Shown piece after piece: positions 1 through 64,000 of a DNA stretch of 64,000 nucleotides (position 1 is its first letter; each line of letters starts with the position of its first letter). The notes under the pieces are model-generated. The model ran no database searches. It worked only from the letters and a program-made list of their open reading frames with translations, and was not told where the DNA came from. This DNA is from Thainema sp. Its GTDB lineage: Bacteria > Cyanobacteriota > Cyanobacteriia > Phormidesmidales > Phormidesmidaceae. Where the stretch lies: NCBI GenBank assembly GCA_052168235.1, contig JBQLZK010000018.1, positions 21,843 to 85,842 of the forward strand, in the 5' to 3' direction. The position numbers were made by a program, and so were the translations under genes.

Positions 1-623
1 AGATTGAGTATCCGGCTCCGGCGGATCATGACCCGCTGACGATGCATTTGGAGTTGGGCATGGTGAAGAACGGCTACGCCTGGAATTTCCCTAAGGCGGA
101 TGGCTATTCCATTGGTGCGGGCGCATTTCGCAGCAAGAGCAAGGGACAAGACTATCGGCCAATTCTAGAGCAGTACGCCGCCAGTTTTAATATCGATCCA
201 GAAGCGGCGCGGCGCTGTGGTCATCCGATCTGCGTTTGGAATGGCGACCAGGTGCTTCACACGCAGCAGGCGCTCTTGGTGGGCGAGGCGGCCTGTGTGG
301 TCGATCCGTTTACGGCTGAGGGAATTCGACCGTCCATGTATAGCGGCGTGAAAGCTGCCGAGGCAATTGATGGTGTGATGACGGGACGAGTTGAATCTCT
401 AGCAACCTATAGCCAGGTGATGCAGCGAACTTGGGGAACGGAAATGCGCTGGGCACAGCGGCTAGCAGGGGCATTTTATCGGCTGCCAGCAGTGAGCTAT
501 CGCGTTGGAGTAAAGCGGCCTTCGGCACCGCATACGATGGGCAGAATTTTCTGCGGAACGCTGCACTATAGTGATGCGGTTGACCGAGCATTGAAGCGGT
601 TAAGCGGTGGTTTGATTCGATAG
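1..623 (+). CDS. Geranylgeranyl reductase family FAD-dependent oxidoreductase (5'-truncated by window edge)
   Basis: Frame open from window start; GYAWNFPK and LLVGEAACVVDPFTAEGIRPSMYSG motifs typical of the GGR family. Confidence 0.85.
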   Translation, partial: IEYPAPADHDPLTMHLELGMVKNGYAWNFPKADGYSIGAGAFRSKSKGQDYRPILEQYAASFNIDPEAARRCGHPICVWNGDQVLHTQQALLVGEAACVVDPFTAEGIRPSMYSGVKAAEAIDGVMTGRVESLATYSQVMQRTWGTEMRWAQRLAGAFYRLPAVSYRVGVKRPSAPHTMGRIFCGTLHYSDAVDRALKRLSGGLIR

Positions 624-675
624 GTTTGGTACAAGTGCGAAGTAAAACTGCGATCGCACCTCTCTTTCAAATCAT

Positions 676-742
676 AAACCCCAAATTATTGGTTGCAAAA
701 GTCAGGCCAAGCCTAGCTTTCACAACCAATAATTTGGGGTTT
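676..742. terminator. Long hairpin between convergent genes (bidirectional terminator or hairpin element)
   Basis: AAACCCCAAATTATTGGTTG ... CAACCAATAATTTGGGGTTT, 20-bp perfect arms. Confidence 0.65.
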
Positions 743-759
743 TCTAGTCAGATTCGGTA

Positions 760-1086
760 TTACATATACATCAGGACTTTAATTTTAGTCAATTTGTCGC
801 TGGTTAATCCTTCCAAATCATTGAGCTGTATCCAGCCTTCTTTTGTAAGTCGGGATAACGTAAAAAGTAAGGCGGATTCTTGATCATCGTATTTGCCATC
901 TATGTCATGACGCCTCGCATTCAAGAAGTCATTCAACTGCCATAAATGCTCAATTTGCGCGACTTGGCTAACCTTATCTTTGACTGTTTCAATTAGAACG
1001 GCAATTTCGCGTTCGTGGGCTTTGTTGAAGGCTGCCTTAGCAATTTCTTGCTCTTGTGGTGACCATGTAGCTGTACTCTTTGACAT
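760..1086 (-). CDS. frp: Fluorescence recovery protein
   Basis: 108 aa; WS..E.EIA..AF, LWQLNDFLNARRHDIDGKYD, EGW motifs; downstream of ocp. Confidence 0.92.
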   Translation of the reverse strand: MSKSTATWSPQEQEIAKAAFNKAHEREIAVLIETVKDKVSQVAQIEHLWQLNDFLNARRHDIDGKYDDQESALLFTLSRLTKEGWIQLNDLEGLTSDKLTKIKVLMYM

Positions 1087-1126
1087 GAAATAAATTTGAT
1101 ATATGAGAATTATTTACATTTCTTTA

Positions 1127-1924
1127 TTATAGTCTAAGATGCCCAAGATGTTGAGGGGAATGGCTCTGGCGGTGGACAGCAGGTAGTCGATACCACGGCA
1201 CATCAGGGTAGGTATGATGCTCCCAGTGGTAGCCAAAATGATAGCAAGCTAAAAATGACCACAGCGGTGAATAGGAAACGCTATGGATATAAATCTCGGA
1301 ATTTGGAGCTGAGCCATGTTGATTTGGGGCTTTGTGAGGGAGGTAAGTGCCAAAGAAAAATAGCTGAATAGAGCTGAGAATCAGTGGCAGCAACCAGAAC
1401 AGCAAAATGTTGATCCAAGTAATCTGAAACAGGCTGCTGAGAACTACGAAGAAAAGACTGCCGCTAGCTATAAACCCTATAATTTGTCGAATCGGAAAAT
1501 AGGCTCGCATAAAGTTTAGATACCAGCAGAAAGGATGTGAATCGCTGCCCTGGAAATCGGGATCATTGGGTGTGGCGGTTTGGTTATGATGCTGCCAATG
1601 ATTTTTATGGCAGTCACTATAACTGAGAAAGGCATAGAGCCATAGTGCAATCTGCCCTATCCAACGATTCATCAACTTGCTCTGCGGCAGTAAGTTGCAG
1701 TGAATTGCATCATGAGCAATCACAAACAGCCCCGTATGAAGAAATGTCCGCCCCAAAACAGCGCCAATTATCAACCATATTGGTTCAGTATTTAGCGATG
1801 TAGTCAGTAGCTGGATTAGGCTGCCTATCCACAAGCTAATCAGGATTCCGGCGAACAAAGCCCCGATCCAAGTTGTGCGAATGGTGTGTTGGCTTGGCAG
1901 GTTTGATAATTTTTTGGTTTGCAT
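1127..1924 (-). CDS. crtW: Beta-carotene ketolase (fatty acid desaturase superfamily)
   Basis: TGLFVIAHDAIH, HWQHH, DPDF, QLFFFGTYLPH and CYHFGYHWEHH His boxes; lies between ocp and frp. Confidence 0.85.
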   Translation of the reverse strand: MQTKKLSNLPSQHTIRTTWIGALFAGILISLWIGSLIQLLTTSLNTEPIWLIIGAVLGRTFLHTGLFVIAHDAIHCNLLPQSKLMNRWIGQIALWLYAFLSYSDCHKNHWQHHNQTATPNDPDFQGSDSHPFCWYLNFMRAYFPIRQIIGFIASGSLFFVVLSSLFQITWINILLFWLLPLILSSIQLFFFGTYLPHKAPNQHGSAPNSEIYIHSVSYSPLWSFLACYHFGYHWEHHTYPDVPWYRLPAVHRQSHSPQHLGHLRL

Positions 1925-1976
1925 ATTTATTGTTCAGAACCGAGGTTGTGCAGGTTCCTCAACCACACCTTAAATA

Positions 1977-2005
1977 AGAAAGCACCCAAATACAGGGTGC
2001 TTTCT
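1977..2005 (-). terminator. Hairpin terminator/attenuator after ocp
   Basis: AGAAAGCACCC-7 nt-GGGTGCTTTCT followed on the minus strand by TATTT. Confidence 0.65.
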
Positions 2006-2053
2006 CACGCTTGCTCTACGTAATCCCTAATAATTCAAACCAGTGATCAGGAA

Positions 2054-3013
2054 TTAACGTGTTAGATTGAGCAGTTCTTTGGGTGAAGCTAACAAGTCAA
2101 TTGCAACGAAAAAGATCTTGTTCTCTGGTGTCAGCAAAAATCGCCATGCGATGTTCATGCCGACATTAGCGCCAAACCAAGGGGTTTGTACTTTGCCCGT
2201 TACTTTGACTTGAGTGAATCCTTCTTCCGCAGGTTCAGCTACGCCGCGCTCTGGTATCAACTTTAAGTTTTGGCATTCCTGTCTAAAGAATTGGAAGATC
2301 GCATCTTTGCCAACGATGGGGCGGCGGAAAGGTGGTTGTAGTGCTCCATCGGGGGTGAATAACTCAATTAAGGCATTGAAGTCATTGGCATTGAGGTTGT
2401 TCATGTAGTCTATGACCGTCTGATTGGTCAGACCCTCAATGCTAACCTTTTCGCGTTTAGACGCTTCCGTTGGTGCAACTGCGGGTTCTAGCACAACTTT
2501 GTAGTCTTTGATCTGGGCTGGATCAAAGCCAAAGTCAACGACAGCATTGCGTAGTACTGTAATTTGCTGACCCGGTTCTAGGCCGCGCATCGTTTCTAAA
2601 ACGGCAGAAGCATTGGCGGATAGCTGATATCCGGGGGGAATGGGAGCGACTAGCCCTTGATCCATCCACTCGGCTAGCTTATACCAGAAGCCAAGTTTCA
2701 GATTTTGAGACCATGTTGCATAAGTGCGGCAGATGGGGGTGTCAGCATGATTGGCTAAGTCATACATGACCTGTGTTTGCTCAGTAAAGGACATGTCCTT
2801 GATTTGATTGAGCGTGTTTTCTGCAAACTGCATCGGAGCAGCGCCCAAGGCAGCAGGAGTCACCGACTTGCCCATTTCCAGATAAGCAAACCAGATCAAC
2901 GCTAACTGATCTTCTGTGTTGAGCTGACCAAATCTAGCAATTGTTGCGGGGACAACATCTGCTGTCAGAGTCTCAGGAAAGATGTTACGTGCTGAATCAA
3001 CTGTATATGTCAT
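2054..3013 (-). CDS. ocp: Orange carotenoid protein (OCP1-type, FRP-associated)
   Basis: 319 aa; DSARNIFPETLTADVVPA, EDQLALIWFAY, KVTGKVQTPWFGANVGMNIAWRFLL, IFFVAIDLLASPKELLNL. Confidence 0.97.
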   Translation of the reverse strand: MTYTVDSARNIFPETLTADVVPATIARFGQLNTEDQLALIWFAYLEMGKSVTPAALGAAPMQFAENTLNQIKDMSFTEQTQVMYDLANHADTPICRTYATWSQNLKLGFWYKLAEWMDQGLVAPIPPGYQLSANASAVLETMRGLEPGQQITVLRNAVVDFGFDPAQIKDYKVVLEPAVAPTEASKREKVSIEGLTNQTVIDYMNNLNANDFNALIELFTPDGALQPPFRRPIVGKDAIFQFFRQECQNLKLIPERGVAEPAEEGFTQVKVTGKVQTPWFGANVGMNIAWRFLLTPENKIFFVAIDLLASPKELLNLTR

Positions 3014-3199
3014 GAGTTACTCGATGAATAATCGTCTGGTGAACGTCAGTTATGAGTTAAAGATCAACCCAGCCAGGCGTGAGAGTCTAAATCAGGATTG
3101 GGCTAGTGAGCAAAGATTAGACTTCTCATGCGGCCAAACTATAGTGAGATTGTCTAAGAAGAATTTGCCAGCGCACGTTTTGGTGCTCTGCAAATTTGC

Positions 3200-3237
3200 G
3201 TAACATATATCTACATTACGTTACATAACGTAACATA
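3200..3237. promoter_or_regulatory. Four HLR1-like (RpaB-type) octamers at 10-bp period upstream of ocp
   Basis: GTAACATA(3200)-ta-TCTACATT(3210)-ac-GTTACATA(3220)-ac-GTAACATA(3230); each is at most one mismatch from (G/T)TTACA(T/A)(T/A). Confidence 0.6.
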
Positions 3238-3316
3238 CAAAGGTATTTGTGTCTAATGAACTAAATTTCTGGAGCGGGTGTGCATCTCGTAAATAGCCCA
3301 CAAACCCTAAGAGAGG

Positions 3317-3620
3317 CGAGATCGCACTTCTCTATCTCCAACCTCTGAACCTGCGATCTCACTTTTTCCTCTACTCCCACAGATCAATCCTGCGATCGCA
3401 CTTCTCTATCCTCAACTTCCAATACTGCGATCGCATTTTTCCGGCAATCCCACAGATCAATCCTGCGATCGCACTTCTCTATCTCCAACCTCTGAACCTG
3501 CGATCGCACTTTCCTCTGCAATCCCACAGATCAAAACTGCGATCGCACTTCTCTATCTCCAACATCTGAACCTGCGATCGCACTTCTTCTGCAATCTCAC
3601 AGATCAATACTGCGATCGCA
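3317..3620. repeat. HIP1-anchored dimeric tandem array (alternating 35-bp and 38/39-bp units)
   Basis: TGCGATCGCA or a variant at 3317, 3352, 3391, 3426, 3464, 3499, 3538, 3573, 3611. Confidence 0.92.
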
Positions 3621-3687
3621 GTATGGAAAGCTGTTTTGGCTTGGTTGAAATGCTGTGAACTGCTCTTGAGTTAAGCTTTGCTGTGGC

Positions 3688-3960
3688 GGAATAAGGATTA
3701 GCGGCTCAGCAATGAGCAGTTGCTGGTTTTGCTTATCGGTTAAGGCCAAACCCATAAGCGTTAGTGGCTAAGCAATAAGCGTTTTGAGGTTTTGCTTATG
3801 CGTTAGCGCTAAATCTATAAGCAGTTGCTGCTGGGCAATAAGCAGTTGCTAATTTTGCTTATACGTTAGCGGCAAATCTATAAGCGTTAGCTGTTGTGCA
3901 ATAAGCAGTTGCTGGTTTTGCTTATACATTAATGTCGAACCGATAAGCGTTAGCGGCAAG
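3688..3960. repeat. Degenerate 21-bp tandem array with 63-bp higher-order period
   Basis: GCAAT(A/G)AGC at 3709/3772/3835/3898; TTTTGCTTAT at 3727/3790/3853/3916; ATAAG at 3691/3754/3817/3880/3943. Confidence 0.88.
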
Positions 3961-4178
3961 TGAGAAATGCATTCCTGCTGAGGAGTAAACGATTGCTGCT
4001 TGGCAATCAAGGTTAGGCTATTGTGCGATCGCACTTTTCACTGTCGAGTAGAGAAATAAAGCTGCTTTTTCAAAACTAAAGAGTTTATCAAGAGGCTTCA
4101 TGAAATTTATGTTTGAGCCACAGCAGAGCTTTGATATGGCAGCATTAACTAAGTAGCGCTGAAGTCAAAACAAAACTT

Positions 4179-4793
4179 ATGACCCAGTCTGAAAAATCAA
4201 CAGCTCGGTTTCGCTCAGCTACAGAATTTCCTCAGAGTGTGCAGGAGCTAGAACGTGCCGAAGCTGATGCGCTTTATGTAGAGATGCGAGACTGCTTGAT
4301 TTTCACCAATCGCAGCCGATCTCAGCTTGTACGCCGGAACCAAGAACATAAGGAAAAAGCACTAGTTCTACAAGAAGATGTACAGCGACTCCAGGGAATG
4401 ATTTCCCGACTCACATCTGAAAAGCAGCTCATTACCCAGGCAAACCAAGATATCATTCAGGCGTTAGAAGCAGAGATGGCAACGATGTCGTCTCATCTGA
4501 ACGAACTGTCTGGTGCTTTTGATGATATTGCCGATATAGAAACGGCTGGACAGGCACAATGGGGATTTATGGCTGCCCCGTCTCGTTTCTTCCGCTTTTT
4601 GAGAGCTGTTAAAGCAATTGTGCTGTGGTGGCGAGAAGATCAATCTGATGCTGATGGAAGTACAGCGTTTTCGGCCAAACCTGATGCTCCAGCACTTCCG
4701 GGTGAGGTTGTTGATGAAGATCAAGATCGGTTAGACCGTCCTCAGATGTATTCAGATCAGGCTTCTGTTAATCGGTCGCTATTGGATCGCTAA
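4179..4793 (+). CDS. Hypothetical coiled-coil protein
   Basis: 204-aa ORF with long heptad-rich helix, amphipathic RFFRFLRAVKAIVLWW segment and acidic tail. Confidence 0.75.
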   Translation: MTQSEKSTARFRSATEFPQSVQELERAEADALYVEMRDCLIFTNRSRSQLVRRNQEHKEKALVLQEDVQRLQGMISRLTSEKQLITQANQDIIQALEAEMATMSSHLNELSGAFDDIADIETAGQAQWGFMAAPSRFFRFLRAVKAIVLWWREDQSDADGSTAFSAKPDAPALPGEVVDEDQDRLDRPQMYSDQASVNRSLLDR

Positions 4794-4797
4794 AACA

Positions 4798-5196
4798 ATG
4801 GGTAAACAACGAGTTCAACAGCTACTGGATCAGCTCAAGGAGAATCAGGCCAAAGACATCGAAAACGCGGCTGCTATCTATACAGTTGCTCAAGTTGCCG
4901 TTAATGCTCTGAATGAGTCAACTAATGAGTCGTCTGCACCTCAGCTAAGTGCTTCTGCTTTACCTACTGTTGCATCGATAACGAAGGCTGATTTGCTAGA
5001 ACGGTACGGTTCGTTTAATGACTGTCGTAAAGCAGCTAAGGCTTTAGGAATCAAGTTTAGCAAGACGCCATCCTGGGATAAGTTAGAGGCTGCTTTTAGC
5101 TATCGTGTAGCTTGTCATCAACTGGTTCAAAGTTATCTAGCGGCATATCCAAATGAGCACCTAAATAATGTCTCTTTGGAAATTCCTTTGTATTAA
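4798..5196 (+). CDS. Hypothetical protein, probably co-transcribed with 4179..4793
   Basis: 132 aa, starts 4 nt after the upstream stop; N-terminal helix, linker and small basic helical C-terminal domain. Confidence 0.75.
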   Translation: MGKQRVQQLLDQLKENQAKDIENAAAIYTVAQVAVNALNESTNESSAPQLSASALPTVASITKADLLERYGSFNDCRKAAKALGIKFSKTPSWDKLEAAFSYRVACHQLVQSYLAAYPNEHLNNVSLEIPLY

Positions 5197-5216
5197 ATAC
5201 CCTTTGTAGTTCTTTT

Positions 5217-5275
5217 GTAGGTTGGGTTGAAGCATGAAACCCAACGAGCGTATGGTTCGCGTCAACTCAACCTAC
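5217..5275. repeat. GTAG-type REP-like inverted repeat
   Basis: GTAGGTTGGGTTGA ... TCAACTCAACCTAC, with internal GTTGGGTT/AACCCAAC hairpin. Confidence 0.7.
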
Positions 5276-5384
5276 ACAATTTGAGATCGCAACCTCTTCC
5301 ATCGTGGAACTGCGATCTCACTACACGAGAGATATAAGTACTCTAATTAATAGACTTTATTTGTTGCATGTAATTAAAGCTAAA

Positions 5385-6479
5385 ATGGCCAATCAGATAA
5401 CTAAGAATCAACACTATATTCCCCGCTTTCTACTAAACAACTTTGGTTGGAGAGCAAATAAAACAAATAGGATAAACATAATTGACATCAACCGTTTTAC
5501 TGCGAGATATGATCAGTCGATAGCAAAAAACTTTTCTCAAAATTACTTTTACGATAGAGATAATTCTGTCGAAAATTGTTTGCAGAAGTACATTGAAGAT
5601 CCTGCTTGCGGAAGTATCAGAAAAATTCTTGATGGAGAGACTTCAATATCTATTGAAGATCGCCATGCCATTCTTATATTTGTCTCCGTACTTTACTTCC
5701 GTACTGTTGAAGCCACGGAGAAGGCTCTTTCCTTCATGGAATCATTTTATCAGTCAATAGTTGAGCAAATAGTGGCTCTCAATGGCTTCAATCCAGATCA
5801 CACTCCAAGGCTGAAAATCAATCTTCAAAATCCTAGTGATTTGACTTCCAGAATGGTTTTTCAAGGATTTATTGATGCAAAAATATTAATAGATCTGGAT
5901 CTTCATATTATTAAAAATAATTCTGACCTAGGTTTTTGCATATCTGATCATCCAGTATTTTTGTACAACTGGTTTTATAAAGACTTAAAGCACCCAGCTG
6001 TAACCAGTCTAACTGCAAAAGGCTTACAAATTTTCTTGCCAATATCACCTAACCTACTAATTCTTTTGTACGATTCAGACACCTATAAAGTTGGCAAAAA
6101 GAATTCAAGTATAACCGAGTCCGAAGATATTAATGATGTTGAAATCTTGAATTCGTTCCAGCTGTTGAACTCAAGATCTATAATAGGTTTTCGCAATCAA
6201 ACGGATGAAATTAGCTTAATGAAGCTTCTCCGTAAAAACAAAATGAATAAAATATATGAGCACAAGAGTGCTACTTCTCGGGTAGAAGACGACTTAACGG
6301 GAGAAATTAAAACAAATCATCTTGTTTTCACAGATCAACTCAAAATAAAGAAAATGCCATCATTTATAACAATAAGGAAAGACGCGAGGAAAGATTTATC
6401 TTCCTTTTATGAAAGAAATCCGGCTCTCTCTGCCATACATCAAAGTTATAGAAATAAGATCTTACGAGCAGAAAACTGA
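5385..6479 (+). CDS. DUF4238 domain protein (candidate antiphage gene)
   Basis: N-terminal TKNQHYIPRFLLNNF, NYFY, F.ISDHPV and IFLPISPNLLILL motifs; visibly AT-rich; start placed at ATG 5385. Confidence 0.8.
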   Translation: MANQITKNQHYIPRFLLNNFGWRANKTNRINIIDINRFTARYDQSIAKNFSQNYFYDRDNSVENCLQKYIEDPACGSIRKILDGETSISIEDRHAILIFVSVLYFRTVEATEKALSFMESFYQSIVEQIVALNGFNPDHTPRLKINLQNPSDLTSRMVFQGFIDAKILIDLDLHIIKNNSDLGFCISDHPVFLYNWFYKDLKHPAVTSLTAKGLQIFLPISPNLLILLYDSDTYKVGKKNSSITESEDINDVEILNSFQLLNSRSIIGFRNQTDEISLMKLLRKNKMNKIYEHKSATSRVEDDLTGEIKTNHLVFTDQLKIKKMPSFITIRKDARKDLSSFYERNPALSAIHQSYRNKILRAEN

Positions 6480-6543
6480 ATTTAAGTTGCTTGTCAATAT
6501 AATCCTAGAATCCTTTCTAATCGTCTCTGTCAATGAACCTGTA

Positions 6544-6572
6544 TTGACTCCAAAAGCCAAATCCCGTACTGT
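6544..6572 (+). promoter_or_regulatory. Sigma70-type promoter
   Basis: TTGACT (6544-6549), 17-nt spacer, TACTGT (6567-6572). Confidence 0.6.
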
Positions 6573-6579
6573 GAAACGT

Positions 6580-6781
6580 TAAGTTGCCTTGGCAACATCA
6601 CCTGCAACGGCAACTGGATACCAAAAATCTAGTCAGCGCTACCCAGAGTTGCGGCAACAACCCTGGATAGCTAACCCCCGGTTGGCGTAGGCAACGCGGA
6701 GGCTTGAGGGATCATAACCCAGAGCCACCCTGCATTGCACTTCAGGATTGCGGGGTGGCTAGGTTTTTGGCTTTCCTCTCG
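6580..6781 (+). ncRNA. Candidate structured leader RNA / cis-regulatory ncRNA
   Basis: Consecutive hairpins: GTTGCC-TT-GGCAAC; GCTACCCAGAGTTG...CAACCCTGGATAGC; CCGGTTG...CAACGCGG; AGCCACCCTGCA...TGCGGGGTGGCT inside GAGGGA...TTCCTC. Confidence 0.45.
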
Positions 6782-6806
6782 AAAGTCAAAAACACAAGGA
6801 AACACA

Positions 6807-7091
6807 ATGACATACCTCTTCCTCGGTGCTGCCTCTGAAGCAGCACCACAACCCGCTGCGACCATTCCCAATCAACCAACTCGCGATGGTCGCCATCCCC
6901 TGCGGATTATCCTGCTCGGCACCCGTCCTGACATCATTGTCACCATCAAAAACCTGCATCGGCGCGGCTTTGCCGAAGCCAACGAATGGAGCCAGCCCAT
7001 CCCCTGCCCCAGTGCCGGAGACGTAGCGCGCATCCTGGCTCAGCGCCATCCCGACGACCAAATCAGCATCCTCACCCGCCATCTCAGCTAA
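6807..7091 (+). CDS. Small cyanobacterial hypothetical protein (94 aa)
   Basis: AAGGA RBS 6 nt before ATG 6807; LRIILLG...TIKNLHRRGFAEANEWS...ISILTR resembles a recurrent cyanobacterial small-protein family (from memory). Confidence 0.7.
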   Translation: MTYLFLGAASEAAPQPAATIPNQPTRDGRHPLRIILLGTRPDIIVTIKNLHRRGFAEANEWSQPIPCPSAGDVARILAQRHPDDQISILTRHLS

Positions 7092-7113
7092 TCGGTTGAA
7101 GTTGAGATATCCC

Positions 7114-7179
7114 AGAAACCGGGTTTCTTGTTTCGCGTATTTTGTATAACCAAATGCTTGCGACAGAAACTCGGTTTCT
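7114..7179. repeat. Paired AGAAACCGGGTTTCT-type palindromes (REP-like doublet)
   Basis: AGAAACCGGGTTTCT at 7114-7128 and AGAAACTCGGTTTCT at 7165-7179. Confidence 0.65.
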
Positions 7180-7292
7180 AGATCTAGATAGAGAAGCATT
7201 TCCACCACCTGATGGAGTGCGATCGCATCCTGAATTTTTTAGAGTTTAGGAATAGAAACGTTGCCCCAATACAAGTTACAGATACAAAGTTA

Positions 7293-8264
7293 ATGTCCTA
7301 TCGATTTAAAAAGCAGGAAGCCGTTCCAATTGGTATTAAACGCATCGCTGACGAACAGATTGAGTCGTCCATTCATCAGCTCACGCGCAGTATCAAAGCC
7401 AATCGAGATGAAGCCATTCACAGCGCTCGCAAACACTTCAAAAAACTGCGAGCACTCGTTCGATTACTGCGGGATGATGTTGGCCACGATGCCTACAAGC
7501 AAGAAAACGTCTGCTTCCGCGATGCGGGTCGCGAACTGTCTGACGTGCGTGATGCCCAAGTGCGCGTCGAAACCCTCGACGACCTGCTCGATCACTATCA
7601 GGACACGATCAAACCTAAGCAGTTTGATCAGATTCGCCAAGTTCTCGTCGATGCCTACGAGACGGCCCGCAAATCCGCAGCGCCCAATAAAAAAGAAATT
7701 GCCGACATCGTGTCCGATCTAGAAGCCGCCCAAGCCCGGATTCAAGCCTGGGGCATCAACGACGAATGGGCCGCGCTTCAGGGCGGACTGCACCGAGTTT
7801 ATAAGCGAGGCTATCAAGACTTCTTCCAGGCGTGCGAACAGCCCACTTCCGAGAATTTACACGAATGGCGCAAGCGGGTGAAATATCTCTGGTACCACCT
7901 GCGAATTCTGTCCCCGATGTGGCCCAAGCCGCTGAAGGTACTGAAAAAGCAGACCAAGAAACTGGCTGACCTACTGGGCGATGATCACGACCTTGCCGTG
8001 CTGCGGACATTTATTAGCGATGACCCAGAAGCGTTTGCCGATGACGATCAGCTCGGCGTCCTGCTGGCCCTGATTCAGCGGCGACAGATTGAACTACAGA
8101 CCAAGGCTCGGTTCTTGGGTCAGCGGATCTACGCAGAAAAGCCCAAAGCATTTGTTAAACGGATGGGCAGTTACTGGCAGGCACGGCAAACCGAGATGGC
8201 GCAGCCGCCCGTACCGATGTCTAAATCATCCGGTCGCAGCACATTTGAATTCACCAATGTTTAA
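7293..8264 (+). CDS. CHAD domain protein (polyphosphate-binding family)
   Basis: AIHSARKHFKKLRALVRL, LSDVRDAQV, LHEWRKRVKYLWY, LLGDDHDLAVL. Confidence 0.9.
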   Translation: MSYRFKKQEAVPIGIKRIADEQIESSIHQLTRSIKANRDEAIHSARKHFKKLRALVRLLRDDVGHDAYKQENVCFRDAGRELSDVRDAQVRVETLDDLLDHYQDTIKPKQFDQIRQVLVDAYETARKSAAPNKKEIADIVSDLEAAQARIQAWGINDEWAALQGGLHRVYKRGYQDFFQACEQPTSENLHEWRKRVKYLWYHLRILSPMWPKPLKVLKKQTKKLADLLGDDHDLAVLRTFISDDPEAFADDDQLGVLLALIQRRQIELQTKARFLGQRIYAEKPKAFVKRMGSYWQARQTEMAQPPVPMSKSSGRSTFEFTNV

Positions 8265-8291
8265 CGACTCTGTCAGTGGATGATGCCTATC

Positions 8292-9407
8292 CTACTTTTT
8301 GAGGGTCGGCTTTGGAATCAGTTGGGCCACAAGATCGGCAAGCTGTTCGGCGCTGTCGTTAATCGCCAACCGAGCGGCTGCCGCTTTCATAGCCTCTAAG
8401 CGCTCAGGCGATTCCAGCAGGCTAATCACCTTTTCTTGCAGGATATCTGCTGTCAGTTCCGACTGACGACACACTTGGGCCGCTCCTGCCGCTGCAAAGA
8501 TAGCCGCATTGTAGGCTTGATGATCTTCCGCTGCAAAGGGATAGGGAATCAGAATAGACGGCGTGTGGCTGATTGCCAGTTCCGTCAGCGTCCCCGCTCC
8601 GGCGCGACTCACCGCTAAATCCGCACGGCTCAGCAGTTCAGCCATGTGGTCATAGAACGGCAGGGCAATGTACTGCGGATGACTGAGACTGTCGGCCTCC
8701 GGATCATTACTGCCCGTGAGATGAACAATCCAGGCTCCGGCCTTAAACCAAGCGGGGGCACATTCGCGCACCAAGTGATTCACCGCGACTGCCCCCTGAC
8801 TGCCACCAATAACGACAATTAGCGGCACATCGTCTGGGATTTCTAAACTGGGCGGTGCAGACTTAGACGCGACCAGCCGAAGAAACTGCGATCGCACGGG
8901 CGTACCGACACAAATTGATTTTGCTTTGGGTAAGTATTGAGCAGCGGCTTCAAAGCCCAGCGCCACGCTGCTGCACATGGGGCTGAGCCAGCGGGTTACT
9001 TTTCCCGGCAGCGCATTGGACTCATGCAGAATAGTCGGCAGTCCCTGCATTTTCGCGGCAATAATAGCGGGTGCCGCAATATATCCCCCGGTCGTAAATA
9101 CACCGTCAAACTGCCCCTGGTGCAGAATGTGGCGCACCTGCTGAATAGAACGCAGGAAGCGCAGGAAGGAACGAGCGGTACGTAAACCCAACCGCCCCTG
9201 TAATCCCTCTACCGCAATCGTGTGCAGGGGATACTGGTCTGGAACCAAAACCGTTTCCAGGCGGTCTGGTACTCCCAACCACTCAATTGAATACTGGGGG
9301 AGCCGTTCAGCGGTTGCGATCGCAGGAAACAGATGTCCTCCGGTGCCGCTTGCGGCAATTAACAAACGGGGGGCAGACGTGCTCAATACTCCAGGTTCTC
9401 CAAACAC
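8292..9407 (-). CDS. murG: Undecaprenyl-PP-MurNAc-pentapeptide N-acetylglucosaminyltransferase
   Basis: SGTGGHLFPA, TGGY, HESNALPG, GGSQGA, SRAGAGT, EDHQAYNA. Confidence 0.97.
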   Translation of the reverse strand: MFGEPGVLSTSAPRLLIAASGTGGHLFPAIATAERLPQYSIEWLGVPDRLETVLVPDQYPLHTIAVEGLQGRLGLRTARSFLRFLRSIQQVRHILHQGQFDGVFTTGGYIAAPAIIAAKMQGLPTILHESNALPGKVTRWLSPMCSSVALGFEAAAQYLPKAKSICVGTPVRSQFLRLVASKSAPPSLEIPDDVPLIVVIGGSQGAVAVNHLVRECAPAWFKAGAWIVHLTGSNDPEADSLSHPQYIALPFYDHMAELLSRADLAVSRAGAGTLTELAISHTPSILIPYPFAAEDHQAYNAAIFAAAGAAQVCRQSELTADILQEKVISLLESPERLEAMKAAAARLAINDSAEQLADLVAQLIPKPTLKK

Positions 9408-9416
9408 AAATTCGCT

Positions 9417-9524
9417 AATAAGTAGGTTGCCATAAATAAACCCATCTAAAAACCGGGGGAACGCTCCGGAGGGTCGCTCCTCCGGTTTTTAAGATATGCA
9501 TTTATTTATGTGCAGCTACTTATT
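9417..9524. mobile_element. MITE-like TIR-bounded hairpin element
   Basis: AATAAGTAGGTTGCCATAAATAAA ... TTTATTTATGTGCAGCTACTTATT ends; inner AAAAACCGG...CCGGTTTTT stem. Confidence 0.6.
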
Positions 9525-9638
9525 CACAGATTAACTTATGATCTACCTGAGGACGTACCCTGGCGACAAACGCTAAAGTAGTGTCAAGATTTCCAACTGT
9601 CCAACCCAACTGTCCAACCTATACGTCTAGCAACCAAT

Positions 9639-10559
9639 ATGCCGACTTTTGAACATCGTCAAATTGCTCATCGTGCCGTCATGCTGGCTTCCTCTCTGCT
9701 GATGGGAACAACACTGTGGTTGGGCAGCAGTGAGCTATCCGCTCAAGCCGCACCGCCAGAATCTGCTCCCGCTGAGTTGACCAGCATCCTCAGTGGCATT
9801 GATGCCGCCGCCAGCGAGCGAGACGTACAGGCCATCCTGGAATTCTACAGTCCCACGATTGTCCACTCGGATGGACTGACGCGAGACGATTTGGAGCGGG
9901 CCATTACCCAGTTTTGGTTTGAATATCCAGAAGTCAGCTATCAAACCGAGCTGCAGTCTTGGCAGCAAGAGGGCAATGCCATCGTCGCCGACACCCAAAC
10001 CACCATTACTGGCACCCGCGATGTCAACGGGCGCGCCGTCACGATTGAATCCGTAATCGAATCGCAGCAGCGCTATGAAGATGGTCAAATCGTGCGGCAA
10101 ACGATTCTGTCAGAAGACAGCCGTGTCAAAACGGGCGTAAATCCCCCAGAAATCGCCGTGAATCTGCCAGAACAGGTTGGTCTGGGCCAGGAATTCAACT
10201 TTGATGTGATTGTAGAGGAACCTCTGGGCGATCGCTTACTGCTGGGCAGCGCGATGGAAGAGCAAATTACGCCAGAAGGCTATTTCAATTCCACTCCGCT
10301 GGAACTAGAAGCCTTGACCTCAGGCGGCCTCTTCAAAATCGGGGAAGCTCCCGCCACCTCCGATAATCGCTGGATCTCCGCAGTTCTGATTCGTGAAGAC
10401 GGCATTATCTCCGTCAGCAGACGGCTCCAGGTAGGCACCCCCAGCGTTAGCCAAACCAACGATGACAGCAGCGTTGAGGCCGTGACCGTCGAGTCGGCTG
10501 AACCCGCTGAATCGGCTGAGACACCTTCAACCACTCGCTTTGAAGAAGTGATTCGCTAA
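9639..10559 (+). CDS. Secreted NTF2-like (SnoaL-like) domain protein
   Basis: Signal peptide (AQA); IDAAASERDVQAILEFYSP..HSDG NTF2-like start; divergent from murG. Confidence 0.75.
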   Translation: MPTFEHRQIAHRAVMLASSLLMGTTLWLGSSELSAQAAPPESAPAELTSILSGIDAAASERDVQAILEFYSPTIVHSDGLTRDDLERAITQFWFEYPEVSYQTELQSWQQEGNAIVADTQTTITGTRDVNGRAVTIESVIESQQRYEDGQIVRQTILSEDSRVKTGVNPPEIAVNLPEQVGLGQEFNFDVIVEEPLGDRLLLGSAMEEQITPEGYFNSTPLELEALTSGGLFKIGEAPATSDNRWISAVLIREDGIISVSRRLQVGTPSVSQTNDDSSVEAVTVESAEPAESAETPSTTRFEEVIR

Positions 10560-10572
10560 TATCCGTTTAATT

Positions 10573-10609
10573 CAACGAAAGAGGCACGCTTCGCGTGCCT
10601 CTTTCGTTG
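10573..10609. terminator. Bidirectional intrinsic terminator
   Basis: CAACGAAAGAGGCACGC-TTC-GCGTGCCTCTTTCGTTG between convergent genes. Confidence 0.8.
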
Positions 10610-10621
10610 CTTGGGTTCAAC

Positions 10622-11716
10622 CTACTGCGCTAGCGGCAGCGAAAACCGAAACGTGCTGCCCTGTCCCAGCCGACTTTCCACTTGAATCTGTCCACCCTGA
10701 AGTTCAACCAGGCGGCGGCAGATGGCAAGGCCAATTCCCGTACCGCCTGAGTTGCGATCGCGGGATCGATCGGCGCGCCAGAATCGCTCAAAGACGTGGG
10801 GCAAGTCATCTTCGGCAATTCCCTGGCCCGTATCTTCCACCGCAATCCACAACAGCTGCTCTTGCGTATAGGCAGTAATGACAATTTGTCCTTCTGATGT
10901 GTAGCGGATAGCGTTACCGACTAAATTCACCAAAATCTGTTCAACCCGTTCCGGATCGGCCAGCACCAGCGGTAATTGATCGGGCGCATCCAATGCAAGT
11001 GAGAGCTGATCGGGATCAAGGACTTGGGTAGAAAATCGCTCGATCATCGCCGCTAGCAGCGATCGAATATCAAATTGCTTAGTATTGATCGGCAGATAGC
11101 CAGCCTCTAGCTTGGACAAATCTTGCAGATCGTTGACCAACCGCCGCAGTCGGCGCGTTTCCCGCGCCAGCCGCAGATAAATATCGGCATCCGTCTCAAT
11201 GGTGCCGTCGGCCAATCCTTCCAGATAACCTTCCACAATGGTGAGCGGCGTCCGCAGTTCGTGGGTTAAGTCACTGACCAATTCGCGGCGGCGCTGCTCA
11301 ACGCCCTCTAGCTCGGCAGCCATCCGATTGAAGCTGTTGGCTAAGCGATTTAGCTCGGGAATTTCACTACCCGGCACCCGCTCATGCAAATCACCCGCTG
11401 CCAGTTTCTGCGTGCTTTGCTCAATCTGCAAGAGCGGCGTAATAATGCGGCGTGACAGCAGGTAGCTCAATCCGCCCGCCGTCGCACCACCGACCAAAAC
11501 CGATACCAACATGCCCTCTGTCCAGGCGCGATTGAACTCCTGCACCAGCCGGGTTTGACTTTGCCGCACGGTGAAGGGGCCAATGATTTGCTTGACGTTC
11601 ACAATAAACAGACGGGGCGCGTAAATGCGGCCAATGGTGGCCAGCGCGATCATGCCCACAGCCATGACGACCAAGTGAGAAAGCAAAAAGCGCGATCGCA
11701 GATTGAGTTTGCTCAT
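10622..11716 (-). CDS. HAMP-domain sensor histidine kinase (BaeS-like)
   Basis: 2 TM, HAMP, LTHELRTPLT H-box, NLVGNAIRY, DTGQGI, FERFWRAD, GGTGIGLAI. Confidence 0.95.
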   Translation of the reverse strand: MSKLNLRSRFLLSHLVVMAVGMIALATIGRIYAPRLFIVNVKQIIGPFTVRQSQTRLVQEFNRAWTEGMLVSVLVGGATAGGLSYLLSRRIITPLLQIEQSTQKLAAGDLHERVPGSEIPELNRLANSFNRMAAELEGVEQRRRELVSDLTHELRTPLTIVEGYLEGLADGTIETDADIYLRLARETRRLRRLVNDLQDLSKLEAGYLPINTKQFDIRSLLAAMIERFSTQVLDPDQLSLALDAPDQLPLVLADPERVEQILVNLVGNAIRYTSEGQIVITAYTQEQLLWIAVEDTGQGIAEDDLPHVFERFWRADRSRDRNSGGTGIGLAICRRLVELQGGQIQVESRLGQGSTFRFSLPLAQ

Positions 11717-12438
11717 GCCGCCTCATCGGGTTCATCTTCAAACTTATAGCCGACACCAATCACCGTTTTAATAAACATGGGATTGCTGGGATCAGGCTCA
11801 ATTTTTTTACGCAGCCGCGCCACATGCGTATCCACCACCCGCTCATCGCCAAAGAAATCGCCGCCCCACAGCTTATCGATCAGTTGCGATCGGTTCCAGA
11901 CGCGGCTGGGATAGCTGAGAAAGGTTGCGAGTAGATTAAACTCTAGCGCCGTCAAATCCAGTTGCTCCGCCTTACCATCCATCTGCCGCTGAGCCACCCG
12001 CTGCTCCACATCGACGCTAAAGTGCGGTGTTTGGTAAGTAAACTGCTGCTCACCACCACCGCCACCCTGACGCAGCGATCGCCGCAGGAGTGCCCGCACT
12101 CGCGCCACTAGCTCGCGAGGACTAAAGGGCTTGACGACATAATCATCTGCTCCGGTGGACAGGCCAATAATTCGGTCAATTTCCTCTCCCTTAGCCGTCA
12201 GCATCATGATGTAGGGATCTTTGCTGCCGGGCTGCTGCCGAATCCGAGCGCAAACCTCAAGACCGTCGAGCGTCGGAATCATCAAGTCTAAGATGATTAG
12301 ATCCGGTTGCCACTCTGTAAAAACACGAACCGCCTCTGCACCATCGCGACAGATCTGACAGTTGAATCCTTCTTTTTCGAGATAAAGCTTGATCAACTGA
12401 GCGATTTCGGCTTCGTCTTCTACGATCAGGATGTTCAT
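11713..12438 (-). CDS. OmpR-family response regulator
   Basis: MNILIVEDE, LDLMIP, GADDYVVKPFSPREL, VVDTHVARLRKKIE, IKTVIGVGYKF; 4-nt overlap with the kinase. Confidence 0.95.
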   Translation of the reverse strand: MNILIVEDEAEIAQLIKLYLEKEGFNCQICRDGAEAVRVFTEWQPDLIILDLMIPTLDGLEVCARIRQQPGSKDPYIMMLTAKGEEIDRIIGLSTGADDYVVKPFSPRELVARVRALLRRSLRQGGGGGEQQFTYQTPHFSVDVEQRVAQRQMDGKAEQLDLTALEFNLLATFLSYPSRVWNRSQLIDKLWGGDFFGDERVVDTHVARLRKKIEPDPSNPMFIKTVIGVGYKFEDEPDEAA

Positions 12439-12701
12439 AGGAGAGGGATGTAAAGGCGGTAAAGGGCTGTAGAAGGAGTTAGAGGCTATGAAGGGAGTTA
12501 AGGGAATGGGGGAGAAAGAGGGCAAGGGAGCTTTGTGGGGTGCTGGCTATATAACCCTATGGCTACGCTAAAGCGAAGCGTAGCGCACTATTTAGGGTCT
12601 TGTTTTTGGGGCAAAATCAGGTGTGAACATCCAGAAAATTCAACTGCGATACGTCCTAAGGTGACATCCGTTTCCAGTGTAGCGAGTTCTCATGGAACGG
12701 C

Positions 12702-14066
12702 TTATCTGGCAGAGGGTTGGGTGAACATGCGACCGGGGCTGAGGCGCTGATCGGGGTCGAACTGGTGGCTGATGCCCTGCATAAGCGAGAGAGCATTGCC
12801 AGTGTAGCCCCAGATGTCGATGGCAGACTTGATACTGGGTGGAGCTTCCAAAATCGTGAGATAGCCGCTGGCCGATTCGCAGTGCGATCGCACATTCTTC
12901 AGCAGTTCAATCATGGACTTTTCAGTATCGGCAGACATCGCAAACCGTAGCGTGCCGATGCCGCTGCTGGCGTGGATGCGGCCCCAGTAGGGTTGCTCAG
13001 TCCAGGTGTCTAGCTGCTGGAGGAGCGACATGATGGCGGATGGCAGTAGGCCAATTTTGCATGTGCAGTGATCGGTCAGATCAGGATCTGTGGGCCATAT
13101 CTGAGCTTGAATACCGTCCCACAAATCCGTTTCGGCCTCATCAGTAATCAAATGAGTCTTGATGCTCATTTCGCTGCTCAGCTTCAAAATGCGATCGCAC
13201 TGTTCAGTAATACTTTCGGGAATGCTCTGGAAGCGAATTGCCAGTCCTGGATTGTCATCTAAATCCAACGATTGCATAAACTGCGTTGACAACCAGTCGA
13301 ACATCGTAGGAGTCAGTACCGAAGCTCGAATTTCGGATGCAGCTTGGGCGAGCGCATCTAGTTTCCCCGCCAGCACCACCGTCGCTGAATCGTCTAGCCA
13401 GGGATAGGTGCGAAACGTCAACTCGCTCAGGATGCCCAACGTACCGTAGGAACCCGTCATCAGCTTCATCAGGTCGTAGCCAGCAACATTTTTGACAACC
13501 TTACCGCCAGCTTTGGCAGTCTGGCCGTCGTATCGCACCAGAGAAATCCCAATCAGCAGATCCCGCACGCCGCCGTAGCGCTGCCGCCAGGAGCCCGCAT
13601 CGGCTGTAGCAACAATACCGCCGACGGTAGCCTGCTCTGGATAGGCTGGATCAAGGGGCAGAAACTGATTGGCCTGTCGCAATGTGTTCTGCAATGCTGC
13701 AAAGGGGACACCTGCCTGTACCGTAACGGTTAGATCACCCACAGCGTGCTGCACGATTTGATTCAGACGTTCGGTGCTGATCACTACATCAACTGCCCGA
13801 ACTTGACCACCCCACGTGAGCTTACTGCCGTGTCCACAGGCCATCACTCGCCAGTTTTCGCTGTGAGCACAGCGCATCACTTCGACCAGGCTGTCAATAT
13901 CGGCTGGAAAGACGAGACAAGAAGGTTGAGCAGATTCGGTGGAACGTCCGTTCGGCTTTGCCGTCTCGTAGAGAATCGCTGTTTGCCAGCGTGAAGTCTG
14001 CTGCTCGGCGGTTTGTACAGCTTCTGCACCAACGATAGATTCTAAAACTGAAGCGATATCGCTCAT
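12702..14066 (-). CDS. glcE: Glycolate oxidase FAD-binding subunit
   Basis: DLTVTVQAG, ATVGGIVAT, RYGGVRD, GGKVVKNVAGYDLMKLMTGSYGTLG, FDP...LSPGR. Confidence 0.85.
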   Translation of the reverse strand: MSDIASVLESIVGAEAVQTAEQQTSRWQTAILYETAKPNGRSTESAQPSCLVFPADIDSLVEVMRCAHSENWRVMACGHGSKLTWGGQVRAVDVVISTERLNQIVQHAVGDLTVTVQAGVPFAALQNTLRQANQFLPLDPAYPEQATVGGIVATADAGSWRQRYGGVRDLLIGISLVRYDGQTAKAGGKVVKNVAGYDLMKLMTGSYGTLGILSELTFRTYPWLDDSATVVLAGKLDALAQAASEIRASVLTPTMFDWLSTQFMQSLDLDDNPGLAIRFQSIPESITEQCDRILKLSSEMSIKTHLITDEAETDLWDGIQAQIWPTDPDLTDHCTCKIGLLPSAIMSLLQQLDTWTEQPYWGRIHASSGIGTLRFAMSADTEKSMIELLKNVRSHCESASGYLTILEAPPSIKSAIDIWGYTGNALSLMQGISHQFDPDQRLSPGRMFTQPSAR

Positions 14067-14099
14067 TATGACTGAAATACCATTACCCACGCATTTCAT

Positions 14100-14189
14100 T
14101 AGACTTTATCGGAAATTGTTTTGTAGCGCGGCTGAGCCGCGCTACAAAACAATTTCCAACCCCAAAAACTTTATTTCCAATAAAGTCTA
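14100..14189. mobile_element. MITE-like element with TA-ended TIRs and internal perfect hairpin
   Basis: TAGACTTTATCGGAAAT ... ATTTCCAATAAAGTCTA; inner GGAAATTGTTTTGTAGCGCGGC-TGA-GCCGCGCTACAAAACAATTTCC. Confidence 0.7.
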
Positions 14190-14309
14190 GTGTATAGCAG
14201 GAGCGAATGGGGGTGAAAGCCGTATCATATCCGCCGCTGGATACTATCAGTCTAGGTTGCCACAGTGATACTATCGCGGCATTTATTTGGGTAGAGAAAA
14301 GCTTTCACT

Positions 14310-15044
14310 ATGGCGCGATGGGTAACTGGAACAGCGATTCGGCACGTTTGGTATCAATTTTGGCAGGATGCCCGCCAATTACCCTCATCAGCCTGGAGAC
14401 GCTGGGGCAAGACGCTGGCGATCAGTCTCGGCATTTGCGCCATTTGGACATTTTGCGTCATGGCCTACGCTAAGTCCGTGCAGGATCAGTGGCTGCAAGC
14501 TTGGGATACCCAGATGCTGCCTGTCATCGTCGAGCAGCTACCGCTCAGTTTCGCGCAGGGCATTACCTGGGAATCCTTTGGCAATCTGATGGTGATGTTG
14601 CCGACGGTGACAGTATTTACTGTCATCATGGTGCTGCGATCGCAACCCATCCTAGCGGCCAGTATGGTGGCTGCCTACGGTCTGCAGTTTGCCCTCGTGT
14701 GGATTAGCTGGGGTCTGTGGAGCCGCGACCGTCCTGACCTGATTGCTGATGGCATCGCGGCACCGGGCTTACACGCATTTCCCTCCGGACACGCCACGGT
14801 GATCACCGTCGTTTATGGGCTGATGGTCTATCTCTGGCTGCGGGTCTCCCATAGCTGGGTAGAACGATGCGTAATTATTGCGATCGCAGTTTTATTCGTT
14901 GGTTTAGTCAGTGGGGCTCGCTTAGCGCTCGGTGCCCACTGGCCAAGCGATGTCCTGGCTGGCTGGCTGATTGGTATCCCCTGGCTTCTCGGCGTGATTG
15001 CGGCCACTGTACGTGCAGAATCTGCAATTAAAAAAACTTTTTGA
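14310..15044 (+). CDS. PAP2 family membrane phosphatase
   Basis: R.RP, FPSGHA, RLALGAHWPSDVLAG motifs; several TM segments. Confidence 0.88.
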   Translation: MARWVTGTAIRHVWYQFWQDARQLPSSAWRRWGKTLAISLGICAIWTFCVMAYAKSVQDQWLQAWDTQMLPVIVEQLPLSFAQGITWESFGNLMVMLPTVTVFTVIMVLRSQPILAASMVAAYGLQFALVWISWGLWSRDRPDLIADGIAAPGLHAFPSGHATVITVVYGLMVYLWLRVSHSWVERCVIIAIAVLFVGLVSGARLALGAHWPSDVLAGWLIGIPWLLGVIAATVRAESAIKKTF

Positions 15045-15164
15045 TTTCGGTGCCGAGAGAACCTAGGCGGCTCCGACTACTCCTGTTGCCTTCGTAGGAA
15101 AACTCAAATTTTCCAGTAGAATGCCATAACGACAATTCCCAGTTCGTTAACTGGTAGTTCACCG

Positions 15165-15264
15165 ATCAAGCCCGCCTATAAGAATCCGATTTATTTTGGG
15201 TGAAAGGCTGGCTAAGCCAGCCTTTCACCCAAAATAAATCATGGGTTTTCAAGCAGACTTTAAT
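15165..15264. repeat. Perfect hairpin element with degenerate outer inverted repeats
   Basis: GATTTATTTTGGGTGAAAGGCTGGC-TAA-GCCAGCCTTTCACCCAAAATAAATC (15188-15240). Confidence 0.65.
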
Positions 15265-15310
15265 ATCATTCACACCACCCAATCTAGTTGAGCGATAACG
15301 TGCAAACACT

Positions 15311-15910
15311 GTGATTTCTTTGACAGACCTAATTTGGGCGCTCGTGGGCCTCTTTCTCACAATTGGCGGAACGCTGATTGAGGCATTCACGACCAGTGTG
15401 CCTTGGCAATGGGGAGAAACAGGCGTAGAGTTTCAATCCCTCGGCGTCAGCTTCCAGATTGGAGCCGTCCTGTTAGTTGGCTGCCTGGGTGGCAAAAATG
15501 CTGCGGCTATGTCCCAAATTGCCTATCTGGCCCTTGGGATTGTTTGGTTTGACATCTTCCAATTTCAAATTTTTGATCAGGGCGGCGGCTTAAGCTATAT
15601 TCAGCAGCCCACCTTTGGCTATTTACTCGGCTTCATTCCAGGCGCATGGATCTGTGGTTATTTTGCCTTTCAGGAGCGCCCCAAGCTGGAAATTCTAGGT
15701 TTCAGCTGCCTGATGGGACTACTCGCCATTCATGCTGTTGGGCTGGTGTATCTTAGTGCAGCCTACTTGATTGGCTGGGTTGATACATCCCTACTCTCCT
15801 ATGGACAAGCAATTTGGGCCTATTCGATCTATCGCATACCTGGTCATTTAGTGATGGCCTGTATCATTACTGTCCTATCCTTTTCATTGCGCCGATTAAT
15901 GTTTTATTGA
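15311..15910 (+). CDS. bioY: Biotin transporter BioY
   Basis: SFQIGAVLLVGCLGG, SQIAYLALG, F..GGG.SY...PTFGYLLGF; next to lspA. Confidence 0.9.
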   Translation: MISLTDLIWALVGLFLTIGGTLIEAFTTSVPWQWGETGVEFQSLGVSFQIGAVLLVGCLGGKNAAAMSQIAYLALGIVWFDIFQFQIFDQGGGLSYIQQPTFGYLLGFIPGAWICGYFAFQERPKLEILGFSCLMGLLAIHAVGLVYLSAAYLIGWVDTSLLSYGQAIWAYSIYRIPGHLVMACIITVLSFSLRRLMFY

Positions 15911-15966
15911 AGCCTGAAATTCAGGAATCCTGTCATAATCATTGGGGTGACGTACCAAAACGCTGT

Positions 15967-16461
15967 ATGACTATTCGCAACCGCCTATTTTGGCTCATTG
16001 CTTTTCTGGCCCTTATTATTGATCAGCTCACAAAATGGTGGGTTGTTAGTAACTTTAATCTCACTACACCGCCTGAGAGTCTGCCGATCATTCCCGGTGT
16101 GTTTCACTTTACTTATGTCACCAATTCCGGCGCAGCGTTCAGCTTGTTCAGCGAAAATGGTGCATGGTTGCGCTGGCTGTCACTTGCGGTCAGCTTCGGG
16201 TTGATGGCCTTAGCTTGGTTTGGGCCAGTGCAAAATAAGTGGGAGCAGTTCGGTTACGGCTGCATTTTGGGCGGTGCGCTAGGTAATGGTATTGATCGCT
16301 TTGCCGCCGGGGAAGTCGTTGATTTCTTGGATTTTCGGCTGATCCGCTTTCCGGTGTTTAATATGGCCGATGTCTTTATCAATATTGGGATTATTTGCTT
16401 ACTGATTGCGGCATTTCGTCATCCTGATGGGAACCAGCCCAAAGAAAACTCCAACAGTTAG
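15967..16461 (+). CDS. lspA: Signal peptidase II
   Basis: DQLTKW, NSGAAFS, GGALGNGIDR, VVDF, FPVFNMADVFI. Confidence 0.96.
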   Translation: MTIRNRLFWLIAFLALIIDQLTKWWVVSNFNLTTPPESLPIIPGVFHFTYVTNSGAAFSLFSENGAWLRWLSLAVSFGLMALAWFGPVQNKWEQFGYGCILGGALGNGIDRFAAGEVVDFLDFRLIRFPVFNMADVFINIGIICLLIAAFRHPDGNQPKENSNS

Positions 16462-16563
16462 CGATCCTGGACTAGCTACACCGCTATATTTAGCGGTTTT
16501 TTAGATCTAAAACCGCTACTGCTTGTTAAAGTAGAGGCTTGACGGATTCCAGCAGGTATTACT

Positions 16564-17244
16564 GTGACTGAGCAGCGCTCCCTCTTTTCTGTAGCGGAAG
16601 AACGCCAACTCTACAGCTATCGCTGTACGGACGTTCAAATCAGTCCCAAAATGCTGCAGGACTGGAAGCAGCGAGTCTATCGATTTCAGCAGAATGTGCT
16701 GGCTGAGCAGCAAGTTCCCTGCCAAGGCTCACTGTTTACTGCGGCTGAGGCGGCTGGGACGTATGCAGTAGATGCAGTAGATGCGGTAGATGCGATCGCA
16801 ACTCCCAATTCAACTTCTGATTCAAGTTCAGACTTAACTTCAGATCCAATTCCAAGTACTGATCTAGATCAGATCGACCCGTTTACGCTCCGGCAGCAAA
16901 ATACTGAGTTTTGGCGCTGGAAGTTTGACGATGTTGGTGTGGCCGCACTTTATTTTGTGATCGACTACGAAGTGCCAATTCTGCTGTATGTGGGCGAAAC
17001 GGTTAAGTCGAATCAGCGCTGGAAAGGCGAACATGACTGCAAGCGCTACTTGGTCAACTATCGTCAAACTCACTATCAGTTAGAAATTCCTACAGCGCTA
17101 AGTATCGGCTTCTGGCCCCATGCTCCGGCTGAGCGCAAACCGCGCCAGCAGCTCGAATCGGCACTCATCAAAAAATGGCGCAGTCCATTCAATAAAGAAA
17201 ACTGGACATTTTGGGGCACTCCCTTTGTCGGCGGCAAAGCGTGA
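16564..17244 (+). CDS. GIY-YIG nuclease family protein (cyanobacterial type)
   Basis: ALYFVID...LLYVGET...RWKGEHDCK...LE..LI.KWRSPFNKE. Confidence 0.8.
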   Translation: MTEQRSLFSVAEERQLYSYRCTDVQISPKMLQDWKQRVYRFQQNVLAEQQVPCQGSLFTAAEAAGTYAVDAVDAVDAIATPNSTSDSSSDLTSDPIPSTDLDQIDPFTLRQQNTEFWRWKFDDVGVAALYFVIDYEVPILLYVGETVKSNQRWKGEHDCKRYLVNYRQTHYQLEIPTALSIGFWPHAPAERKPRQQLESALIKKWRSPFNKENWTFWGTPFVGGKA

Positions 17245-17332
17245 ATGTCTGCAATCACCACACAATTAATCACATCGTCGCTCACTAAATTAGTGAAGTC
17301 CAGTTAAAACCCGATGATTTATAGTGATTCCA

Positions 17333-17845
17333 CTAATTTGTCACGATTACAGGTGTACCGACTGAAGCCCAGTTGAACAGCCATTCCGCATGGTCAACGG
17401 CGACATTAGTGCAGCCGTGGCTGATGGGTGTACCAAAGCGGTGATGCCAGTATGCGCCGTGAATCCCATAGTTGCCGGAATAGTACATCGTAAATGGCAC
17501 GTCGGGAATATCATAATCGGCACCCTGCATCCGCGCGGTGCGATGCTTCGACTGAATTGCAAATACGCCAGTTGGTGTCGGGGTGGATGGCTTACCCGTT
17601 GAAACAATAACGGCATAGATGGGTGTGTTGCCTTCCCAAGCAATTAGGCGTTGGCGGGTTGTGTCAATTTGAATCCAGCGCTGCTGACTTTGCTGGAGTT
17701 CATTCATCCGAGTTGCGATCGCAGTTGTCTGAGCCGCAGCAGGTAATGTCACTGGCGGTAGCGACACCAGATTGACTGCTCCCGCCATTAGCAAAGCACT
17801 GCCGATCTGCACTATTCGATGTAGAGATCGATATCGATAAAGCAT
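17333..17845 (-). CDS. L,D-transpeptidase (YkuD family)
   Basis: VSTGK..TPTPTG, YGIHGAYWH..FGTPISHGCTN catalytic motif; signal peptide. Confidence 0.92.
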   Translation of the reverse strand: MLYRYRSLHRIVQIGSALLMAGAVNLVSLPPVTLPAAAQTTAIATRMNELQQSQQRWIQIDTTRQRLIAWEGNTPIYAVIVSTGKPSTPTPTGVFAIQSKHRTARMQGADYDIPDVPFTMYYSGNYGIHGAYWHHRFGTPISHGCTNVAVDHAEWLFNWASVGTPVIVTN

Positions 17846-18028
17846 AGTGAACCTCCTAAAACCTGAGGCGTCCTGAAAGCGTCTCTATACTTCAATCTAC
17901 AAATGCAACCTAACAAAAACCGCAGAGTTTCCTCAAAAATCTACATTCTGATAGAAAATCAGGCGTTTCTCGACATGATTTACCACTGGTTATGACGGGC
18001 TGGTTGTAACGGAAATGTATATTGTTCT

Positions 18029-19759
18029 CTAAATTTTGCATATCACAACGCGATCGCGCCCCTCTTGCTTCGCTTGATAAAGACCTTTATCAGCATAGGA
18101 AATCAACGACTCAATCGAACATTGATGTAGGTTAGAAGCACTCACGACTCCACAACTCAAACTAACATAAGGACTGATCTTTGAGGCTTTATGGGGAATA
18201 CAAAGCGATTTGACCTGGTGACACATTCGCTCAGCAACCTGAAGTGCAACATCAGGTTGGATATCTGTTAGGACAACAACAAACTCTTCTCCACCATAGC
18301 GGGCCACAAAATCACCTCGACGAATCGCTTGACGCAAGGCCTGAGCCACTTTGGTCAAACAAGCATCTCCTGCCTGATGCCCATAGGTATCGTTATAAAG
18401 CTTAAAATAATCTACATCACACAAGATCAGCGACAGATATCGGCTCGCTGCTAATTTGTCAGCCAAATATTGATCAAAGCAGCGACGGTTGGCAATTTGC
18501 GTCAAGGCATCAACATAGGCCAGTTGGTATAGCAAATGGTTATGATACACGACACTAATCGTGGCAGAACCAAACATTGAAAGCAACGGCGTAATGCTCG
18601 AAAACCACCAGCCGAGTTGAAAGAGCAAAAAGTTAATCCCAAATAAACCAAAACTGCCAAATCCTAAAAGAAGAGGAATGCGCTTCAGAATCAAAGAACT
18701 ACTCGATTGTTCTGGTTTGAGATTAAATGCAACAATTGCAGTCCCTATATTTGCGGCTATTAGAATGAGGAACCACTCCAACCATTCAGGACAGCCAGTT
18801 ATCCAACTTTGATCGTTTAGGGCAATATCTAATAGCTGCCGAGCCGCATGAGCATGGATAAAAACGCCTGGACTTTGCTGTGCCTGATGATAAGACGGGG
18901 CACTGTAAGGGGTTGTAAACAAATCATTGAGACTGGGGGCGGTCACGCCAATGAGAACAATGCGATCGCGAATTTGTTCAGGCGAGACTCGATCCTGCAT
19001 CACATCTAAAATAGATACCGTTTCAAATACCTGATTCGTAGCACGGTAGCCCAGGAGAATTTGGTATCCCCGAGCATCAATGTTGGTATAGCCGCCGTCG
19101 TAAGACTTCAGAGGTTTAAGAACCGTATTTCCCAGCCGTACATGGTACGGTTCATCAATTGAAACCTCTTCAGGTTTAATTCCCTGTTGCTCAAGGTAAA
19201 TGAGCGCTAAAGCCGCACCAAAACTATATTGGGTCTGCGCCTGTTCATCCATTTGCACGCTTACTAAGCTGCGCCGCACCACGTTATCTACGTCTCTAGG
19301 TAAATCTGCGATCGCAACTTGATTCTTCTGCGCCAACGTCGGCGGTGGCGCAACGGCTATGCCCTCACCGACGGTCTCAACCCCAATCAAATTTGGAGTT
19401 GTCTGAAAAACTGTCTCTATTTGCTCTGTTCCAGGAGGAACTGGCAAATCGCGATAGATATCCAAACCAATCGCACTCGGTGCATATGTTGAAATATTTT
19501 GAATTGTCTGAGCCAAATCTTCATCCGTTAAAGGCCAGCGCCCCAACTGGGATAGATCCGTCTCACTGATAGTTATAACTAAAAAGCGATGATCAGTCGT
19601 ATGCTGAAATTGGCTTCTTAAGAAGCGATCGTAAAGCGATAGTTCTAGAGATTGAAAAACACCCAAATGGCCTAAGCCGCCAATTAATGCTGTAGATGTC
19701 GCAGTAATCAGTAACAGCGATCGATACTGAAATAAAAATTGGCGGAGCTTAATCCACAT
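18029..19759 (-). CDS. CHASE2-GGDEF diguanylate cyclase
   Basis: CHASE2 (ITISE.D...GRWP, IGLDIYRDLP, IVLIGVTA, PGVFIHA), 3 TM, DALTQIANRR, RRGD I-site, GGEEF. Confidence 0.93.
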   Translation of the reverse strand: MWIKLRQFLFQYRSLLLITATSTALIGGLGHLGVFQSLELSLYDRFLRSQFQHTTDHRFLVITISETDLSQLGRWPLTDEDLAQTIQNISTYAPSAIGLDIYRDLPVPPGTEQIETVFQTTPNLIGVETVGEGIAVAPPPTLAQKNQVAIADLPRDVDNVVRRSLVSVQMDEQAQTQYSFGAALALIYLEQQGIKPEEVSIDEPYHVRLGNTVLKPLKSYDGGYTNIDARGYQILLGYRATNQVFETVSILDVMQDRVSPEQIRDRIVLIGVTAPSLNDLFTTPYSAPSYHQAQQSPGVFIHAHAARQLLDIALNDQSWITGCPEWLEWFLILIAANIGTAIVAFNLKPEQSSSSLILKRIPLLLGFGSFGLFGINFLLFQLGWWFSSITPLLSMFGSATISVVYHNHLLYQLAYVDALTQIANRRCFDQYLADKLAASRYLSLILCDVDYFKLYNDTYGHQAGDACLTKVAQALRQAIRRGDFVARYGGEEFVVVLTDIQPDVALQVAERMCHQVKSLCIPHKASKISPYVSLSCGVVSASNLHQCSIESLISYADKGLYQAKQEGRDRVVICKI

Positions 19760-19951
19760 TCTCGGTAAGACACATCAATTAGCACAGCACAAATGGTTTC
19801 TTAAAGCATTGTCATCAACCTGCTAAACTAAGAGTTCCCAATCTGGAGTTGAATGCACGGCATTCAAATAAGTCTTTACAGAATGCTGCAAACCCAACAG
19901 TCCGAAAAGACTGTCTCTGAATAACTTCTAGACAAGAATAAGAAAATTAGA

Positions 19952-20698
19952 TTAACGTACTCCAGAAGTATCTGATGCTAGCACCGCAGCTACATCACCT
20001 AAACCGACCGAATTCAACAGTGCTTTCACGAGAACAGTTTGCTGAGAATCCATAGACGCCTTCAGTGCATCAAACCAAATACCATGTTTGATGTACCAAG
20101 CAGCCTGTTCTACAGCAGACATCTGCTCAAGTTGTGTTAAGGTTGCTGCATCAATCGCTACCCGGCGAACTTGTCCCGTGATCACCGGATCATCTGGACG
20201 TAAGGATGTTCCACAAATCAGTGCAATTGACCAGTTATAGGATGTTCCAATCTCTAGCGCTGGGGCATCACCTGGCATCTGAATCATGATCAGGTCAGAG
20301 CCCGGAGTGATTGGAATAATAGTTTGATAATGACTTTCACCACTTTCCTTCTGGAGGCTCAAAAACAGCTGTGTCGCCGAGTTGCCTGAAATATGGGCAA
20401 AGTAAGTGGGATGCGCACGAGTTGTTAAATTTTGAGCAGACGAAGCAATAAGTAATTTCACGCTAGTCCCCTCAGCGACTGAACCAGAAGCGCAGACACC
20501 ATCTCCACGGGATGCGCCACCGCTGGTTCCTCCCGGTGCTCCGGTTTGAGGCGGGGTAAAGCTATTGGCCTGGATAGCCTGAAAAACAGAGTCAGACTGG
20601 GCACGAACTGGCAGTGCTACTATGCTACCGAGCAAACCGAGCGATATACAAAATAAGGGAACCCGCTGGCATGACTTAAACAAGAGTGTTTTAGACAT
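19952..20698 (-). CDS. DUF928 domain protein
   Basis: Signal peptide, F.PP..GAP....GGASRG..C, LTT.AHPT, LEIG..Y.W, GIWFDAL. Confidence 0.88.
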   Translation of the reverse strand: MSKTLLFKSCQRVPLFCISLGLLGSIVALPVRAQSDSVFQAIQANSFTPPQTGAPGGTSGGASRGDGVCASGSVAEGTSVKLLIASSAQNLTTRAHPTYFAHISGNSATQLFLSLQKESGESHYQTIIPITPGSDLIMIQMPGDAPALEIGTSYNWSIALICGTSLRPDDPVITGQVRRVAIDAATLTQLEQMSAVEQAAWYIKHGIWFDALKASMDSQQTVLVKALLNSVGLGDVAAVLASDTSGVR

Positions 20699-21030
20699 AA
20701 CGATAAAAGCTTATTCAAAGACTAATAACCCAACATATGCAGTCACACCCTATCTTCAAAGACTACTGACTCTTGGCGGATTCGGCAGTTTTATTTTTTC
20801 AAGGATATAAATAGTATACACGGATCCAGAATTAAGAAGCAATTGATACATAAATGTCAAGCAAAGAATTAATATTACCTATTCTTTTTGCGCCATATTT
20901 ATGAATGCTTTACCCAACATTGACAGGTACTTTATGTAATTTGGGGACAACTCGATTTAGATAAGCATAAAGAATATATTGGTAAAAAATGAAACCTCTT
21001 TTGTCAGATCTTGCACTTAAACATTCCTTT

Positions 21031-21127
21031 TAGAGGTTTGTCAACGTTGTTTTGATGCGTTTTGAGGGTTGATACGCTGTGCTTTGCGCGGCATACCAAC
21101 CCTCAAAGATTATTTGACGCAGCACTA
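21031..21127. mobile_element. Degenerate MITE-like hairpin element
   Basis: TAGAGGTTTGTCAA ... TTGACGCAGCACTA ends; inner TTTGAGGGTTG...CAACCCTCAAA stem. Confidence 0.45.
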
Positions 21128-21183
21128 GATGTTTGCTTGGCAAGGTTCAGGATCTGAAACTAAAGGATGAGATGATCAGTTGA

Positions 21184-23862
21184 TTAAGTCCAGCTGCCGA
21201 CTAAAACGAAGGGTGCCCAATAGTAAGGGTGCTGATACTGTGGATCATTCAGGAGCCGAAGCTGGGCCTGTCTAAGCACTTCGCCCCGAGCTTGAGAGTC
21301 ATCTTGGAGAATCTTGTAAAAATCTGCCATAAACTGGGCTGTGGATTGGTCATTAACCGACCATAACGTCGCGAGCGTGCTGCGGGCTCCAGACCGAATC
21401 GCTAACCCTGCTAAACCCAAAGCTGCCCGCCGATCGCCTGCTGCTGTTTCGCAGGCACTGAGAACCAGCAGTTCAATCGGTTTAGCGCGTGGAATCTGGC
21501 GTGCCCCTAATAACTGGTCAAATTCTTGTACGCTAATAGGCTCTTCCCAACTCAAAAGAAACGTTTCGCGCGGATTTGAGCTAAAACGCCCATGCGTTGC
21601 AAAATGCACAATGGGATAATCATTGGCATTCAGTTGCTCAGTAATAGTAGGTCGGGTAAATTGCTCATTCAGCACCACTCTAGACGGTAGAGTTGTTGAA
21701 ATTTGCTCAACTTCTTGGACGACACCGGGTAATGCTGCAAACCCTTGCCGAGCTTCAGTGATACCTCCAACTAATACTTGTAAATTAGTCTCTGCCAAGG
21801 ATTGCGATCGCAACAACTGCAAACCGGGTGTAAATGCAATGCGATACTTCTCAACCAAATAGTGTTCTCCGTCATACAGGGCAGCCATTGGCGCATTACG
21901 CAAAGTGCCGTCTAACACAAAAACTAGTGTGAGAACCTGATGTTCTGCAAGCTGAGGTTCAAATGGGCGAATCAACCAGTCGTAAATTTGGGCAGAAATA
22001 TTCAGTCGCTGCTCATTGGAGAAAACGGGATTGAGCGATTGGAGATATTGATCCAATTGAGTTTCCACCTCGGCTGCCGTCAAAGCGACAGTATGATGCT
22101 GTAGCGGCTGGTTCGGTACAGATAAGACAACTTCGACCCGATCGGGCAGCACAATAGGATAAAAAATGGCGGCTTGCGAGTCGATTTGGTCGATCCGCTG
22201 TGCGGCTGTATCGAGGCAGGCCGATCGAAAAAAGTTTTCCAATTCAGCGACTTGTAGTTCTTCAAATGTATCCTGAGCTTGGCGCAAATCGGCTTCGGAA
22301 GCGCCAAGTTGAATGAGTAAGTCAACTAAATCACGGTAAACGGGTTCTACGGTATCCCGAAAAGAAAACTGAAACTCGGCATTGGTCGCAACTAGATCTT
22401 GACGAACCTCTCTAAGTGTTTTGACCGCAGCACTATAAGATGCGATCGCATCTGCCCTGCGACCAGACTGAGCTCTAAAGATACGGCCCTGTTGCCATTG
22501 CCAACGGTAGGCAATCTCTGGCGAATTATTGAGTTCAGCCAGCATTAGTGCCTGAGCCGTCAAGCGTTCCGCAAATTCCCACTGTTCAGTCAGCTCATAA
22601 ACCTGGCCTAGTTGCCCCAGAGCTAGCGATTGCGCACGCTCATCCTGCAATTGCCGAGCCAATTGAACTGCAGCTTCTAGATTCTGGGCAATGGCTTCAG
22701 GTGTGGTTAAAACGATTGGCGTTGCAAAATTTTCAGCATCGGCTTCAAGCGTGGCTGAACTGGGTTCAGGGTCAGTTTGCAGGGTTTGGAGCAGCATAGC
22801 AGCAGCGTTGACCCGAAGATAAACGGTTTGACGACTAGCTGGTAAAGCGCCTAGATCTGCCAGTAAGTTGGGGATAAGCGGTTGTACCAACTCCCACTGC
22901 TGGGTTTCGATTAACAGTTTGATAAAAGCAACGCGTGCCTCCATTTGGGCCAAGGCAGTCGGTGCATACTGTGCTGACTGTTGGTAAAAATCCAATGCTG
23001 CGGCCCAATCACCAGCAATTTGGCTGGCCTGCCCCAAGTCATAAAAAACACTGCTGGTCAGGAGCGGATCGCCAAACTGTTGACTCAACGCTAAACTTTG
23101 CAGCAAAATCTCGTTTGCTTGCTCGATATTACCAGTCAAATACAACGCCGACCCCAGTTGCCGCAATCCGGTTGCTTTGACCAAGGATGCTGGGCTGTCC
23201 TGAAGTTCATTCCCCAGTCGTCGCAGCAATGCGCGAGCCTGACGATAGAGACCCAAGGTTTGCAGTGCTTGGGCTTGATTGAGCTTACTCCCTAAAACCC
23301 CAGCCTGATCGTCAGTCGCTCGATACGCGTCTGCTGCTACCTGCCATGTTTCATAGGCCGATTCTGCATTGCTCTGCGCCAGGTAAAGACTCGCCTGAGT
23401 ATTGAGGGCATGCGCTAAGATCTGCTGGCTAGCTTGATCGAGTGATCCCTGGTTGAGGTGCTCTAAACTAGTTGCGATCGCACGTTCTGCAGCCTCAAAA
23501 TCCCCCAGTTGCTGCTGAACAAGAGACAAATAGCTCAACGCTAAAGCAGTATTGAGGCGATCACCCCGCTGCTGAAATCCAGCACGAGCCGCTTGCCAGT
23601 AATTCAAAGCCTCAGCATATTGGCCTGCCTGATAAAACATTAACCCCTGATCCAACGCTTCTACTGGATCACTGGCTAGTTGGGCTATATTAGCCATTTC
23701 AGAGAAGGCAAACTCAGATAGCGCTGGGCGTACAATAGCCTGTGATGCAACCTCCGTTGAGATTGCAGGTAGGACTAGCGCAACCGTCAAGCTCATGAGC
23801 GCCAAGAGCAGACTGGAGCACCATCGAGGAAACCGGAGCAAACGCCAATACCAACGCACCAT
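21184..23862 (-). CDS. TPR-CHAT domain protein (caspase-like protease)
   Basis: TPR helices; QVAELENFFRSAC, VHFATHGRFSS (His), LLVLSACETAAGD (Cys), HPYYWAPFVLVG; start placed at ATG 23862 after AAGGA. Confidence 0.93.
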   Translation of the reverse strand: MVRWYWRLLRFPRWCSSLLLALMSLTVALVLPAISTEVASQAIVRPALSEFAFSEMANIAQLASDPVEALDQGLMFYQAGQYAEALNYWQAARAGFQQRGDRLNTALALSYLSLVQQQLGDFEAAERAIATSLEHLNQGSLDQASQQILAHALNTQASLYLAQSNAESAYETWQVAADAYRATDDQAGVLGSKLNQAQALQTLGLYRQARALLRRLGNELQDSPASLVKATGLRQLGSALYLTGNIEQANEILLQSLALSQQFGDPLLTSSVFYDLGQASQIAGDWAAALDFYQQSAQYAPTALAQMEARVAFIKLLIETQQWELVQPLIPNLLADLGALPASRQTVYLRVNAAAMLLQTLQTDPEPSSATLEADAENFATPIVLTTPEAIAQNLEAAVQLARQLQDERAQSLALGQLGQVYELTEQWEFAERLTAQALMLAELNNSPEIAYRWQWQQGRIFRAQSGRRADAIASYSAAVKTLREVRQDLVATNAEFQFSFRDTVEPVYRDLVDLLIQLGASEADLRQAQDTFEELQVAELENFFRSACLDTAAQRIDQIDSQAAIFYPIVLPDRVEVVLSVPNQPLQHHTVALTAAEVETQLDQYLQSLNPVFSNEQRLNISAQIYDWLIRPFEPQLAEHQVLTLVFVLDGTLRNAPMAALYDGEHYLVEKYRIAFTPGLQLLRSQSLAETNLQVLVGGITEARQGFAALPGVVQEVEQISTTLPSRVVLNEQFTRPTITEQLNANDYPIVHFATHGRFSSNPRETFLLSWEEPISVQEFDQLLGARQIPRAKPIELLVLSACETAAGDRRAALGLAGLAIRSGARSTLATLWSVNDQSTAQFMADFYKILQDDSQARGEVLRQAQLRLLNDPQYQHPYYWAPFVLVGSWT

Positions 23863-23866
23863 TTCT

Positions 23867-26458
23867 CTATCCTTCATCACGACAGCTTCCGGCAGAGACA
23901 AGATGACTTGCAGGTGGAAACATTTGGTTAGTAGGCATCGTAGCCACCAGCATCAAGTTTCCATTGTGATCTACAATCCACCCCCGTGCTTCAACTGGGC
24001 TTGTCTCAGTCAAGTCTGCTAATTCACGATCGCGACTGTTGAGAACTGCAGCTGATACAGCAATGGATTTTTTGGGTTCTTCTATGGATGTGTTGGATGC
24101 GATCGCAGTGAGCCGCAGATCTTGCCAAACAGATTGATTCAGAATTACCTGACTTGGATCAGCCGGTAGTCCACCTCGGCCAGCGATCACAAATTCATTC
24201 CCCGACAGTTGTTCACAGGTTGCGACAATTTGCTCTAGATTTTCTACCCGTTGCTCAGGTTCAACCCCTTGGCTTGGATCCACATCTGGACTGTTAATTT
24301 CAACTACCCCGCTAAACTCAGCGCCTAAAGCCGAAGAGGCCGTGATATCGCTGTCAGGAGTTAACTCTGACCGAAACTCCGTCCCAACAATGGCATTGGC
24401 CGTAACATCTACACGCCCCCCAAAATTGGCCTGAGCATTGGCCGTGATATCGCTATTTCTGAAAGCAACCAGCGCTTCCGTATCTAGCACAATATTGCCA
24501 CCCGTAGCGCTACCTGTTGCGTTTGTACTGATTCGACTTTGATTTTGCAACAACAGGAGATCCGACAGGATATAGATATTGGCCCGATTTCCCGACACTG
24601 TGTCGGCAGTAATCAAGCCGTTGTCTAAAAAAATCCTGGCTACATCCAGGTTGATATTTCCAGCCGCGCCGAAACCCGGTGGAACCCGAGAAGTACTACT
24701 GCTAGGGAAATTACTGACATTAATGGTGGCACCGTCCAACACAGATAATTCCTCTGCAGTGACCGTAATAGTGCCTCCTGCGCCCTCTCCAAACAGTGCG
24801 CTGGCAAACAATCCACTCCGACCCTCTGACGTTTGGCCGCTGAGTTCAATGGTGTTAGCGTTGACAAATAAGTCGCCAGCCGGAGCTGAAAAACTTGCCG
24901 TGCTGGTTGCAATTTGTCCACCATTGGCAACACGAAGGCGATCAGTATCGATCTGTAACGTTCCTCCAGCACCAGCAGGCGGAATTTCTGCTGCTGTTGT
25001 TAGAAGGCTGGGTATCGTTTGATTGCCATTGAAGTCTGAGCCGTTTGAAAATCCTAGAACATCAACAGTTTGGGCATTGATGATGAAATTTCCAGCATTG
25101 CCAGGGCCATAAGTACGCGTACCCGCCTGAGCCCCATTTAAGACGCGCAATTGATGGGTATGAAGGACAATATCACCGCCCTGCCCTGTAACCCCAAAAC
25201 CAACATTCGTCAAAATAGCGCTAGGCCCGATGGGAAGATCGCCAATTAGCTCAATGGTTTCTGCATTGACAATGATGTCTGCGCCTTGACCTTGGCCAAA
25301 TATATCGGCGGTAATTTGAGCGCCATCCTCCACACGAAGAATGCCGACCTGCAAATTGAGCTGACCGCCTCGCGCTGAGCTCGTGGCCTCGACATCAACA
25401 TTAATCCCCGATTGAATCGCGGCAATCAGGGGAAACGCAGAAATTGGTGGTGGAACAAAACCCGCTAAAAAGAGAGAGTCCGCTGCGATCGCAACATGCC
25501 CTCCCACACCTGTGCCGGTCGTATTAGCCAGCAGGTTTGAACCATCTAAAATTTGAATATCCTGTCCACGCAGATGGATTTGGCCACCACGAGTTGGAGC
25601 GCTGGTATCAATGGAAGCGGCATTAACCAAGCGAATATCGGCCAACTCTGCCAGACCAGCATAATCAAAGCTGTAGCCCAGACGGTTTGCCACCATTTCA
25701 ACAGTGCCGCCAGCTCCAGCTCCTACCACTACGCGCCCACCAGGAGCCGTTAGGTTGCCGCCATCAAACACAACATCACCACCAATCAACGCTAACGTTT
25801 GGCCAGAAACCAGTCCTTGCGATCGCAGTGTGCGTAAATCTCGATTAATTGAAAAATCCGGATTGGTAAACAGGTTGTGTCCACCACCACGCACCATAAT
25901 CTGTCCTGGAGTGCGCCCCAGTTGCAGCCCAATCGGAGCCGTCACCGTCAGTAAAGTCTCCCTTGTGCCAAACACGCTCCCATCCGCAAACTCAATCGCC
26001 TGTGCTGTGCTGCCCACAAATGAACCGCCAACGCTCAGAGTGGCGTTCTCACCTACAACTAGACCGTTCGGATTGAGCAGAAACAGATCAGCATTGTTTT
26101 CAACCTGCAACAAGCCATCAATCGAGGTAATTTCGCCCCCAACGACTCGTGCAAACACCCTTTGGATGCTGCCAGGATTAATCAGGTCAGGATTATTGCC
26201 AATGCGAAAAACGGCTGATCCATTCGTTGGAATTGAAAAGCGATCAAAGCTATGAAATAAATTACTCCCGACTTCTGCTCCGCCCGTAATCGAACAGTTA
26301 GTGCATCCTGGTGCAACAACCGTCCCTGTTGAACCCACTCCTGCACTCGGAGCAATTTGTCCAAATGCTGCAACAGGACAACATACAAAGCCAATCGTGA
26401 AGCCAAGTAGCTTAGGGATGAAGGTAGCACTTGCGGCAATAAACTTACGCTGAACCAT
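23867..26458 (-). CDS. Filamentous haemagglutinin N-terminal (TPS) domain exoprotein
   Basis: NLFHSFDRFSIP, RVVGG..SIDG, LFLLNPNG, beta-helix G.GG.I.I repeats, SDITASS, GRGGLP, VEARGW. Confidence 0.92.
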   Translation of the reverse strand: MVQRKFIAASATFIPKLLGFTIGFVCCPVAAFGQIAPSAGVGSTGTVVAPGCTNCSITGGAEVGSNLFHSFDRFSIPTNGSAVFRIGNNPDLINPGSIQRVFARVVGGEITSIDGLLQVENNADLFLLNPNGLVVGENATLSVGGSFVGSTAQAIEFADGSVFGTRETLLTVTAPIGLQLGRTPGQIMVRGGGHNLFTNPDFSINRDLRTLRSQGLVSGQTLALIGGDVVFDGGNLTAPGGRVVVGAGAGGTVEMVANRLGYSFDYAGLAELADIRLVNAASIDTSAPTRGGQIHLRGQDIQILDGSNLLANTTGTGVGGHVAIAADSLFLAGFVPPPISAFPLIAAIQSGINVDVEATSSARGGQLNLQVGILRVEDGAQITADIFGQGQGADIIVNAETIELIGDLPIGPSAILTNVGFGVTGQGGDIVLHTHQLRVLNGAQAGTRTYGPGNAGNFIINAQTVDVLGFSNGSDFNGNQTIPSLLTTAAEIPPAGAGGTLQIDTDRLRVANGGQIATSTASFSAPAGDLFVNANTIELSGQTSEGRSGLFASALFGEGAGGTITVTAEELSVLDGATINVSNFPSSSTSRVPPGFGAAGNINLDVARIFLDNGLITADTVSGNRANIYILSDLLLLQNQSRISTNATGSATGGNIVLDTEALVAFRNSDITANAQANFGGRVDVTANAIVGTEFRSELTPDSDITASSALGAEFSGVVEINSPDVDPSQGVEPEQRVENLEQIVATCEQLSGNEFVIAGRGGLPADPSQVILNQSVWQDLRLTAIASNTSIEEPKKSIAVSAAVLNSRDRELADLTETSPVEARGWIVDHNGNLMLVATMPTNQMFPPASHLVSAGSCRDEG

Positions 26459-26648
26459 TTTTCGCTACATCACATCCATATAGATTCATTTCATCGCTAA
26501 TCGATAGCCAGTAATTTCCGCATTGATGCACCTTTAAGGGAGAAAAATCAAAATTGCCGTTAATAAGACTAGACTGACTGTTAAATATCCCAAACTATCT
26601 TAGTCTCTCTACATTTCCTTGAATTTGATTCAAGAATTAATACTTGTG

Positions 26649-28160
26649 CTAAAATCGCTTGTGCCGCAATCGCCAACTGGCCATAATCATACCGACGAAG
26701 CCAAGAACCGATATCGGCTCGGGCACTGCAGTTGACTTAGCCTGATGAGCAACTAGCTTAAAACCTTCAGCATCTGCACGATTAACAGCTGATTGATCTA
26801 ACGTTTGCCAGCGCATGTATTGCAGGATGTCCGATTCTTGCCACCACCCGCTGGCAGTCCATTCATAAACACTATTAATTTTGCCGTTTTGCCACCACCC
26901 GCTGGCCGTCCATTCATAAACTTTACTGTCTTGAATCATCTTGCCGACATCGGCTAGCCGATTAGCAGTCAGATCCTCTTCACGCGCTATCAAGTCTGCG
27001 AGGGTTGGCAATTCGATGCCTAACACGTCGCCCAAATCCATTAGCGACTGGTCATACAGATCTGCCAAATCTAAAATCGGCGCATCATCAGCGATATCCC
27101 AACCAATCACGTTCAGGGCCATCAGATCACAGTCTTTGACAGAACGCCGCTGGCCCAAGTCCAGCATCGGATCCATGATGCCAATTACATCTCCATCGCG
27201 CTGTTCCCAATGACTACCTTGAAATGAGTCAACTGAAGTGCCAGCCGACATTTCACAATTGCGAGTTGCCCCTCCGTCCACGGAAAAATAAGCATCCTCA
27301 CTCCGAGACAAATCGATAAAGTTCTTGCCCGCTATTTGACTATTAGAGGTATAGCGAAATGCATCTAGTAGATAGGCTTGGTACTGGCTGGAGTTATTGA
27401 AATAGTTATAGCTGTAGTTGTAGTTATAACCATAGAAGCTACCGTGGCCGTAGTAACCAGTCTCAAATAGCCAGCCTGAACTACGCCACGGATCATCTAG
27501 AACAGCGTCTTGAGTATCAACAATACTGACAAAGCCAAGGTTATGACCAATTTCATGCATGATCACGCTGAGAAAATCAAGCTGATTTTCTCCAGGATTT
27601 TGGGTGACATCATAATTCCAACTAATACCAGACGCTGAGGTCAAATCATTCATCAGGATGACGCCATCTAGCCTGCTGTCATCGTTTGTATCTCCTAAAC
27701 CAAGAGCTTTGGCATTAGCGCTTGTCAGATTAACACTGTTGATTCCTCCTGTGAACGTATTGTCAATAATGCCTCGCAACTGCCGATTGTATTTACCGTC
27801 AACTGCCATCGTATTCACAGCCTGCCAATCTGTGTCAGATGCGGCATCTGCTCTTAATGCTTTATACACATCGCCAAATCTTTCTTTGGCCTGAACGCCC
27901 GGTAAAGCACCGCCAATGACGCGATCGGGTAGAGCATTCGTCATCTCAATGTAGAGATTGATTTCTGTTTCATCTGTTAAATAGGACGACCACATACGCC
28001 CAGCCGTTTCAACTACCAGCATCTGCTCGGCTGTTGTGCCAGGTGCATAGCTGAAGTTGAAGGTTACGGCATGAGCTTTGGGTACAGTCCATACAGCTAT
28101 TGGAATAGTAGTTGCGATCGCAGTCAGAGCGCGATGTTTCCAACTAAAGCGAGTAAGCAT
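26649..28160 (-). CDS. PEP-CTERM-sorted HExxH metalloprotease (NF038122-like)
   Basis: Signal peptide AHA, LTSANAKALGL, DFLSVIMHEIGHNLGF, SHW, GIMDP, DLMALNVIGWD; C-terminal VPEP + TM + basic tail. Confidence 0.88.
   Translation of the reverse strand: MLTRFSWKHRALTAIATTIPIAVWTVPKAHAVTFNFSYAPGTTAEQMLVVETAGRMWSSYLTDETEINLYIEMTNALPDRVIGGALPGVQAKERFGDVYKALRADAASDTDWQAVNTMAVDGKYNRQLRGIIDNTFTGGINSVNLTSANAKALGLGDTNDDSRLDGVILMNDLTSASGISWNYDVTQNPGENQLDFLSVIMHEIGHNLGFVSIVDTQDAVLDDPWRSSGWLFETGYYGHGSFYGYNYNYSYNYFNNSSQYQAYLLDAFRYTSNSQIAGKNFIDLSRSEDAYFSVDGGATRNCEMSAGTSVDSFQGSHWEQRDGDVIGIMDPMLDLGQRRSVKDCDLMALNVIGWDIADDAPILDLADLYDQSLMDLGDVLGIELPTLADLIAREEDLTANRLADVGKMIQDSKVYEWTASGWWQNGKINSVYEWTASGWWQESDILQYMRWQTLDQSAVNRADAEGFKLVAHQAKSTAVPEPISVLGFVGMIMASWRLRHKRF
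26838..26921. repeat. 33-bp direct repeat (51-bp period) encoding VYEWTASGWWQ twice
   Basis: TTGCCACCACCCGCTGGC(A/C)GTCCATTCATAAAC at 26838-26870 and 26889-26921. Confidence 0.9.
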
Positions 28161-28263
28161 GAGCGTGAACTCCGATTTGACGACGAATAGCCATAACCAA
28201 AACACTTGAAATACCTACAGCTATGGCAAGCCTGATTGCTGCTGGTAGTAGATGCAGTACGCA

Positions 28264-28644
28264 TTAGCGAGTACCCCCGCCCTGCATACGTCCAGGGAAC
28301 TGGCTGCCGGGATGTTCCTGATTGAACACTTGTATAGTGCTGACTACTGCGTCATCTGCGGTTACTACGCTGAGGTCACCAGGCTGACAATTACCAAAGC
28401 GATCGGTCATATCGCAGCTCCGATGTGCTTGAAATGTTGAAGCAAGGTCACCATTGGATATATCCAATAAGCTGGCGCGCCTAACGATTACAACTGCTGA
28501 GCAAGTGTCAGCAGTTGCACCGGAAGTGGAGCTGTAGCTGGCTGTGAATGCTTGTGCCGCTGATGGCAGCAAAACCCCAGCAGCCGAACTTGCCAGCAGC
28601 GCCAGCGCATATTGTTTGTGTTTCTTGTGTCTCTGTCGCGCCAT
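28264..28644 (-). CDS. Small secreted hypothetical protein
   Basis: Signal peptide MARQRHKKHKQYALALLASSAAGVLLPSAAQA; co-oriented upstream of the protease. Confidence 0.65.
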   Translation of the reverse strand: MARQRHKKHKQYALALLASSAAGVLLPSAAQAFTASYSSTSGATADTCSAVVIVRRASLLDISNGDLASTFQAHRSCDMTDRFGNCQPGDLSVVTADDAVVSTIQVFNQEHPGSQFPGRMQGGGTR

Positions 28645-29350
28645 ATTGCAAAACCAATTGAGTTGAACACTGGTTGCAACTGCCCTAAAACCTCCGCCAA
28701 GAGTGAATCTAATAGGGAATAGACTCGATTCCAGATTGGGTCAGAATGGAATCGACAGCACTGAACATAGCGCTAGAAACACGGACTTTTTTGCGTGTTT
28801 ATCAATACAACACTTGCATTATTAAACAGTAGATAACTTCCCGCAATTTGACCTAGTAAAGCTCATAAAAGATTTACTGATTACGGTAAGAACATGAGGT
28901 CATGAAGCTCAATGTCCACTCCAGAACTGACGAAGCCTAGTGACTATGACTACAAACTGCTTGAATATTATGAAACAGCCATACAGCCTCCGTAATTTCA
29001 CGGCCTATGCCTCAACTAACAAAGCCTTATTTTGTATCAAATCTTTAATCAGCCTTTAGTGTCCTTTTATTTTTCTCTTACTTATTCTTTTTTGCTCGGC
29101 ACAGTTTTCTGGATCTACATAATTTCCACAAATTTCATATCGCTTTGTTTTGAGCTTGTTGATAGATTTAAGTAAAAATCCGTAGCCCAGTCCTGCCAGA
29201 TCATTTAAGCCAGACTCTACATAACGTTTTGCGTCAAGGTATAAACGTTTTGGTGAAATGCTCCGTCCTCCCCTAAAACGTCCTAACCTAGATAGCGATC
29301 GCACAATCGCACTATCGAACTATTTACCGCAACATACCAACTATCTAACT

Positions 29351-30082
29351 ATGGGATACGGTTTATATCTTTACGGCATTTTCCCGGCTCCAGGGCCGCA
29401 AAATCTAGAGCTTGAAGGTTTGGATAAGCAGCCCGTCAAGTCTCACACGATTGATAAATTCACTTTTTTGTACTCGGAAGCCCAACAAGAACGCTACTTG
29501 GCGAGTCGGCGCAACCTGCTGGGCCATGAGCGGGTACTGGAGCAATCCATGATGGCTGGCCATCGGACACTACTGCCGCTTCAATTTGGACTAATTATCT
29601 CGGAGTGGAATGATGTCATTAGCCAGCTGATTCAGCCTAAACAGGAAGCACTCCAGCAGTTGTTTGCCAAGCTAGATGGACATCGAGAGGTTGGCGTCAA
29701 GGTTTTTTGGGAAGAAGCAGCCGAACTCGAAATGCTCATGGCTGAAAATGAGAAGCTTCGCGCTGAGCGAGATCGCTTAGAGGGTAAGAATCTCAGTATG
29801 GATGAGGTGCTATATATCGGGCAGGCGATTGAACAGGCCGTTCGCGATCGCAAAGAGGCAATCGTGCAAGTGTTTCAAGATGCCCTGACAGTGTTGGCCG
29901 TTGAATCGGTAGAGAACGACCTGCTCACCAGTGCGATGATTTACAACGCAGCGTATCTGATTCCCTGGGATGCTGAATCCAAATTCAGCGCCAAAGTGGA
30001 AGCACTGGATGCCCAATTTCATGACCGACTACGAATTCGCTATAACAATTTCACGGCACCGTTTAACTTTGCTCAACTCTAG
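29351..30082 (+). CDS. gvpF: GvpL/GvpF family gas vesicle protein
   Basis: GLYLYGIF, RYLASRRNLLGHERVLE, LLPLQFG, REVGVKVFW, MIYNAAYLI, IRYNNFTAPFNF. Confidence 0.88.
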   Translation: MGYGLYLYGIFPAPGPQNLELEGLDKQPVKSHTIDKFTFLYSEAQQERYLASRRNLLGHERVLEQSMMAGHRTLLPLQFGLIISEWNDVISQLIQPKQEALQQLFAKLDGHREVGVKVFWEEAAELEMLMAENEKLRAERDRLEGKNLSMDEVLYIGQAIEQAVRDRKEAIVQVFQDALTVLAVESVENDLLTSAMIYNAAYLIPWDAESKFSAKVEALDAQFHDRLRIRYNNFTAPFNFAQL

Positions 30083-30213
30083 CAGCCAACGGCGACCTGA
30101 TTTCTGGCCGAATTGGGCGGTGATCACGATCAGGTAATAACCCGCTCATCCGAAGTTTTAGGGCAAGATGTAAGACGTGTAGATTTTTCTGTGGAGTACT
30201 CTAGCGGATTCGT

Positions 30214-32172
30214 ATGAGTATCTTAAGCCTGCGATCGGTTCAAAAAGACTTTGGCATCAAGGAGATTTTGCGCGAGGCCAACTTCAACCTGGAGGCCAAC
30301 GATAAGGTGGGCCTGATTGGTACCAATGGCTCCGGTAAGTCCACGCTGCTGAAGATGATGGCAGGCTTGGAGCCGATTGATGGTGGCGAGATTCAGGTCA
30401 ATTCCAGTCTGCGCCTGGTCTATTTGCCCCAGGAGCCGCAGGTTGATCCGAATAATACCGTTCTAGAGCAGGTGTTTGCCGCCGCTGGTGAGCGGATGGC
30501 CTTGGTGCGTCGCTATGAGGAACTGTCACACCAGATGGCCCATGCCCAGGGTGACAAACTGGAGCAACTGATGAACCAGCTCACCCGCGTCAGCGAAGAG
30601 ATGGAGGCCGCCAACGCTTGGGAACTGGAAACGAATGCCAAAATCATTCTCACCAAGCTGGGCATTGAGGATTTTGAGACCAAGGTGGGCGATTTGTCTG
30701 GGGGCTATCGGCGACGAATTGCCCTGGCGGCAGCACTAATGGCTGATCCGGACGTGCTGCTGATGGACGAGCCGACTAACCATCTCGACGCGGATTCGGT
30801 GGAGTGGCTGCAGGATTTTCTGCGCCAGTTTCGCGGGGCGCTGCTGCTGGTGACCCACGATCGCTACTTCTTGGATCGGGTGACGAATCGGATTATCGAA
30901 ATCGACCGGGGCGACTTCTACAGCTACGACGGCAACTATTCGTATTACTTGGAGAAAAAATCACTGGCTGAGGCCGCTGCCGCCAGCCGTCAGCAAAAGC
31001 ATCAGGGTATACTCCGGCGCGAGTTAGAGTGGCTGAAGCGGGGGCCAAAGGCGCGGAGTACGAAGCAAAAAGCCCGTATCTACCGCATTCAAGATATGCA
31101 GGAGACGGAGTTCAAAGAAGCGCAGGGCAAAGTGGAGATGGATGCCCCGGCTCGCCGCATTGGAAAGAAAGTGATTGAGCTGGAGCATATTTCCAAATCC
31201 TACGGCGATCGCAAGATTATCGACGACTTCACGTTTAAGTTTGGCCCCCGAGATCGCATTGGCATCATCGGCGGCAACGGAGTCGGCAAGTCCACGCTGC
31301 TGGATATCGTCACCCAGCGCACGGAGCCGGATTCCGGTTCTCTAGACATTGGCTCGACGATTCATATTGGCTACTTTGACCAGCATTCTGAGCAGATGGT
31401 GGCTGCGGCGAATCAGGAGCAGCGGGTGATTCAGTACATCAAGGATGTAGCCGAATTTGTCACGACTGCCGATGGTGGCCAAATTACCGCTTCGCAAATG
31501 CTGGAGCGCTTTCTGTTCTCTGGCAATCAGCAATATACGCCGCTGCATAAGCTATCGGGTGGTGAACGTCGCCGCCTATTTCTGCTGCGGGTGCTGATGG
31601 GTGCGCCCAACGTGCTCATTTTGGACGAGCCGACCAATGATCTAGACGTGCAAACGCTGTCGGTTCTGGAAGATTACTTGGAAGACTTCAACGGCTGCGT
31701 AATTACGGTATCCCACGACCGCTATTTTCTGGATCGCGTAGTGGAGCGGATTTTCGCCTTTGAGGGCGACGGCGAGATTTGCGAATATCCCGGCAACTAT
31801 TCAATTTATTTAGAACGCAAGCAGGTCGAGGTGCAAGACGCAAAAGCTGAAGCTGCGATCGCAACTCCAGCGTCCAAATCCAATGCTCAGTCAAACGGCT
31901 CGGCTCAAGTTGCGAGTGTGGAGCCGGATGCTAAACAGAACCAGAATCGCAAACGCAAGTTGTCCTACAACGAAAAGCGCGAACTGGCTCAGCTCGAAAC
32001 GCAAATTCCAGAGTGGGAAGCCGAGAAAGAAACGATTGAAAAAACGCTCTACGGCAATCCGCCCAGCGGCTACACCGAGGTTCAGCAGCTATCCGAGCGG
32101 CTGGCGGATCTCACGTCTACGATTGATCACGCGACGGAGCGCTGGCTAGAGCTGTCGGAGCTAGATGCGTAG
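30214..32172 (+). CDS. uup: ABC-F family ATPase (Uup/YfmR-like)
   Basis: Two ABC domains (GTNGSGKST/LSGG/DEPTNHLD; GGNGVGKST/LSGGE/DEPTNDLD), ELEWLKRGPKARSTKQKAR linker, KLSYNEKRE C-terminal domain. Confidence 0.88.
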   Translation: MSILSLRSVQKDFGIKEILREANFNLEANDKVGLIGTNGSGKSTLLKMMAGLEPIDGGEIQVNSSLRLVYLPQEPQVDPNNTVLEQVFAAAGERMALVRRYEELSHQMAHAQGDKLEQLMNQLTRVSEEMEAANAWELETNAKIILTKLGIEDFETKVGDLSGGYRRRIALAAALMADPDVLLMDEPTNHLDADSVEWLQDFLRQFRGALLLVTHDRYFLDRVTNRIIEIDRGDFYSYDGNYSYYLEKKSLAEAAAASRQQKHQGILRRELEWLKRGPKARSTKQKARIYRIQDMQETEFKEAQGKVEMDAPARRIGKKVIELEHISKSYGDRKIIDDFTFKFGPRDRIGIIGGNGVGKSTLLDIVTQRTEPDSGSLDIGSTIHIGYFDQHSEQMVAAANQEQRVIQYIKDVAEFVTTADGGQITASQMLERFLFSGNQQYTPLHKLSGGERRRLFLLRVLMGAPNVLILDEPTNDLDVQTLSVLEDYLEDFNGCVITVSHDRYFLDRVVERIFAFEGDGEICEYPGNYSIYLERKQVEVQDAKAEAAIATPASKSNAQSNGSAQVASVEPDAKQNQNRKRKLSYNEKRELAQLETQIPEWEAEKETIEKTLYGNPPSGYTEVQQLSERLADLTSTIDHATERWLELSELDA

Positions 32173-32180
32173 TTGGAACT

Positions 32181-32211
32181 GATTGTGTCACCGCAGCACG
32201 GTGACACAATC
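32181..32211. terminator. Bidirectional terminator hairpin
   Basis: GATTGTGTCACCG-CAGCA-CGGTGACACAATC between convergent genes. Confidence 0.75.
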
Positions 32212-32216
32212 ACAGA

Positions 32217-33494
32217 TTAACCCTGCACTCGATAGCCGATGTCGCGGCGGTAGTAGGCTCCTTCAAAGCTGATTTTTTCAGCCGCTTGATAGGCCCGTGC
32301 GATCGCATCTTTGAACGTTTCGCCAGTTGCGGTTACGCCCAGGACTCGACCGCCATCGGTAATGATGACTTGTCCCTGCAAGCGCGTCCCGGCATGGAAG
32401 ACGGTGACATTCTCTAGCTGATCGGCGGCTTCCAAATCGCTGATCGGCTTTTTCTTCTCGTAGGGGCCAGGGTAGCCACCCGCAGCCATCACCACGCAGG
32501 CGGAAGCAGCGGGTTTCCATTCAATCGGCGGCAGGCTTTCCAACCGCTGTTCCACACAGGCCATCATCAGGCTGTCCAAGGGCGTTTCCAGCAGCGGCAG
32601 CACCACCTGAGTTTCCGGATCGCCAAACCGACAGTTGAATTCAATTACCTTCGGGTCGCCCTCCGGCGTAATCATCAAGCCTGCGTACAGAATGCCGCGA
32701 TAGTCAATGCCTTTATCCCGCAGCGCCGCGATCGCAGGTTCCAAGATCTCGGACTGCACCCGCGCCATAATCGCATCGGTGACTACGGGAGTAGGCGCAT
32801 AGGCACCCATGCCGCCTGTATTCGGCCCGGTGTCGCCTTCGCCAACCTGTTTGTGATCCTGAGCGGGCAGTAGGGGACGAATCGTCAGACCATCGGTAAT
32901 TGCCAGCACCGAGGCTTCCTGCCCCACGAGGCACTCCTCAATCACAACGGTTTGTCCGGCATCACCGAACTTGCCCGCAAAGCTGTCCTGAATTGCTGCC
33001 TTGGCTTCGTCAAGCGTAGCCGCAACGGTAACGCCTTTGCCTGCCGCAAGACCGTCGGCTTTGATTACAATCGGCGCGCCTTCCTTCTCCACGTATGCGA
33101 TCGCAGATGTCGCATCGGTAAAGGTGGCCGCCTTGGCCGTGGGAATATTGGCCTCCTGCATGAGCTGCTTAGCCCAGGCTTTGCTGGCTTCGATCTGTGC
33201 GCCTGCCTGAGTGGGGCCAAATACCCGGATTTCCTGATCGCGCAAATAGTCGGTCACGCCCAGTGCTAATGGCTGCTCAGGGCCAACCACCACTAAGCCG
33301 ATATTATTGACCAGACAAAAGCGACTGATTCCCTCAAAATCATTCATGGATAGAGGTAAATTGCGGCAGTTTTCTAAGCGAGCCGTGCCGCCATTGCCTG
33401 GAACGCAGACCACCTCTCGCACCTGCGGTGATTGCAGCAGTTTCCATGTCAGAGCGTGTTCACGCCCACCATTGCCAATTACTAAAGCTTTCAC
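32217..33494 (-). CDS. purD: Phosphoribosylamine-glycine ligase
   Basis: GNGGREHAL, KADGLAAGKGV, QDHK..GEGDTGPNTGGMGAY, EFNCRFGDPETQ, YRRDIG; GTG start at 33494. Confidence 0.97.
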   Translation of the reverse strand: MKALVIGNGGREHALTWKLLQSPQVREVVCVPGNGGTARLENCRNLPLSMNDFEGISRFCLVNNIGLVVVGPEQPLALGVTDYLRDQEIRVFGPTQAGAQIEASKAWAKQLMQEANIPTAKAATFTDATSAIAYVEKEGAPIVIKADGLAAGKGVTVAATLDEAKAAIQDSFAGKFGDAGQTVVIEECLVGQEASVLAITDGLTIRPLLPAQDHKQVGEGDTGPNTGGMGAYAPTPVVTDAIMARVQSEILEPAIAALRDKGIDYRGILYAGLMITPEGDPKVIEFNCRFGDPETQVVLPLLETPLDSLMMACVEQRLESLPPIEWKPAASACVVMAAGGYPGPYEKKKPISDLEAADQLENVTVFHAGTRLQGQVIITDGGRVLGVTATGETFKDAIARAYQAAEKISFEGAYYRRDIGYRVQG

Positions 33495-33562
33495 CGACAC
33501 TCCTCTCTCCACCTATGGAACTTGACAGCAAAACGACCCGTCAAATGATGTCTACTGAGATC

Positions 33563-33646
33563 TAGGCGTTGCTTAATCTGGGGCTAAGTTGTGATGTGGG
33601 GGCACTGCCCCCACATCACAACTCAATCCTTAAATCAGCAATCCCA
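33563..33646. mobile_element. MITE-like hairpin element
   Basis: GGCGTTGCTTAAT ... AAATCAGCAATCC imperfect ends; inner AGTTGTGATGTGGGGGC...GCCCCCACATCACAACT. Confidence 0.55.
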
Positions 33647-33744
33647 AAATCTGCATTAACGGCGTCCTTGCTGCAAAGATTCGACTTGTAATGTTCAATT
33701 TAAGCAACAATCATCTTATAACGATGCCGAGACCCTGACGTAAC

Positions 33745-35436
33745 TTGTCCGTCATGATTTATCACAACCCCGAACCGAAGCCAGTGAATTTTAGGTTAAC
33801 TCATCTCAACTATGCAGGACTCATTGCTGGATTAAGCCTGCTCATGAACGGTCAAACTGCGATCGCAAATCCGTCTCATCTCAATTCAGATTCAGCTCGT
33901 TTAATAATCGCCCAAGCCGATTCAACGGGTGATGCAAGTGATGATATCGTAGTACCCACAGAAGTAGACGCTGAAACGGGTGATGCGAGTGATGATGTAG
34001 TACCCACAGAATCAGAATCAGACGCTGAGGCTGAATCAGAGTCCTACGAAATCTTTGACGGTAGAGAGTTTAATTTTGAGCCTGCTTCTGAGCTAGACGA
34101 AGATGACGATGAGATTGATCCGGCTCTGGATGAGGACGCGGTTGAAGATGCAGAGTTCGGTAATGCAGACGAGGCGGATGAACTAGAAGCTTCAGGCGAC
34201 GATGAATCCGACGATGAATCCGACGATGAATCTGACGGTGAAACCGAAGACGGGGAAGTAGAACCCAATCGGTTTGAGATTCGCGACGAGTTTTTCAGCA
34301 ATCCACTACAGGATGAACCACTCGACCCACTCATCCCGTCAGCAGCGGTCAATCGCCCCCTCGACGAAGCGGAACAGGCTGAACTACGCGAAGATTTGAA
34401 CCAGCTTCACGCCCAGGGTGTGGCTCAATATGAAGCAGGCGAATTAGAAGCGGCGCTGGCGATCTGGCGGCGAGAACTGCGGCTGTGGCGGTTGCTGCCG
34501 CCGATGGAAGAAGTGCAGGCATTGGATCGGGTGGGCCTAATCGTTTGGGATGAGAACCAAACCACTGATGTCAACATCATCACCGAACGGCTCCAGCAAA
34601 TTCGCACCGCTGAACTCGACCCCGATGAAACCATTGACGCAACGATTCCGGTTGACTTTGAGCTGCTCCAGGCAGTCGGTGAAGCCTTTGCCACAGTGCG
34701 CTCCTACGACGATGCCGTCACGTCCTATGAGCAAATTGCGTTTGAGGCGCGACGACGCAATGAAGACGCCATTCAAGAATCAGCGCTGAATACCCTGGCT
34801 GATATCCACTTGGCCTGGTTCAAGTACCCCTCAGCCGCTTCGGTTTATCAAGAGCTAATGGCGTTTGCCCAAAATCGCAATGATGCCGCCAGTGAACTGG
34901 ATTATCTGGAACTCTTAGCCAAAACCTACGATCGCGGCGATATTTATCAGCAGGCCATCGTCACTCAGGAGCAGTTGGCCGAAAACTTTCAAACCAAAAG
35001 CCCTGAAGATGTGCCGGCTCTAAAAATTGCGATCGCAGCCAATCACGAAGCGCTCGGTCAGTATGAACAAGCGGCCCGCGCCTATCAGGAAGCGTTTACG
35101 GTTGCTCAAGCTCAGCAGCAGTATGGCCTGGCCAGCGATGCGCTGAATGCTCTGGCTGAAATGTATCTCTCGTTAGAACGCCCGGATGATGCCCTGTACG
35201 TTTATCAGCTTCTAGTAGACGTAGATAGCCAGTCCTACAACCGCTACGGCCAAATGGAGACCTATGACAATATTGGCCTCATTCACCTGCGTCAAGGCAA
35301 TCCAACTCAAGCCTTAAGTGCGTTTCGACTAGGACTTGCGATCGCAGAACAAATCAGCTACCGCGAGGATTACTTTAACCGTCGCATTCAAAGCATTACT
35401 GATACACCCAAACCTGGTAAGCTTCCAGCGCTATAA
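33745..35436 (+). CDS. Secreted TPR protein with long acidic N-terminal region
   Basis: Signal-like segment, D/E-rich region with internal duplications, then TPR helices; exact start uncertain. Confidence 0.85.
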   Translation: MSVMIYHNPEPKPVNFRLTHLNYAGLIAGLSLLMNGQTAIANPSHLNSDSARLIIAQADSTGDASDDIVVPTEVDAETGDASDDVVPTESESDAEAESESYEIFDGREFNFEPASELDEDDDEIDPALDEDAVEDAEFGNADEADELEASGDDESDDESDDESDGETEDGEVEPNRFEIRDEFFSNPLQDEPLDPLIPSAAVNRPLDEAEQAELREDLNQLHAQGVAQYEAGELEAALAIWRRELRLWRLLPPMEEVQALDRVGLIVWDENQTTDVNIITERLQQIRTAELDPDETIDATIPVDFELLQAVGEAFATVRSYDDAVTSYEQIAFEARRRNEDAIQESALNTLADIHLAWFKYPSAASVYQELMAFAQNRNDAASELDYLELLAKTYDRGDIYQQAIVTQEQLAENFQTKSPEDVPALKIAIAANHEALGQYEQAARAYQEAFTVAQAQQQYGLASDALNALAEMYLSLERPDDALYVYQLLVDVDSQSYNRYGQMETYDNIGLIHLRQGNPTQALSAFRLGLAIAEQISYREDYFNRRIQSITDTPKPGKLPAL

Positions 35437-35777
35437 GTGACGAGTTTCGATTACCGAATCAAGATAATTCACCGATTGATATTGATCGATTTGGCCCACC
35501 AACTCTAATGATCGAAATTGGTAGCAGTTCCTTCAAAGATGACTTGGGAGCCAAGCGGTTGCTCTATGAGCGTTTAAGCGTGGCGGAATACTGGGTCGTG
35601 AATGTCACAGAGAAACAGGTCATCGCCTTTAATATCGCCAACAGCCGCAGCGGCGAGGTTCGAACGTCCGAGGTGCTGTCCGGTTTAGAGATCGCCTTGG
35701 TGGAGGAAGCGCTACAGCGTTCTCAGACTGAAGATGATAGCGCTCTGATGCGCTGGCTGATGGATAAATTGCGGTAA
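35433..35777 (+). pseudogene. 5'-truncated Uma2 family endonuclease fragment
   Basis: ISDEFRLPNQDNSPIDIDRFGPPTLMIEIGSSSFKDDLGAKRLLYERLSVAEYWVVN is the C-terminal half only; in-frame stop at 35418-35420 upstream. Confidence 0.75.
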
Positions 35778-35972
35778 AGGATGTATGGAAGTAGAAGTGC
35801 GATCGCACAACTCATTATGGACAGCAAGTTTCTATTAATAATTCCAGCGAATATTGGGTACCCATTACTGCTCCTGTTGATGGCTATGTATTTTTTAGCT
35901 TTTTGGAAAATTGTTCCTAGCAGTGTGAGTTCGTCATCTTCTATTGGAGCAGATTACTAAATAATTTGCACC

Positions 35973-36014
35973 TAAAACGGAACCCCAAAAGCATTGCTTT
36001 GGGGTTCCGTTTTA
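35973..36014. terminator. Intrinsic terminator
   Basis: TAAAACGGAACCCCAAA...TTTGGGGTTCCGTTTTA downstream of the beta-barrel gene. Confidence 0.8.
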
Positions 36015-36084
36015 AGCTATAGAGTTAAGCGGACGAACAGAAAGGTACTGGACTGGACTCCTAAGCAGCAGTTAGCTGTTAGAA

Positions 36085-36585
36085 CTAGAAGGTGTAACCC
36101 AAGCCAACGATACCGTTCACGTTCGTATCATCGTAAAAGTTGACATTAACTGTGCCGTTAACCGTAACTCGCCGACTAACGCGATAGTCAATTCCCGCAG
36201 TTGCCATTGGCGCAACATCTTCGCTACCCGTTGCATAGGTTACGCCTGCACCAATAAACGGTAGCAAACGGCCATTCTCTGACAGAGAGTTGAAGTCATA
36301 GGTGATTGGCAACGATAACTGAGTATTGCTGTCGTCTTCATCGAAGTTGAGGTCGCTAATGACGCTGGGGCGAAGCGAAACTTGATTAGCAACCCGCAGT
36401 TTGCTGTTGATCGCCAAGCCAACATCGCTGTCAGGACCGAGGTCGCCGACCCCAACGCCAACACCAAGATAGCTATAGTCTGTGGGAGCTTCTTGTGCGC
36501 TGGCCATTGGTGCGATCGCAACCGTTGCAGACGTTAGACTAGCAGCAATTAGCGCAAATAATTTGATGTTCATCGTGTTCTCCAA
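36085..36585 (-). CDS. Small outer-membrane beta-barrel protein
   Basis: Signal peptide ASA, SYLGVG, SLRPS, LPITYDF, PFIGAGV, C-terminal GLGYTF. Confidence 0.85.
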   Translation of the reverse strand: MENTMNIKLFALIAASLTSATVAIAPMASAQEAPTDYSYLGVGVGVGDLGPDSDVGLAINSKLRVANQVSLRPSVISDLNFDEDDSNTQLSLPITYDFNSLSENGRLLPFIGAGVTYATGSEDVAPMATAGIDYRVSRRVTVNGTVNVNFYDDTNVNGIVGLGYTF

Positions 36586-37067
36586 GTATTGACAACGAAT
36601 TTCAGTGAGTAAAGCCTCGATCTATTCCTATTGATTGATGGTTTTTAGTAAACTCTGTACGTTATTGAAACACGCTACAGAAACCGATCTGTTTTGATTG
36701 ATCAACGCAGTATATTCAGCGTTACGTCAAGGAATAGCCGATGTTAGTAACATCAAAAATCAGCAATCAAATACTTCGCTCTGTAAACTATTGCTGATAA
36801 TAGATGACGAGATTGAGAAGGCTTTTTTTTCAGGCTATGAATGTAACTTCCGCTCTCATGTTTTAGTTATAGCGATTTAATTTCTGTCTGTTTCTGTTGT
36901 GTATGACACTTTGTTTAGATGCCTAAACCTTAACATTTAGCCGGAAAACCCTACTTTTTCCAGGGAACTTTTTTGGGAACAATGTCGTCTTCGTTTGCGT
37001 AGTAGCTTACAAAAGCGCATATTGATTGTGACTAATTACAATATCACTTAGATATGAAAGTCTGATG

Positions 37068-37119
37068 AAAATAAGAAGCGGCCAAAAGTGCGATCGCACT
37101 TTTGGCCGCTTCTTATTTT
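37068..37119. repeat. Perfect loopless 52-bp palindrome centred on HIP1
   Basis: AAAATAAGAAGCGGCCAAAAGTGCGA|TCGCACTTTTGGCCGCTTCTTATTTT. Confidence 0.95.
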
Positions 37120-37597
37120 ATGACGGCTACTTGTATATAAAACTTTCTAACGAACCAATTAAATGCATTTTTTACAGTTTCTTATATAAGAATATTTAAG
37201 AATTCCATCTGACTTGGATCTTAAGCTCCTGTATGGTGAAATTTTATTCTTTAAAACTAAATTACTAATGCAAAAAATCATTGACGATAGGGGATCGCTG
37301 TTTTTATAAAGGTAGTATGAGTTGGGATCTGTCGTGGCGTTTTGCAACCTAGCTTCTGTCCAATTCAAGTAAAGCCGATAGTGAATCACGTCAGTGCAAT
37401 GAGGGAGTAGTTCAGTAGGCATTTCAGTAAAAATACGGTTTTTGCGTCACTAGCAAATACTATTTGCTAGTTTGGATGATCAAGCAGTTGTGGATATAAC
37501 CGCGTCAGTAACTGCTGTTGAGCAATAACTTGCCCATTTTAGAAGAATGGAGCAAAATACAAAGAAATATTAAATCGTCCGTACTTTATCGGAGATT

Positions 37598-38431
37598 TTG
37601 TTCCACGAACCATGTAATTTAGAACGAAGCTTAATTTTCCTTCACGTTTCGGAGATTTTATGCATGGTTGCTCCATTACCACCAGTCCGAACACAGCTCT
37701 CTTCCCAGTCACATGACTATCAGCAGTTTTCTGAGCAATATTCAAAATTGCAAATCGAGAACACCTACTTTTTAGCGTTTAGATCAGTGGCTGAGCTGCT
37801 CGGGCGTTATTTGGGTAATGACAGTAACAGCAAGCGAACGCTCGATTTTGGCTGTGGAACAGGCCGATCAACTCGGTTTTTACATAGCCTTGGATTGGAT
37901 ACAGTTGGCGTCGATATTAATCCCTTTATGCTGAGTCGGGCCCGGCAGGCAATGGAGGGTGATTACTATCTACTGGATTCAGAGCAGTTGCCGTTTGCCG
38001 CAAAGCATTTTGACATCATATTTCAAAGCTTTGTGCTGCTTGAATACAGCTCTATTGCTCAGATGACTGACTCATTTGAGGAGTTTCACCGTGTATTAGC
38101 GGATGATGGCCTCATCACAGTCGTAACGGGTTCAGAAGACTACTATCGTCATGATTGGTTGTCGTTTGAAATGGGTGATACTCAAGAGCAAACGCTAGAG
38201 TCCGGCTGTCAAGTCCAGGTGTCGATCCGGGGCACAGATGTCGTTCTGTTTGACTACTACTGGACAGATAGTGATTATCGGCATGTCTTTCAACAAACTG
38301 GCTTGGAAGTTGTTGATGTTGTGCAACCCCTAGCTCAAGGCGATGAACCGTTCAACTGGGTCAATGAATGTGAGTTTCCCTGTTGGTCAATTTACGTGTT
38401 GAAAAAGCAAAGAACAGCCCCATTTAGTTAA
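37598..38431 (+). CDS. Class I SAM-dependent methyltransferase
   Basis: LDFGCGTGRSTRFL, VGVDIN..ML, LPF....FDII, RVL...G; true start probably ATG 37660 or 37664-region Met (MVAPL). Confidence 0.88.
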   Translation: MFHEPCNLERSLIFLHVSEILCMVAPLPPVRTQLSSQSHDYQQFSEQYSKLQIENTYFLAFRSVAELLGRYLGNDSNSKRTLDFGCGTGRSTRFLHSLGLDTVGVDINPFMLSRARQAMEGDYYLLDSEQLPFAAKHFDIIFQSFVLLEYSSIAQMTDSFEEFHRVLADDGLITVVTGSEDYYRHDWLSFEMGDTQEQTLESGCQVQVSIRGTDVVLFDYYWTDSDYRHVFQQTGLEVVDVVQPLAQGDEPFNWVNECEFPCWSIYVLKKQRTAPFS

Positions 38432-38490
38432 GTTGACGATTTTGAATTGCCCCAAAGAATGGCATAGGAAATTTTAGAGGATTTAAATTC

Positions 38491-39969
38491 ATGGTTGCTG
38501 AGTTGCGAAAGTCAGCCTCAATGCACATGCATGAGGACAATAATGTCGTTCAAATTTTGCTTGAAGATGTTGCACAAACATTTGGCACAGCAGGTGGAAC
38601 AGTTTACCTAAGCGGAATTGATGCTCAAACATTTTTATCTGCTAATCCAGAACAGGTCTTGGCACAATTACAACGACTCACTCATCAAGGAGTTGAGCTA
38701 CAAATTTTGACTCGTTCTCGAAATATGTCTCAACTCCAGTCGATTAAAGCAGTCTATCGCTGGATGCCTGAACACGCATTTAGTCCAACTCCTATTTTGA
38801 TTTATGGCAACAAAGTCGCCACAATCATTTGGAATCAGCCACACCGTGCAGTAGTCATCGAAGATTTTGCTGTTGCGGATACCTATCGTAAGCAGTTTCT
38901 TTGGATGTGGTCAGAGGCGGAGCTGCCGTCTGTTCACAGTAATTCTCTGGACGGTAAGACCCGTTTAGCGGAAGGCATTATCAAGCGTTATGGTGGGCGA
39001 GTTTCTTACATTACGTCTAAGGATCGAACCCTATTTCGAACATTTCGAGAAACCGATCCGAATCCGGGCTATGGCAACAGCTTTTATTATCTGTGTCAGG
39101 CAGTTAATGGATTGGGACCAGATAAACTGGGCCTGAAATACTTTGATGGTCGCATGCTGGTGACGATTGGCATTGGCGATCGCTTTTCTCTGGGTGGAAG
39201 TTGGCACTACCATGTGACCAATCCGATGGGTGAGTTTGATGCAGAGAGTTTGATGACGCTATCTCAGCATTTGCTGGAGCTGAGTGGCGTTCCCGTATTT
39301 GTGAAAAAGCTGACTCTGGAAGAGCGTGACCAGCTACTTCAGAGCGGGTTTTCGCCTATCGAAGATTATCCCTGGCATGCCCAAGCTATGGAAGAAGATG
39401 ATACGTTCCCAGAGCAAATTGTGGACGTTGATGTGGTGCTGGGCAAATTGGAAGCTGCCGAATACAGTAGCCTAAAGCGTAACTATCATCAGTACTGTGC
39501 CAAGTTCGGCGAACAAACCACGTGGGAACTGTTAGGTAAAGATAACAGCGAAGATAATTCAGCGGAAGCAGATGCGATCGTACAAGAATTCTTTGAATAT
39601 CTTGATGTCAAGCAGCTGCACATTTCGCGTCCGAGCGACTACGACAATATCATCCACTATCCGCCGATTGGGGCAAATGGCAAAGCTTACTTCTCTCGTT
39701 TGGTGCGGGTTGAAGGTGAAGCGGCAGGCTTCTTTGCGATGGAACCCGTCAGTCCAGATATGGCTGGACTATATGCCAGTATCACACTGCATCGGAAGTT
39801 TCCTTATCTGTCAGAGTACTTAATTGTTGAGTGCTGCAAACTGCTGAAGCAAGCGGGTTATCGCTACTTGAATTTGGGCGGATCGGAAACCTCAGGTCTA
39901 TTTGGCTTCAAGGAGAAGTTCTCTCCAGTCGAGTACAACAGAATGTACTGGGTTGTGTACAAAATGTAA
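38491..39969 (+). CDS. Fusion protein: TrmB-like (PLD-fold) ligand-binding domain + DUF2156/GNAT-like transferase domain
   Basis: AGAGGA RBS; N-terminal YRWMP...F.PTPILIYGNKVATIIW...VVIED..VADTYRKQF.WMW; C-terminal LSEYLIVE......GYRYLNLGGSETSGLFGFKEKFSP. Confidence 0.6.
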   Translation: MVAELRKSASMHMHEDNNVVQILLEDVAQTFGTAGGTVYLSGIDAQTFLSANPEQVLAQLQRLTHQGVELQILTRSRNMSQLQSIKAVYRWMPEHAFSPTPILIYGNKVATIIWNQPHRAVVIEDFAVADTYRKQFLWMWSEAELPSVHSNSLDGKTRLAEGIIKRYGGRVSYITSKDRTLFRTFRETDPNPGYGNSFYYLCQAVNGLGPDKLGLKYFDGRMLVTIGIGDRFSLGGSWHYHVTNPMGEFDAESLMTLSQHLLELSGVPVFVKKLTLEERDQLLQSGFSPIEDYPWHAQAMEEDDTFPEQIVDVDVVLGKLEAAEYSSLKRNYHQYCAKFGEQTTWELLGKDNSEDNSAEADAIVQEFFEYLDVKQLHISRPSDYDNIIHYPPIGANGKAYFSRLVRVEGEAAGFFAMEPVSPDMAGLYASITLHRKFPYLSEYLIVECCKLLKQAGYRYLNLGGSETSGLFGFKEKFSPVEYNRMYWVVYKM

Positions 39970-39995
39970 GAGTTTTCTCCGACTGAGCTTGTGTA

Positions 39996-40135
39996 AATTG
40001 GGATGTAGGAGAAGTCCTACATTCTCACATCTTGCACCTTGTACTTTGAAAACCCGAAGAGGTTGTTTTGCCGCCGCGATGCGGCGGCAAAACAACCCTT
40101 CTGGGTTTTAGTGCAAGATGTGAGACATCCCAATT
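39996..40135. terminator. Terminator hairpin interrupted by a MITE
   Basis: Removing the insert and one CAT restores AATTGGGATGTAGGA-GAAG-TCCTACATCCCAATT. Confidence 0.75.
40023..40125. mobile_element. MITE with 15-bp perfect TIRs and 3-bp target duplication (CAT)
   Basis: TCTCACATCTTGCAC ... GTGCAAGATGTGAGA; CAT at 40020-40022 and 40126-40128; inner GGTTGTTTTGCCGCCGC-GAT-GCGGCGGCAAAACAACC. Confidence 0.85.
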
Positions 40136-40168
40136 CGTAGTTATTAATCCTTCAAATCTGAAATATCC

Positions 40169-40945
40169 CTAAAACGGGTAGCTCATCACCACTACTCTGG
40201 TGCTGGACGGTAAGCTGCTAGAGCTGACCGTCAGCGTGTCGCTGCCAACCTGCCGAACATCTGCACCGCTCATGATGTCCAGAAATGGCTCGATGGGGTC
40301 GAGTGCGTAATCGCCTGCACAGTTATCTGCGGCGGCTTGCGTTCGGTAGTGAGTTGGGACAACAATCTTCGGATTGAGCAGGTCAATTGCGGCCCTCGCT
40401 TCCTGGGCACTATACGCTTTAGCGCTGTTGCCTACAGGCACAAATAGAATATCTGGACGACCCAGGAGTACCTGCTGCTCAAACTCTAGAGGAGCGGCTG
40501 CCCCGCCCAGATGTACTAAGTTCAGTCCGCCTTGATTCCACTTCCAGATCAAGTTTGTGCCAAATCGCCGCCCGCCTTCGCGATCGTGATCAACCGGAAT
40601 GCCTTGAACAGCTAGGCCCCGAAATTCAAAAATGCCAGACTCGGCCAGTACACGCGGATCACCGGGTAGGTTTTCCACTGCACCTTCATCCAGCAAGCGG
40701 CTGCTAATCATGACCAGATCAGCCGCTGCGTTAGGCGCACGGTAGCCCGCTGTGCAGCCAATTGGCTGAAACGGATTAACTAACGTCCGAATACCGCCAC
40801 CTGTGACCAAAAAGCAGGTATGCCCTAGCCATTTCACTGTGACGCTCGTTTGGGCCTGAACCGCTTGCCAATTAGAAGCTAAGCCTGCGCCTAGCGTTGT
40901 CAGAAAGGCAGCGCCTGCGTAGCGAATAAGGTTTCTCCGTTTCAT
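40169..40945 (-). CDS. Tat-exported MBL-fold (beta-lactamase superfamily) protein
   Basis: MKRRNLIRY Tat signal; WLGHTCFL, ADLVMISS, HLGG, DILFVPVG, PKIVVPTHY. Confidence 0.85.
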   Translation of the reverse strand: MKRRNLIRYAGAAFLTTLGAGLASNWQAVQAQTSVTVKWLGHTCFLVTGGGIRTLVNPFQPIGCTAGYRAPNAAADLVMISSRLLDEGAVENLPGDPRVLAESGIFEFRGLAVQGIPVDHDREGGRRFGTNLIWKWNQGGLNLVHLGGAAAPLEFEQQVLLGRPDILFVPVGNSAKAYSAQEARAAIDLLNPKIVVPTHYRTQAAADNCAGDYALDPIEPFLDIMSGADVRQVGSDTLTVSSSSLPSSTRVVVMSYPF

Positions 40946-41100
40946 GTTGACTCTACCGTGTCTCCTAGCCACACCAAATGAGATACTCCTTAACATACTA
41001 TGACAGTGCCAAGTTAGCTTTGGGAGATTCATCCCAGCAGAATTGATCTCCTAACGCAAACTTGGTGAATCATCAGTTAAGGTGACTGCCTGAATAGACG

Positions 41101-41730
41101 TTACGAAACCGAGGAAGTTGCCGAAACGGGCATAATCGGTTGAGAGAGTTGCGCCAAAAAATTGATCAAAAGCTGTTTGCCAGAGGTGGTCAAAATGCTT
41201 TCTGGGTGGAACTGCACCCCTTCGATATGAGGATAGGTGCGATGACGAACCCCCATGATCGTGCCGTCTTCGACCCAGGCAGTAATTTCTAACTCAGCCG
41301 GACAGGTATCTCGCTCAATCACCAGGCTGTGATAGCGGGTGGCAATGAACGGATTATCGAGACCTGCGAAAACGCCTGTGTTGGTGTGATGCACCATTGA
41401 GGTTTTGCCGTGCATCAGCTCCGGAGCAGAGGTAACGGTACCACCAAAGACTTGACCGATGCTTTGATGGCCCAGACAGACGCCCAGAATAGGAAACTCT
41501 GGCCCTAGTTCACGAATCAAGTCCAGCGAGACTCCTGCATCTTCGGGGCGACCTGGCCCCGGCGAAATTACAATGCCGTCTGGCTTGAGTGCCCGAATTT
41601 GATCCAGCGTAATCTGATCGTTGCGATAGACCTGAATATCAGCGGCTACTGGCAAGTTAGCTCCCAGTTCGCCTAGATATTGCACCAGGTTGTAGGTGAA
41701 GCTGTCGTAGTTATCAATGACAAGAATCAT
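41101..41730 (-). CDS. trpG: Anthranilate/aminodeoxychorismate synthase component II
   Basis: [47 protein letters not shown]. Confidence 0.93.
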
Positions 41731-42200
41731 AGGAGTGCTGCCGAATGTGCCCAATATCCTTGAACTAGGGTAACAAATGGCGGCAGCAAAAGGAGTAGTG
41801 CGATCGCAACTGCCACTAGCGCAAAAATCATAACCGCCGCTGCCGCACAATCTTTGGCAATCTTGGCCAGTTCGTGATAGGTCTGCTGCACCGTTAGATC
41901 GACGACTGACTCTAGAGCCGTATTCAGCAGCTCCATTGCCATCACAGCGCCGCAGGTGAGAACGATGACTGCAATTTCAACAGTTGAAAGATGTAAAGCA
42001 AATGAAGCTGCGATCGCAGCTCCACCAATCAGCACGTGAATTCGAAAATTTCGCTGAGAACGAAAAGCGTAGCGGATGCCGCCCCAAGCATATCGAAAGC
42101 TGATCCACAGGTTTGTCGCAACTCGCCATGACAGTTCACGATCGGTTGAGATTGGTTTGGAATGCTGCTCTGATGACGATGTTGAGAGGTTCTGAGGCAT
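41727..42200 (-). CDS. dgkA: Diacylglycerol/undecaprenol kinase family protein
   Basis: SFRYAWGG...[32 protein letters not shown]. Confidence 0.9.
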
Positions 42201-43008
42201 AGGCGGTAGGCAAACAAGCGCCAGCAAGATAAGACGAAACTAGATTTTACTATGAGTCGTTCAAGGAGCGGTTCAAATCGAGTTTAGAGTACTGCACATG
42301 GCTTCGTCGAGAGTTGAATTACGGAGTAACTTCACTGAATCCTTAGATGGGCCGCTGATAGGCTGTAACTCTAGATCCCAGCAATGGGTTTATTTAGGGC
42401 TATCTGCGGGGTAGCAGGCAGTATCAAAATCATTCAATTGTCGCAATCGTCTGATCACTAAATTGCCCCGAATCACCTCGTAAGGCATAGACCGCCATAT
42501 AACTCTCTACCAAGGGATTGATGAATTGCAAGCCAGTTTACGGTCGAATTGATCTGTGCAAAAAGTACTTAAAACTCAATCGAATTAAGGATGCGCTAAT
42601 GCTGTTGCAGCAATTTAAAAGCTTAATTAATGGAGTCATGATTCAAGCATGATTTTAATCAATGGCGCTTGTCATATCCAGATTGCAAAGGATTGAGCGG
42701 AACAAAACTGCTGCTGTAACTATCTGGCAATGGCAAAATGAACTGTCGTTCGCAGGATTACCTTTGGTTGTTTGGGTCAGATTATGACTACAGCAAACTG
42801 CGCAAATTTCCTTAATGAATTGGTGAATAACTAACTCTTTCGAGAGATTTATAAAGTTCTCTCATACGTTGCACCTTAGCCACTTAAAACCCAAAATGAT
42901 TTGTCTGTTGCCGTCGTGCAGCGCAATCAGTCCTTTGGGGTTTTGGTGTAGGGTATGAGCTTTGTTACGTCATGTGTTGTCCGTTTATATGGTTAAGGGT
43001 ATACATCA

Positions 43009-46000
43009 ATGATTCACATATTTGGAGGTTTAGCTGTAGGCTTAACTCCCCTATGGCATATTCTGCAAGTTCCAGATACGGTAGTGACTTCTGCTACAGA
43101 TGAAGCTGCCTATATTTTTTCTGGGCCTCAGTTTTTCATAGCTCTTATTGCTGGTCTCATTCTTGCATTTGCGTTTCAGCTCTTGCTGACGAATCTGTCG
43201 GTTGCGACTGGCATATCTGTGCTCGATTTCCGACCCAGTCGTTCGTCTCATCAAGACAGTAGTTCAGGTGGGTTGGGCCAATCGGTTCGACAGCACATCG
43301 GCGCAGCAATGGGCCTATGGACACTCGTTACTGTAACAATCGCCCTGTTTTTCGCTTGCTTACTCGCCGTACATTTAATTCCAGTACCGGACGATCAGCC
43401 AGGGCTTGGCATCATCATTGGTTTGGTGATTTGGGGCACCTATTTCACCGCCATGGTTTGGTTAAGTTCAGCCAAAGTTGGTTCGCTGTTTGGTTCTGTT
43501 GTTGGTATGGCAACATCCAGCTTTCAGAAACTGTTTGGGGCAGCGACTGCGGCTGTAGGCGCTAAAGCTGCGAATGATCAGATTGTCGAGACAGCCGAGG
43601 CGGCGGCTTCTGCGGTTCGGCGTGAGCTGACGGCTGGCTGGGATGCTCGTGATGTCCAGCACAAGATCGAAGACTACATTTCTCAACTCCGCCCTTCGCA
43701 AATCGATGCACAGGCTTTGCGGCGCGAATTTGAAGGGTTGCTGGCCAGCAATCCTGATCTACAGCAGGCTGATTCAGAAATGTTGCGCTCGGCAATTGAT
43801 CGTCAAGCTTTTGTCGATGTTGTCCGCAGTCGGACAGACTTATCTCAGCGAGAAGTTGAGCAGGTGGCAAGTCAGTTAGAAGATGCTTGGTTGCGATCTG
43901 TTGGTCGATCTAGCAGTGGTAATACCAACGCAGTTAGAGATTTAGTTGATTATGTTCGCACGGCTCACCCAGAGCGGTTGCTGTCCGAAGAATTGGGTCA
44001 GCGGCTCGATCAGTTGCTGAATGAAATGCGTTTGCGTCGTCAGTCTCAGTCCAATTCGGCTCAGCAGTCACTGATGCAGTTGCTGAATGGCTTGATGGGT
44101 GTAGCGATGGGTCGTATTGACCTGTCTGACCTGGACGCGCAGACCATTTCTAGTCGGCTGAAGTCGGCGGGTTCTCAAATTTCGTCGCAAGCGAATCAGC
44201 TAATCAGCAGTTCAGACCAAGCGACCTCTAAAAGCGTTATTCGTTCTGATATTGAGAACTACCTGCTGAATGCTTATTCATGGCAAATGAAACCTGCCAC
44301 TGTGGAACGTGATTTTCGGGCTATCTTATATGATCCCGATGCTGATCCAAGTATGGTGCGCCATGAGCTAGACCAGATTGGTCGGCCTGATTTTGTCAGC
44401 ATCTTGAAGTCGCGGGGTGTCTTTACCCAAGAGCGAATTCAGAATTTGGCTAATCATTTAGAGCGGATTCGGCGGGAAGTTCGAATCGTTGCTTATGAAG
44501 CTGAAGCAAGAGCGATCGCGCTTGAGTTGCGACAGCGGGTTGAAACGTTTATCCTAACCACGCCTAAGACTGAATTAGCCAATGCTGACTATAGCCGTAA
44601 GGCATTTAAGGCCATACTAGAGACGCCTGATACGGAGTACTCTGTTCTGCGTCCGCGCTTAGAAACTTACGATCGCAATCTGCTGCGAGAACTCCTGCTG
44701 CGTCGGGCCGATGTGGACACCTGGGAAGTTGATAATTTAATCAATCCGTTGGAAGAAGCCCGCAATCAGGTGCTCGATGACGCGAAGTCGATGGAAGAAA
44801 AGGCGCAGGAAAAAGCGAAAAATGTGCAGCAGCGGCTAGAAAACTATCTGCGCAGCACGGGTCGCGAAGAGCTAAATCCTGATGCGATTGAGCGCGAGAT
44901 TACGATGCTGCTCAACGATCCCCAGGTTGGCTTTGCTGCCTTGCGGAATCGGCTCTCCCAGATGGATCGGGAAACGCTGGTGCAGTTGCTCAGTCAGCGC
45001 CAGGATATGTCTGAATCTGACGTTAACCACACGATTGATCAGGTTGAGGAAACTTGGCATCGCGCCTTGCGGTCACCGAAGTCGCTGTCTGTTAAGGCTC
45101 AGGAGCAGTATGACCATGCCACATCTGCGATCGCAGATTATCTGCGCAGCACCGGTAAGTCCGAGCTGAACCCAGAGGGGATTCAGCGCGACTTGCAAAA
45201 GCTAATCGACGACCCACAAGCAGGTGCGTCTGCTCTGCGCGATCGTCTATCGCAAATGGATCGAGATACGCTAGTACAGCTGCTGAGTCAGCGTGAGGAT
45301 CTAACCGAAGCAGAAGTGAATGAAAAGATTGACCAGATTCAATCAGCCATTCGTAGCATTTTGCGTGCCCCTCGTCGTCTTGCCCTCCGGACGCAGGAAA
45401 AAGTCCAGAGCTTTGAAACAGCCCTGGAAGATTATCTGCGCAATACCGATAAGGACGAACTGAGTCCAGAAGGCATTAAGCGCGACCTACGGACGCTATT
45501 TGATGATCCTCGGTTAGGGGCTGAGCGAATTAGCGATCGCGTTTCTCGCATCGATCGCTCTACCCTGGTTGCCCTATTGTCCCAGCGAGAGGACATCTCG
45601 GAAGCCGAAGCCCAGCGGATTGTAGGACAAATCCTGTCGATTCGCGATCAAGCGCTTGAGCAAATTCGCCAGGTGCAGTATCGGATTCAAGCCGCGATCG
45701 ACAGCATTATGGCTCGAATTCGCAGCTACCTGAACTCACTGGATCGCCCAGAGCTAAACTACTATGGCATCAAGCAAGATATCCGCTTGCTATTTGATGA
45801 TCCAGAAACAGGCTTCGATGCGCTGCGCCATCGCCTCTCGTCCGTTAATCGCGACACGCTAGTAGCCATCCTCAGCTCTCGCAATGACATCTCTGCAGCC
45901 GATGCTGACCGGATTATTGCCCAAGTCGAAGATGCCCGCGACAGTGTGTTGCAGCAGGCTGAGCGTCTCCAGATGGAAGTTGACAAGCGCATGAGCGAAA

Positions 46001-46131
46001 TGAAGCATCTCGCGCAAAGACAACTGGATGAAACCCGCAAAGTTGCTGCCGTTGCCGCTTGGTGGCTATTTGCTACGGCCTTGGTTTCGGCCTTTGCCTC
46101 CGGTTTAGCGGGTGGAATTGCGGCCAGTTAG
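43009..46131 (+). CDS. Large membrane-anchored helical-repeat protein
   Basis: 3 N-terminal TM, four ~100-aa repeats (YLR.T.+.EL.P+GI.RD...L.+DP..G...L..R.S.+DR.TLV.LLSQR.D+SE), C-terminal TM AAWWLF. Confidence 0.85.
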   Translation: MIHIFGGLAVGLTPLWHILQVPDTVVTSATDEAAYIFSGPQFFIALIAGLILAFAFQLLLTNLSVATGISVLDFRPSRSSHQDSSSGGLGQSVRQHIGAAMGLWTLVTVTIALFFACLLAVHLIPVPDDQPGLGIIIGLVIWGTYFTAMVWLSSAKVGSLFGSVVGMATSSFQKLFGAATAAVGAKAANDQIVETAEAAASAVRRELTAGWDARDVQHKIEDYISQLRPSQIDAQALRREFEGLLASNPDLQQADSEMLRSAIDRQAFVDVVRSRTDLSQREVEQVASQLEDAWLRSVGRSSSGNTNAVRDLVDYVRTAHPERLLSEELGQRLDQLLNEMRLRRQSQSNSAQQSLMQLLNGLMGVAMGRIDLSDLDAQTISSRLKSAGSQISSQANQLISSSDQATSKSVIRSDIENYLLNAYSWQMKPATVERDFRAILYDPDADPSMVRHELDQIGRPDFVSILKSRGVFTQERIQNLANHLERIRREVRIVAYEAEARAIALELRQRVETFILTTPKTELANADYSRKAFKAILETPDTEYSVLRPRLETYDRNLLRELLLRRADVDTWEVDNLINPLEEARNQVLDDAKSMEEKAQEKAKNVQQRLENYLRSTGREELNPDAIEREITMLLNDPQVGFAALRNRLSQMDRETLVQLLSQRQDMSESDVNHTIDQVEETWHRALRSPKSLSVKAQEQYDHATSAIADYLRSTGKSELNPEGIQRDLQKLIDDPQAGASALRDRLSQMDRDTLVQLLSQREDLTEAEVNEKIDQIQSAIRSILRAPRRLALRTQEKVQSFETALEDYLRNTDKDELSPEGIKRDLRTLFDDPRLGAERISDRVSRIDRSTLVALLSQREDISEAEAQRIVGQILSIRDQALEQIRQVQYRIQAAIDSIMARIRSYLNSLDRPELNYYGIKQDIRLLFDDPETGFDALRHRLSSVNRDTLVAILSSRNDISAADADRIIAQVEDARDSVLQQAERLQMEVDKRMSEMKHLAQRQLDETRKVAAVAAWWLFATALVSAFASGLAGGIAAS

Positions 46132-46162
46132 TCTCCCTTAATTTGCACTTTCCAAATTCTAA

Positions 46163-46197
46163 AGAAGCCTGCCGTCGTACCGTGACGGCAGGCTTCT
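46163..46197 (+). terminator. Hairpin terminator
   Basis: AGAAGCCTGCCGTC-GTACCGT-GACGGCAGGCTTCT. Confidence 0.7.
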
Positions 46198-46307
46198 GTC
46201 TGGTTTGGCAAACAGCCAATCACCAACTCCTTCCTCCGGAAAGATGCTGCGCGTTCGCTCCGTCGATACGTTGAGAGTGAACGATTACCCTATTTTGGAG
46301 CAAGCTT

Positions 46308-46589
46308 ATGGCTCAGGCAGAGAGTAAGACAACAACAGATCACGACACAATCCGGCAGTGGACCGAGGCGCGCGGCGGCTTTCCAGCAACGGTCAAAAGT
46401 ACTGAAGAGAACGGCGAACCTGGCCTCTTGCGGATTGATTTTCCTGGCTACAGCGGAGAGCAATCTCTAGAGCAGATTGAGTGGGATGAGTTTTTTGAGA
46501 AATTTGAAGAAAAGAATCTAGCGTTTCTCTATCAGGAAACGCTCAAAAGCGGAGACGAAAGTCGTTTCTGCAAGCTTGTTAGTCGCTAA
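46308..46589 (+). CDS. Conserved small hypothetical protein
   Basis: GGAG RBS; TTTDHDTIRQW.EARGG.PA.V, LRIDFPG, I.WDEFFEKFEE..LAFLYQ. Confidence 0.85.
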   Translation: MAQAESKTTTDHDTIRQWTEARGGFPATVKSTEENGEPGLLRIDFPGYSGEQSLEQIEWDEFFEKFEEKNLAFLYQETLKSGDESRFCKLVSR

Positions 46590-46690
46590 TCAAAGGGCAG
46601 GTTTGTTTTATGGATATTTCCCTATGAAAAGTATTCGCAAAACAAACCTGATCGAACACGAGTAAAGCTATTGTCTCTTCTGGGGTGTCG

Positions 46691-47488
46691 TTACCGTAGA
46701 AACAGCTCATAAATTGAGAGCAAAATTTCTACCACAATCAGAATGACGATGTACCACTCGACGCGCATGCTGGTGTTGTGCTGCAAGAGTTCGATGGCGG
46801 TTTCTGCTGTGCGGGAGACTAAGTTTAGCTTTTGTTCGAGTGCCGCATGGCGTTCTCGCAGTTCGTACTCGTCTTCTAACCGCAAGAATATGCGATCGAG
46901 TTCGGGATATTCCCACAGCAGTTCGGGCTTATCAGTGATTTGTACTCGCCCAACCATTTTGTGCTGAATTGATAGCGTATTGCCGAGCTGACGCAGGAGC
47001 TGGTTGCTCTGGCGCTGGCCCCAGTTTTTGCGCTGTAAGCTGGTAGCAAAGGGTTCAATCCGGCTGAAAGACTGAGCGGTTTTGTCCTCGTAGTAGGCCA
47101 ATACGACGCTTTTAGCTAGAATATCTGCCACAATTTGAATTCGTTGCAGGCTAAAGTCCGATAGCAAAATGCGATCGCCATCAACTTTACCTGTGCCATG
47201 TTCATCAAATTGCAGAATCGCTTCTTCGGTCTCATGTACATCGGTTGGCTCAGTGACGAAGGGTTCTAAGTAAGACAAAAAATTAGCTTCTTCCATTGGT
47301 GCTAACCCAACCATCACGGCCACCCCATAGGAAAACAGGGCGGCACAGCCTTGTTCTCCTGCAGAGATGACCAGTGGCTCAGTGCCTAATGGTTCAGTGG
47401 TGTCAATGCCACGCAGATTAAGCGATTTACCGACTAAACGGGCATAAATTCGGACGGATTGTTGAGTATCAAATAGAATTTTTTGCAT
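46691..47488 (-). CDS. RMD1 family (DUF155) protein
   Basis: LFSYGVAV, LAKSVVL..YE, DKPELLWEYPEL, EYELRER..AL..KL, EWYIVILI. Confidence 0.88.
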   Translation of the reverse strand: MQKILFDTQQSVRIYARLVGKSLNLRGIDTTEPLGTEPLVISAGEQGCAALFSYGVAVMVGLAPMEEANFLSYLEPFVTEPTDVHETEEAILQFDEHGTGKVDGDRILLSDFSLQRIQIVADILAKSVVLAYYEDKTAQSFSRIEPFATSLQRKNWGQRQSNQLLRQLGNTLSIQHKMVGRVQITDKPELLWEYPELDRIFLRLEDEYELRERHAALEQKLNLVSRTAETAIELLQHNTSMRVEWYIVILIVVEILLSIYELFLR

Positions 47489-47563
47489 GCAATGCAGTTT
47501 AAACGCTTTAAATAGACTTAAATAATCAGCATGGCGGGTTCGAACCGAATCTACGAGTCGAAG

Positions 47564-47621
47564 CTAGTGCTTTGTCCAGTGTGTTCTTCTACCCCTCATT
47601 TCTACTTTGACAGACTACTAG
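47564..47621. repeat. Short MITE-like remnant
   Basis: CTAGTGCTTTGTC ... GACAGACTACTAG imperfect inverted ends similar to those of 21031-21127. Confidence 0.4.
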
Positions 47622-47747
47622 TTTGCTAATTGTGATCATGTAATCAGTACCAGCCATTATCTGCTAAGCAGCAGACGGTAACTATCATCAGGGTACTCCA
47701 CCCAAACAGATCCCTACCGACTGTCTTGAGATCGAATGGCTATTGTT

Positions 47748-48353
47748 TCAGTAGGCTGCGATAGCCAGTTTTTGTACTGTAGACCCAGTAATAGACTCGG
47801 CTTCTGGTGGAGTGGGTTCTGATTCGGAATCTGGCTGATCAAAATCTGGACAGAGTGGCGGCTGGTTGTCTGGCAACGGCACCACAGCGAATGCCTCCGT
47901 TTCACCGTTGATGGCAACCGTGAGCTGATGAAGCTGCCAGGTTGCCTCTGGAGTATTATTCGTGCCTTCAGCATAGGCACTGCCACTGCGATCGGCACCA
48001 TTGACGCTGAAGCGGAGGCAGACTCGTCCTCCGACTGGATCTCTATACCGTTCAACTGATTTAGAAACCCAACCGGCTTCTACGGGTTCCCCCAGCACAT
48101 CGCTAATTGTGCTGTTTGATTCAACTGCTGCTGCTGCAAGCTGATAAACCTGGTGAGTGCCTGTGGAACGTACAACGCGCCAAACGGCCCCACCGAGACC
48201 CGCTACTCCTAACCCTAACGCAATTAACGAAACGATGATGCAGCCACAGCACGTACAGCCGACCGGAAGGATCCATTTATTTGGTGAGGCTGGAGCAACT
48301 TCATCCGGGCTGGGAAAGGGATTAGGTTCATCAAAATTACGATCTTCACTCAT
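47748..48353 (-). CDS. Membrane protein with Coa1-like domain
   Basis: GCTCCGC + TM, YQLA......I..VLGEPV.AG, F.V.G...SG.AY.E, WQL..L.V. Confidence 0.65.
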   Translation of the reverse strand: MSEDRNFDEPNPFPSPDEVAPASPNKWILPVGCTCCGCIIVSLIALGLGVAGLGGAVWRVVRSTGTHQVYQLAAAAVESNSTISDVLGEPVEAGWVSKSVERYRDPVGGRVCLRFSVNGADRSGSAYAEGTNNTPEATWQLHQLTVAINGETEAFAVVPLPDNQPPLCPDFDQPDSESEPTPPEAESITGSTVQKLAIAAY

Positions 48354-48488
48354 GGATTAGATCACAGATCAAGTTGCAAACATAAATTGGAACGGGGGCA
48401 TTCCCGACATTTCAATTCATACCCAGATCAAGCAACGCCAAAAATAAACGTGCTAAAAGTGAGGGGCAACAATCGCTAGGTTATTCCC

Positions 48489-49157
48489 GTGAACTGTTCA
48501 GCCATTATTTTGGCAGGTGGCCAAAGCTCCCGCATGGGACAAGATAAAGCTCTGATCTCTATCAATGGTGTCCCCATGCTAACCCATGTTGGTCAGGTTG
48601 CTTTAGCCTGCGTCGATTCCGCCTATATCGTGACACCCTGGCCGGAGCGCTATCGTGCGATCGCACCTGCTGGTTGTGAATTTATTCCAGAAGTTGCCTC
48701 TCAACCAGCCGATGAACCCTCTTCATTGGATCAAGCGACAACCATATCCCCGTCTTTGAATCATGGCCCTTTGGTGGGATTTGCTCAAGGACTACAGCAC
48801 GTTAAAACGGAGTGGGTGCTGCTGCTGGCGTGTGACCTACCGCGACTGAACGCTGAGCTAATTCAGTCCTGGTTGCCATTATTACAAGAGGTACCGAAAG
48901 ATGCGATCGCGCTTCTTGCTCATCAAGCGAAAGGTTGGGAACCGCTGTGTGGCTTCTACCGCTCAAGCTGTCTGGAGTGCTTGGGGGTTTATATTGCGTC
49001 TGGTCGCCGATCGTTCCAAGGTTGGCTTAACCAATCAACCGTCAGTCCACTACCAGATTTCGATGAAAGTATTTTATTTAACTGTAATACACCAGTAGAT
49101 TTACGTAAAATTCAAGAATCCCCGAGTAATTTCAAATCCAATGTGAATTTTGGGTGA
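48489..49157 (+). CDS. mobA: Molybdenum cofactor guanylyltransferase
   Basis: ILAGGQSSRMGQDKAL, GPLVG, LLACDLP, EPLCGFY, FNCNTPVD. Confidence 0.93.
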   Translation: MNCSAIILAGGQSSRMGQDKALISINGVPMLTHVGQVALACVDSAYIVTPWPERYRAIAPAGCEFIPEVASQPADEPSSLDQATTISPSLNHGPLVGFAQGLQHVKTEWVLLLACDLPRLNAELIQSWLPLLQEVPKDAIALLAHQAKGWEPLCGFYRSSCLECLGVYIASGRRSFQGWLNQSTVSPLPDFDESILFNCNTPVDLRKIQESPSNFKSNVNFG

Positions 49158-49277
49158 AAGTTTTCAGGATTTTCCGTTTCTTGTAGAACGATAAGTGCAT
49201 GCGGCAATCCACGTAGGAGCTAAGTATATTTATGCAGGCAAAGCTCAGCTCATTTAAAAACCTGTGTTCCTGATTTC

Positions 49278-49673
49278 GTGAATCTACTTATGAATATTGA
49301 TCGCGCTTTTCATCAAATTTTATTAGAGCTTTTGTCTCTGCATCAACAAGCTCGACTCCATTTACCTGCGAGCCAAGTGGCTATTGAATATCAGCTTCGG
49401 CAGATTCACCATGTTCAACACCAGCTACAGGACATTGAGCAGCGTGTTGCACTGCAGTTTGGCCGTGGTAGTTCCCAGCCAGTGCGGCAGTGCCACCAGC
49501 GACTCGTGGATTTGATTCGGATGCTCCAGCGACGACTGCACAATTTGGTGTTACTGGCGGAAGAGTTTGAAATTGATCCAGAAGGGACGATTGCCTGTTT
49601 ACGCTGCATTGATGCAACTGACCAGCAAATTATTCAACATGTTGAAGCTACTCAGTCTCTACAAGCCAGTTAG
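49278..49673 (+). CDS. Hypothetical helical protein
   Basis: 131-aa Q/L-rich ORF filling the gap; no recognised motif. Confidence 0.5.
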   Translation: MNLLMNIDRAFHQILLELLSLHQQARLHLPASQVAIEYQLRQIHHVQHQLQDIEQRVALQFGRGSSQPVRQCHQRLVDLIRMLQRRLHNLVLLAEEFEIDPEGTIACLRCIDATDQQIIQHVEATQSLQAS

Positions 49674-49733
49674 ATAAACTAACAGATAGCCTTAATTGAC
49701 CCAAATGAGTGAACCCGATTAACGAATACACCA

Positions 49734-50975
49734 TTAACCCTGAATCACCTGTTTGGTTGTCGTCAGCGCGGCGATATCGATTAATCCCCGATGGGGGCTG
49801 CGCTGATTAGACATACCCAATGCGATCGCATTACTGTCGGGGGGGTTGCGATAAAAGCGTGGTGATGTATTGACGTAGACCGATGCACTTTGAATTTGCA
49901 TTGAAAACTGCCGGCTTTCGGAATAGGACTCGGTGACGATGGAATCGGCGTGGCTGCTGCTGTGGTTATTAATCCAGCGAATTGCTTCATCAATGTCGTC
50001 TACGACTTTAAAGGCAATAACCTTTTCTAGATAAGGTTGCGACCATTCATCGTCCTCGGCCAAGATAAGTTCTGGAAACTCATTAACTAAAATCTGATCC
50101 CCGCGCAACTCATAGCCTTTATCTTGCAGTGCATTCCAAACCATCGTCAGCGTCGAGGGATTATGGTTGCGGGCAATCAGTACTTTCTCGATGGCGTTGA
50201 CCGGATCTGGTTCGCTCTGATGACTATCTAAAATCATCCAGCGCACGAGATCCAAATTGCCCGTGGATGACCAGTACAAGTAGCAGTTACCCATCGCCGC
50301 CCGCAGAATCGGTACAGCCGATTGGCGCATCACCTGCTGTACCAAACTAGGACGACCATAGGGAATCACTAGGTTCAAGCCTGAGTCTTGAGTTACCAGG
50401 CTACGAATCGTGCTGGTTTGCTCCGCTGGCATCAGGGTAATACCGGAGATAGGATAGCCCGCTTCTGACAGCGCAATTTGAATGGCCTGAACGATAATTT
50501 CATTGGTGTGGCTCGCTTCACTGCCCCCTTTAAGGACAAGGCTATTGCCCGTAAAGCAGCATAGTCCAGATGCGATCGCACTGAGCTCCGGCAGCGCTTC
50601 ATAGATCAATGCCACCACGCCTAACGGCACAATTTGGCAGCACAATTGCCCCTCTTGCAGGGGACGAGGGCTATACGAATAGCGCAGCGGATCAGGTAAA
50701 TTGGCTAATCGCTCTAAGAAAGACGCCGCTAACTGCAACCGCTCTGGCGTGAGCTTAAGCCAATCCAGAATCAAATCGGGCACAGCCATCTCCCGACTGG
50801 CCTCTAAATCTAGCGTATTGGCTTCCAGAATATTGTCCTGAGCAGCCAGTACAGCCTCTGCCATCAGGCGAATCATCTGTTTGCGGTCAGCAGATTCCAG
50901 GTTGATCAAATCCTGAAAGCCATCTTGAGCTTGCCGCAGTAGTCGAATCAAAGAGGAATTAGGGTCAGTCGTCAT
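49734..50975 (-). CDS. proA: Gamma-glutamyl phosphate reductase-like protein (atypical ProA paralog)
   Basis: ILEANTLD, PLGVVALIYE, GNSLVLKGGSEA..TN, IN.HSSSHADSIVT, SASVYVNTSPRF; catalytic Cys region reads DPVNAIEKVL. Confidence 0.8.
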   Translation of the reverse strand: MTTDPNSSLIRLLRQAQDGFQDLINLESADRKQMIRLMAEAVLAAQDNILEANTLDLEASREMAVPDLILDWLKLTPERLQLAASFLERLANLPDPLRYSYSPRPLQEGQLCCQIVPLGVVALIYEALPELSAIASGLCCFTGNSLVLKGGSEASHTNEIIVQAIQIALSEAGYPISGITLMPAEQTSTIRSLVTQDSGLNLVIPYGRPSLVQQVMRQSAVPILRAAMGNCYLYWSSTGNLDLVRWMILDSHQSEPDPVNAIEKVLIARNHNPSTLTMVWNALQDKGYELRGDQILVNEFPELILAEDDEWSQPYLEKVIAFKVVDDIDEAIRWINNHSSSHADSIVTESYSESRQFSMQIQSASVYVNTSPRFYRNPPDSNAIALGMSNQRSPHRGLIDIAALTTTKQVIQG

Positions 50976-50978
50976 GAA

Positions 50979-51386
50979 TTATCGTCTGCATGCAATCCAT
51001 AGCACTACGAGCAACGCAATGAGGGCAAACACCATAACTGCTTGCCAAAGAGTACCACTAGCTACTGAAAGCTGTAGCGCCCTTAGCAATAGTAGCGCCA
51101 CAATAAACGCCAGCATAATAACCAACGTTAATGGAATATAGCTGCGATTGAACTTGGAATGCTCTAGATTCCACTGTTGCCCTGTCCACTGCCACGCCCG
51201 CTTATAAGGGTATGTGGTTGAAAGCTGTTCAAGGACATAGCCGCTGTCTTGGATAACAAAAATTTTTTGACAGCGATCGCAACCGAATGCCTCTGTAAGG
51301 ACAATCGCCCTTAACCGACCGCGTCGGCAACAAGGGCAAGGGTACTCTTTGCTTAAATCGATTTTTTGCGTCTTCTGAGGATGCAC
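50979..51386 (-). CDS. Zn-ribbon membrane protein, cyanobacterial hypothetical
   Basis: YPCPC...LTEAFGCDRCQ, W.WTG..W, 2 C-terminal TM; GTG start inferred. Confidence 0.75.
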   Translation of the reverse strand: MHPQKTQKIDLSKEYPCPCCRRGRLRAIVLTEAFGCDRCQKIFVIQDSGYVLEQLSTTYPYKRAWQWTGQQWNLEHSKFNRSYIPLTLVIMLAFIVALLLLRALQLSVASGTLWQAVMVFALIALLVVLWIACRR

Positions 51387-51729
51387 AAGCAGAGTATTAA
51401 CAGAACGATATAAAAGAGGACTAACTTTACTGATCTTCAATCAGCCTCAAGCGAAATACATCAACAGATTTGAGTATCTTTGCCGTGGCTGCTGTAATTC
51501 TCGCAACATCCGGATTGAAAATGAAATTACCCGCAACTAAGACAGTATGCGTGGCATTTCAGAGAATTCCGATTGCTATTCGAGATTCTAGCACCCAGTT
51601 TTATAGCCGTTCCAACTTCGGTTGACCAATTCACACAGCTAGTTCACATACTTTCTTTCTAAGGCAAATAAATGTCTATGCTTCACCTATAGTTTGATAG
51701 ATATGGCATTTACTAAGCTCAATATTGAT

Positions 51730-51820
51730 TCTCAGCACTCGGCACTCAAAAAAGTAAGGCATGAGGCGAGTTTTAGCTCACTCAGCATTCAGCATTCAAC
51801 ACTCAGTCCTCAGCCCTGAT
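51730..51820. repeat. STRR-like heptamer repeats
   Basis: CTCAGCA CTCGGCA CTC and CTCAGCA TTCAGCA TTCAACA CTCAGTC CTCAGCC. Confidence 0.6.
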
Positions 51821-51884
51821 CTCAAGAGCGACCATTAACTACCGTTGATTCATAGGAGTCGATTCATAGCAGTCGCAGCGGCCC

Positions 51885-52568
51885 TTATGAGATGGAAGGT
51901 TCGGTTTCTGCAGAATTACCGGATGGAGTCGAGGTGGAACCTCCCGCAGCTGTTTTAGATTTGAGATAGTTGCTGACCCGACGCAGGACGCCATTGATGA
52001 AACGATGGCCTTCTTCGCCACTGTAGCGTTTGGAGATTTCAACGGCTTCATTAATTGCAACCCGTTCCGGTGCGCCCAGATACTTAATCTCCGCCACAGC
52101 TACACGCAAAATATCCTGATCCACTTTGGCAAGACGGTTCAGTTGCCAATCGACCAAATTTTGTACCAGCAGATCATCAATATCGGCCTTGTGTGCCACG
52201 ACATGGGTCAAAATCTGCATAGAGTAATCTCGGACTTCCCGCTGATTAGCTAGCTGAATAAACTCGGGCAGCTCTAGCGCATTACCCACAAGGTTAATGG
52301 CTGTTTGAGTAATTTCGGCGGCTTCAGCCAGCATGGTGCGGGCACTGTCGATAGTCGTAGCACGCGTCTCGCTTTCGAGTAGGCGGTTATTGCCCCGCTT
52401 TAGTTCAGCAGCAGCGGTTTCCAGAGCATCCTGAGCTTCAGCCGTCAGCGTTCGCACAGCGGCTAGAACAACATCTTGAAGCTGCTGTGCCTGAATTTTA
52501 CGGGGATCAGAAGGAAGCTGACTCAGACTCAGCAGAGCCAGTTCACGGGCGATTCGGCGAGCTTGCAT
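51885..52568 (-). CDS. nusB: Transcription antitermination factor NusB (cyanobacterial form)
   Basis: RRIARELAL, DWQLNRLAKVDQDILR, VAINEAVEISKRYS, FINGVL. Confidence 0.95.
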   Translation of the reverse strand: MQARRIARELALLSLSQLPSDPRKIQAQQLQDVVLAAVRTLTAEAQDALETAAAELKRGNNRLLESETRATTIDSARTMLAEAAEITQTAINLVGNALELPEFIQLANQREVRDYSMQILTHVVAHKADIDDLLVQNLVDWQLNRLAKVDQDILRVAVAEIKYLGAPERVAINEAVEISKRYSGEEGHRFINGVLRRVSNYLKSKTAAGGSTSTPSGNSAETEPSIS

Positions 52569-52619
52569 GGCAGTGAATTAAAGGTAAGGAGTATTCAGCT
52601 TAATAATGGCTTAATAACG

Positions 52620-53438
52620 CTATCCAATATCGTCGTCATGGGCAAGGGATGGCAGAGTTTGAGATCGCAGATTCATGGTCGATTCCGTTGGCGATTCGAG
52701 TCCCAAATCTAAATCCAGCGGTTGAGCCGAGGACGACTTGAGCGATAGCGCAGTGGTGACATCTGGTGGGTTTTCGTCAGCAGCGGGGTCAACGGGCGAG
52801 GCAAAAGAGCCAGGGCCGACAATCCCGCCCGAAATGAGGACTTTGAAGGCATCTTCAATCGACATCGACAAGTTAATCACATCATTCTCCGGCACAATGG
52901 CGTACCAGCCAGTGGTCGGGTTGGGCGTTGTGGGGATAAAAACGCTCAGCATGGGGCCGGGTAGTTCTGGCTGCATTGAGTTGGCAATTGTACCCGTGAC
53001 AAATGCGATCGCCCACATGTCGCGCCGAGGATATTCCACCAAAATTACGCGGCGAAACTTGGAACTGGTATCCCGAAACAGAGTTTCCAGAAGTTGTTTC
53101 AGCGTTTTGTACACCGAACCCGCAAAGGGAATCGCCTGGAGGATACGCTCGCCAAAGTCCAGCAGCCAGCGCCCTACAATGTTGCGGGCCATCAAACCGA
53201 TGATCAAAATGCACAGCAGCGGAACCGCCAACCCGACGCCTAGATTCAGCAAATTACTAAGGATGGGATGCAGATCATTAAACGGATTGATCCGTTTAGG
53301 CACCCGCGTCAAAAAGTTGACGACCCAAGCGGACACCGTCGTCGTCAACCAAATTGTGGTGGCCAATGGAATAACCACTAGCAAACCCGCAATTAGGTCA
53401 TTTTTCAGATCTTGCTTTAGGCGTTGAAGCACAGACAA
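52620..53438 (-). CDS. DUF502 domain membrane protein
   Basis: LIAGLLVVIPLATT, IP..GSVYKTLKQ, VILVEYPR, VFIPTTPNPTTG, ISGGI. Confidence 0.92.
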   Translation of the reverse strand: MSVLQRLKQDLKNDLIAGLLVVIPLATTIWLTTTVSAWVVNFLTRVPKRINPFNDLHPILSNLLNLGVGLAVPLLCILIIGLMARNIVGRWLLDFGERILQAIPFAGSVYKTLKQLLETLFRDTSSKFRRVILVEYPRRDMWAIAFVTGTIANSMQPELPGPMLSVFIPTTPNPTTGWYAIVPENDVINLSMSIEDAFKVLISGGIVGPGSFASPVDPAADENPPDVTTALSLKSSSAQPLDLDLGLESPTESTMNLRSQTLPSLAHDDDIG

Positions 53439-54134
53439 CCCAATTCTCCTTGCAACGGATGGTGATCAAACTGAGATCGCAGATAAAACAGCGGTAAGTC
53501 AATCACATCGACTAGTTCATAGCCAAAGCGGTGATCGTTGTGCGAGCTTGATGCGGCCTCCTCATTCGATCCTAATCGATCGAACAAACTAACATCGGAT
53601 GCACGAATAAAAACAATGTTCCAATCGTGCAACAGTCTCAGCCGTTTTTGTACTTTCTCTTTTATAGTTTTAAGCTCTGTAACGATTTGTATCAAGCATC
53701 CTGCGCTACGGCTAATACTTTTTCTCTCGTAACCCTGTCCCTTGCCAATTTGGAAACCTAGAAGAGGTATTCACCACTACTACTAGCCACTACTTATGCG
53801 GTGGTAAATCATCTCTTCGAGTTTGAGTGCAAGAGGTGAACTCTCTTCGCTTCAAGATCCCTTACTACAGACAGAGCTACTGAAGAAATAAAAATAATTT
53901 GTTATCAGTTTGTTATCAGTACTACACGTAAGCTTTTGTCAAACTACGTTATCTAGCTACGCTTCAACCCCAACTTAGATTGAAGTTATCTAAGCCGAGG
54001 TTCATATCGGTAAATGCCGCGTGCTGACAGAGCCGCCTCGACTAGCAGATTAGTATCGTCCGTAACATTTTATATTTCTCAGAATACCCCAGAAATTAGC
54101 ATCTTGCACTTGACTAATAGCCGTTGCCACACTA

Positions 54135-55052
54135 TCAGCGATTACTGGGCACTGCATCAACTGAGTTAGATGAATCGGGTTCATTGGCCAGCGGTAACTG
54201 AGCTGGTTCTGAATCCGTCTCCGGACTGGGGTAAGAAATGGGCATGTGGCGCAATTCCCACACCTTGAGCGTGATTAGGTATTCGTAAAAGGCTTGCAGC
54301 ATGCACCAAGCAAAGCCAGCATGCCCGTCTAAGATGCCGCCCAGAATGAAGTACATGTAGAAAAAGCGGACGACCGGACGAAAGGGCAGCCGCAGCGATA
54401 AATCTTTGAGGGCCCGGCGGCGCTCAACCTCGGTTTTCCCGAAAACAATTTGCGGTAAGTTGACGGAACCTGATTCCAATTGGCGCAGGGTTTCTTTCGC
54501 TTCGTCACTAGAGTAGCGGTTATGCTTGTCGATCCAGCGGTCGAATCCTTTGCCGCAGGTGTAATGAGGATAGGTTTCTTGCAAGAATCCGGTGGGGCCG
54601 TCACAGACCTCGCGTTCTGTATGGCCGTAGTCGGTGAACCAAACTTTGTCTTTGCAGAACAGCCGCATTTGGTAGCGGGGATACTGGGTGCTGTGGCGAA
54701 TCCAGCGGCCCATGAACATGACTCGCTCGGCCACGTAGTAGCCTATGTATTCATCGGACTGCATCGCCTTCAGGCACTCTTGAAACAGCTCTGGCGTCAT
54801 CCGCTCATCGGCTTCCAAGATATATACCCAGTCATACTTGGTTGGCACTTCGCGCAGCATCCACGTCCGCTGCTGACCGTGACTGGCAAACTCATGCTGC
54901 ACTAGGCGTACAGGATAGCGCTGGGCAATTTCGCAGGTGCGATCGCGACTGAAGGAATCGACGACAATCACATCATCTGAGAGGAGAGCCGACTCGATGC
55001 ATTCGGCAATATCGATCTCTTCGTTGTAGGTCAGGATGTATATCGAAAACAT
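54135..55052 (-). CDS. Glycosyltransferase family 2, probably for hormogonium/motility polysaccharide
   Basis: ILTYNEE, VVDSFS.DRT, QRTW, LEADE, KHNRYS; downstream of the HpsJ-like gene. Confidence 0.88.
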   Translation of the reverse strand: MFSIYILTYNEEIDIAECIESALLSDDVIVVDSFSRDRTCEIAQRYPVRLVQHEFASHGQQRTWMLREVPTKYDWVYILEADERMTPELFQECLKAMQSDEYIGYYVAERVMFMGRWIRHSTQYPRYQMRLFCKDKVWFTDYGHTEREVCDGPTGFLQETYPHYTCGKGFDRWIDKHNRYSSDEAKETLRQLESGSVNLPQIVFGKTEVERRRALKDLSLRLPFRPVVRFFYMYFILGGILDGHAGFAWCMLQAFYEYLITLKVWELRHMPISYPSPETDSEPAQLPLANEPDSSNSVDAVPSNR

Positions 55053-55210
55053 GTGGATATTAAAATTCAGATGGCGATTGGAGTAGTGAGCTGTCTTACC
55101 TACTTGGACACTTTTTTTACCAGGTCTTTCAACATTTTTCCCGAATTCAGGCAAAAGTCATCAACACCATAAAGGCATATCACAACAACAAATGCCACAG
55201 CACTGAACAC

Positions 55211-55244
55211 ACAAAGGGCTGTACGGTTCTGTACAGCCCTTTGT
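55211..55244. terminator. Hairpin terminator between hpsJ-like and GT2 genes
   Basis: ACAAAGGGCTGTAC-GGTTCT-GTACAGCCCTTTGT. Confidence 0.6.
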
Positions 55245-55471
55245 ATTCTAAATCTCTATGTCTATCTGTATTTGTATTGAATACTGCCAGCTTTATCTGG
55301 CTGGGTTCTGATGGTTAATGTGCCGTACAAAGCATGGCACATCAACCATCAGCATTTATTTGGCATAACGCTGGTCTGTATCCAGAGATACCCAGTGAGG
55401 CCACCACCTTGTCGATAGGTCAAAATCGATAGGTCAAATGCGCTTCAGACCCAAACATGCAGAGAGAAAAT

Positions 55472-56272
55472 CTAAGCGCCAGCCTTCAAATTGCGGAAGC
55501 CTACGACCGCGATGATGAAGTAGCCAATGGCTAGGATCAGGCTGCTGACTGACACCCGAATACCGGATTTTAGGGCTTCTTGGCGAATCTGCTGAGCGGC
55601 TTCCTCCCGTCGCCCACCAATTTCCTGCTGAATTTGACCCCGGAACTGGCCAACCCGCTCTTGCAAAAACTGATCCAGCGCTTGGGGGTCTTCGCGGAAC
55701 TGACGCAGGAGGGCTGCTTGCTCCTGTGGCACCTGGCCGCTTTCAATGGCCTGAGCGAGCAAATCTTCATTTTCAATCAGAGCGTCGATTTGGCTACGCT
55801 GCTGTTCCAGCTCTTGAGACAATCGGCCTTCGAGCTGAGTTTCGGCTGTAGTTGCTTCTTCCTGAATTTGCTCCAGAGCTTGCTGGCTGTTGACGCGGAC
55901 GTTATTCGGATGAAGCACCGTAAATATCAAAAAGACCAAGCCAAAAATGGCGGATAGCACTAGTGCCCAGACCCTCAAATCAGCCCAAGCAGCTCGGCGA
56001 CCACTCCGGCCACTAATACTCTGCACCCAATATCCAGCAAGCAAAAGCGCTACCCCAACCATCGGTACAATGCCGCGATCGACGATCTGGCTGATCATTT
56101 CCAACTGCCAGCCTCGATTACTGAAGTTGGTGGGAAAGATGATCATGATGTAGTCGAGGATGGAGGCCAAAATGGTCACAACTCCAACGACTTTTAGGGC
56201 AATGGATGTCATGGGCGCACTGGGCGCACTGCCCGTCATCGGTGCATTGCTGGGTGAATCCATATAACTCAT
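55472..56272 (-). CDS. hpsJ: HpsJ family membrane protein
   Basis: LKVVG..ILASILDY, WQL....QIVDRGIVPMVGVALL, Q-rich coiled coil, C-terminal TM. Confidence 0.75.
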   Translation of the reverse strand: MSYMDSPSNAPMTGSAPSAPMTSIALKVVGVVTILASILDYIMIIFPTNFSNRGWQLEMISQIVDRGIVPMVGVALLLAGYWVQSISGRSGRRAAWADLRVWALVLSAIFGLVFLIFTVLHPNNVRVNSQQALEQIQEEATTAETQLEGRLSQELEQQRSQIDALIENEDLLAQAIESGQVPQEQAALLRQFREDPQALDQFLQERVGQFRGQIQQEIGGRREEAAQQIRQEALKSGIRVSVSSLILAIGYFIIAVVGFRNLKAGA

Positions 56273-56592
56273 AAAAATACTGACCTTACTCTAAGAACCT
56301 GATTCTAAAGACGGAGGATGAACACTGGCGTGATTCTCAATATTGCCATTGCCTACTGATGATGTGGCATCCGGTATCGGAGAGGCCGCATCAGTTAAGT
56401 CGTGCAGACTTTAGCGTAGCGATGAATTTGTATTCATCGCAACTGAATGGGGCTGCGCATATTATCATGCCCCAATTTAATTGAAATTGAACACACTGCA
56501 ACGGTTTGTGTAATGTGGTCAACTGGCTCAAGTGACCATCCTGTTTAGTAAACCAACAACACTGAATATAGAGCAATATTGACTGGTGGCTA

Positions 56593-57312
56593 CTATTTCC
56601 AATAGCGGACGTTGATTTGGACGTTGCGCTCATACCAGCGGTTCAATAGACGTGGGTTAATTCCTAAACGATAGGTGAGTTTGAGCCACTGATTTAGCAG
56701 GGCGTGCTGATAAATTCCGCGATCGCGGAATCGGCGGGCAGAGGTGATGACGTTGCCGGGTGCGATCGCAGGTTGACCGTGTTGCCGTAGCGCTTCACTG
56801 AATGCCGTATCTTCAAAAATGTCCAAATCCGGCACGCCACCAATCTTTTCGAGGACTTCGCGGCGCACGAAAACGCAGTGATCAAAGTACAAAATGCCGC
56901 CGCGCTGTCCCCGTTGATAAGTGGAATACCAGGAGGTAAACCGCAGTAGCCAGTGGTTGAGATCAAACTGATGGCTAAAACCGCCCCATGCGATCGCGGG
57001 ATCGCTTAACACCTGCTCAATTTGCTGGAGGGCTGTGTGGGCGGGTAGTAGGGTGGCGGGGTGATGGAGCAAAATAATGTCGCCCTGACTGGCGGCAATG
57101 CCTATATTGAACCGCTGGGCGCGATTGTTCGCTTCGGCCTCGATCAACTGAATGTCTGGATACTTCAGGATCGCTTCTCGGGTGCCATCGTCGCTGGGGC
57201 TGAGGGCAATAATGATTTCCTTTTCCCCCACTTGCGCCATCAGGTTGTCCAAAATGCTGAGCAGATAGCCGTGGCGCATCTCGTTGATGCAAGGCAAAAT
57301 TATGGAAATCAT
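56593..57312 (-). CDS. Glycosyltransferase family 2 (TIGR04283-like)
   Basis: MISIILPCINE, SDDGT, RAQRFNIG, WGGF, YFDHCVFVRR, GG.PD..IFED, TSARRF. Confidence 0.8.
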   Translation of the reverse strand: MISIILPCINEMRHGYLLSILDNLMAQVGEKEIIIALSPSDDGTREAILKYPDIQLIEAEANNRAQRFNIGIAASQGDIILLHHPATLLPAHTALQQIEQVLSDPAIAWGGFSHQFDLNHWLLRFTSWYSTYQRGQRGGILYFDHCVFVRREVLEKIGGVPDLDIFEDTAFSEALRQHGQPAIAPGNVITSARRFRDRGIYQHALLNQWLKLTYRLGINPRLLNRWYERNVQINVRYWK

Positions 57313-57475
57313 TGAGGTTGGCAGTGAGGGTTGATCAAGCGCTAGACAGGATTTTTACACAGATTTCGGCCTGAATTCTTACAATTCCCTGAGAGAGATG
57401 AGACTGTGGGCAAGATTGCGCTAGGGTTCTGAGGGATATCGCATCAACCGTAACGATTGTTGAGGTACTTAGACT

Positions 57476-58219
57476 ATGAGTCGAACCGTAGAAGTTCTGT
57501 CCGATAAGTCCGCGTTGATTGAGCGGGCGCTGCAAATCACCGTTGACCGTCTGCAAAGCGCGATCGCAGATCGGGGATTTTGCACCATTGCTCTCTCTGG
57601 TGGCAGTACGCCAAAGCCCCTTTACGAAGCGCTTGCCAAACAGGATTTGCCGTGGGATCAGGTCTACATTTTTTGGGGCGATGAGCGGTACGTTCCGGCT
57701 GAACATGCGGACAGCAACGCCGGGATGGCTCGCAAAGCTTGGCTCGATCATGTCAGCATTCCCGCCGAAAATATTTACCCGATGCCCACCGATGCACCGG
57801 AACCAGAAACAGCCGCCGCCCAGTACGACCAAACGATTCAAGCTTTTTTCCAGGAAAAAACGGGCAAAACTGCTGATTTTCCTGAGTTTGACGTAGTGCT
57901 GCTGGGTATGGGCGATGATGGTCACACGGCCTCACTGTTTCCCCATACGGAAGCTCTGCAAGTGTGCGATCGCAGAATCACCGTTGGCAACAAAGACGGC
58001 CAGCCCCGCATCACCTTCACCGTACCGCTAATTAACTGCGCCCGCACCATCCTATTTGTCGTAGCCGGAGCCGATAAACAAGACGCCCTCTCCCACGTCT
58101 TCAACTCAGAAGCCAATCACGACACCTACCCCTCCAAATTTATTCAACCCCAGCAGGGCGAACTGATTTGGCTCCTCGATCAAGCCGCTGGTGAAAACCT
58201 CAGCCCCGTCACCATCTAG
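57476..58219 (+). CDS. pgl: 6-phosphogluconolactonase
   Basis: ALSGGSTPKPLY, FWGDERYVP, DSN, LLGMGDDGHTASLFP, RIT. Confidence 0.96.
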   Translation: MSRTVEVLSDKSALIERALQITVDRLQSAIADRGFCTIALSGGSTPKPLYEALAKQDLPWDQVYIFWGDERYVPAEHADSNAGMARKAWLDHVSIPAENIYPMPTDAPEPETAAAQYDQTIQAFFQEKTGKTADFPEFDVVLLGMGDDGHTASLFPHTEALQVCDRRITVGNKDGQPRITFTVPLINCARTILFVVAGADKQDALSHVFNSEANHDTYPSKFIQPQQGELIWLLDQAAGENLSPVTI

Positions 58220-58465
58220 ATTATTGCCCAACTCCCCCCTGCCCCCTTAGCTCCCCGCTCATCATCACTCTCCTATCCATCCACGCCCTTCCCATCCACC
58301 CTTCTCCCGCCTTACCCTCCAAACCTCATCCCGATCAAAATCTCAATTATGCTAATGGCCGTATCGCAATATTAAAATCCAACACATTCAATTAAAATCA
58401 AGCACGTTCAGCCGTTTCTACAGCCAACCATTTTTTATGATGGTCGCATTGTGTGGGGGATGCCC

Positions 58466-59248
58466 ATGATTGTTTGCCCAAATTGCAATCACCAAAATCC
58501 AGATGGAGCCGTGCAGTGCGAAGCCTGCTACACGCCGCTGCCAGAGATGATCGCCTGTCCCAACTGTCAAGCCCCGGTGCAGGCCGATGCCAGTTTTTGT
58601 GGACAATGTGGATTCAATCTCCAGGCTGTGCCACCCTCAACTCCTGCCGCATCGGCTTCGCCATCGTCTGATTTGCCAGATTTTGAATCGTTTGCGTCAT
58701 CATCATCGGCTGAAATTCCCGATTTGATGCCCCCCGATCCGCTGGTGCAGCCTGATCCAGTTGCTCCCATGCCTCCCAACACTGAAGCAGCCATGTCCTC
58801 ATCAGAGGCAGCTCAATTAGCAAGTAGTGCCGCCGCAGTCTCCGCGTCATCGCCTCCTGCTCCCATACCTGACGCTGTTGCCCCCCCAGCTCCTCCAGAC
58901 AGCGCAACGCAGTTACAGCAGCAAACGGCCCGCCTGCTGCATATCCAAACCAATACGGTGATTGAACTGCCTGCTAATTTGTCCCTGATTCACATGGGCA
59001 AACCCAACGACCGTATTCCCCCAGATATTGACGTTTCGGGTTTTCCTAGCTCAGAAATTGTTTCACGGGTGCATGCTGATATTCGAGTCGAGGGCGATAT
59101 CTACTATATTGAGGATGTTGGAAGTTCGAATGGTACCTACGTCAACAACCTACCGCTTCCCCTGGGCAATCGCCATCGATTACGTCCCGGCGATCGGATT
59201 GCTTTAGGGAAAGGCGACAAAGTTTCCTTTATTTTTCAATTTTCTTGA
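58466..59248 (+). CDS. fraH: FraH-like double zinc ribbon - Pro-rich linker - FHA protein
   Basis: MIVCPNCNHQNPDGAVQCEACYTPLP, CPNC...FCGQCG, VSRVHA, DVGSSNGTYVN; follows pgl as in Anabaena devB-fraH. Confidence 0.8.
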   Translation: MIVCPNCNHQNPDGAVQCEACYTPLPEMIACPNCQAPVQADASFCGQCGFNLQAVPPSTPAASASPSSDLPDFESFASSSSAEIPDLMPPDPLVQPDPVAPMPPNTEAAMSSSEAAQLASSAAAVSASSPPAPIPDAVAPPAPPDSATQLQQQTARLLHIQTNTVIELPANLSLIHMGKPNDRIPPDIDVSGFPSSEIVSRVHADIRVEGDIYYIEDVGSSNGTYVNNLPLPLGNRHRLRPGDRIALGKGDKVSFIFQFS

Positions 59249-59345
59249 TGTTCTGTTTTATGCGTCAAGATTACACATAGAATCACGAAGGCATTGTTTG
59301 GTTTGCCGCGATCGCTGATTTATCCACACACTGATTCCAGAGAAT

Positions 59346-60899
59346 GTGATTACTCTGCTTCTTCTACATCCGCAAAAAAAGACACCTGTTCAAAACTGGT
59401 CGTTTGAAAACGAATCCGTGATTCGAATTGGACGCTCAACAGACAATCATGTTGTGCTCTACAGTGCTGTCGTCTCACGCCATCACGTTGAACTTCGACA
59501 GCAGGGCAACCAATGGGAGATTGTCAATTTGGGCACAAACGGCACTTATGTTGACGGTAAGCGTATTACCCAGATGCCGGCGCAAGATGGGGTGATCATC
59601 CGCTTAGCCCGCTCCGGTCCCAATATTCAGATTCTCATGGGGCAAGATGCGCTTCAGCATATTCAAAAAATGGCGTCTGAGAATCAGGCGGTTGGCCAGT
59701 CCCAGGTGCCTGTTCCTGGTGGTCGGACGGCGGTGGTTGACGATACTCCTTTAGACGAGGCTGATACGCCACCAAAGTCGTCGGTGATTCCGGTTCCTGA
59801 TCATCTGCGCCTGCCCGATCAGCCGGAGCCAGCACGGGCAGATTACTCTGAGACGACTAGACCCGATACGACCAAATTCGATGCATCGGATGCATCGGAT
59901 TTAAGTGATTTCTTTGATCACAGTTTTGGCATGGATACATCTCACGGGATGGAAACCCATGCTGAATATACAGTGCCGCGTTTGCGACCCAAGCAGCTAG
60001 ATGATGGGCCACCGCTTTCGGAGCAGATGCAAAGTGATTGTCCCCATGCAAATCCGGGCAAGCTGTTTTGCCGTGATTGTGGCAAACCGCTGCATCCGCT
60101 AATGGCGATCGCAGGTTATCAAATCGTGGGACAGCTTGGTCGGGGAGAGGTTGGCGTTACCTACTGGGCGTGGCAAGAGGGCTTCGATCAGGAAGGCCAT
60201 AATGTGGTGATGAAGACGTTAAACCCGGATTGGGCAGGTCATCCCCAGGCACGGGAAGCCTTTCAGCGGGAGGCGGATTTGCTGCATCAACTGCACCATT
60301 CTCGAATTCCCCGTTTATTGGACTACATTGAGGTCAACGGTCAGCTTTACTTGATCATGGAGCTGATTCGCGGGCCGACGCTAGCCCAATGGATTCGGAA
60401 GCAAGGTCCGGTGATAGAGGCGGATGCGGCTCGATGGATGATGCAGCTTTGTGATGTGTTGAGCTATCTCCACCGACAGTCTCCGCCTATTTTGCATCGT
60501 AATTTGAATCCTAGCTCGCTGGTGCTACGCGGTAGCCCGACGGCCCAGCTTGAGCTGGCAGTGGTTAATTTTGATGTGATTGAACATGACTTGCTGGGTG
60601 TGGATCGCCCCAGTGGTTTATCGGTTTATTCTGCGCCGGAGGAAATGGGTGGAGAGTTGGACGCCACTACGGATCTGTATGCGCTTGGCCCGCTGCTGAT
60701 CTTTTTGTTGACGGGACAGTCGCCGGAACTCTATTACGGCACCCGCGATCAAGGCCGACGGCTCTATCCAGAATATGTCACGGGATTATCGAATCAGATG
60801 ACCCACATCATTCGGACATTGACGCATCCAGAGCCAATGGTGCGCTATGCCAGTGCCGAATCCGTCGCAGCAGATTTGCGATCGCTGGCGGAAGGCTAA
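59346..60899 (+). CDS. FHA + Zn-ribbon + Ser/Thr kinase-like protein (probable pseudokinase)
   Basis: FHA (IGR, VSRHH, GTNGTYVDG); kinase GRGEVG, VMK, HRNLNPSS, NFD, APEE. Confidence 0.85.
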   Translation: MITLLLLHPQKKTPVQNWSFENESVIRIGRSTDNHVVLYSAVVSRHHVELRQQGNQWEIVNLGTNGTYVDGKRITQMPAQDGVIIRLARSGPNIQILMGQDALQHIQKMASENQAVGQSQVPVPGGRTAVVDDTPLDEADTPPKSSVIPVPDHLRLPDQPEPARADYSETTRPDTTKFDASDASDLSDFFDHSFGMDTSHGMETHAEYTVPRLRPKQLDDGPPLSEQMQSDCPHANPGKLFCRDCGKPLHPLMAIAGYQIVGQLGRGEVGVTYWAWQEGFDQEGHNVVMKTLNPDWAGHPQAREAFQREADLLHQLHHSRIPRLLDYIEVNGQLYLIMELIRGPTLAQWIRKQGPVIEADAARWMMQLCDVLSYLHRQSPPILHRNLNPSSLVLRGSPTAQLELAVVNFDVIEHDLLGVDRPSGLSVYSAPEEMGGELDATTDLYALGPLLIFLLTGQSPELYYGTRDQGRRLYPEYVTGLSNQMTHIIRTLTHPEPMVRYASAESVAADLRSLAEG

Positions 60900-60981
60900 A
60901 AGTTTTACACCAAAGACTGAACCCATTGGGGCCGGACTTGATCAATACTGAATGAGCGTGTTGACGGTACGAATAGGTTTC

Positions 60982-61692
60982 ATGGCAAAGGGCGATCAAA
61001 TTTATGTGATGCGGCAAATGCCGCTGGTGCCGCATACCTATCAGCATCACGGCATTGACTGCGGCGATGGCAGTGTTATTCACTACCGCAAAGCGGGCGA
61101 GGCCACGATTACTCAAACTGCGATCGCAGAATTTGCTCAGAACCAGCCGATTCGCATCAAGCTGTACATCACTGCTTTTTTGCCGGAAATTGTGGTAAAT
61201 CGAGCGATTAGCCGCTTGGGTGAGCAGCAGTATGATCTGTTCACAAATAATTGCGAACACTTCGCGACCTGGTGCAAAATTGGCCGCAGCGAGAGCGGTC
61301 AGTTAATTAACTATGGTCTCTATCCTGAAATTCTTGATTTTTCCAAATCGCAACCGTTAATTGATCAGGCGACCTATGAGGAAGATCCGGCGCGATCGCT
61401 AGAGCTATTCAAGCAGGCCATTGTCAATCTTTATGAGGCTGAAAAGCAGGTGCGGCCTCAGTATCAGCAAACCCAGGCCGATATTGACACCTGGCATCGG
61501 GTAGCCATGCTAGCACTGAAGCGTGATCGCACGGATTTAGCTCGGGCAGCGCTCCGTCGTAAGTACGATGCTAAACAGCAGCTCAAGCGACTACAACCCC
61601 AGATGGATCAAATTGAGGCGATTCGACAAAATTTACAGGCCAATAGCGATGTTCTGCGGCAACGGATTGAGATGAGTACGCCAACGCTCTAA
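60982..61692 (+). CDS. LRAT/NC-domain protein with PspA/IM30-like C-terminal helices
   Basis: KGDQI, YQHHGIDCGDGSVIHY, YDLFTNNCEHFATWCK; C-terminal W.RVAMLAL..DR.DLARAAL.RK. Confidence 0.8.
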   Translation: MAKGDQIYVMRQMPLVPHTYQHHGIDCGDGSVIHYRKAGEATITQTAIAEFAQNQPIRIKLYITAFLPEIVVNRAISRLGEQQYDLFTNNCEHFATWCKIGRSESGQLINYGLYPEILDFSKSQPLIDQATYEEDPARSLELFKQAIVNLYEAEKQVRPQYQQTQADIDTWHRVAMLALKRDRTDLARAALRRKYDAKQQLKRLQPQMDQIEAIRQNLQANSDVLRQRIEMSTPTL

Positions 61693-61697
61693 CTCAT

Positions 61698-62501
61698 CTA
61701 AGGTAAAATCCCGATGAGAAGGAAGATGGCTCCTAGGATGGCGGTTGCGATCGCAACGTAAAATGCGGTTTTTGCGTTATTGTCGGCGGCTTTGGTCAGT
61801 ACCTCGTAGGGTTTGAGGGTGATGATATATTTTTTGTCATCAAGGGGTTTTCGAATCGCTAGCTTGCCCGTACTATCCGTCACCATACCGACGATGAGGG
61901 CTTCCCGATTCACGGGCAAAATGGATTCTGTGAATCGATAGCCCAGAATTCTGCGACGGGGCGTGGATATGGAATGGCCGATGGAGAAGGAGAACGAACC
62001 GAACGATATTTTGCCAGCCACGTCGTTATCGGGGCGAAACTCATCCAGAATTTTTACGGTTTCGATGTCGGCCTGATCGGGATCGACGGTAATGATACCT
62101 GAGTCGTCGTGTAACTGAAACGGAATTGATTGCTGATTGCGCGAGACGGTTTCGGAACTGCGGCGAGTGGTCTGTTTGGTGTTGCCGTCGTCATCTTTTT
62201 CGGTGACGGTTTCTTCATATTCCTGCGTGACGGTCATGGTGTAGTAGACGCAGGGGGTTTGGTTGAGAGGCGACTGCAGCGGTTGATCAGAGCGAACTTC
62301 TCCCCAAAGCCGCACGTAGTCTTGCCAGTTGCCTGCCCCGATTTCTTTGGCAATATCTTGTGCCAGTTGATGTAAGTCGTTGATAGAAGCGGCACGAGCC
62401 GATTTGATGCTGAAGCTACGCAATTTTTGACTCCGACTGATCCAATAGGCGATCACACTCACAATCAGCAAAATAATGCCAATTACACCGATAGCAGACA
62501 T
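61698..62501 (-). CDS. GIDE-domain membrane protein (no RING finger)
   Basis: N-terminal TM, PLQSPL....CVYY, PFQLHDDSG.I.VDP, GYRFTESILP, C-terminal TM. Confidence 0.7.
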   Translation of the reverse strand: MSAIGVIGIILLIVSVIAYWISRSQKLRSFSIKSARAASINDLHQLAQDIAKEIGAGNWQDYVRLWGEVRSDQPLQSPLNQTPCVYYTMTVTQEYEETVTEKDDDGNTKQTTRRSSETVSRNQQSIPFQLHDDSGIITVDPDQADIETVKILDEFRPDNDVAGKISFGSFSFSIGHSISTPRRRILGYRFTESILPVNREALIVGMVTDSTGKLAIRKPLDDKKYIITLKPYEVLTKAADNNAKTAFYVAIATAILGAIFLLIGILP

Positions 62502-62948
62502 TGCTTAAGCCTCAATTTATTCAGGATGCTAGTTAGTAGAGCTTGGGGATACCGTTTCTCGTGAATGGGGTTGGGGCAGATGTAGGGGAGTAGGGGAGGG
62601 AGCGGGGAGCTGCTTTTAGATACGGAAATTTGGAGAATTGGTATTAGAAACCCGTAAGCTGTTCCCACCTTATGCAAAAACAATTTTGGATTAGGAATTT
62701 AGATACAGATCTTTTCAAACTGCCTGAATTTAGTTGGTACGAGGCTGATGCTGCGAGACTTCCGCCTTGTACCGATTCTTTAAATCGTGATTGCAAATCA
62801 GCTCTCCTGGTTTACTAAACCCTTTCAGAACCAAGAGTGAAGCGCGATCGCACATCTTTGTTTAGCCTGGAGCTGTTGGTTTAAGACGACTATGATCAAG
62901 ATACATCCTGCACCATCGTTATTTAGATAGCAAACCGGGAGCGTATCT

Positions 62949-63509
62949 ATGGTTGCGACTCATCCCCAATCGCGTTTGACTCCGGACGAATATTTTGAGT
63001 GGGAAGCCCAGCAAGAGCTGCGGTATGAGTATTTTGATGGGGATGTGTTTGCGATGACGGGGGGAACATTGCCCCATGCGGATATTGCGCTCAATGCGGC
63101 GAGTATTTTGCGGGAGCAGTTGCGGGGACGATGCAAGGTTCGCAATTCGGATGCCAGGGTTGGCATTACGGAGCAGGGGCCGTTTGTGTATCCAGATGTG
63201 AGCGTGAGTTGTGATGAGCGCGATCGCACGGCTCAGCAGTTTATTTGCTATCCCTGTGTGATTGTTGAAGTGTTGTCGCCGGGAACCGAGGCGTATGACC
63301 GGGGCGGCAAGTTTGCGCTCTATCGTCGGTTGGCGAGTTTGCAGGAGTATGTTTTGGTGGGGTCGGCAGCGAAGACGGTGGAGCTGTTTCGGCGGAGTGG
63401 GGATGGGACGTGGTTGTATGCGCCCTATGAGGATGGGGCAGAAGTTACGCTAACCAGTGTGGGGTTGACCTTATCAGTTGAAGCAATTTATGAGGATGTT
63501 GTGTTTTGA
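62949..63509 (+). CDS. Uma2 family endonuclease
   Basis: RYEYFDG.VFAMTGGT..H, YPDVSVSCD, IVEVLSPGTEAYDRGGKF..Y, LQEYVLV. Confidence 0.92.
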   Translation: MVATHPQSRLTPDEYFEWEAQQELRYEYFDGDVFAMTGGTLPHADIALNAASILREQLRGRCKVRNSDARVGITEQGPFVYPDVSVSCDERDRTAQQFICYPCVIVEVLSPGTEAYDRGGKFALYRRLASLQEYVLVGSAAKTVELFRRSGDGTWLYAPYEDGAEVTLTSVGLTLSVEAIYEDVVF

Positions 63510-64000
63510 GCGAAGTGATCGAGGAGTTCGCGGTGGAGGAAACGATAGCGACCGCCGACCCGTTGCAGCAGTCGTCGCTCGGTGCAGTAGTTGAGGAAGC
63601 GGGCGAGATTCCAGGGGGCAAGGCCACTTTGCCAGAGAACGAGACGGAGGCAAAAATGTTGAATGCATTCAAGTCCACCGCCGACCCAAAATCCAAAAAA
63701 TAGCGATCCAAAGATACCGGGCACTAAAAACTGTGGAAATATTTGCCAGAGATAGTCAAGGATTGCTCCTAAACCGACTCCCTCGCTAATGCCTTCGGCA
63801 ATGACTCTAGGTATTACACCTAAGGATGCGAATGCAACTCCAAGGGGATAACTCAGAACAGTTGTCCATAGAAAGCTCTTGAACGAGTTTCGGATACCCT
63901 GATTAGGTAAAGATCGCAGTTGTAAATCTTGCTTCAGCCCTCCAATCAGCCCTCCAATCAGCCCTCCAATCAGCCCTCCAATCAGCCCTCCAATCAGCCC
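63488..64000 (-). CDS. C-terminal part of a membrane NACHT-type NTPase (runs off window)
   Basis: Open frame from 64000: (GLIG)n, PNQGIRNS, TM segments, GGLECIQHFCLRLVLW..G.APWN..RFL.YC.ER.LLQRVGGRYRFLHR.L.DHFA; NTPase domain itself lies outside the window. Confidence 0.8.
   Translation of the reverse strand, partial: GLIGGLIGGLIGGLIGGLIGGLKQDLQLRSLPNQGIRNSFKSFLWTTVLSYPLGVAFASLGVIPRVIAEGISEGVGLGAILDYLWQIFPQFLVPGIFGSLFFGFWVGGGLECIQHFCLRLVLWQSGLAPWNLARFLNYCTERRLLQRVGGRYRFLHRELLDHFAQNTTSS
63935..64000. repeat. 12-bp perfect tandem repeat (CAGCCCTCCAAT)n encoding GLIG
   Basis: At least 5.5 copies up to the window end. Confidence 0.95.

What the first reader, a model, noticed from the sequence alone, without database searches (positions are those of the whole stretch)
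6544..7091. Self-contained cassette: promoter, ~230-nt densely structured leader RNA, 94-aa unknown protein
Seen: a well-spaced TTGACT-17-TACTGT promoter, then about 230 nt almost entirely made of consecutive hairpins (GTTGCC/GGCAAC; GCTACCCAGAGTTG/CAACCCTGGATAGC; CCGGTTG/CAACGCGG; a long GAGGGA..AGCCACCCTGCA/TGCGGGGTGGCT..TTCCTC stem). GTTG/(G)CAAC recurs several times, which allows alternative pairings. An AAGGA RBS and a small ORF follow. The unit sits between a candidate defence gene and REP-like palindromes. Inference: an unnamed ncRNA-protein module such as a riboswitch/attenuator, an RNA antitoxin, or a dispersed RNA-plus-protein element. I cannot match the leader to an Rfam family I know.
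Basis: partly seen in the sequence, partly recalled or inferred. Interest (0 to 1): 0.7.

Follow-up and report, generated by a model that had tools for sequence, protein, structure and literature searches.

The report
Antisense-switched small-gene module in cyanobacteria
The stretch is one of about 13 copies of a cyanobacterial gene cassette whose folded RNA leader hides a second, backward-facing promoter, predicted to make a small antisense RNA that shuts off a small unknown gene, with copy-specific recognition loops that would stop the copies from silencing each other.

Summary
Real, and more than a leader. Promoter, leader and 94-aa ORF form a module with 13 leader copies in this genome and up to 30 matches in relatives (20 of 24 same-family genomes). 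I found no Rfam, Pfam or fold match. New here: a conserved minus-strand -10 box sits mid-leader (99 of 101 leaders; shuffle mean 27). The two hairpins it would transcribe fold better as the antisense strand (99 of 99; 27 of 28 beyond composition), while the downstream hairpin folds better as sense. Their two loops are hypervariable between otherwise near-identical copies (12 distinct pairs in 12 copies). Folding predicts a switch: free nascent RNA forms an antiterminator; with the antisense-covered part blocked, a hairpin plus U-run forms. This is pT181/pIP501-type antisense attenuator anatomy, but chromosomal, multicopy and driving an unknown protein rather than Rep. Modules border accessory DNA, and 12 of 50 cyanobacterial integron integrases have one at their 3' end. 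Nothing is shown in vivo: no stranded RNA data, and the protein's function is unknown. An addiction or toxin role is an inference.

The parts
6526..6543 (+). 5' edge of the block shared between copies
   Evidence: alignment of genome copies
6544..6572 (+). sense promoter: -35 at 6544-6549, 17 nt, -10 at 6567-6572; start near 6579 (inferred)
   Evidence: near-invariant in genome copies and conserved in relatives; not listed by the consensus scan; transcription not shown
6582..6615 (+). P0, 5' hairpin of variable length
6621..6635 (+). P1 5' strand (predicted antiterminator or pre-emptor). Its A-run 6623-6627 is also the U-run near the antisense RNA's 3' end
   Evidence: cognate duplex -23.7 vs non-cognate -18.5 kcal/mol
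6638..6671 (.). P2 hairpin with hypervariable loop L2 (6652-6657); two A.C mismatches on sense are G.U pairs on antisense
6673..6704 (.). P3 hairpin with hypervariable loop L3 (6685-6691)
6623..6704 (-). predicted antisense RNA, about 82 nt to the end of its U-run (family median 84), two stem-loops
   Evidence: z = -4.2 for 6612-6704; strand asymmetry; not shown as a transcript
6711..6716 (-). antisense promoter -10 box (TATGAT here; family consensus TAAAAT, with G at -14); no conserved -35 seen
   Evidence: 99 of 101 leaders, shuffle mean 27, max 39; G at -14 in 82% of 80, not selected for
6723..6774 (+). P5 hairpin (6723-6760) plus U-rich run (6764-6774): predicted attenuation terminator; 6756-6770 is the P1 3' strand
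6763..6793 (+). P6 hairpin, can form only after read-through; ends just before the RBS
6796..6800 (+). ribosome binding site
   Evidence: sequence; purine-rich RBS conserved
6807..7091 (+). 94-aa soluble protein of an unnamed cyanobacterial family (disordered N-terminus, beta-alpha-alpha-beta core)
   Evidence: dN/dS 0.11 over 46 codons in 10 copies, maximum 19-residue hydropathy 0.98; no family or fold match
5304..6479 (+). context: AT-rich DUF4238 accessory gene on the promoter side
   Evidence: a congener has a different AT-rich gene and no module before the same CHAD gene
7113..7179 (.). context: REP-like palindrome pair, outside the shared block

Best explanation
A chromosomal, multicopy, antisense-RNA-controlled transcription attenuator in front of a small conserved protein. 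Shown by sequence comparison: two convergent promoter signatures; a sense-strand long-range stem P1 that is mutually exclusive with the base of hairpin P5 and its U-run; antisense-strand stem-loops P3' and P2'; and copy-specific loops. Inferred mechanism: the sense promoter makes a 230-nt leader, and the internal minus-strand promoter makes an RNA of about 85 nt complementary to its 5' half. That RNA docks by loop-loop contact at L2/L3 on the nascent leader and occupies the P1 5' strand, so P5 plus the U-run terminates transcription before the ORF. When the antisense RNA is absent or has decayed, P1 forms, polymerase reads through and the protein is made. Loop diversification insulates each copy from its paralogs. 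Further inference (about 0.35): the protein is growth-inhibitory or otherwise dose-critical, so the module acts as an addiction or guard unit at the edge of accessory-gene hotspots and integrons.
For: Minus-strand -10 in 99 of 101 leaders against a shuffle mean of 27, with unselected G at -14 (82%) and an A start 6-8 nt on in 74 of 80. P2/P3 folds better antisense in 99 of 99, with 457 G.U pairs against 51 on sense; P5 folds better sense in 85 of 99. Against dinucleotide shuffles, one leader per genome: z -5.3 antisense vs -2.8 sense, and the gap exceeds composition in 27 of 28. Free nascent RNA forms P1 in 75 of 80 and the P5 base in only 12 of 80; with the antisense-covered part blocked, the P5 base forms in 71 of 80 (window case). 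Loops: 14 of 14 loop columns vary against 8 of 237 other columns in 7 Oculatella copies, and the P5 loop is invariant; 12 distinct pairs in 12 genome copies. The same anatomy is described for pT181 and pIP501 (PMC5703833, passages). The ORF is under purifying selection. Other family members lie divergent from annotated HTH or ParG repressors, so the family appears to be kept repressed in either context.
Against: No stranded RNA data, so neither transcript nor termination is shown (inconclusive). The 'blocked' fold frees P5 partly by construction. The sense U-run begins 3 nt after the P5 stem and is interrupted. On the antisense RNA the U-run lies 6-11 nt past the last stem base in 64 of 69 cases, and 32 of 101 lack an A4 run, so its own terminator is imperfect. 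No -35 was seen for the antisense promoter. The -10 pattern is lenient: a plus-strand version sharing the same TA occurs in 63 of 101. 21 of 101 leaders were dropped by the stricter parser. The copies are related, so counts overstate independence. There is no evidence on what the protein does.
Confidence: 0.6

Rival explanations
1. Same antisense RNA, but it acts after transcription, as in type I toxin-antitoxin systems such as aapA/IsoA: duplex formation, RNase III decay or refolding that blocks translation. P1, P5 and P6 would then be mRNA storage folds.
For: Two complementary stem-loops with copy-specific loops in a multicopy chromosomal family match IsoA/aapA (PMC5416894, passages). P6 wins in full-length RNA. 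The terminator is imperfect.
Against: The antisense RNA ends about 90 nt before the RBS, and P6 stops short of the RBS with or without it. P1 sequesters exactly the U-run in 75 of 80 nascent folds. The protein is 94 aa and soluble, not a short hydrophobic peptide.
Confidence: 0.18
2. The minus-strand RNA or promoter has its own job, as a trans-acting sRNA or a Pc-like promoter reading into upstream cassette arrays, and the ORF leader is incidental (actuaton-like).
For: The promoter points toward accessory DNA. In 7 Oculatella loci the nearest intact upstream cargo genes are on the minus strand, apart from the intI in L031. The antisense terminator is weak.
Against: Upstream genes in this genome face either way, and 4 of 12 intI-linked modules are inverted. 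It does not explain P1 covariation or the ORF link in 116 of 121.
Confidence: 0.08
3. A C4/CI-like phage or satellite immunity remnant, in which a processed sense-strand RNA pairs with targets up- and downstream in the same transcript (C4/CI features recalled, not from a call).
For: One U-rich segment can pair upstream (P1) or downstream (P6). Family members sit divergent from repressors, as in phage switch regions.
Against: No Rfam C4 match. No loop-complementary target was seen by eye within the module. Structure selection is on the opposite strand. Not found in phage or viral collections, apart from one weak 21-residue match.
Confidence: 0.07
4. A ligand-sensing riboswitch of unknown trigger controlling the ORF (the reading of two earlier AI follow-ups on other copies).
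For: Multi-helix conserved leader with alternative folds, tied to one ORF family.
Against: The would-be aptamer has hypervariable loops and A.C mismatches on the sense strand. The most conserved unpaired bases read as a minus-strand -10. Up to 30 dispersed matches per genome at accessory borders.
Confidence: 0.07

Closest known systems
Antisense-RNA-mediated transcription attenuation of plasmids pT181 (RNAI/repC) and pIP501 (RNAIII/repR) (PMC5703833, passages read)
   Same: Long leader, antisense promoter midway through it, a pre-emptor strand that blocks a hairpin plus poly-U terminator just before the gene.
   Different: Chromosomal and present in up to 30 matches per genome. It controls an unknown 80-100-aa protein, not Rep. 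No origin or Cop gene was seen in the module. No sequence family match. Cyanobacterial host.
Type I toxin-antitoxin aapA/IsoA of Helicobacter pylori (PMC5416894, passages read)
   Same: Multicopy chromosomal modules; antisense RNA inside the 5' UTR with two stem-loops whose kissing loops set cognate specificity.
   Different: IsoA masks the RBS and AapA is a 30-aa peptide. Here the antisense RNA stops about 90 nt short of the RBS, a terminator/antiterminator is predicted, the protein is soluble, and toxicity is untested.
pSYSA ssr7036/asRNA1 of Synechocystis PCC 6803 (PMC9978351, passages read)
   Same: Cyanobacterial small ORF with an overlapping stem-loop antisense RNA.
   Different: [quoted passage not shown] Ssr7036 is unrelated to this family and the RNA model does not hit that locus.
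Actuatons of cyanobacteria (PMC6596454, passages read)
   Same: A gene without its own start site, expressed by read-through from a discrete upstream RNA.
   Different: No antisense partner or switch is part of that definition. Here the RNA stays tied to one ORF family.
C4 (P1/P7) and CI (P4) antisense RNAs with icd/kil/ash (recalled; one search listing only)
   Same: Structured leader before a small, tightly repressed gene in mobile DNA.
   Different: Those RNAs are processed from the same strand. No Rfam match here.

Membership tests
Antisense-mediated transcription attenuator (pT181/pIP501 type) | Antisense promoter inside a long leader | tested here: met
   -10 signature in 99 of 101; sequence level only
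Antisense-mediated transcription attenuator (pT181/pIP501 type) | Structured antisense RNA complementary to the 5' leader | tested here: met
   strand-asymmetric folding; predicted
Antisense-mediated transcription attenuator (pT181/pIP501 type) | Mutually exclusive pre-emptor and hairpin-plus-U terminator before the gene | tested here: met
   terminator geometry imperfect
Antisense-mediated transcription attenuator (pT181/pIP501 type) | Antisense RNA made in vivo and causing premature termination | not testable with these tools
   only unstranded contigs available
pT181/pIP501 plasmid copy-control loci proper | Controls a Rep initiator on a plasmid | tested here: not met
   116 of 121 leaders precede the small ORF family; no plasmid DNA match
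Type I toxin-antitoxin | cis antisense RNA with copy-specific recognition loops | tested here: met
   (predicted)
Type I toxin-antitoxin | Short hydrophobic membrane toxin (usual class; recalled) | tested here: not met
   94 aa, maximum 19-residue hydropathy 0.98; alpha/beta model
Type I toxin-antitoxin | Protein toxic when derepressed | not testable with these tools
   needs an expression test
C4 / CI antisense RNA and other Rfam families | Score above the gathering threshold of the family model | tested here: not met
Riboswitch | Conserved ligand-binding core on the sense strand | tested here: inconclusive
   loops hypervariable and structure favours antisense; binding untested
Integron gene cassette | Flanked by attC and lying in the array downstream of attI | tested here: not met
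   sits at the intI 3' end, outside the array; no attC excess upstream in this genome by a simple pattern scan
IS / MITE | Terminal inverted repeats or target duplication, transposase | tested here: inconclusive
   none seen by eye at copy boundaries or at two sites lacking the module; cargo also differs there, so no clean empty site
Known protein fold families | Significant structural match | tested here: inconclusive
   Foldseek no E <= 0.001; best Z 4.5, rmsd 4.4, 69 aligned

The most novel reading that the evidence does not exclude
Filamentous cyanobacteria carry dozens of mutually insulated antisense-attenuator switches. Each has its own pair of kissing-loop codes and holds down a new soluble toxin or effector, and the switches are stationed at the edge of integrons and defence-gene hotspots, where they guard or monitor that accessory DNA. 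This would be a toxin-antitoxin-like class controlled by RNA attenuation, and a natural library of orthogonal RNA switches.
Probability: 0.3. Interest if true: 0.88.

Novelty: new variant of a known kind. Interest (0 to 1): 0.72.

Why it matters
In the passages I read, antisense-driven attenuation is described for plasmid copy control (PMC5703833); one search listing also shows a virulence-gene case (RnaG/icsA). A combined search for attenuation, antisense RNA, cyanobacteria and type I toxin-antitoxin listed nothing on this element. An uncatalogued RNA pair with up to 30 matches per genome and selectively diversified loops would extend that mechanism to chromosomes. It gives a direct handle on a large unnamed cyanobacterial protein family (306 clusters at 50% identity) and links it to integrons and defence hotspots. 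It also offers ready-made orthogonal RNA repressors for cyanobacterial engineering. Every step is cheaply testable.

Tried and rejected
Rfam: no match at three levels; the best hits were chance miRNA, symR and lncRNA scores below threshold. Protein families: none in Pfam, NCBIfam, PHROGs, PADLOC or PDB sequences. The Atlas gave only unnamed cyanobacterial clusters. Fold searches gave only weak ferredoxin-like matches (MinE, ACT, PII, CutA) of no weight. Phage or virus origin: no hit; one 21-residue weak match, without the RNA. Ssr7036 homology rejected. L2-L3 intramolecular kissing and loop-to-flank guide matching (bridge-RNA-like) were not seen on inspection and not tested statistically. tRNA-anticodon mimicry of L2 was considered and dropped, because loops are 6 or 7 nt and occur in both orientations. 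attC arrays upstream in this genome: no excess. Expression: three metatranscriptome contig sets from one study cover 6522-7096 but come from paralogs, are unstranded and include multi-kb contigs, so DNA cannot be excluded. mis-registered the -10 in part and are superseded. Three weak RNA-model hits (L068, L069, L076) were dropped before counting. A homodimer prediction was not obtained, so oligomeric state is open. Literature searches (listings only, apart from four papers read as passages) showed no description of this element. Subscription papers and supplementary tables of RNA-motif or dRNA-seq surveys were not examined and could contain it.

Full report
Observation. The leader folds far better than shuffles (z = -5.0). 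The consensus promoter scan did not list the promoter, and its terminator count (4 against 3.1 expected) is not itself significant, so the case rests on comparison. Rfam gave no match for the window region, for 20 further loci at gathering threshold, or over the leaders in 16 diverse loci at E <= 0.5.

A dispersed module. The genome holds 13 near-full-length ORF copies (the window plus 12 at 73-90% identity), one partial copy and 7 distant paralogs, and 13 leaders plus one promoter cut by a contig end. Similarity starts at about 6526 and ends at the stop codon. A covariance model built from 32 leaders matched 25 of 41 related genomes (20 of 24 in the same family, up to 30 matches per genome). 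It matched 11 of 151 in a phylum-wide draw, two of these genomes only weakly, and those hits were dropped. Of 121 leaders I extracted, 116 have the same ORF family within 750 nt. Two are cut by contig ends and three have full flanks without it; L065, L066 and L075 precede another unknown ORF. Covariation: 17 of 42 pairs change on both sides, 0 of 500 shuffles reach that, slid controls give 5-10 (the structure was drawn from these sequences, and they are related).

The hidden antisense gene. The most conserved unpaired bases in mid-leader read TAnnAT on the minus strand. Among 101 leaders (matches, drawn from the best-scoring loci, not all hits), 99 carry it in the expected window, against a mean of 27 and a maximum of 39 in composition-keeping shuffles. 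A lenient plus-strand control that shares the TA occurs in 63, so the pattern alone is not proof. In the 80 leaders that a stricter parser handled (21 dropped), two features that were not selected for fit a promoter: G at -14 in 82%, and an A start 6-8 nt downstream in 74. I saw no -35. Independent support comes from strand asymmetry. The P2/P3 region folds more stably as the reverse complement in 99 of 99 leaders, with 457 G.U pairs against 51 on sense, whereas P5 folds better as sense in 85 of 99. With one leader per genome and dinucleotide shuffles, z is -5.3 antisense against -2.8 sense, and the gap exceeds composition in 27 of 28. In the window, two A.C mismatches in P2 become G.U pairs in a continuous antisense stem. 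The predicted RNA is about 84 nt long. Its U-run lies 6-11 nt beyond the last stem base in most copies, which makes an imperfect terminator.

The switch. In the nascent window transcript ending at the U-run, P1 (6621-6635 with 6756-6770) forms with probability 1.0 and the base of P5 with 0.03. With the antisense-covered part held unpaired, the P5 base forms at 0.99 ahead of the U-run. Across 80 leaders, P1 exceeds 0.5 in 75 when free, and the P5 base in 12 when free and 71 when blocked; the blocked result is partly by construction. Cognate P1 arms pair better than non-cognate ones (-23.7 against -18.5 kcal/mol). In longer transcripts P6 replaces P1 with or without the block, and it ends before the RBS, which argues against simple RBS gating. 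This anatomy matches what a review describes for pT181 and pIP501: long leader, mid-leader antisense promoter, pre-emptor, and hairpin plus poly-T (PMC5703833, passages).

Specificity loops. In seven Oculatella copies all 14 columns of loops L2 and L3 vary (mean pairwise difference 0.52), against 8 of 237 other columns (0.014); the 18-nt P5 loop is invariant. All 7 loop pairs there, and all 12 examined in this genome, are distinct. Similar peaks appear in three more genomes, with more background variation. A cis-antisense RNA stays complementary automatically, so such loops are free to diverge and would insulate paralogs, as reported for IsoA/aapA (PMC5416894, passages). That this reflects selection rather than local hypermutation is an inference.

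The protein. It belongs to an unnamed cyanobacterial family (306 clusters) under purifying selection (dN/dS 0.11, 10 copies, 46 codons), with no transmembrane segment. The model (mean pLDDT 76.6) has a disordered N-terminus and a beta-alpha-alpha-beta core, with no significant match. Family members without the leader lie divergent from small regulators: annotated as ParG or HTH on three plasmids, and recognised by eye, not by a profile scan, at five loci in this genome. The gene thus appears to be held under a protein repressor or under an antisense RNA. That it is toxic is my inference only.

Where it sits. In 11 of 11 copies with flanks in this genome the promoter side is lower in G+C than the ORF side (one marginally); across genomes this holds in 63 of 101. 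Upstream neighbours include DUF4238, KAP NTPases, LRR-COR, PIN, a short pAgo pair and Thoeris ThsA; many have no family match. At two sites shared with a congener the module and downstream gene are kept while the upstream cargo differs. At two congener sites this genome lacks the module, and before the window's CHAD gene the congener has other cargo and no module within about 830 nt. Of 52 integron-integrase loci fetched (the best-scoring), 50 had enough flank, and 12 of these carry the ORF within 900 nt of the intI 3' end, 8 in the same and 4 in the opposite orientation; the RNA model hits 10 of the 12. Among the loci, that is 10 of 19 in genomes with an RNA match and 0 of 11 in those without. 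Five Oculatella copies without a full intI have shared upstream blocks that stop at an attI-like crossover motif (motif recalled). Against a general integron role: 38 of 50 intI lack the module, this genome has no intact intI, only one copy has an attI-like site, and there is no attC excess upstream. The window copy is therefore a hotspot-edge module, not part of a recognisable integron. How the module spreads is unexplained.

Comparison and verdict. It works like a pT181/pIP501 antisense attenuator and is organised like a multicopy type I toxin-antitoxin family. It is a member of neither as strictly defined (no Rep; no hydrophobic peptide; toxicity untested), and it is unrelated to pSYSA ssr7036/asRNA1. 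Two earlier AI follow-ups on other copies, which I saw only after forming this reading, also found the family real and uncatalogued but left the trigger unknown; the antisense gene is the proposed trigger. RNA-seq contigs could not test expression. My odds: antisense control of some kind about 0.78, attenuation specifically 0.6, toxin or addiction role about 0.35. New variant of a known kind; interest 0.72.

Noticed in passing
L2 loops across copies (e.g. L060 vs L078, L063 vs L064, window vs L033, L024 vs L031): Loop sequences often occur as exact reverse-complement pairs between copies, suggesting hairpin-loop microinversion as a diversifying route, or sense/antisense cross-recognition between copies. 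L3 does not show this. Seen by eye, no statistic.
   Followed up: partly
L030:2680-3290: The leader is identical to six other Oculatella copies apart from the loops and a few bases, while its ORF is much more diverged: leader homogenisation or an ORF swap.
   Followed up: no
L065:1501-2397, L066, L075: The same leader precedes a different unknown ORF family in two genomes; L075 lacks most of P3/P4.
   Followed up: no
L031:484-2659: Complete integron platform whose first divergent gene is a Thoeris ThsA Macro-domain protein, with the module directly after intI.
   Followed up: partly
L024:3-2640: Short prokaryotic Argonaute with its partner gene directly upstream of a module in the congener.
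   Followed up: no
L129:49-1070: CRISPR-like repeat array ending about 450 nt before a leader match (below gathering score).
   Followed up: no
L018:3099-3265 (G000 C8; twin at C3): Highly diverged leader version (E 5.7e-5) before a distant paralog, with a divergent ORF resembling a REP-associated tyrosine transposase (label recalled).
   Followed up: no
L155:926-5897 (Trichormus variabilis plasmid D): Family ORF lies divergent from ParG and upstream of replication-related and primase genes; no leader match.
   Followed up: partly
L001, just after the ORF (G000 C63): A tRNA-like gene on the opposite strand follows this copy (seen by eye, no tRNA scan run).
   Followed up: no
window 3300-3960: Two arrays of short degenerate repeats: a HIP1-rich array, then a roughly 63-nt-period array also found upstream of the C28 copy.
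   Followed up: no
window 5215-5275: REP-like palindrome before the DUF4238 gene; the same type precedes the promoter in several other copies.
   Followed up: no
G000:C41:1900-2700: N-terminal intI remnant with attI-like repeats and no module beside it.
   Followed up: partly
window 1127-3013: Carotenoid ketolase-like and orange-carotenoid-protein-like genes (labels recalled from sequence; an OCP gene also follows module L033).
   Followed up: no
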